20,278 nucleotides of DNA from positions 1-20,278 of the forward strand of contig JANNWY010000023.1 of NCBI GenBank assembly GCA_031409335.1. Direction: 5' to 3'. The translations under genes were made by a program, and so were the position numbers. Positions within the stretch are counted from its first letter, which is position 1. Every line of letters starts with the position of its first letter. This DNA comes from Chthoniobacteraceae bacterium. GTDB lineage: Bacteria > Verrucomicrobiota > Verrucomicrobiia > Chthoniobacterales > Chthoniobacteraceae. This document shows, one piece after another, positions 1-20,278 of the stretch. The notes beneath the pieces are model-generated. The model did not search any database and was not told the origin of the DNA. It saw only the letters and a list, made by a program, of their open reading frames with translations.

Positions 1-120
1 TATGATCGGTTCTGGCGACCGTTTCTGAGGTTACTCTGCCGATTCGCGCACTCTGCGCGCTTTGGCCGCGAATATCTCCAATCCCAGCAAGGCTACCCTC
101 TGTCCGCCGCCGCTTGAGGG

Positions 121-139
121 TTTTTCAACAGACTGCTAA
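121..139. repeat. Right terminus of a TTTTTCAACAG(G/A)CTGCTA-type IS/MITE-like element; left part probably outside the window
   Basis: tttttcaacagactgctaa matches the reverse complement of ctagcagcctgttgaaaaa (19969-19987) and resembles tttttcaacaggctctta (17588-17605). Confidence 0.6.
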
Positions 140-167
140 GCCTTGTTTGCAAACGCGACCCTTAGAA

Positions 168-354
168 AGCCTGAAAGGCTGGCACAACACAGCCCGGGGC
201 AACGCCCTGGGTTTGTTGTCCCCATGCCGAAAGACCTGAAAGGGCGGGACATCCAGCGTTCATCGGCTGTCGCGCCCTGTCCGGGCTTGCGGTCGGTGTC
301 TCCGACAATCCAGGGCGTTGCCCCAGGCTGGGGTCGTGGCGCGCCGTTGACCCT
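168..354. repeat. Nested palindromic REP/REPIN-like element (CCCAGGGCAACGCCCTGGG / CCTGAAAGGGCG type)
   Basis: cagcccggggcaacgccctgg (190-210) pairs with ccagggcgttgccccaggctg (310-330) with 1 mismatch. aagacctgaaagggcgggaca (231-251) pairs imperfectly with tgtcgcgccctgtccgggctt (268-288). It resembles palindromes found beside IS200-like Y1 transposases. Confidence 0.75.
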
Positions 355-397
355 CAAAAACGAGAGTTGCAAAGGCGGTCATCGGACCCAGTTAGAA

Positions 398-469
398 TCA
401 CGCCCTTTCTTCCCCGGCAAACGCGGAGGAAACGATGAGCAATGCGAGAAGGATGTGGCGGCGCTTCAT
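398..469 (-). pseudogene. Signal-peptide-only gene remnant (MKRRHILLALLIVSSAFAGEERA*)
   Basis: ATG lies 14 nt after the TonB receptor stop on the same strand. It encodes a Sec-like signal peptide with an A-F-A cleavage motif and then stops almost immediately. Confidence 0.45.
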
Positions 470-483
470 GCGCGCACCAGGTA

Positions 484-2375
484 TCAGAACTTCGCAGTCA
501 CCGTGAAGCGCACCGCGCGCGGTTCGTTCGGGTGCGAGTGGATGTCGTCGAAACCGTCGCTCGGTTCGCCGCGCAGGCGCGAGGTGTAGTAGTAGTCGAT
601 GTCGCTCGATTCCTCGTCGAAGAGATTGAAGATCTCCACGTTCGCGCTCCACGTTTTGTTGAACTGATAACCGACTTGCGCGTTCACGACCGTCGTCGCG
701 GGCGCCCGCACGCTGTCGTCCTCGATGAGCGAGCGCTCGCCAAAGTAGCGCAGGCGCAGGCTGCCGAACCAGCCGCCGTAGAAATCATGCACGCTCGCGC
801 CGGCGGCGACCACAGTTTCGAGGGAGCCGGGGATGCGGCTGCCTTCGGGCGCGCTATCGCGGAAGCGCGTGTGCGAGAACGCGAGATCGAAATCGAGCGT
901 GAGCCATTTCGTGGGTTCGTAGAAATTCGCCCACTCGATGCCATATCGGCGGCTTGGGCGGCTGGCTTCCGTGTTCCCGGCGTCGCCGATGAAGAGCAGC
1001 TCGGAGTCAATATCGAGGAGCCAGAAAGTGAGCGAACTTTGCAGGCCGGGCAGGAACGCCGTGCGGATGCCGACTTCCGCGCCTTTCGTGCGCACGAGCG
1101 GATCGGCTTTGGAAACAGGATCGCCGCTCAGCGGGTCCACGCGCGCCACCACGCCGCGCGCGTCGTTGCTGTGGTAGCCGAGGCCGCCATTGAGATAAAG
1201 CTCCGTGTCTGCCCAAGGGCCAAAGATCAGCGACAGCTTCGGGCTCGCGATGAACTTGCCGCGGTCGCCGTCGTTCGCGTCGAGATTCGAGTCCACGTCG
1301 AAGTGGAAATAGTCGCCGCGCACTCCGACCACAGTGCGGAATTTTTCCGCCCACTGCGTCTTGTTTTCAAAGTATGCGCCGACGCTGGTTTCGATCGTGT
1401 GGTCCGACCGCGTCGTCGAGAGCCGGTTCGTGGCCTGCGTGCGGTAAAGGCCGTTGCGAATGTTGTCGTAGCGCGTTTGCAGTCCGATCGTCGTCGAGGA
1501 ATTTGGCGCAAACGGCACCACCGCTTTTTTTCCGCCCGCGTCCTTGCCGGCAGCAGCGCCGCCGAAGAGATCGTGATTCCAAGTCTGGCTCAGCTTGAAG
1601 CCGAGCGTCGCGCGCCGCGGAGCCTGGTCCGTCGCATCCCAATCCGCGTGGTAACCGAGCAGCGACAGCGAGAAGCCATTCATCGCGTCACCCGTGCTGT
1701 ATTTCAAAACGCCGTTGTATTTTCCAAAGTCGTCCGCATTCCGCCAAGGTCCGTCGTTGTGCTCGTAGGCAAAGGCATAGAGCAGATTGCCGTTCCCGAC
1801 TTGTGGCGAATCGGCGAGGAGCCCGCGCACGTAGCCGTGCGAGCCGATCGTCGCGCTCGCGATCCCACTCGGCAGCACATCGAGTAACGGATGTCGAACG
1901 CGCCCGCCGACGCGAAATCGCCGATGTCGGCGTAATACACGCCCTTCCGCCACTGCACGTCCTGGATGAGTTCCGGAATCAGGAAATTCAAGTCCGTGTA
2001 ACCCTGGCTGTGCGCGTGCGTGACCATGTTGATCGGCATCCCATCGAGGCTCGTCGCGAGGTCGGTGCCGTGATCGAGATTAAACCCGCGCAGGCAAAAC
2101 TAGTTCGCCTTCCCGCCGCCGCTGTGCTGCGAAACGATGACGCCGGGGATGGCTTCGACGACTTCGCCGACGCGCGAAAGCGGACGCCGCGCGAGATCCG
2201 CGGCACCGATGTAACCTTCATTTGCGGAAGCCGCGCGACCGACAAGATTTTCCGCGCGGCCAGTGATGACGACGGCATCGATCGCCGGCGTCGTGATGTC
2301 TTGCGCGAATATCGGCGCGGCAAGGATCGCGGCGGTGAGGATCGGGCAGAGTGTTTTGATAACGAGGTGGCTCAT
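484..2375 (-). pseudogene. TonB-dependent outer-membrane receptor, disrupted
   Basis: Signal peptide, plug motifs (EAIPGVIVSQHSGGGKAN*FCLRGFNLDHGTD; QGYTDLNFLIPEL; KGVYYADIGDFASAG), beta-barrel repeats and terminal NLFD...PRAVRFTVTAKF. Lesions: in-frame TAG at 2100-2102, a 1-nt frameshift at ~1883, and a probable internal deletion at ~1610. Confidence 0.9.
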
Positions 2376-2407
2376 GGGACGGATGAAAATGTGGGTTTGA
2401 GTGGGCG

Positions 2408-2435
2408 CGCGTGGCCTCAACAAAAAGGCCACGCG
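2408..2435 (-). promoter_or_regulatory. Perfect 10-bp hairpin in the 5' leader of the TonB receptor
   Basis: cgcgtggcct (2408-2417) pairs with aggccacgcg (2426-2435) around an 8-nt loop, 32 nt upstream of the ATG. Confidence 0.5.
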
Positions 2436-2490
2436 GCGAGCGCTACGGATTTTTGAAGTCCGCCATCGCGCCCATCGGGTGGCTTGCCCG

Positions 2491-2520
2491 ATTCAATGAA
2501 AGCCGGACCGCGCCAGTCAA
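2491..2520 (-). promoter_or_regulatory. Possible sigma70 promoter for the TonB receptor
   Basis: Minus strand reads TTGACT-N18-TTGAAT: good -35, weak -10. Confidence 0.25.
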
Positions 2521-2672
2521 GCGCCGGTCAATCGCAATCGCGGGCACCCTTGGATGCATGGCGGATGCGGAAGAATGCGCCGAGCGAATGAAATCAACTC
2601 TCTTCGAGTTTCACCGCGAGCGGACGGCTAGCGTCGCGGAGGCACGCTCGGGCCGCGGTTGGTCGCCAAAAG

Positions 2673-5600
2673 TTACGGTCGCGGGCCGACGACGTTTGCG
2701 AATTGAACGATCGTCCTCGATCCCGTAGCGCTGGTGGAACTGGCGGCGAGGCCGACCAGGCATTGCGCGGGAAGATTGACGGTGGCGGTTCCAATGGCGG
2801 TCCAAATCGCGCCGTCCGTGGAAATGGAGCCGGTGAAACTGGCTCCCTGGCGCGTGAGTTTCACCCAGCCGGGCAGCGCGGGCGCGGGCGCGATGATTCT
2901 TTGCACGGTGGTCGCGATGCCATCGCGCCAGCGCAGAGTGGCGCGGGAGTTGGCCTGAAAATTCAGCGCGGCGTAGCGCGCGCCGGGCAGCAGCGATTCG
3001 CGGAACATCAGGCCGCCGAACGATTGCGAAGTCACAGCGCGCAATGAATCCACGCGGGCGATGATTTCACCGTCGCCCGTCCACGGCAGCCAGACGAAAT
3101 GGATCTCGTCCGCGGCCAGGCCAAGACCCGTGCCTGCCGCGCGGACGGTGAAGAGGTTTGCGGTCGCATTGGCGAGACCGGCTGCCTTGCCGATGTCCTG
3201 CGAAATCCACGGTGCGGGCAGCGGATCGGGGCCGGAAACGGTGACGCTCACCGGGCTCGATGTCGTGACCCCGCCGACATTGTCGGTGGCGCGCGCGGTG
3301 ATCGAGTAACTCCCTGGCGAGACCCCGTTCCAGATGAAGACGAACGGCGGTGCAGTCGCCGCACCTAGCTTTTGTGAGCCGCTGAAAAACTCGACCTTCG
3401 CAATGCTCCCGTCCGCATCGCCCGCATTCGCCACGATCGGGATTTCGGCGGGCGCGAGAAACTGAGCGAGATTCGCTGGCCTTCTGAGCGAAACCGTCGG
3501 CGGCTGATTCGCCAGCGGGCTGACGGTCACCAGCAACGCCTCCGAAACGCCGATGCCGCCGTCGCCGTCGTCGATGAGCGCAGTCGCGCCGCGCCTGCCG
3601 ACGATGGTGAATTTCCCCGCGATCCGACGCAGGATCGCCTGCGCGGAGGCGGGCGTGGCGGCTTCGTTGAAGTCCACCCGCAGCGGAATCGCGCCCGTCC
3701 CGCCAGTCATCGCGCCCACCACCGTCCCGCCGAATCGGACGTTTGAACCGGTGACGCCGACCTGCCCCGGCCCGTGGCCTTCCGGCAAAATCGAAAGCAC
3801 GTCGCCAACGCGCGGAGCGGAAAGGGCGACGCGCAATTTCCCGAACTCAATGCCCGCGCTGTCCGCATCGGTGATCGTCGCGGCGGCGTCGAGAATTTGC
3901 GGAGATGGATTCGCAGCGAGCGGCTGACCGGGAGCGGACCACGCGGCCTGCGGCGCGATGTTGGCCGCGTTCGGGTAAAGCCGCGCGTTGCGGATCACCT
4001 TCGCGCCGAGGTCGTCGGTGACGGTGAGCTGGATGCGAAAAAAGTAAGTCTCGGTGAGGCTGTGGATCGGCGAGATGAGCGCGGCGGCTTCCGCTCCGAA
4101 GACCGCGGGCTCGCCGTGCTGGTGTTCGTTGTGGTGGAGGAAGACGATCCATTGCGACATGGTCGGATGCCCGGGGACTTCGGTGACGCGCCGCTTCAGC
4201 GCGTACTCCGTTTCGCCTTCGAGCGGATATTTCGTGCCGTCGATCGGGCTCAGCAGCGTCACTTCCGGCAGCGTGTGATTCACAAAAATCTGGAGCGTCG
4301 CCTGGTCCGTTCCGTTTGCGGAATCCGTGACGGTCAGCGTCACATCGAAACGCCGCGCACCCGCCGCCGTGAAGACGTGGGTGGGCGAGGGGAGAGTGCT
4401 CGTGGTGCCATCGCCAAAGTCCCACAAAAACGTGAGCGGAAGATTATCGGGATCGAGCGAACCGGCGCTGCTGAAATCCACGCTCAACGGGGCGGGACCG
4501 AGCGTGGCGCTGGCCGACGCGGCGGCGGTCGGCGCGAGATTTCCGCCGGGCGCGTACACGATTTTGTAGATTTCCCCGGCCCCGAGATCGACGGCGTAGA
4601 GCGCGCCGAGGGTCGGGTGCGTCGCGAGAAAAACGGGCGCGCCGCCGGTCGCAAAATCGGCGACTTGCGTTGGGCGGTGGTTCGCGTCGAAGGCGACGGT
4701 CTTGATCCAGTTCGTGGCGAAATCGGCGTGGAAATACAGACCGCGAAATGCCTCGGGAAAATCTGTGCCGTTGTAAAAAACGCCACCCACATTCGCGCGC
4801 GCGATGAACTGCGGCCCGTTCACGTGCGAGCCCGGCGCGCCAACGAGAATTTCGCCCGCGGTCGTATCGAAAAACGTCGCCGCGCGCACCGGCCCGACCG
4901 GGTCCGTGAGCCGCCCGATGTCGAGGACGGGTCGCGCGTGCATGAAGCGCGGAATGCTGGCTGGCACTTGCTGCGCGGGGTTCAGCGGGTTCGGCCACGA
5001 GGGCGTCGCGAGCGTTTCCTGGATGAGCAAGTCGCGAAAATTGAAGAAGCCGCCGAGCGGATTTGGCGCGTCGCGATTTGGAACCGTGCGAGCGAAATAA
5101 CTCTCGTGCCGGTTCAGCCCCTCGAACAGCGGCCAGCCGCAATTCCTGCGCGGGCCATGGATCACGTCGATCTCCTCCCACGACGCCCAGCCGACATCGC
5201 CGAGCACGATCACGCCGGGATCGGCCTCCGCGGGATCGTGGCTGCCGGTCTCGGGGCGGACGGTGAAGCGGAATGGATTTCGCAGCCCAAGCGTCCACAC
5301 GCGCGAGCGCGCGGCGCGCGGATTTGCCGGATCGAAAAAGGGATTGCTCGCGATGCCGTCGCCGGTTTCGGGGTCGATGCGGATGATTTTGCCACTGAGC
5401 GAATCGACGAGTTGCGCGCGAAACGCACCGACATTTTCCTTCACGGAAATGATGCCGTCGGCGAGTGCCTGCGCGGCGTAGGTTGGATTGGGAACGCTGC
5501 CGTCATCGACCTCGTCGTAGTTCGCCGCCTCGCCGCACGAGGCGAGCAGCGTGCCATCGTTGCCAAAGACGAGATGGCCGACGCCGTGCGATTGAAAAAG

Positions 5601-6155
5601 GATCGGGAAGCCGGTCGATTTCGTCTCGCCGACGAGCACCTTCCGGCTCGCGGGATCGACGCTGCGCAATCCGTCCGCCACTCGCGCCGTGTAGCGGGTG
5701 ATGCGCCCGATCGTCGCGGCGAAATATTCGTTCGTCGCGGGGTTGTAAGCGGGCGTGCCGGCGTTCAGCAAATGATGCCGGTCCACGACGTAGCTCAGGT
5801 AGATGAATCCGTTCTGGTGAAAGTTCGGATGCAGCGCGACGCCGAGCAGCCCGTGATCGCGCCACGCGCCGACTTCATCGCTGATGTCGATGAGTGGCGT
5901 CGCGAGTTTCACGCCATTTTCGACGATCCACACCCGGCCCGCGCGCTCCCAGACGTAAACGCGATTTGCGGCTTCGGGACTGGGATCGAAGGCGAGGCCT
6001 ACGGGCTCGTTCCATCCGCTCGCGACTGCCTGCTCGGAAAATCCCGCGGGAAGGGTGAACGCGTGGAGTGGCGTGAATGTGGCCAAGAAGAAAATGCACG
6101 CGATGATGACGGCGGGGATTTTGAACGCGGTAGTGAGTGAAATGGGCGTGGTCAT
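2673..6155 (-). CDS. Secreted PQQ-dependent sugar dehydrogenase-like (GSDH beta-propeller) protein with PKD, Ig-like and C-terminal ConA/DUF1349-like domains
   Basis: 1160 aa. Signal peptide; GSDH motifs (GLLGVALHPNF, SLSGKIIRID, GLRNPFRF, GDVGWASWEEID, NCGWP); PKD (LTFLWDFGDG...HVF...VTLTVTD); Ig-like (DADGSIAKVEFFSG...YSITARATDN); DUF1349-like (GDGEIIARVDS...GGLMFRESL...WVKLTRQG...VGLA). Confidence 0.9.
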   Translation of the reverse strand: MTTPISLTTAFKIPAVIIACIFFLATFTPLHAFTLPAGFSEQAVASGWNEPVGLAFDPSPEAANRVYVWERAGRVWIVENGVKLATPLIDISDEVGAWRDHGLLGVALHPNFHQNGFIYLSYVVDRHHLLNAGTPAYNPATNEYFAATIGRITRYTARVADGLRSVDPASRKVLVGETKSTGFPILFQSHGVGHLVFGNDGTLLASCGEAANYDEVDDGSVPNPTYAAQALADGIISVKENVGAFRAQLVDSLSGKIIRIDPETGDGIASNPFFDPANPRAARSRVWTLGLRNPFRFTVRPETGSHDPAEADPGVIVLGDVGWASWEEIDVIHGPRRNCGWPLFEGLNRHESYFARTVPNRDAPNPLGGFFNFRDLLIQETLATPSWPNPLNPAQQVPASIPRFMHARPVLDIGRLTDPVGPVRAATFFDTTAGEILVGAPGSHVNGPQFIARANVGGVFYNGTDFPEAFRGLYFHADFATNWIKTVAFDANHRPTQVADFATGGAPVFLATHPTLGALYAVDLGAGEIYKIVYAPGGNLAPTAAASASATLGPAPLSVDFSSAGSLDPDNLPLTFLWDFGDGTTSTLPSPTHVFTAAGARRFDVTLTVTDSANGTDQATLQIFVNHTLPEVTLLSPIDGTKYPLEGETEYALKRRVTEVPGHPTMSQWIVFLHHNEHQHGEPAVFGAEAAALISPIHSLTETYFFRIQLTVTDDLGAKVIRNARLYPNAANIAPQAAWSAPGQPLAANPSPQILDAAATITDADSAGIEFGKLRVALSAPRVGDVLSILPEGHGPGQVGVTGSNVRFGGTVVGAMTGGTGAIPLRVDFNEAATPASAQAILRRIAGKFTIVGRRGATALIDDGDGGIGVSEALLVTVSPLANQPPTVSLRRPANLAQFLAPAEIPIVANAGDADGSIAKVEFFSGSQKLGAATAPPFVFIWNGVSPGSYSITARATDNVGGVTTSSPVSVTVSGPDPLPAPWISQDIGKAAGLANATANLFTVRAAGTGLGLAADEIHFVWLPWTGDGEIIARVDSLRAVTSQSFGGLMFRESLLPGARYAALNFQANSRATLRWRDGIATTVQRIIAPAPALPGWVKLTRQGASFTGSISTDGAIWTAIGTATVNLPAQCLVGLAASSTSATGSRTIVQFANVVGPRP

Positions 6156-6222
6156 GCGTTGCGGAAACGCGATGTTCGCGCAGAAAGCGGGCCAACGGCA
6201 ACTCGCCTGGCAGCAACGATCG

Positions 6223-8766
6223 TCAGGGTAGCGTTACTTTCAGGCGGATGTGGCGCGGGCTGTTGGCGGAGGCGGGTGTGTTGTCGCGCACGCGGAGTGT
6301 TGTCGGCGAGTTGGTTTCGATCGTCGTTCCGAGTGAGGACCACGATGCCGGCACGGTGAGATTGCCGGTGACTTCGATGCTGAATACGAGGTCGGTCGCG
6401 GCGGGATTTCGCGCGAGCGTGAGGCGCAGGAATTTGTCGGGACCGATGCTTTCCAAATCGACCGTGATGCCGCCGACCCCGGCAGCCAGCGGATCGTGCG
6501 CGAGCGCGTATTCGAGCAGATTCACCTCGCCGTCGCGATCGGGATTCGCGGTCAGGCCCGCGATGGCGGGATTCGGATTTGGGCCGAAATGATCGAGCGT
6601 CCACTGCTCGATCGGCGTGTTCGGATAAAGGCGGACCTCGCGCACCACGCTCGCGCCGAGGTCGTCGGTGACGGTGAGCTGGACGCGGTATAAATACGTT
6701 TCCGTCGCGCTGTACGCGGGCGAGATCAGGACGCTCGTTGTGTTCGCGAGGATGGGCGGTTCGGCGTGGGAATGTTCGTTGTGATGCAGGAAGACGCGCC
6801 ATTGCGTGGTCGTCGGATGGCCGGGTGATTCCGTGACGCTGCGCGTGAGCTGATAGGAAGTCGCGGCGGCGGTGGAATACCTCGTGCCGTCGAGCGGAGT
6901 CAGGATTTGGGCCGCGGGCAGTGTGTGATTCGCGAAGATCGGCAGGCTCGCCTGCGCAGTCGCGCCCGCGGCGTCGGTGACGGTCAGCGTGACATCGAAA
7001 CGCCGCGTGCCGGGCGCGGTGAAAACGTGCGTCGGCGCGGCAGCCGTGCTCGTGTTGCCGTCGTCAAAACTCCAAAGAAACGTGAGCGGCTGGCCGTCGG
7101 GATCGAGCGATCCGGCGCTGCTGAAAGTCACGCTCAACGGCGATGCGCCGATCTTCACCGACGCGGACGCCACGACTTTAGGCGGCTGATTTCCGCCCGG
7201 CGCATAGACGATCTTCCGCACCGTCGCGTCCGCATAATCGACGACGAAAAGCCCGCCGAGCGTGGGATGCGTCGTCAGAAAAACGGGCGCGCCGCCGGTC
7301 GCGAAATCGCGCACTTCGATCGGACGATAGTTCGCGCCGAGCGTGATCGCCTTGATCCAGCCGCGCCCGTAATCCGCGTGGAAATATGCGTGATGATAGA
7401 TCTCGGGAAAATCCTCGCCGTGATAGACCACGCCGCCAGTGCTCGCATTCGCGCCAAACTGCGGCCCCGCCACCGGCGAACCCGGCGCGCCGACCTGCGC
7501 CTCGCCCGCGGTCGTCCCATTGAAAACTGGCACGAGCGCCTGGTCGAAATGCGCCGCGTCGATGACGGGCCGCGTGTGCATGAAGCGGTGCAGCGTCGCG
7601 GGAATTTGCTGCGCGGGATCGAGCGGATTCGGCCACGAGGGCGGCGCGAGCGTTTCCTGAATGATCAAATCGCGGAATTTGAAAAAGCCGCCGAGCGGAT
7701 TCGGCGCATCGAGATTTACCGGCGAGAAAAAATCGAAACTCGCGTGACGCGTGAGCCCCTCGAAGAGCGGCCAGCCGCAATTTTTCCCCGGCCCGTCGAT
7801 CACCTCGATGCTTTCCCACGCGCCCCAGCCCACGTCGCCGAGCAGGATCACGCCAGGATTTCCCTCCGCGGGATCGTGCCCGCCCGTTTCGGGATGGACG
7901 GTGAAGCGATATGGATTGCGAAAACCAAGCGCCCACACGCGCGAGCGCGGCGCACGCGGATTTGCGGGATCGAAAAACGGATTGCTCGCGAGCCCGTTGC
8001 CCGTCGCCGGATCGAGCCGCAGCACTTTCCCGCTCAGCGAATCGACGAGCTGCGAACGAAATGTGCCGACGTTTTCCTTTGGCCGCAGAATGCCATCGAG
8101 CAACGCCTGCGGCGCGAAGCTGATCGCGGGATTGCTGCCATTATCGACCTCGAAAAAATTCGCCGCCTCGCCGCACGACGCCAGCAGCGTGCCATCATTC
8201 CCAAACACCAGATGCCCGACGCCGTGCGACTGATGGACGATGGGAATCCCCGTCGTGATCGACTCCCCGAGCAGCACCGTGCGGCTCGCGGGAGCGACGC
8301 TGCGAAAGCCGTCGCTCGCCCGCGCCGTGTAGCGCGTGATGCGCCCGATCGTCGCCGCGAAGTCGGTGTTCGCCTGCGGGTCGTACGACGGCGTGACCGC
8401 ATTCAGCAAGTGATAGCGGTCCACGACGTAGAAGAGGTAGATGTGTCCGTTCTGCTGAAAGTTCGGATGCAGCGCGAAGCCGAGCATCCCGTAGTCGCCC
8501 CAGTTCGCGACCTCGTCGTGAATGTCGATGAGCGGCGTCGCGAGCTTCACGCCGTTTTCGACGAGCCACACGCGGCCCGCGCGTTCCCAGATGTAAAAAC
8601 GATTCGCGCCTTGCGGAGTCGGGTCGATGGCGATGCCGACGGGATCGGTCCAGCCGCTGCCGATGAGTTGCTCGGAGAATCCGGGCGGGAGAGTGAGGGC
8701 GCGGGCTGGTGAGAAAATCGCGAGCCAGATCACGGCGAGCAGGGCGGGAGTGGGAATGCGATTCAT
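6223..8766 (-). CDS. Secreted GSDH-like + PKD protein with a Verrucomicrobia-type C-terminal extracellular domain; paralog of 2673..6155
   Basis: 847 aa. Same GSDH and PKD motifs (GMLGFALHPNF, GFRNPYRF, FLWSFDDG); C-terminus DRDGEVNLLEYALAHDP...RNPAATDL...VRDNTP...HIRLKVTLP. Confidence 0.9.
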   Translation of the reverse strand: MNRIPTPALLAVIWLAIFSPARALTLPPGFSEQLIGSGWTDPVGIAIDPTPQGANRFYIWERAGRVWLVENGVKLATPLIDIHDEVANWGDYGMLGFALHPNFQQNGHIYLFYVVDRYHLLNAVTPSYDPQANTDFAATIGRITRYTARASDGFRSVAPASRTVLLGESITTGIPIVHQSHGVGHLVFGNDGTLLASCGEAANFFEVDNGSNPAISFAPQALLDGILRPKENVGTFRSQLVDSLSGKVLRLDPATGNGLASNPFFDPANPRAPRSRVWALGFRNPYRFTVHPETGGHDPAEGNPGVILLGDVGWGAWESIEVIDGPGKNCGWPLFEGLTRHASFDFFSPVNLDAPNPLGGFFKFRDLIIQETLAPPSWPNPLDPAQQIPATLHRFMHTRPVIDAAHFDQALVPVFNGTTAGEAQVGAPGSPVAGPQFGANASTGGVVYHGEDFPEIYHHAYFHADYGRGWIKAITLGANYRPIEVRDFATGGAPVFLTTHPTLGGLFVVDYADATVRKIVYAPGGNQPPKVVASASVKIGASPLSVTFSSAGSLDPDGQPLTFLWSFDDGNTSTAAAPTHVFTAPGTRRFDVTLTVTDAAGATAQASLPIFANHTLPAAQILTPLDGTRYSTAAATSYQLTRSVTESPGHPTTTQWRVFLHHNEHSHAEPPILANTTSVLISPAYSATETYLYRVQLTVTDDLGASVVREVRLYPNTPIEQWTLDHFGPNPNPAIAGLTANPDRDGEVNLLEYALAHDPLAAGVGGITVDLESIGPDKFLRLTLARNPAATDLVFSIEVTGNLTVPASWSSLGTTIETNSPTTLRVRDNTPASANSPRHIRLKVTLP

Positions 8767-8881
8767 CGTGCGTGCGGGAAACGACCGGATGATCGCAGGA
8801 ACTATGCTTTGCTCAAATGGAAGGACGGCGTTGCCGTCAATCGCGCGTTGTGTTTCTGTACTAGTTCAATTTGCTCAACCC

Positions 8882-9508
8882 ATGAAACATTCCATCCAAA
8901 AAATCGCCCTCCTGCTCACGCTCGCCCTCATCGCGAGTGGCGGCGGCGCGCACGCGCAGACCAAGATCGCCACCGTCAAGATTCGTGAACTTTTCGAGAA
9001 CTACGCAAAGGCGCGCGAGAGCGACAACGCGTTTAAGAAACGCATGTCCGGCGTGGCGGGTGAGGCCAAGTCGAAGCGCGAGGTGTTCCTCAAAGGCAAG
9101 GAGGAACTCTCCAAATTCAAGGGCAACGTGAACGATCCGGAAGCGCAGACGAAATTGAAGGCGCTGAAGGAACAGGAACAGGGCATCCTTCAATTCGAGG
9201 CGAAAGCCCGGAGTGAAGCGGACGAGGAGAGCCGCAAAATCCGCGGCGAATTGCTGGCGGAAATGAAGAAGGTGATCGAGGCGAAAGCAAAGGCTGGCGG
9301 TTACGCGCTGGTCATCAATGTCTCGTCGGAAAATCAGGTGGGCGTCCCCGATTTCCCGTACAGCTCCGGCGAGAATGACATCACCAAGGAAGTCCTCACG
9401 GAACTCAACGCCGGCATGATTCTCAAGGACATCGACCTCGGCCCGGATGCTGGCGGCACGAAGCCCGCGGAAAAGCCTGCCGAGAAAAAGCCGGAGAAGA
9501 AAAAGTAG
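8882..9508 (+). CDS. skp: OmpH/Skp family periplasmic chaperone
   Basis: Signal peptide MKHSIQKIALLL...AHA, then KIATVKIRELFENY, a long charged coiled coil, IEAKAKAGGYALVIN and DITKEVLTELN. The start is placed at ATG 8882, not at the longer ORF start. Confidence 0.85.
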   Translation: MKHSIQKIALLLTLALIASGGGAHAQTKIATVKIRELFENYAKARESDNAFKKRMSGVAGEAKSKREVFLKGKEELSKFKGNVNDPEAQTKLKALKEQEQGILQFEAKARSEADEESRKIRGELLAEMKKVIEAKAKAGGYALVINVSSENQVGVPDFPYSSGENDITKEVLTELNAGMILKDIDLGPDAGGTKPAEKPAEKKPEKKK

Positions 9509-9552
9509 GTGTCCGCACCGGGCCGCGCTGAGTCGCGACGGCTGGCGCAGCC

Positions 9553-10494
9553 GTGAAAAAAATCGTCTCGCTCGTCATCAGCCTCGGGCTGCTGGCGATC
9601 CTTTATTGGCAGATCGACTTCGCGCGGCTGCTCCCCGTTTTCGCGGGATGCGATCCGCTGTGGATGACGCTGAGCCTCGCGATGGTCGTGCCGCTCACGC
9701 TTTTTACAGCATGGCGATTGCAGCAGCTCATGCCGGCCCGCGGGCAGATGAGTTTTGGCGAAGCGAACCGGCTCATCCTCGTCGCGAGCGTGCTGAATCT
9801 CGTGCTGCCCTCGAAGATGGGGGACATCGCCAAAGCGTGGTTCATGCGTGACCGCGGGCATTTGGATGGCTCGCTCGCGCTGTCGCTCGTGGTGTTTGAG
9901 AAAGCGTGCGACATGCTTTCGCTGCTGCTGTGGTGCGCATTCGGGCTCGCGCTCTATCCGCGGAAGGACGCGCTGTTCTGGGTGATGACGGCGGCGGTCG
10001 CGGCGATGTTCATCTTGGGATCGCTGGTGCTCATTTCGGAGAAATGCGCGCAGTGGTTCTTCGCGTTGGCGGCACGGTTTGCGCCGGGAAAGGCGCGAGC
10101 GAAGTTTGAAAAACTCGCCGCTTCGTGGAGCGAGATGCACGGCTACTTTTGGGGAAGTCGCGCGCGGCTTTGGAAGGTCGTGAGCACTTCGGTTTTCATC
10201 TGGTTTCTCCACTTGCTGCAAATCTGGATGTTCATCCTCGCGCTTCGCGCCAGCGCACCGTTCGTGGCCAGCCTCGCGCTTTCACCGCTCGCGATTTTGG
10301 CGGGATTGTTCCCGCTGACATTCGCCGGCGTCGGCACGCGCGATGCAGCGCTCGTGTTTTTCTACGCGCCTTATTTCAGCGCCCCCACCGCCGCCGCCCT
10401 TGGCCTGCTCTGTACCGCGCGCTACGTCATGCCCGCGCTCGGCGGGCTGCCTTTCGCCGGGCCGTATTTCAATTCGGCGCGGGCGGAAAAGTGA
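9553..10494 (+). CDS. Lysylphosphatidylglycerol synthase TM-region / flippase-like (UPF0104) membrane protein
   Basis: 313 aa, multi-pass hydrophobic; motifs AWRLQQL, NLVLPSKMGDIAK, SLVVFEKACD, FPLTFAGVGTRDAA. GTG start. Confidence 0.85.
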   Translation: MKKIVSLVISLGLLAILYWQIDFARLLPVFAGCDPLWMTLSLAMVVPLTLFTAWRLQQLMPARGQMSFGEANRLILVASVLNLVLPSKMGDIAKAWFMRDRGHLDGSLALSLVVFEKACDMLSLLLWCAFGLALYPRKDALFWVMTAAVAAMFILGSLVLISEKCAQWFFALAARFAPGKARAKFEKLAASWSEMHGYFWGSRARLWKVVSTSVFIWFLHLLQIWMFILALRASAPFVASLALSPLAILAGLFPLTFAGVGTRDAALVFFYAPYFSAPTAAALGLLCTARYVMPALGGLPFAGPYFNSARAEK

Positions 10495-10514
10495 CGCTGG
10501 CTTTCCAGGCTGTG
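10491..10514 (+). repeat. Solitary degenerate REP copy (left boundary of cassette)
   Basis: gtgacgctggctttccaggctgtg versus consensus gtgacacaggctttccagcctgtg. Its GTGA supplies the TGA stop of the upstream gene. Confidence 0.75.
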
Positions 10515-10564
10515 ATCCAAAATACGCCTTCACACCCTGCGACATTTTCGCAAACCTCCGCCGC

Positions 10565-11737
10565 ATGAAGATGTTCCCCTCGGTTGTCGCCCTCCTTGTT
10601 GCCTCGACGCTCGCGTACGCCGCCGCACCCGTCGTCTCGAATATCCGCGCCGCGCAGCGGGCGGGGACGAAGCTGGTGGATATTTACTACGATGTCGCGG
10701 ATGCCGAGGGCGACGCGCTCACGGTCGAGATTCAGGTCTCGAATGACAACGGCGCCACCTACGCCGTGCCCGCGTTCAGCTTCAGCGGGGCGGTGGGCGG
10801 CGGCGTCACGCCAGGCGCGAATCGGGCGGCGGTGTGGAATGCGGGCTTCGATTGGGACGGCCAGTATTCCGCGCAGACGCGCGTGAAAGTCACCGCCCAC
10901 GACGGCCTCGCCCCGCCCGCCGGCATGGTCTATGTGCCGCTGGGGACTTTTTCGATGGGCGGAACACAGTATGCGAACGAGCAGCCGATCCACAACGTCA
11001 CTACCGACGCCTTTTTCACGGATCGTTTTGAAGTGACCTCGGCTTTGTATGCAAACGTGCGAACATGGGCTGCGTCGAACGGCTACAGCATGGGTAGCGG
11101 GACCGCGGCTGGGCAGAGCCATCCGATTGTGGGCATCTCGTGGTACGACGCGGTGAAATGGTGCAACGCCCGTTCACGAAAGGAAAATCTCACGCCCGTT
11201 TATTACACCGACACTGCGCAGACGAATGAATACAAGACCGGCACTCCGGGCATCACCAATGCCATGGTGAAATGGAACGCCAACGGCTATCGCCTCCCAA
11301 CGGAGGGCGAGTGGGAAAAAGCTGCGCGTGGTGGAAGCAATCAACTCAATTATCCGTGGGGCAACTCTGCGTCCAACTTTCAAGCTAACGCCCTTGGCAG
11401 CGGCGATCCGTTTGAAGGTAGCAATCTAGCGACAACTCCGGTGGGTTATTACAATGGTTCCCAGACTCCCACCGGCCCGGACATGGCAAATAGTTACGGG
11501 CTTTACGATATGGCCGGAAACGCCTGGGAATGGTGTTGGGATTGGTATGACGTATCGTACTACAGCGATCCAAATGCGGGATCGAACCCACAAGGTCCGA
11601 CAACAAGTAATAGCCGCGTTGTCCGGGGCGGCTCGTGGAACCAAAACTCCAGCTACCTGCGTTGCGCTTTTCGTAACTATGGCGGGCCATCAAACTCCGA
11701 CAACGCCATTGGCTTCCGGTGTGTTCGTGGCCTTTAG
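10565..11737 (+). CDS. Secreted formylglycine-generating enzyme family (FGE-sulfatase/SUMF1, C-type-lectin fold) protein with N-terminal Ig-like domain
   Basis: Signal peptide; GMVYVPLGTFSMG, FEVT, ISWYDAVKWCN, GYRLPTEGEWEKAARGG, YPWG, NSYGLYDMAGNAWEWCWDWY, RVVRGGSW, GFRCVR. It lacks the catalytic Cys pair of true FGE. The start could be 10565 or 10571. Confidence 0.92.
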   Translation: MKMFPSVVALLVASTLAYAAAPVVSNIRAAQRAGTKLVDIYYDVADAEGDALTVEIQVSNDNGATYAVPAFSFSGAVGGGVTPGANRAAVWNAGFDWDGQYSAQTRVKVTAHDGLAPPAGMVYVPLGTFSMGGTQYANEQPIHNVTTDAFFTDRFEVTSALYANVRTWAASNGYSMGSGTAAGQSHPIVGISWYDAVKWCNARSRKENLTPVYYTDTAQTNEYKTGTPGITNAMVKWNANGYRLPTEGEWEKAARGGSNQLNYPWGNSASNFQANALGSGDPFEGSNLATTPVGYYNGSQTPTGPDMANSYGLYDMAGNAWEWCWDWYDVSYYSDPNAGSNPQGPTTSNSRVVRGGSWNQNSSYLRCAFRNYGGPSNSDNAIGFRCVRGL

Positions 11738-11800
11738 TTTTTTTGCTGCCGACCCTCTTCCTCTTTGCCAGAAGCCGTGCGACGCGCCCGCAAACCGAAT

Positions 11801-12025
11801 GTGACACGGCCTTTCCAGGCCGTGATCCCCACGCCGCCGAAGGCGCACTTCTCCGCGGGATCGCGCGTCCGAAGAAAAAGAGTGCGCCTTCGGCGGTGGG
11901 CTTTGGACCACGGGCTGGAAAGCCCGTGTCACATTCACGGCTTGGAAAAGCCGTGGCACCTTCACAGGCTGCCGTTTCGACAGGCTCAAGGCCCCGAGCC
12001 TGTCGAGGGGGAAAGCCTGTGTCAC
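11801..12025. repeat. REPIN/BIME-like cluster of four REPs upstream of the RAYT
   Basis: REPs at 11801-11824(+), 11909-11932(-), 11936-11959(-) and 11963-12025(-, split by a 39-nt insert). Inner 16-bp perfect inverted repeat ccgccgaaggcgcact (11834-11849) / agtgcgccttcggcgg (11881-11896). Confidence 0.9.
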
Positions 12026-12057
12026 CTTGCGGAAGGCCCGGGCCACACTTTTCGTTT

Positions 12058-12969
12058 ATGAAGCCGCTCGATAAATCGGCGCACATCGCGAAGCGGCGGC
12101 GGAATCTGCCGCATTGGGAGCAGGCGGGCTGCACTTACTTCATCACCTGGCGGCTCGCGGATTCGCTGCCGGGGTCGCAACTCGCGGCATGGCGCGAGGA
12201 GCGCGCACGCTGGCTGGCGCTGAATCCGCCGCCGTGGACGCCGCGTGTGCTGGCGGATTACCAGCGCGAATTCATCGACCGCATCGAGCACTGGCTGGAT
12301 GCGGGCCACGGCGCGTGCATCCTGCGCCGCCCGGAGGTGCGCGCTGTCCTCGCCAAGGCGCTGCATTTTTTCGACGGGGAGCGGTATGAACTCGAAGGGG
12401 CGGTCATCATGCCGAATCACGTCCACGTCCTCGTGACGCCGAAATGTGACACAGCCTTTCCAGGCTGTGATCCGCAATGTGGCTCGGGCTTTCCAGCCCG
12501 TGATCCCCACGCCGCCGCTGCCGGCGCACTTCCCCCATCGGCGGACGGGGAAGGTCCCGGAACACAGGCTGGAAAGCCTGTGTCACATTTAGCGCATTCG
12601 CTTTCGGGGATTTTGCAGTCTTGGAAGGGATTTAGCGCGAGGGAGATCAATCGGCTACTCGGTCGGAAGGGGCCGCTGTGGATGGATGAGAATTTCGATC
12701 ACACCGTCCGCAGCAGCGAGCAACTCGCGCATTTCCAGCGATACCTCGCGGCGAATCCGGTAAAGGCGCGGCTGCGGGAGGAGGAATACTATCTGTGGCA
12801 GCAGAGTGACACAGGCTTTCCAGCCTGTGAGCCCCAACCCGCCGAAGGCGCACTTCTCTACCCCGAAGCAGAAGATCAAATCAGCACAGCCCTGGCAGGC
12901 TGTGAGCCGGGTGGACCGCGGGCTGGAAAGCCCGTGTCACATTCCCGCGCCAACCCTTTCCCGGCATGA
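12058..12969 (+). CDS. REP-associated tyrosine transposase (RAYT / TnpA-REP, HUH Y1 family)
   Basis: RRNLPHW, TYFITWRLADSLP, LDAGHGACIL, HUH motif IMPNHVH, ILQSWKGFSAREIN, LWMDENFDHTVRS, catalytic RYLAANPVKA (Tyr at 12742-12744). It is surrounded by REPs, and the frame is open upstream to 11719. Confidence 0.92.
   Translation: MKPLDKSAHIAKRRRNLPHWEQAGCTYFITWRLADSLPGSQLAAWREERARWLALNPPPWTPRVLADYQREFIDRIEHWLDAGHGACILRRPEVRAVLAKALHFFDGERYELEGAVIMPNHVHVLVTPKCDTAFPGCDPQCGSGFPARDPHAAAAGALPPSADGEGPGTQAGKPVSHLAHSLSGILQSWKGFSAREINRLLGRKGPLWMDENFDHTVRSSEQLAHFQRYLAANPVKARLREEEYYLWQQSDTGFPACEPQPAEGALLYPEAEDQISTALAGCEPGGPRAGKPVSHSRANPFPA
12442..12590. repeat. Intragenic in-frame REPIN (three REPs) inside the RAYT
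   Basis: REPs at 12446-12469(+), 12479-12502(+) and 12563-12586(-). The ends aaatgtgaca / tgtcacattt are perfectly inverted. Confidence 0.9.
12806..12940. repeat. REPIN forming the 3' end of the RAYT ORF
   Basis: Consensus REP 12806-12829(+), spacer motif ccgccgaaggcgcacttctc, degenerate hairpin cacagccctggcaggctgtg (12885-12904), and REP 12917-12940(-). Confidence 0.9.
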
Positions 12970-15900
12970 TGCGACGGCTGGCAATCCTGCTATCGATCCT
13001 GTGGGTGCTGACGCGCGTCGGCACCGCCGCGAATTTCGATGAATCGCCCGCTTTCGAGTTGAACACGCTGACGCCCGGCGGCACAGGCACGGCGGTTTCG
13101 CTCCCATTCGTGCTCAATACGCTGACGCCGGGTGCAACGAGCGTGGCGGTCTCGGGCAGCTTCACGGTGAACACGCGAGGGCCGACGGGGCTGAGTGGGA
13201 GCCGGGTTTCGGGCGGGTTTGTGGTGGATACGCGGAATACGACTACGACCTTGCTGACGGTGAATGCTCCACCGGGCATCAGCGGCGGAGCGGCGATCGT
13301 GCTGAGTGCGACTGCGACATTTTCCAGCGGGCCGCCAGAGGACGTGAGCGATCGTGCGACGTTTAGCGTCACGGGCGGACCCGCCAACACGCGGATGATC
13401 GGACGAACCCTCCGCACCGGTTACAGCGCGACTCCGGTGACGGCGATATTGCGCGCGAGTTATTGGCGCAATACCCAGCAGATTGCCTCCCAGCCGCGCA
13501 CGATCGTGATCGGCCCGGCCCTGAACGTCACCCTGAGCGCGCAACCACCGGTCGGAGTCGGGAGTGGCGGCACCGCATCGTGGACGCTCAACGCCACGGC
13601 AGCGGCGATCGGAGGCGTGCCACCTTTCAGCAATGTGCAGTGGCGCTGGCGTGGAAACAATTTGAACTCAACGAGTCTTCACCTTGTTGAGTCCGTGGGC
13701 GGCCCGCTTGGAGCCGGGCAACTGGATGTGACTGTCACTGATGCGAACGGCAAAATCGGGAGTGCCTTCACCATCCTTTCGCTGAACAAGGCACCGGTGA
13801 TGAGCCAGCCGCTCCAGACCACTACGACTTTGAAAAATGAGCCCGGCACGCTTTACCATAGTGACGGAGTGACGGGAGTGAATCTGCGGACTGAGCGGAA
13901 GAATGCCGGACTGCTGGTGATCGCGCATGGTCTGATCGACAGGGTCGAATTGCCGAATGCCGGCAATCCCTGCGGTGGCTGGATGGTGCGAATGGCGCAG
14001 GCCATCGAAACGAAGCTAACCGTTAGCGCGGATGGCCCGCCAAATGTGCTGCTCTTCGACTGGAACGAAAGCGCGGACCCTTCCAAATACCTCGGGACAA
14101 ATGCGCGAAACCAAGCGGCCAAAGACTTGCTTGCTGAACTTGGCGAGCGACGGAATCAGCTCGCCGGTCCAATTTTTGCGCCTGTAGTCTACGATGCACT
14201 GAGTCCAGTACAACAGAAACTCACGGATATTCGTTCCATCCGGGAAATAGCGGAAAGACAAGGAGCGGCTCTTGCCAAATGGATCGAGACACAAATCTCC
14301 CTTGGCAAGATTTCCGTCGATGAAGAAATTCATTTGGTTGGTCACAGCGCGGGCGGGTTTGTCGTCGCGACCTGCGCCGGGAGACTGCTGGCGAAGCGCC
14401 CCGCGATTTCGAAGCTGCTGGTGACGACCCTCGACACACCGCTGTTTCGGAAGGTGCATATCGAAGGCGTTAAAGATCACGGTGCCCGGATTGAGCGGTA
14501 CAATTCCTCGTGGATCGGCAATACAAATCCGGCCCTGGCGACGATCCCGGATCGGCGGACCTTTTATCCCACGCTGCTTTTTTCCTCCTCCCCAGCGAAT
14601 TTCCCGCGATTTTTGAATTCCGAGCCAATCGTCATTCCCGACGCCGGTTACCGCGTTGGTGAGGCAACATCGACGGGCACCTGTCCAGACAGTGATGCCT
14701 TCGCGATGCACAGCGAGGCGCATGAGTGGTATATCGAATCGGTTTTGAAGGCCGGAGAGTGGCGTGACGGGTTCTATTTTTCACCGTTCCTCGGCAACAC
14801 TTGGAGCGGGAGCGGCGGCGTTGCTGCCGCGCAGGTGCGCTTTCCGCAGGCGGTCGCTGGAATGCTACAACCTCCGCCGCCAGATCAACCGCTCAACGGA
14901 TTCCAGACGTTTGGGCAGGTCGCGGAGAATACGGGCGAATACACGCTCACGGAACTGGACGATGCGGGCATCTTTCAAACGCTGACCGTTCCGATTGGTG
15001 CAACTGACCTGAAATTTCGCGTGCGGTTCGATCAGATCGGCGATGGAGATTTTCTCGAGGTGAGTTTTGGCGACCATGCGCCACTGAGAGTGATCGACGG
15101 ACTCGCCACGAACGCGGGGCAATGGGTCGAGTATGAAGTCCCGACGCCAGCGATCGCTGGTGAAACCGGCACACTCGTTTTCAGACTTTCAAGCAGGGGC
15201 ACAAGCGATGCCGTGGTGCGCCTGGACAATCTCGCGTTTGTGATGTCGGACGACCCCGATGGAGACGGGCTATCCAATTCCGCAGAAGCTCTGCTTGGTG
15301 CAGACCCGTTGGTCTTTGACTCCGATGGCGATGGATTGAGCGATGGGTTTGAAGCCCAAGATTCTCACACCAACGCGCTGATTTTCGACACCGACGGCGA
15401 TGGCGTGGACGACTACTTGGAGGTATTGGCTGGGACGAATTCGGGGAGTGGGAATTCGGTGTTTTCGATTAAGTCGATCGCGCCTGCGGCTGGCGGTGGT
15501 GTGGCACTTTCCTGGACGGGCCGGAGCGGGAGCACGTATCGCGTGCTGCGCTCGGCGACGCCGGATTTTGCGAGCTTCGATGTGATCGCGGCTGCCGTGC
15601 CGGGAGTCGCGCCGCTGACGAGCTACACGGATGCGACGGTGGATTCGCAGCAGTTGGCGGGGATGTTTTACCGGGTCGAAGTCGCGGAGGCTCCGGCTTA
15701 TGCGGCGAACATGAACGGGGACTCGGATGGCGATGGTATCCCGGATGGATGGGAACTGGATCGCGGGTTTAATGCGGATTTTGCGGCGGATGCTTGGCTC
15801 GATACGGACGGCGATGGGAGCAGCACGCTGCTCGAATTCGCGCTCGGGACCGATCCGCGTGCGAACTCGCGCGATGGGATCGGGATCTACACGGACGAGG

Positions 15901-16109
15901 ACGGCTACCTCACGCTCACGACAAGTCGCAATCCTGCGGCGACGGGTTTGCAGCTTCGCATCGCGGTTTCCGTCGATCTGGCGACGTGGTATTCCGACGC
16001 CGCGCATGTGACGATCCTCGCGAATACGCCCACGCTGCTCAAAGCGCGTGACAACATTCCACTCGGAAGTGCCGAGCGTCGGTTCATCAGACTCGAGGTT
16101 AACAAGTAG
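12966..16109 (+). CDS. Large secreted alpha/beta-hydrolase (lipase-like) protein with DxDGDG calcium-binding repeats and Verrucomicrobia-type C-terminal domains
   Basis: 1047 aa. Signal peptide; LLVIAHGL, NVLLFDW, nucleophile elbow IHLVGHSAGG (GHSAG at 14340-14354), VTTLDTP, candidate catalytic His in HSEAHEWY; several DxDGDG repeats; C-terminal FYRVEV and FIRLEV modules. Confidence 0.85.
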   Translation: MMRRLAILLSILWVLTRVGTAANFDESPAFELNTLTPGGTGTAVSLPFVLNTLTPGATSVAVSGSFTVNTRGPTGLSGSRVSGGFVVDTRNTTTTLLTVNAPPGISGGAAIVLSATATFSSGPPEDVSDRATFSVTGGPANTRMIGRTLRTGYSATPVTAILRASYWRNTQQIASQPRTIVIGPALNVTLSAQPPVGVGSGGTASWTLNATAAAIGGVPPFSNVQWRWRGNNLNSTSLHLVESVGGPLGAGQLDVTVTDANGKIGSAFTILSLNKAPVMSQPLQTTTTLKNEPGTLYHSDGVTGVNLRTERKNAGLLVIAHGLIDRVELPNAGNPCGGWMVRMAQAIETKLTVSADGPPNVLLFDWNESADPSKYLGTNARNQAAKDLLAELGERRNQLAGPIFAPVVYDALSPVQQKLTDIRSIREIAERQGAALAKWIETQISLGKISVDEEIHLVGHSAGGFVVATCAGRLLAKRPAISKLLVTTLDTPLFRKVHIEGVKDHGARIERYNSSWIGNTNPALATIPDRRTFYPTLLFSSSPANFPRFLNSEPIVIPDAGYRVGEATSTGTCPDSDAFAMHSEAHEWYIESVLKAGEWRDGFYFSPFLGNTWSGSGGVAAAQVRFPQAVAGMLQPPPPDQPLNGFQTFGQVAENTGEYTLTELDDAGIFQTLTVPIGATDLKFRVRFDQIGDGDFLEVSFGDHAPLRVIDGLATNAGQWVEYEVPTPAIAGETGTLVFRLSSRGTSDAVVRLDNLAFVMSDDPDGDGLSNSAEALLGADPLVFDSDGDGLSDGFEAQDSHTNALIFDTDGDGVDDYLEVLAGTNSGSGNSVFSIKSIAPAAGGGVALSWTGRSGSTYRVLRSATPDFASFDVIAAAVPGVAPLTSYTDATVDSQQLAGMFYRVEVAEAPAYAANMNGDSDGDGIPDGWELDRGFNADFAADAWLDTDGDGSSTLLEFALGTDPRANSRDGIGIYTDEDGYLTLTTSRNPAATGLQLRIAVSVDLATWYSDAAHVTILANTPTLLKARDNIPLGSAERRFIRLEVNK

Positions 16110-16152
16110 CTGCGGCAATGATAAGGAGCGTTTCAGGCTGTTTGGCTGGCGG

Positions 16153-16176
16153 CACAAGCTGGAAAGCCTGTGTCAC
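16153..16176 (-). repeat. Solitary REP copy (right boundary of cassette)
   Basis: cacaagctggaaagcctgtgtcac is the reverse complement of the consensus with 1 change. Confidence 0.88.
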
Positions 16177-16322
16177 GTTTCGGCTGCGGCGAACGAAATC
16201 ACGAGTAACCGTTCGGTGTGTGCCGCGGGTGAAAAGTTCCGCACCTTCGCGCTTGAAGCGTGCGCGGGGCTCGCGGAATCTCTGCGGCTTTCGTGCGCGG
16301 AGTTGTCCGCGTTGCCGGGTCC

Positions 16323-16357
16323 AATCCACAATCATCAATCTGAAATCTGAAATCACT
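16323..16357 (+). repeat. Heptamer tandem repeat (AATCnnn x5)
   Basis: aatccac aatcatc aatctga aatctga aatcact, directly before the citrate synthase ATG. Confidence 0.6.
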
Positions 16358-16358
16358 T

Positions 16359-17483
16359 ATGCCTGTTGTCTCACGTGGTCTTGAAGGAATCGTCGCGGCT
16401 GAAACGCAAATCGGGGATGTGCGCGGGGACATCGGTCAGCTCATTTATCGCGGGTACGACATTAACGGACTCGCGGGGAAAGTTTCCTTCGAGGAGACCG
16501 TTTTTTTGCTCTGGCACGGGCGGCTGCCGCGGCAGCGCGAGCTGGATGCGCTGACGACGGCACTGCGGGCGGAGCGCGAGCTGCCGCAGGGGGTGATCGA
16601 CTTTATCGTGAAGGCGCCGAAGACGGCGGCGCCGATCGACATCATGCGCACGGGCGTGAGCATGCTCGGTTGTTACCCGACGGTGCGGCATGATTTGGAC
16701 ATGGCGGAGAGTCTCGCGATCGCGATCAAGCTGGTCGCGCAGATCGGGATCATGGCGGCGTATTTTCATCGGGCGCGGAATGGGAAGGAGCTGCCGCCGA
16801 TTCGGAAGGATCTCGGCGAGGCGGCGCATTTTCTGTGGTTGATGACGGGCGAGGAGCCGAGCGCGGAGGCGGTGCGCACGCTGGATGTGGCGTATGTGCT
16901 ACACGCGGAGCATGGGTTTAATGCTTCGACTTTCACGGCGCGCGTGGTGGCTTCGACTTTGAGCGATATGTATTCGTCGGCGAGCGCGGCGATCGGCGCG
17001 CTGAAGGGGCCGCTGCATGGCGGGGCGAATGAAGGGGTGATTCACATGCTCCAGGAAATCGGGTCGCTGGATCACGTGGATGCGTGGATCGAGGAGGCGC
17101 TCGCGCAGAAGAAGAAGATCATGGGCATCGGGCATCGGGTTTACAAAGTGCTCGATCCGCGCGCGCCGCATTTGAAGGCGATGGCGATCAAGTTGAGCGA
17201 GGAACTCGGCGAGGCGAAATGGATTCAGATGAGCGAGCGGATCGCGGCGATCATGAAGGAGCGGAAGGGGCTGAATGCGAACGTCGATTTCTACAGCGCG
17301 ACGGTTTATTACTCGCTGGATATTCCGACCGATCTTTTCACGCCGATCTTCGCGATCTCGCGGATGAGCGGCTGGACGGCGCACATCCTGGAGCAGCTCG
17401 CGGACAACCGCCTTTTCCGCCCGCTCAGCGAATACACCGGACCGGCTCCGGGGCTGGTGGCGAAGCCAATCGCGGAGCGGTAG
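16359..17483 (+). CDS. gltA: Citrate synthase (short citrate/2-methylcitrate synthase type)
   Basis: 374 aa. GLEGIVAAET, LIYRGY, HAEHGFNASTF, GALKGPLHGGANE, IMGIGHRVYK..DPRA, NVDFYSA, RMSGWTAH. Confidence 0.95.
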   Translation: MPVVSRGLEGIVAAETQIGDVRGDIGQLIYRGYDINGLAGKVSFEETVFLLWHGRLPRQRELDALTTALRAERELPQGVIDFIVKAPKTAAPIDIMRTGVSMLGCYPTVRHDLDMAESLAIAIKLVAQIGIMAAYFHRARNGKELPPIRKDLGEAAHFLWLMTGEEPSAEAVRTLDVAYVLHAEHGFNASTFTARVVASTLSDMYSSASAAIGALKGPLHGGANEGVIHMLQEIGSLDHVDAWIEEALAQKKKIMGIGHRVYKVLDPRAPHLKAMAIKLSEELGEAKWIQMSERIAAIMKERKGLNANVDFYSATVYYSLDIPTDLFTPIFAISRMSGWTAHILEQLADNRLFRPLSEYTGPAPGLVAKPIAER

Positions 17484-17605
17484 TAGCCCGTTGAAGAAGC
17501 CTCACGCAAAGATCGCCAAGGTCGCAAAGAGGAACTTCATCAGAGAACCTTTGCGGCCTTTGCGATCTTTGCGTGAGGAACCATGAGTTTTTCAACAGGC
17601 TCTTA
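17481..17605. repeat. Palindromic MITE-like element filling the gltA/murI convergent gap; possible bidirectional terminator
   Basis: Ends tagtagcccgttgaagaa and tttttcaacaggctctta. Inner 30-bp inverted repeat 17500-17529 / 17549-17578 with 2 mismatches, built from ~9-nt cgcaaag units. Confidence 0.8.
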
Positions 17606-18457
17606 GCGCACGACCTGGCCGAGCGGCTCGTGGCCTTCCGGGCAAAACGCGAGACGGCCTTTGACTTCGGCGACGTGTTCGATGGGCGGCGGTTTTTCGC
17701 CGAGGAAACGCCCGGCGTGCAGGGCAAATCGTGCGCCGTCGCCGGAGCAGAGCACGCGCAGATGTCCGGTGCCCAGTGTTTGGAATTCAGGGTGACGCGC
17801 GAGCCAGTCCGCGAAACGCTCTGCTAGAAATGGCGCGGGATTCAACACGGCGACTTCTTTCGGGACCACGTCCGCAAAGGCGCGCGCGAGCAGGGGATAG
17901 TGCGTGCAGCCAAGCACGATCGTGTCCACTTCGCCGAGCGCGGCGACGTATCGCGCGACGGCGAGCCGCGCGATTTCGGAGTCTTCCCACGCTTCTTCGA
18001 CGATCGGCGCGAGCAGTGGTGCGGCGACTTCCACGACTTCCACCGCGGTCGAGAGTTTGCGCACTTCGGTGCGGAAGGTGTGCGACGCGACGGTGCGGGC
18101 GGTGCCGAGAAATCCGATGCGCCCGCGCGTCTGCCGGACGGCGGCTTCCGCGGCGGGGATGGTGACGCCGAGCACGCGCCGGTCGCCGTGGTGACGCCGC
18201 TGCAAGTGGCGCAGCGCGACGCAGGAAACGGTGTGGCACGCGACGATGACGACGCGGCAGCCTTCGTCGAAAAGCCGCTCCACGCATTGCTCGGCGAAGT
18301 CGAGAATCGTCTCCACATCGCGCCCGCCGTAGGGCGCGCGGCCGGCGTCGCCGAGGTAGGTGAAATCGGTTTGCGGCAAAACGCGCCGCAATTCCCGCAA
18401 CATGCTGAGGCCGCCGTAGCCGCTGTCGAAGACGCCGATGGGTGAAGGTGCGGACAT
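17603..18457 (-). CDS. murI: Glutamate racemase
   Basis: PIGVFDSGYGGLS, YLGDAGRAPYG, IVACHTVS, VLGCTHYP; both catalytic Cys present. The start is placed at ATG 18457. Confidence 0.95.
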   Translation of the reverse strand: MSAPSPIGVFDSGYGGLSMLRELRRVLPQTDFTYLGDAGRAPYGGRDVETILDFAEQCVERLFDEGCRVVIVACHTVSCVALRHLQRRHHGDRRVLGVTIPAAEAAVRQTRGRIGFLGTARTVASHTFRTEVRKLSTAVEVVEVAAPLLAPIVEEAWEDSEIARLAVARYVAALGEVDTIVLGCTHYPLLARAFADVVPKEVAVLNPAPFLAERFADWLARHPEFQTLGTGHLRVLCSGDGARFALHAGRFLGEKPPPIEHVAEVKGRLAFCPEGHEPLGQVVR

Positions 18458-18477
18458 CGTGAGACCCCGCGGTAGCG

Positions 18478-19602
18478 TTAGTTTTTCGCCTCGGTCGGCG
18501 TCTCGACCTCCGGAGTTTCGACCGCCGTTGTGGCTGTGCTTTCCACTGGCTCGGATGGAGGCGGCGGTAGTGGTGGTGGTGGCGGCGTGGTTTTGGGTGC
18601 GGCTTTGGAGGACGGCGCGGCCTGCGGTCCGACCGCGCGCTGATAATTCCGAACGGCCTGCATGATCGACGCCGCCATCTGCGCCCGGTAGGCGGGATTC
18701 GCGATCATTCGCGCGTCGCTCGCATTCGTCTGAAAGCCGCCCTCGATCAGCACGCCAGGGATCGTGATGTCGCGGATCACCACAAAGCGCGCGCGCTTGA
18801 TGCCGCGATCCCACATGCGCGAGCGGACGACCATCGCGGCGTGCGTGGCACAGGCGAGCGCCATGTTTTCGGCGTCGTTTTCGTGCCCGGCGCACGGCGT
18901 GAGATCGGTGATGGACGGGCCGTCGGCGGCCATGGATGGCACGCCGCGCGGCGCGAGTGTGAAGGTTTCGAGCCCGGTTCCCGCGCCGCCGGAATTGAAG
19001 TGGACGGAGATGAAGAGCGCGTTTTTCTGCGCATTCGCGATCCGCACGCGATCGCCGAGCGAGATGAAAGTATCGGACGAGCGGGTGAGCACGACTTTGA
19101 ACCCGGCCTGCATCAGCAGCGAGCGCGCGCGGGCGACGACATCGAGCGCGAACGTCTTTTCGTAGCCGTATGGCGACGACGCGCCGAGATCGTGTCCGCC
19201 GTGGCCGGCATCGAGGACGACGGTGGTGATGCGCTCGGCGTTGCGGATGCGCCCGGGCCGCATCACGGGCTCGACGAGCTTCGTCAAATCCATGCGCGAC
19301 ATGCAGAGGTGCCCATCGTGCTCGATGACGGGATAACTCAGGTTGAATTTCAGATTGTTGATGTAGAACTCCGGCGACTTCGCGCGACCGCGCAGTGAGC
19401 GCATTCCGCCGCTGAGATGAAAGTCCGGCCCATTGATCCGCACCTGCCCGAGTGCATAGAAGCGCGCGACGTTTTGGACGGTCACGTAATCCCGGCCTTC
19501 GAACTTGAAAAGGGTCCATTCGCCCTGCTGCGCGCCAGTGGCGGCGCATCGAGGTGCGCAGATGGAAAATAGCGCTGCAAACAGGAGAAAAACCCGGCGC
19601 AT
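18478..19602 (-). CDS. N-acetylmuramoyl-L-alanine amidase (Amidase_3) with Pro-rich tail
   Basis: Signal peptide MRRVFLLFAALF; VVLDAGHGGHD, YEKTFAL, LTRSSD.FISL..R...AN, LFISVHFNS, PGVLIEGGF. It ends 20 nt before murI, so an operon is likely. Confidence 0.93.
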   Translation of the reverse strand: MRRVFLLFAALFSICAPRCAATGAQQGEWTLFKFEGRDYVTVQNVARFYALGQVRINGPDFHLSGGMRSLRGRAKSPEFYINNLKFNLSYPVIEHDGHLCMSRMDLTKLVEPVMRPGRIRNAERITTVVLDAGHGGHDLGASSPYGYEKTFALDVVARARSLLMQAGFKVVLTRSSDTFISLGDRVRIANAQKNALFISVHFNSGGAGTGLETFTLAPRGVPSMAADGPSITDLTPCAGHENDAENMALACATHAAMVVRSRMWDRGIKRARFVVIRDITIPGVLIEGGFQTNASDARMIANPAYRAQMAASIMQAVRNYQRAVGPQAAPSSKAAPKTTPPPPPLPPPPSEPVESTATTAVETPEVETPTEAKN

Positions 19603-19968
19603 GGGGCGCGAAAGTAACGAGGTGCGATGGGATGGCAAGCGCTTTGGACCGCTGGAAATGCCCGCCCGATCGGATTTTTTGGCGGGCCAATGGACGGAAG
19701 GCGGATGTGTGATGCGTCTTCCGGCCGGATTAGGCAAACCGAACAAGTGCCGGCTTCAAAAACCGTGCTTTGTCTGCACCCGGACACCGTCGTCCTCGCG
19801 AAAGCCGCGCCGGACGGCTGGAAGGAACACTGTCAGGAAAATCACTGGTCTTTTGTTGTTGCGGCACCGGCGGTTTCCTCAAGGTAACGCAAAACCCTGC
19901 TCGTCCTCGTCCTCGAAATTCAGCGGAAAAGTACGGGCAGGACCGGGTAAAACCTGCTGATTCACAGC

Positions 19969-20142
19969 CTAGCAGCCTGTTGAAAAAGTCGCCGATTCCA
20001 ATTCCGGATTCCTGCTCTTGATCTTGATCTTGATCTTGATCTTGATCCTCTGTTTGCCAGAGTAAACAACCCTCGCATTGGAATCAAGATCAGGAGCAAG
20101 AGCAAGAGCAGGAGTCCGCCCCGAGGTTTTTCGACAGCCTAG
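19969..20142. repeat. Palindromic MITE-like element with hexamer-repeat core
   Basis: Ends ctagcagcctgttgaaaaa and tttttcgacagcctag. The core (tcttga)x5 at 20016-20045 faces atcaagatcaggagcaagagcaagagcaggag (20083-20114). Confidence 0.8.
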
Positions 20143-20278
20143 TGTAGTCCGTCAAGCAGATTGCACTTTATCGAGTTTGCGGCGACCCCGCTTAACCTTT
20201 TCGAGTATGTCTGCGGCAGCGGCCGTCCAAAGGATGGGTTTGGGATCGGCATTGTGAACCTGCAGATGCTCCTCGATT
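20139..20278 (-). mobile_element. IS630-family insertion sequence, right end (truncated by the window)
   Basis: Minus strand ends ...TGAcggactacacTAG. A CTAG/TA terminus immediately after the transposase stop is typical of IS630. Confidence 0.75.
20152..20277 (-). CDS. IS630-family transposase C-terminus (partial)
   Basis: Manual translation gives IEEHLQVHNADPKPILWTAAAADILEKVKRGRRKLDKVQSA*, matching the IS630 C-terminal pattern HN..PKP(F/I).WT...DIL.KV.R. Confidence 0.8.
   Translation of the reverse strand: MEEHLQVHNADPKPILWTAAAADILEKVKRGRRKLDKVQSA

Follow-up and report, generated by a model that had tools for sequence, protein, structure and literature searches.

Several described systems come close to the locus considered here. 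A REPIN consists of two inverted REPs and a spacer, typically 60-70 bp in Pseudomonas (PMC3390384). Among the RAYTs, subclass 2.4 (Quentin et al., 2018; PMC6006769), which equals RAYT group 4 (Bertels et al., 2017; PMC5581495), has REPs that flank the gene and are also inserted in frame between the HuH and Tyr motifs. In the E. coli REPtron, the RAYT lies between REP pairs and may be deleted, leaving the REPs, or replaced by the toxin-antitoxin genes hicAB; the REPtron does not move as a unit, and REP units have been proposed to take up whole genes (Ton-Hoang et al., 2012; PMC3333891). DGRs of architecture B2 (avd-RT-TR) can have an FGE-type C-lectin target, as in Treponema TvpA (Wu et al., 2018; PMC5758913). 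In a search that covered few subscription papers, we found none that links RAYTs with DGRs or describes the gene pair presented below; the supplements of PMC5758913, PMC6006769 and PMC3333891 may list such loci.

The window, that is the whole stretch of 20,278 nt that was analysed, belongs to a Chthoniobacteraceae assembly of 326 contigs (G000; 98% complete, 3% contamination). As originally predicted, a forward and a reverse REP enclose three genes, for an Ig+FGE protein, a RAYT and a secreted partner, and this block lies between two housekeeping genes (Table 1). The TGA stop codon of the left host gene is the TGA within the GTGA of the outer left REP, which is degenerate (hairpin -2.9 kcal/mol), and the same gene in genome G003 has an identical end (GAAAAGTGACGC). 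Stretches rich in A/T-ending codons, noted earlier in both cargo genes, do occur (100-codon stretches with GC3 of 0.57-0.59), and the effect is modest: GC3 is 0.695 for the FGE gene, 0.696 for the RAYT and 0.681 for the hydrolase versus 0.80 and 0.79 for the flanks, which places the whole genes of the block at the 13th-16th percentile among 2884 long ORFs.

Table 1. Features of the window, with positions counted from its first nucleotide.
Feature	Position	Strand	Evidence
Left host gene, lysylphosphatidylglycerol synthase TM family (LPG_synthase_TM; "flippase-like" in the original prediction)	9553..10494	+	PF03706 E 5.7e-33
Outer left REP, degenerate 5' arm, overlaps host stop codon	10491..10514	+	28.4 bits; 6/8 stem pairs
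Secreted Ig-like + FGE/C-type-lectin protein, orphan DGR target gene	10565..11737	+	PF03781 E 2.4e-55
Fossil DGR variable repeat	11624..11734	+	adenine bias vs L328 template
T/C-rich tract, resembles tract after variable repeat in DGR-bearing relatives	11735..11770	+	by eye
REP pair (11801+, 11909-) folding as one long hairpin, and third REP (11936-)	11797..11959		
Half REP (12002-12025) cut by different short repeat family	11962..12025		13 bits
RAYT / TnpA-REP, HVH aa 121-123, YLAANP aa 229-234	12058..12969	+	
Three REPs translated in frame within the HuH-Tyr interval of RAYT (aa 130-177)	12446..12586		
REP pair translated in frame as RAYT C-terminal tail (aa 250-295)	12806..12940		
Secreted partner, 1047 aa, signal peptide + repeats + Ig-like part + GHSAG + TSP3	12966..16109	+	
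Outer right REP	16153..16176	-	35.7 bits
Right host gene, citrate synthase gltA	16359..17483	+	PF00285 E 1.2e-129

With a position matrix, ten REPs of at least 20 bits and the half copy at 12002 were found in the window, all inside 10491-16176 and none at 6 bits or more outside it, so that the 11 copies reported earlier are ten whole ones and a half; the short repeat family that cuts the latter has six copies in the genome. The whole genome has 48 REPs at 20 bits or more and its reversed form none; the window and contig C71 hold 10 each, and the remaining 28 are spread over 21 further sites. At this low density, bracketing by chance is not expected, and the REP is not so abundant as to undermine the original prediction. 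The inner pairs of the window (108-135 nt overall) are ordinary REPIN-like hairpins, from which the outer pair differs in being 5.6 kb apart with one arm degenerate. The reading of the block as a giant REPIN is weak. Nor can the REP at 12806 be an intergenic cargo boundary, since it is one of five REPs that sit in the RAYT reading frame, and the left REP, also proposed as a cargo boundary, overlaps a stop codon like 3 of the 28 ordinary copies elsewhere.

The RAYT has as its best solved relative the TnpA-REP structure 4er8 (profile E 4.7e-6, fold E 1.8e-5), with IS200-type matches close behind and PF01797 under the cut-off. Its HVH and YLAANP motifs (HuH, Y---NP) are invariant in 18 aligned relatives, and its REP hairpins are also dispersed in the genome (28 of 48 copies outside both RAYT loci). 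Compared by features, it shares with subclass 2.4 the HuH and Y---NP motifs, the flanking REPs and the in-frame REPs. We considered the in-frame REPs as a novelty and rejected this, as they have already been described (PMC6006769). The REP-bearing insert, a low-confidence loop in the predicted model, recurs with in-frame REPs at the same site in L001, L058, L059/L099, L060 and L100, and the spacer from HuH to the following helix measures 35-69 aa in insert-bearing RAYTs versus 17-19 in the other rows listed. The REPs of subclass 2.4 are long, with three G-C foot pairs or a double foot and the tetranucleotide GT[AG]G, whereas the REP of the window has 24 nt, a short 8-bp stem with the foot C-G, A-T, C-G, and a 5' tetranucleotide that is mostly GTGA, with a minority of GTGG and GTGC, and so does not conform to GT[AG]G. 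Also unlike subclass 2.4, the RAYT gene lies inside a two-gene islet present at many sites; its nearest relatives (L058, L059; 61-63%) have no cargo.

The Ig+FGE protein has TvpA as its best Foldseek match (2y3c, E 1.8e-14). A formylglycine-generating enzyme carries a catalytic cysteine pair after RGGS, which the window protein, with cysteines only at 200, 324, 367 and 386, lacks. The relatives of its gene are DGR targets, and in common with the B2 targets it has a TvpA-like C-lectin/FGE fold and a C-terminal variable repeat; it differs from them in having an Ig-like domain at its N-terminus and a partner gene fixed downstream. Compared with the template of L328, the variable repeat differs at 16 of 32 adenines and at 17 of 76 other bases (p=0.005), whereas the upstream control region is flat (55/139 vs 204/482); the adenine comparison between two variable repeats (5/11 vs 33/85) does not gauge template bias. 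The window itself has no avd, RT or TR, nor, as judged by eye, the GC-rich inverted repeat that follows the variable repeat in L324, L328 and L331. A cognate template was not found elsewhere in G000, where the best candidate had 26 non-adenine mismatches in 100 and the same search recovered the DGR on C149 with 0; action of the C149 DGR in trans on the window gene was rejected, as its template does not fit. Likewise, no RT more than 48% identical to the cassette RT was present in 150 family genomes. With its fossil variable repeat and no matching template in the assembly, the FGE gene of the window is an orphan DGR target.

Across the class, a gene for a secreted Ig+FGE/C-type-lectin protein and a gene for a secreted partner recur as a pair at many unrelated sites, the partner beginning with S-x-x-F-x-L-D-T-R repeats in 21 of the 27 entries. 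What lies in the gap of the pair varies: a complete DGR (Avd-RT-TR) in three entries, a full RAYT in five, nothing in nine, and REP remnants and/or toxin-antitoxin genes in others; among nine REP-bearing gaps, six lack a full RAYT. The original three-gene account was right about the unit, and could not recognise the FGE gene as a DGR target or the RAYT as an occupant of the Avd-RT-TR slot. The DGRs in L324, L328 and L331 have RVT_1 and bAvd matches and hold the whole set, with mismatches at 17/30, 20/32 and 20/30 template adenines and at 0/78, 0/76 and 3/78 other bases, respectively. Because these relatives keep Avd-RT-TR in the very gap where the window has its RAYT, and because the window FGE gene is an orphan target, the RAYT likely took the DGR slot. 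On the distribution of gap contents, the gene pair predates the RAYT, and the nine entries with empty gaps show it with neither REPs nor a RAYT, which in part contradicts the original prediction; with so many gaps empty, the DGR could also be one of several tenants.

Replacement is also indicated by the diversity of the incoming elements. Three dissimilar RAYT types occupy the gap (window vs L193, 29% over 62 aa; no significant match between the window and L319 RAYTs), and a single clade of all six cassette RAYTs is not rejected by the AU test (p 0.127, with long branches), which stands against our explanation. At L345, a RAYT with REPs, 44% identical to that of L193, lies between a REP-interrupted avd and the RT of a DGR of the same family, although the target gene is off the contig and membership of the islet is open to doubt. 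Furthermore, the PIN genes of gaps with REPs share 32-37% identity with the PIN of a gap that holds a DGR, and L323 retains a RAYT stump of 28 aa. In the FGE tree, L324 and L331 group with the window gene (88/99 in an 11-row set, 98 in a second analysis), one clade for the REP-bearing genes is rejected (p-AU 6e-39) and one clade for the three DGR-bearing genes is not (p 0.108). Since the tree lacks a fixed root and leaves most of its deep forks open, a DGR-first order is not proven.

On balance, we think that the block is probably one copy of the islet, in which the RAYT and its REPs likely replaced the DGR machinery, the RAYT then likely becoming a passenger that likely seeded the two outer REPs locally. 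In the order of events that we infer, the islet would have started with a DGR, often accompanied by a PIN toxin gene. A REPtron would have entered the DGR in its non-coding parts, which are rich in hairpins, and avd, RT and TR would have been deleted by recombination between REPs or by RAYT cutting between them, leaving the tip of the lectin frozen. The RAYT would then have copied REPs into the nearest tolerant spots, namely its own loop and tail and the left and right gaps, and would frequently have been lost again, leaving REPs and toxin genes. Spread of the islet itself, to other sites and into other genomes, would rely chiefly on gene transfer and recombination, a route with no need for a RAYT, and would be accompanied by patchwork exchange between its copies. 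Like the E. coli REPtron, the islet has a RAYT between REP pairs; the REPtron has one fixed site, whereas the RAYT of the islet occurs with its two neighbours twice in this genome, at separate sites, and at others in relatives, and the islet gap alternates with a DGR.

A second copy of the FGE-RAYT-hydrolase trio lies elsewhere in this genome, at an unrelated site (C71/C77), with 80-88% nucleotide identity and other flanks. A related organism binned into the assembly, leaving an ordinary REPtron between two genes in place of a within-genome duplication, is a highly improbable source of this second copy. The fragmented and slightly contaminated assembly, with deoB present twice, once on a contig of 5.9 kb, would fit such an origin; yet C71 is 78 kb long, the copy-2 contigs track the depth of the window in three runs from a single study (about 5.5-8.7 vs 5.6-7.7; 14 vs 10-12.5; 2.9-3.9 vs 2.4-3.5), the Ig parts of the two copies are 96% identical, and the findings on the many sites and the DGRs are independent of copy 2.

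The second copy bears on the original proposal that the RAYT mobilizes the block as a composite, by cutting single-stranded DNA at the outer REPs, with the 5.7-kb strand circularized and joined to a REP-like target or a stop-codon GTGA/GTAG. Inverted REPs at both ends are present in the window and as relics only in copy 2, where REP-like sequences of 7.8 and 8.6 bits fall precisely within the boundary gaps of 73 nt and 27 nt (at 8 bits or more, the genome has 93 matches and the reversed null 31). REPs or their relics thus occur at all four outer ends, an observation that also stands against our own explanation. The tetranucleotide at the left end of the window and at the right end of copy 2 comes from a host stop codon, which G003 and G001 share. 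In one comparison, the first 13 nt of the left REP align to the REP-free G003 with a 2-nt gap, as expected of a junction within the stem. REPs are almost confined to the FGE-RAYT-partner unit in G755 (2/2 copies) and G748 (1/1), and gene uptake by REP units has been proposed (PMC3333891). However, the homology between the copies, from about 10587 to 16087, ends inside both outer REPs, the match to a relative in X5/X6 starts at 10553, the left REP differs in orientation between the copies, and their divergence is not recent. A large number of islets elsewhere either lack an outer REP, as do L231, L315 (for this REP type), L334 and the right end of L226 with best scores below 0, or are entirely free of REPs. 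The E. coli REPtron was found to be immobile as a unit (PMC3333891). We find movement of the block by the RAYT rather unlikely.

Comparisons of the flanks revealed no empty site, and no synteny in which one could have been recognised. A search of 30 relatives recovered the left host gene in nine, with neither gltA nor FGE nor RAYT adjacent at any of these loci; in G004, gltA has another upstream gene, and the genes that flank copy 2 have other neighbours in three and two relatives. No joint from ~10490 to ~16180 appeared among 15 of the 34, and 10 further, contig joints listed, contigs being prone to drop rare forms, and neither an integrase nor an att site was identified as an alternative means of mobility. 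A similarity of C289 to 10490-10582 was read as a REP plus a generic leader and set aside. Of the original exchange-locus idea, it holds that the trio is a unit at several unrelated sites, that REPs travel along and that the copies are mosaic; ends defined by REP pairs are not supported.

For local spread of REPs, as in our preferred reading, there is precedent (PMC8266576). Among the 28 REPs outside both copies, 12 lie within 11 nt of a stop codon, and at L099 REP pairs stand 1.7 kb apart around an ordinary gene, beside a cargo-free RAYT. Against it, no other gap of the window has a REP, and outer or edge REPs are seen at L060, where a REP pair directly follows the partner genes, and at L193, L315 and L226, where a REP lies left of, or within, the FGE start.

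The mosaicism of the two copies (Ig part 96% nucleotide identity, lectin core 76%, variable repeat 61%, partner 81-92%) raises the possibility of a functional hand-over, in which the RAYT was kept as a diversifier in place of the DGR. By nicking the REPs that closely follow the variable repeat, it would favour the swapping of lectin heads or of partner segments from copy to copy. That unrelated RAYTs entered this gap repeatedly would agree with such a role, as would the RAYT reading frame, intact in both copies. However, the steps in identity lie within ORFs and are hundreds of bases away from REPs, which also argues against REP pairs as the ends of swappable units; the RAYT is often lost, and ordinary recombination between paralogues suffices for the pattern. 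We therefore judge a hand-over to be improbable.

The partner carries four S-x-x-F-x-L-[DN]-T-[RL] repeats near its N-terminus, after the signal peptide, followed by the alpha/beta-hydrolase motif GHSAG at aa 459 and TSP3_bac repeats; a relative with the same layout matches PF00151 Lipase. A single-chain model predicts a seven-strand N-terminal domain and has no bearing on Ig-domain binding, and the best hit of an Atlas search with the N-terminus (score 0.86) is Ig-like, a lead only. Distant homologues (32-38%; L227-L230, L233, L234) had no adjoining Ig+FGE gene or RAYT in the DNA examined. In the rather doubtful case that RAYT-REP systems took over the variation of the islet (see below), the N-terminal D-T-R strands of the partner would serve as docking sites that join one to four variable lectin heads to enzyme bodies that can be interchanged.

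The islet would illustrate one way in which DGRs die, by the invasion of their non-coding hairpins by REPs and a RAYT, with L345 as an intermediate and the target genes left frozen. How RAYTs benefit their hosts, and whether they move genes, are open questions, the REPtron being fixed and uptake only proposed (PMC3333891). It is conceivable, if rather doubtful, that RAYT-REP systems repeatedly evict DGR engines and take over the variation and spread of the islet, moving or reshuffling a REP-bounded cassette of lectin head and partner. With one RAYT at two sites, beside the same neighbours and with predicted REP substrates inside and outside, movement of cargo is directly testable. If the eviction reading is true, RAYTs would transpose host genes as a unit, and their domestication would have a concrete benefit for the host.

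The FGE gene was searched for in 300 genomes of the order, 150 of the family and 400 of the class, and the secreted partner in 150 family genomes. Wide flanks were read in 20 regions, the best-scoring stand-alone matches among the 74 and 46 listed, with long multi-domain and some contig-end matches excluded. The 27 entries of the FGE survey represent 26 loci, since the window and locus L001 come from one genome. A secreted partner lies downstream of the FGE gene in 21 of the 27, and its mature start carries one to four motifs of the type S-x-x-[FVI]-x-[VLF]-[DN]-T-[RLT], beyond which the sequence is highly variable. Six entries have no motif-bearing partner: in four, the contig or the fetched DNA ends within 1.5 kb; in one the motif is of variant form, and in one it is absent. 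Docking of the FGE protein may be the role of this motif, as a strand. In P0003, a partner homologue with 76% identity, there is an extra M23 peptidase domain (PF01551) at the N-terminus, and the repeat is of another variant.

The gap inside this islet of FGE gene and partner holds avd, RT and template repeat (TR) of a DGR in 3/27 entries (L324, L328 and L331, all from other families within the class), a complete RAYT in 5/27 (the window, L001, L334, L193, L319) and the window REP type or a close variant in 9/27 (the window, L001, L334, L226, L231, L315, L317, L321, L323). PIN or AbiEii-type genes occur in several (by Pfam in L324, L226, L231 and L100, the same as L334; by blastp in L323, L315 and L331), and nine of the 27 gaps are empty. 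The cargo pair predates the RAYT, and its presence around empty gaps, without REP or RAYT, answers to part of what the original prediction named as refuting it. Host neighbours of the islet are different at every locus where flanks were read.

At the three DGR loci, variable and template repeats differ almost exclusively at template adenines. The last 110 nt of the window FGE gene give a gap-free alignment with the L328 template, in which 16/32 adenines and 17/76 other bases are changed (p=0.005), whereas upstream in the same two genes adenines (55/139) and other bases (204/482) have changed at equal rates. A T/C tract 3' of the FGE stop is like that of the DGR loci; their GC-rich hairpin is absent after the tract in the window. 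The top fold match of the predicted FGE protein structure is TvpA, a DGR target according to PMC5758913, and in an unrooted FGE tree with weak deeper forks the window group takes in L324 and L331. An adenine-wildcard scan of the source genome (G000) found no template for the window gene and recovered, as a positive control, that of the DGR on contig C149; 150 family genomes yielded no RT with more than 48% identity to that of the cassette. The window FGE gene is a DGR target lacking its engine in this assembly.

Features of the window, of its genome (G000) and of loci in relatives
Feature	Location	Remark
Ig and FGE gene; RAYT; partner	window 10565-11737; 12058-12969; 12966-16109	
Outer REPs	window 10491-10514 (+); 16153-16176 (-)	
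S-x-x-F-x-L-D-T-R motif	window 13029-13240	conserved; 1-4 copies directly after the signal peptide, here and in partners in L193-L334, otherwise unrelated
Three further short inverted-repeat families	window 11962-12025; 17500-17578; 20005-20118	6, 9 and 11 matches in G000
Tandem paralogous GSDH-PKD secreted proteins	window 2673-6155; 6223-8766	~75% nt identity; the C-terminal domain of the second also occurs in the islet partner (41%, 127 aa)
Similarity to copy 2	window 10587-11815; 12010-15035; 15027-16087	79.9%; 83.7%; 87.6% identity
DGR (RT, avd, TR), two FGE-type targets	C149:33588-36624	one variable repeat departs from the template at adenines only
RAYT with own repeats, two A/T-rich ORFs	C214:49772-51852	deoB-like/deoA-like gap; in L100 this gap holds a decayed FGE-RAYT-PIN-partner islet
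Islet relative	C311:2203-4100	FGE 5' fragment adjoining AbiEi/AbiEii-like pair (named by resemblance)
Islet relative	C105:6453-13747	FGE gene, then directly a 1302-aa hydrolase
RAYT-domain relatives in long frames	C92:8516-12544; C107:15502-19809; C96:33967-36825	examples
In-frame internal deletions, both islet genes	L100 7428-7805; 9703-10023	first and last parts remain
Short ORF start past FGE gene	L319 6950-7030	candidate start of a DGR accessory (HRDC-type) gene, by resemblance
REP in frame, signal-peptide region of secreted gene	L226 11554-11577; L317 5655	
RAYT within a DGR	L345 (G757:C159) 1-2700	avd broken by REP pair, REPs, RAYT, REPs, intact RT, TR, another REP

The RAYTs found in the gap are of three types, scarcely alignable and with different repeats. 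A single clade of REP-bearing FGE genes was rejected (p-AU 6e-39); the RAYT tree requires three changes, although a single clade nonetheless survives the AU test (p 0.127). These patterns suggest that RAYTs and REPs arrived in the gap repeatedly. The RAYT within a DGR in another genome of the family (G757), 44% identical to that of L193, is the expected intermediate, though in a different DGR whose target lies beyond the contig end. That the RAYT has replaced the DGR as diversifier of the islet seems improbable to us. Of the genome-wide matches to the REP pattern, 2/2 in G755, 1/1 in G748 and 1/3 in G791 fall within the islet, and the REPs therefore arrived with it; a further genome (G002) has 23 dispersed copies.

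The window RAYT has the motifs HVH and YLAANP. Its nearest solved structure, both by profile and by fold comparison, is E. coli TnpA-REP, its nearest relatives among named records are from Verrucomicrobiota, and its closest relatives are without cargo. Its reading frame runs through three REPs between HuH and Tyr, and its tail is made up of two more; insert and tail are of low confidence in the structure model, with most of the core >90. The insertion site is common to the RAYTs of L058, L059/L099, L060 and L100, REP variant and length differing in each, and in-frame REPs have already been described for subclass 2.4 (PMC6006769). RAYT-domain relatives often lie within open frames of 900-1650 aa (many rows of the domain searches), as would be expected if they had been inserted in frame into genes of the host.

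On re-checking the window, the predicted coordinates, genes and REP count were all borne out, with a REP layout of GTGA, 8-bp stem and TTCC loop. With a position matrix built from 33 strict copies, not including the outer ones of the window, 48 REPs of at least 20 bits were detected in the assembly (7.9 Mb, completeness 98%, contamination 3%; the window is all of contig C23): 10 are in the window, 10 on contig C71 and 28 over 21 other sites. The reversed genome gave none. The bracketing of the block is thus not explained by REP abundance, because the chance that two chosen gaps both carry a REP is ~1e-5, taking ~6,000 intergenic gaps (an estimate, not a count). The excess of A/T-ending codons proposed for the cargo genes is present in all three genes (GC3 0.68-0.70 vs 0.79-0.80 in the flanks), but the shift is mild (13th-16th percentile).

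Copy 2, on contigs C71/C77, has all three block genes, and lies between what we take from translations to be an aminotransferase gene and a sialate O-acetylesterase-like gene. In copy 2 the hydrolase gene is frameshifted; it also carries an insertion sequence, which has a 10-nt direct repeat and no Pfam match. Divergence from the window is patchy (Ig part 96% nt identity, lectin core 76%, variable repeat 61%, RAYT core 88%, partner 81-92%). A binning error as the source of copy 2 is very hard to credit. Its outer ends show weak REP relics only (7.8 and 8.6 bits), yet exactly inside short boundary gaps.

These relics, together with the REPs at both window ends, could mean that the RAYT moved the block, as could the REP pair after the partner in L060, the signal-peptide REP in L226, a possibly chimeric left outer REP and the left-hand repeats of L193 and L315 (three strong REP-type cases, the window counted, among 20 loci examined). 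However, homology between window and copy 2 stops inside both outer REPs, as it also does in a relative from another study, and identity steps fall within ORFs, which does not support the proposed role of REP pairs as limits of swappable units. The left outer REP overlaps a stop codon, like three ordinary copies, and 12 of the 28 REPs outside both copies lie <=11 nt from a stop; REP pairs in L099 surround an ordinary gene adjoining a cargo-free RAYT, and outer REPs are missing from most islets. Multiplication of REPs close to their RAYT is known (PMC8266576), and the E. coli REPtron, a RAYT with its REPs, is not mobile as a unit; a toxin-antitoxin pair has taken its place (PMC3333891). Neither an empty site nor an excised circle was seen, by tests without power to show them. 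We consider RAYT-driven movement unlikely, if less so than the other alternatives.

The component parts are all known already; a RAYT in the DGR slot of a many-site islet was not found in the literature searched. The most likely reading, to which we give somewhat better than even weight, is that the block is a former DGR surface islet whose gap would be a hot spot for tenants, now occupied by a REPtron that would ride along as a passenger of the islet and seed REPs nearby.

What the first reader, a model, noticed from the sequence alone, without database searches (positions are those of the whole stretch)
12442..12590. RAYT carries its own REPIN in frame within the catalytic domain
Seen: directly after the HUH strand (IMPNHVHVLVTP) comes a ~49-aa stretch, KCDTAFPGCDPQ...TQAGKPVSH, encoded by three REPs. 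The normal RAYT sequence then resumes (LAHSLSGILQSWK). There is no stop or frameshift, and the HUH and catalytic Tyr are intact. Known: this junction is normally a short loop, and in-frame palindrome insertions are known from Rickettsia RPEs. Inference: the enzyme's own substrate lies in its gene, which could allow self-cleavage, autoregulation or an excisable on/off switch, or may just be a tolerated loop insertion.
Basis: partly seen in the sequence, partly recalled or inferred. Interest (0 to 1): 0.8.

Follow-up and report, generated by a model that had tools for sequence, protein, structure and literature searches.

The report
Transposase gene carrying its own hairpins
A bacterial hairpin-cutting transposase gene carries three copies of its likely target repeat in frame inside a predicted floppy loop, and the enzyme around them stays conserved; this arrangement was described in 2018, so this is a well-supported new case rather than a new kind of switch.

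Summary
Confirmed. Three REP hairpins (12446-12586) add 48 codons, in frame, between the HUH strand and the next helix of a RAYT (12058-12969); H121, H123, Y229 and N233 are intact. A second copy in the same genome and a contig from another study carry the same insert with frame-preserving indels. The enzyme core is under purifying selection (dN/dS 0.22), while the insert peptide drifts and is predicted disordered. Among 176 parsed close homologues (enriched for inserts), 45 have a longer loop at this site, built from several different REP types, in lineages that do not form one clade (AU p=0.002). The internal REPIN usually resembles its own gene's flanking REPINs. In-frame REPs between HUH and Tyr are published (Quentin 2018, PMC6006769: typical of subclass 2.4, 'some' in 2.7/2.8); this gene is 2.7-like. 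This scan also found such cases on other DNA. Best reading: a tolerated loop that is repeatedly invaded and refreshed by local REPIN traffic and held in frame by selection. No allele with the insert cleanly excised was seen, so a switch is unsupported; autoregulation is untested.

The parts
12058..12969 (+). RAYT / TnpA-REP gene, 303 aa, subclass 2.7-like
   Evidence: translation; NF047646 partial hit, 60.5 bits, below its cut-off of 80 because the insert splits the match; Foldseek top hit 4ER8, E 5e-4
12418..12426 (+). HUH motif, H121-V-H123
   Evidence: sequence; invariant in A2; aligns to the HUH strand of 4ER8
12445..12588 (+). in-frame REP-derived insert, net 144 nt (48 codons), in the beta3-alphaC loop; ends uncertain by a few bases
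   Evidence: spacing 195 nt against the usual 51 nt; pLDDT below 50 over residues 132-158 and 163-175
12446..12469 (+). internal REP 1 (GTGA foot, 8-bp stem, 4-nt loop)
12479..12502 (+). internal REP 2 (degenerate), followed by a spacer shared with the flanking REPINs
   Evidence: family D1
12563..12586 (-). internal REP 3 (inverted partner)
12742..12756 (+). catalytic Y229 ... N233 (class 2 Y---NP motif)
   Evidence: sequence; invariant in A2; motif defined in PMC6006769
11801..11932 (.). upstream REPIN (132 nt), followed by a degenerate REP at 11936-11959 and a further partial REP near 12010-12032
12806..12940 (.). downstream REPIN (135 nt), translated in frame as the C-terminal tail; the stop codon overlaps the next gene's ATG
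   Evidence: tail dN/dS 0.92

Best explanation
The insert is a REPIN of the gene's own repeat family sitting in frame in the beta3-alphaC loop of a conserved RAYT, and it is most likely a tolerated passenger rather than a control device. Shown: the position, the frame, the match to the flanking REPINs, purifying selection on the core, drift of the insert peptide, and recurrence at this loop in separate lineages with different REP types. Inferred: REPINs reach this spot through RAYT nicking and strand transfer, or through recombination with the flanking REPINs a few hundred bases away. They are then refreshed the same way, which keeps the internal copy close to the current flanking type. Frame-breaking versions lose the catalytic Tyr half and are removed by selection. 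Predicted: the peptide is a disordered surface loop. By sequence alignment it sits at the position of E. coli residues 66-68, a former dimer-interface spot of IS200 transposases that is free in the monomeric TnpA-REP.
For: Selection: C23 vs C71 core, 194 codons, dN 0.075, dS 0.336, ratio 0.22, Fisher p 5e-9; loop 0.63 (49 codons); REP-coded tail 0.92. Third allele: contig 1 of run X4 (another study) spans the insert with a net -9 nt. Of its listed changes, 12 of 13 changed core codons are synonymous against 1 of 6 in the loop (Fisher p 0.003). All 5 indels between C23 and C71 in the loop are multiples of 3. Structure: a low-confidence insert between a confident strand (122-128) and helix (182-201). 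PMC6006769 models the 2.4 insert in this loop as peripheral. PMC3479197 places IS608 P73 / E. coli E68 there and reports TnpA-REP as a monomer. Recurrence: 45 of 176 parsed homologues have 36-113 aa here instead of 17, and 42 of the 45 match REP-type peptides of 8 overlapping motif classes. At least 5 state changes on a 157-row tree; one clade rejected, p-AU 0.002. Refreshing: in 15 of 22 proteins with a REP-coded tail of 20 aa or more, the loop matches its own tail better than at least 93% of other proteins' tails. At DNA level, L033 has four internal REPs of its own flanking type. The two insert-bearing genes are the only ones flanked by this REP family; 0 of 13 other Y1 loci in the assembly have it within 700 nt.
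Against: Neutrality of the insert as DNA or RNA is not shown: its REP stems are well kept, which homogenisation or selection could both explain. The multiple-of-3 argument is weaker than it looks. The upstream REPIN, which is not clearly coding (an in-frame stop precedes the ATG in C71), also shows four 3-nt gaps (plus gaps of 76 and 88 nt), and all 8 REP-pair spans in the two REPtrons are multiples of 3 against 1 of 6 elsewhere. Internal and flanking types differ in L112 and P0005 and in 7 of the 22 proteins above. The tree cannot tell repeated gains from precise losses. Both genomic copies come from one cassette duplication, so they are not independent insertions. No expression or activity data.
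Confidence: 0.68

Rival explanations
1. Cis-autoregulation. The internal REPIN is kept for what it does as nucleic acid: RAYT would bind or nick its own gene when single-stranded, or the mRNA hairpin would slow translation or shorten the message, giving negative feedback on a hazardous nuclease.
For: Very stable RNA hairpin, -89 kcal/mol, z -6.8. REP feet on both strands of the gene. The internal copy often tracks the flanking type. The state persists across deep clades. TnpA-REP is described as strongly down-regulated (abstract passage of PMC3479197).
Against: Most relatives do without it: 176 of 194 DNA spacings are the plain 51 nt, and REP inserts appear in 2 of 160 collection loci. Flanking REPINs already supply cis targets within about 400 nt. 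Decayed inserts with no recognisable REP peptide persist in three proteins. In L112 the internal REP is of a different type from the flanking ones.
Confidence: 0.2
2. Excisable on/off switch. The insert inactivates the enzyme, and precise excision of 144 nt in some cells restores an active gene.
For: Removing 144 nt would restore the usual 17-residue spacing exactly (arithmetic). Insert-free genes with the usual spacing are nested among insert-bearing ones (P0143/P0144 and an 11-row clade). REP-junction truncations exist among homologues: P0350, P0010, P0309, P0351.
Against: No joint skipping the insert was listed in contigs of 7 runs (one joint row was not shown, and contigs drop rare alleles). 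None of the cluster members read (20 of 21 shown) had an insert-free loop. In-frame indels accumulate inside the insert, which suggests the insert-bearing form is what gets translated. The truncated forms lose the catalytic half, are not restorations, and may be assembly chimeras at repeats.
Confidence: 0.06
3. Decaying pseudogene in which the insert is in frame by chance.
For: The REP is stop-free in 5 of 6 frames, so one in-frame insertion is not improbable. The protein falls below the NF047646 cut-off and has no Pfam hit.
Against: Core dN/dS 0.22 (p 5e-9); C-terminal core 0.06. The third allele shows the same pattern. Catalytic residues intact. The low HMM score comes from the split match.
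Confidence: 0.04

Closest known systems
In-frame REP insertions inside tnpA-REP genes, TnpA-Y1 subclass 2.4 (= Bertels RAYT group 4), Quentin et al. 2018, PMC6006769
   Same: Own REPs inside the gene; frame kept; located between HUH and Tyr in the beta3-alphaC loop; variable length; modelled as a peripheral loop (passages and sections 10, 12, 15 part 1, 26, 31, supplement legends).
   Different: The motifs here are not those of 2.4: W-M instead of WQ, D at the E100 position, YLAANP instead of YIxNNP, and a ~50-aa extra segment after beta1. The REP foot is GTGA, not GT[AG]G. In the sections read, the paper gives no selection test, no count of independent origins and no comparison of internal with flanking copies.
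TnpA-Y1 subclass 2.7 (PMC6006769)
   Same: NHVH; D100; R104; long variable N-terminus; long canonical REPs. The Table S1 REPs of 2.7 have the same build (4-nt foot, 7-9-bp stem, 3-4-nt loop). [quoted passage not shown]
   Different: Q95 is Met in all 45 insert-bearing proteins; GTGA foot; YLAANP; relatives are mostly Verrucomicrobiota.
E. coli TnpA-REP (PDB 4ER8; PMC3479197, PMC8266576)
   Same: Fold; HUH plus Y---N active site; REPs on both sides of the gene.
   Different: Subclass 2.2, GTAG foot, no internal REP by length (165 aa), 14% identity.
Intragenic GTAG REPs of Opitutus terrae and Rickettsia RPEs (Di Nocera 2013, PMC3733652)
   Same: REP singles, dimers and clusters translated in frame as 20-82 aa inserts, most frequent in a verrucomicrobial genome (section 15).
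   Different: Targets there are host genes. Section 16 reports only flanking or end-overlapping REPs at RAYT genes.

Membership tests
RAYT / TnpA-REP (TnpA-Y1 class 2) | HUH motif and Y---NP catalytic motif | tested here: met
   H121-V-H123; Y229-LAA-N233-P
RAYT / TnpA-REP (TnpA-Y1 class 2) | Y1 transposase fold closest to 4ER8 | tested here: met
   predicted model, Foldseek rank 1 is 4ER8, E 5e-4; profile hit to 4ER8, E 2e-4
RAYT / TnpA-REP (TnpA-Y1 class 2) | NF047646 score above the curated cut-off | tested here: not met
   60.5 bits against 80; the match is split by the insert into profile positions 28-66 and 70-138
RAYT / TnpA-REP (TnpA-Y1 class 2) | gene flanked by inverted REPs of a family dispersed in the genome | tested here: met
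   REPINs on both sides; 41 copies on 19 contigs, 25 of them outside the two REPtrons
RAYT / TnpA-REP (TnpA-Y1 class 2) | REP-dependent ssDNA cleavage and strand transfer | not testable with these tools
   needs biochemistry
Subclass 2.4 (RAYT group 4) | variable in-frame REP insert in the beta3-alphaC loop | tested here: met
Subclass 2.4 (RAYT group 4) | WQ and YIxNNP motifs, E at position 100 | tested here: not met
   WMDENFDHTVR and YLAANP against Table 1 and section 14 text
Subclass 2.7 | [ND]HVH; D100 and R104; long N-terminus | tested here: met
   NHVH; W208...D214 H215...R218; 120 residues before the HUH motif
Subclass 2.7 | WQ and YI[LR][NQ]NP consensus | tested here: not met
   WM; YLAANP here, YIRENP in most relatives
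Subclass 2.7 | long canonical REP with GT[AG]G foot | tested here: inconclusive
   same hairpin build as Table S1 rows for 2.7, but the foot is GTGA; related loci show GTAG 100, GTGG 52, GTGA 31, GTAA 18
Subclass 2.7 | placement with the paper's reference proteins in a tree or profile | not testable with these tools
   the reference accessions could not be fetched, so the gene is called '2.7-like', not a member
Subclass 2.3 | conserved, non-REP 55-aa beta3-alphaC insert, no flanking REPs | tested here: not met
   the insert here is REP-derived and variable; the C53 and C88 genes of this genome fit 2.3 motifs instead

The most novel reading that the evidence does not exclude
The beta3-alphaC loop codons are an actively cycled self-target. 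RAYTs of this lineage insert, replace and sometimes precisely remove REPINs inside their own gene, so the internal copy records changes of REP specificity with a lag (older type inside, new type outside in P0005 and L112). This would be a natural record of how REPINs move and how RAYT-REP pairs co-evolve, and possibly a feedback device.
Probability: 0.22. Interest if true: 0.65.

Novelty: new member of a known kind. Interest (0 to 1): 0.33.

Why it matters
How RAYTs spread REPINs is unresolved; PMC8266576 calls the dissemination mechanism poorly understood (abstract listing). The arrangement itself is in print. What this case adds is evidence that insert-bearing enzymes stay under purifying selection, that the same loop changed state at least five times in a 2.7-like lineage with different REP types, and that internal and flanking REPINs are usually homogenised, spacer included. 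It offers a natural set of alleles with and without the insert for testing loop tolerance, self-cleavage and REPIN exchange. It is not evidence of a new regulatory switch.

Tried and rejected
Excision alleles: contigs of runs X1-X4 and X4, X5, X7, X8 gave no listed joint skipping the insert. Joints between REPs had short sides and look like other REPINs of the genome. Contigs cannot exclude rare alleles.

Expression: no RNA holder listed; no evidence either way.

General multiple-of-3 rule for REPINs of this RAYT family: not seen in a noisy heuristic scan of 160 loci (18 of 61 pairs inside the open frame, 20 of 58 outside).

More DNA examples: a pattern for HUH followed by a REP in 151 genomes of the family gave 5 matches. 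Only C23 and C71 are inserts; C92 has the usual spacing; G441 and G455 look like ordinary loops and were not examined further. 301 class genomes searched with P0016 listed no other full-length insert-type match among the rows shown (42 rows unlisted). These are mostly incomplete MAGs. Viral contigs gave only 9 weak hits. L047's 138-nt spacing was a mis-anchored match and was dropped.

DGR: the upstream FGE-sulfatase-domain gene ends like a DGR variable region, but no template repeat was found in the assembly.

Composite REP-bounded transposon (REPs at 10491 and 16153 bracket the cassette): the C71 copy has no REP at the upstream position.

Sigma-70 promoter and intrinsic terminator scans of 11600-13100 found none.

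REP copies elsewhere in the genome: the open frames over them look like shadow ORFs by eye; not tested with a gene finder.

The second structural aligner (pdb_via) gave no result because the machine was busy. The careful tree did not finish; quick trees were used.

Trees: one search left out insert-free proteins without M or L after the conserved Trp, proteins with fewer than 95 residues before the HUH motif, and parse failures; P0014 and P0098 (6 and 10 extra residues) were labelled insert-free. In one search, 21 cluster members were set aside and 12 of 188 proteins failed to parse.

Literature: six searches listed no paper on selection or homogenisation of RAYT-internal REPINs. Figures S4, S6 and S10 of PMC6006769 are images and could not be seen; they may show 2.7 cases like this one.

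Full report
Observation. The RAYT gene is 12058-12969 (+), 303 aa. Residues K129-H177 are encoded by three REPs at 12446-12469, 12479-12502 and, inverted, 12563-12586. The segment folds far better than shuffles as DNA (z -8.7) and as RNA (z -6.8). The REP is a GTGA foot plus an 8-bp stem and 4-nt loop. It has 41 copies on 19 contigs, 16 of them in the two RAYT loci and 25 elsewhere. REPINs of the same type, including a shared spacer, lie upstream (11801-11932) and downstream (12806-12940, read as the protein's tail). The spacing from the HUH motif to the next anchor is 195 nt against 51 nt in 176 of 194 spacings measured at DNA level (the two own loci are counted twice), so the net insert is 144 nt. 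H121, H123, Y229 and N233 are intact and invariant among 35 aligned homologues.

Identity. NF047646 hits only in pieces because the insert splits the match. The AlphaFold model has a confident core and a low-confidence insert between strand 122-128 and helix 182-201, and its best solved match is E. coli TnpA-REP, 4ER8. Mapping H123 to E. coli H61 puts the insert at about residues 66-68. There IS608 has the dimer-interface residue P73 and monomeric TnpA-REP has E68 (PMC3479197 section 16), which is a plausible reason for the loop's tolerance (inference). Related loci in named genomes are mostly Verrucomicrobiota, so the host is likely of that phylum.

The gene is not decaying. A second copy (G000:C71:2292-3224) arose with a duplication of the whole three-gene cassette, about 80-84% identical. 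It carries the same insert at 56 codons, and the five indels in the loop are 6, 6, 3, 30 and 3 nt. Core dN/dS is 0.22 over 194 codons (p 5e-9), against 0.63 in the loop and 0.92 in the REP-coded tail. A contig from another study (run X4) spans the insert with a net loss of 9 nt; 12 of 13 changed core codons are synonymous against 1 of 6 in the loop. None of 13 other Y1 loci in the 98%-complete assembly has this REP within 700 nt, so the two insert-bearing genes are the likely cognate enzymes of the family (inference). One caution: 3-nt gaps also occur in the upstream REPIN, and all 8 REP-pair spans in the two REPtrons are multiples of three against 1 of 6 elsewhere. Frame-keeping in the loop may therefore partly reflect exchange among the local REPINs.

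It is recurrent. Of 188 homologues from two searches, 176 parsed; 129 have the usual 17 residues and 45 have 36-113. This set is enriched for inserts. In a less biased DNA sample only 2 of 160 collection loci had REP inserts (L033, L112). The inserts spell different REP families (8 overlapping motif classes; 3 of 45 unrecognisable). On a tree of the core without the loop they need at least five changes of state, and a single clade is rejected (p-AU 0.002; quick tree, LG+G4). Insert-free genes with the exact usual spacing are nested among insert-bearing ones, so gains and precise losses cannot be told apart. In 15 of 22 proteins with a REP-coded tail, the loop resembles its own tail more than almost all other tails (kin are not independent), and L033 shows the same at DNA level. 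L112 and P0005 are exceptions, with a different REP type inside than outside. Four broken forms end in or just after the insert (P0010, P0309, P0350, P0351). Two are 100% identical to intact proteins up to the loop, and P0350 looks like a join of the internal REP to the downstream REPIN; they may be real rearrangements or assembly chimeras.

Mechanism. The most likely reading (0.68) is a permissive surface loop that is invaded and refreshed by local REPIN traffic, with selection on the enzyme removing frame-breaking versions. Traffic by RAYT strand transfer or recombination is inferred, not shown. Autoregulation through the DNA or RNA hairpin (0.2) is untested. The fact that most relatives lack the insert and some keep only a decayed one argues against a need for it. 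An excisable switch (0.06) lacks any excised allele in the contigs of 7 runs. Decay (0.04) is contradicted by the selection data.

Prior work. Quentin et al. 2018 (PMC6006769; I read passages, sections 10, 12, 15 part 1, 26 and 31, the supplement's legends, and part 1 and the 2.7 rows of Table S1) report frame-preserving REP insertions inside tnpA-REP genes between HUH and Tyr, in the beta3-alphaC loop, as the mark of subclass 2.4. [quoted passage not shown] By motifs and REP build this gene is 2.7-like and not 2.4. Di Nocera 2013 (PMC3733652; passages and sections 15, 16) describes in-frame REPs in host genes of Opitutus terrae. PMC8266576 (passages) and PMC3479197 (passages and section 16) supplied the guide-sequence rule and the monomer argument.

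Verdict. A real, well-supported feature and a new member of a known kind. The added value is the evidence for function with the insert, for repeated change of state at one loop, and for homogenisation with the flanks. Interest 0.33.

Noticed in passing
window 10568-16109; G000:C71:212-4694; G000:C77:1388-2467; G000:C105:6452-11746: The RAYT sits between an FGE-sulfatase-domain gene and a large secreted TSP3-repeat protein. The cassette is duplicated (C71, continued on C77), and a third, distant pair on C105 has no RAYT and only ~100 nt between the genes, including a short REP-like fragment.
   Followed up: partly
G000:C71:1-212 and G000:C77:1200-1390: The second copy of the large secreted-protein gene is interrupted by other DNA with about 10 bases repeated on both sides; the C77 side encodes what looks like a transposase end (family recalled as ISKra4/UPF0236-like, not tested).
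   Followed up: no
L032-L191; G000:C92, C96, C107; L033: In 62 of 160 related loci the RAYT domain lies in an open frame longer than 450 codons, i.e. apparently fused inside host genes with its REPs read through. P0219 and P0226 have both a host fusion and an internal REP array. Earlier notes of this scan describe this lifestyle.
   Followed up: partly
protein position after W208 (E. coli Q95): All 45 insert-bearing proteins have Met where E. coli has the guide-contacting Q95, against 68 of 131 others; this may be shared ancestry or a change in REP-foot recognition.
   Followed up: no
window 12963-12972: The RAYT stop codon overlaps the start of the next gene (ATGA), and this is kept in the C71 copy, so the frame through the downstream REPIN could couple translation of the two genes.
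   Followed up: no
window 135-330 and 19970-20140: Two other dispersed palindromic repeat families, with 55 blastn pieces on 31 contigs and 123 on 43 contigs; the second contains TCTTGA/TCAAGA hexamer runs.
   Followed up: no
window 2673-6155 and 6223-8766: Tandem paralogous large proteins, 74% identical over 2.1 kb of DNA.
   Followed up: no
window 10491-10514 and 16153-16176: Single REPs of the same family, in opposite orientation, at both ends of the cassette; the first overlaps the stop codon of the upstream membrane-protein gene.
   Followed up: partly
G000:C53:602-1147, G000:C88:23021-23563: Two RAYT-like genes with subclass 2.3 motifs and a non-REP insert of about 55 aa in the same loop, showing that this loop also carries protein domains.
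   Followed up: no
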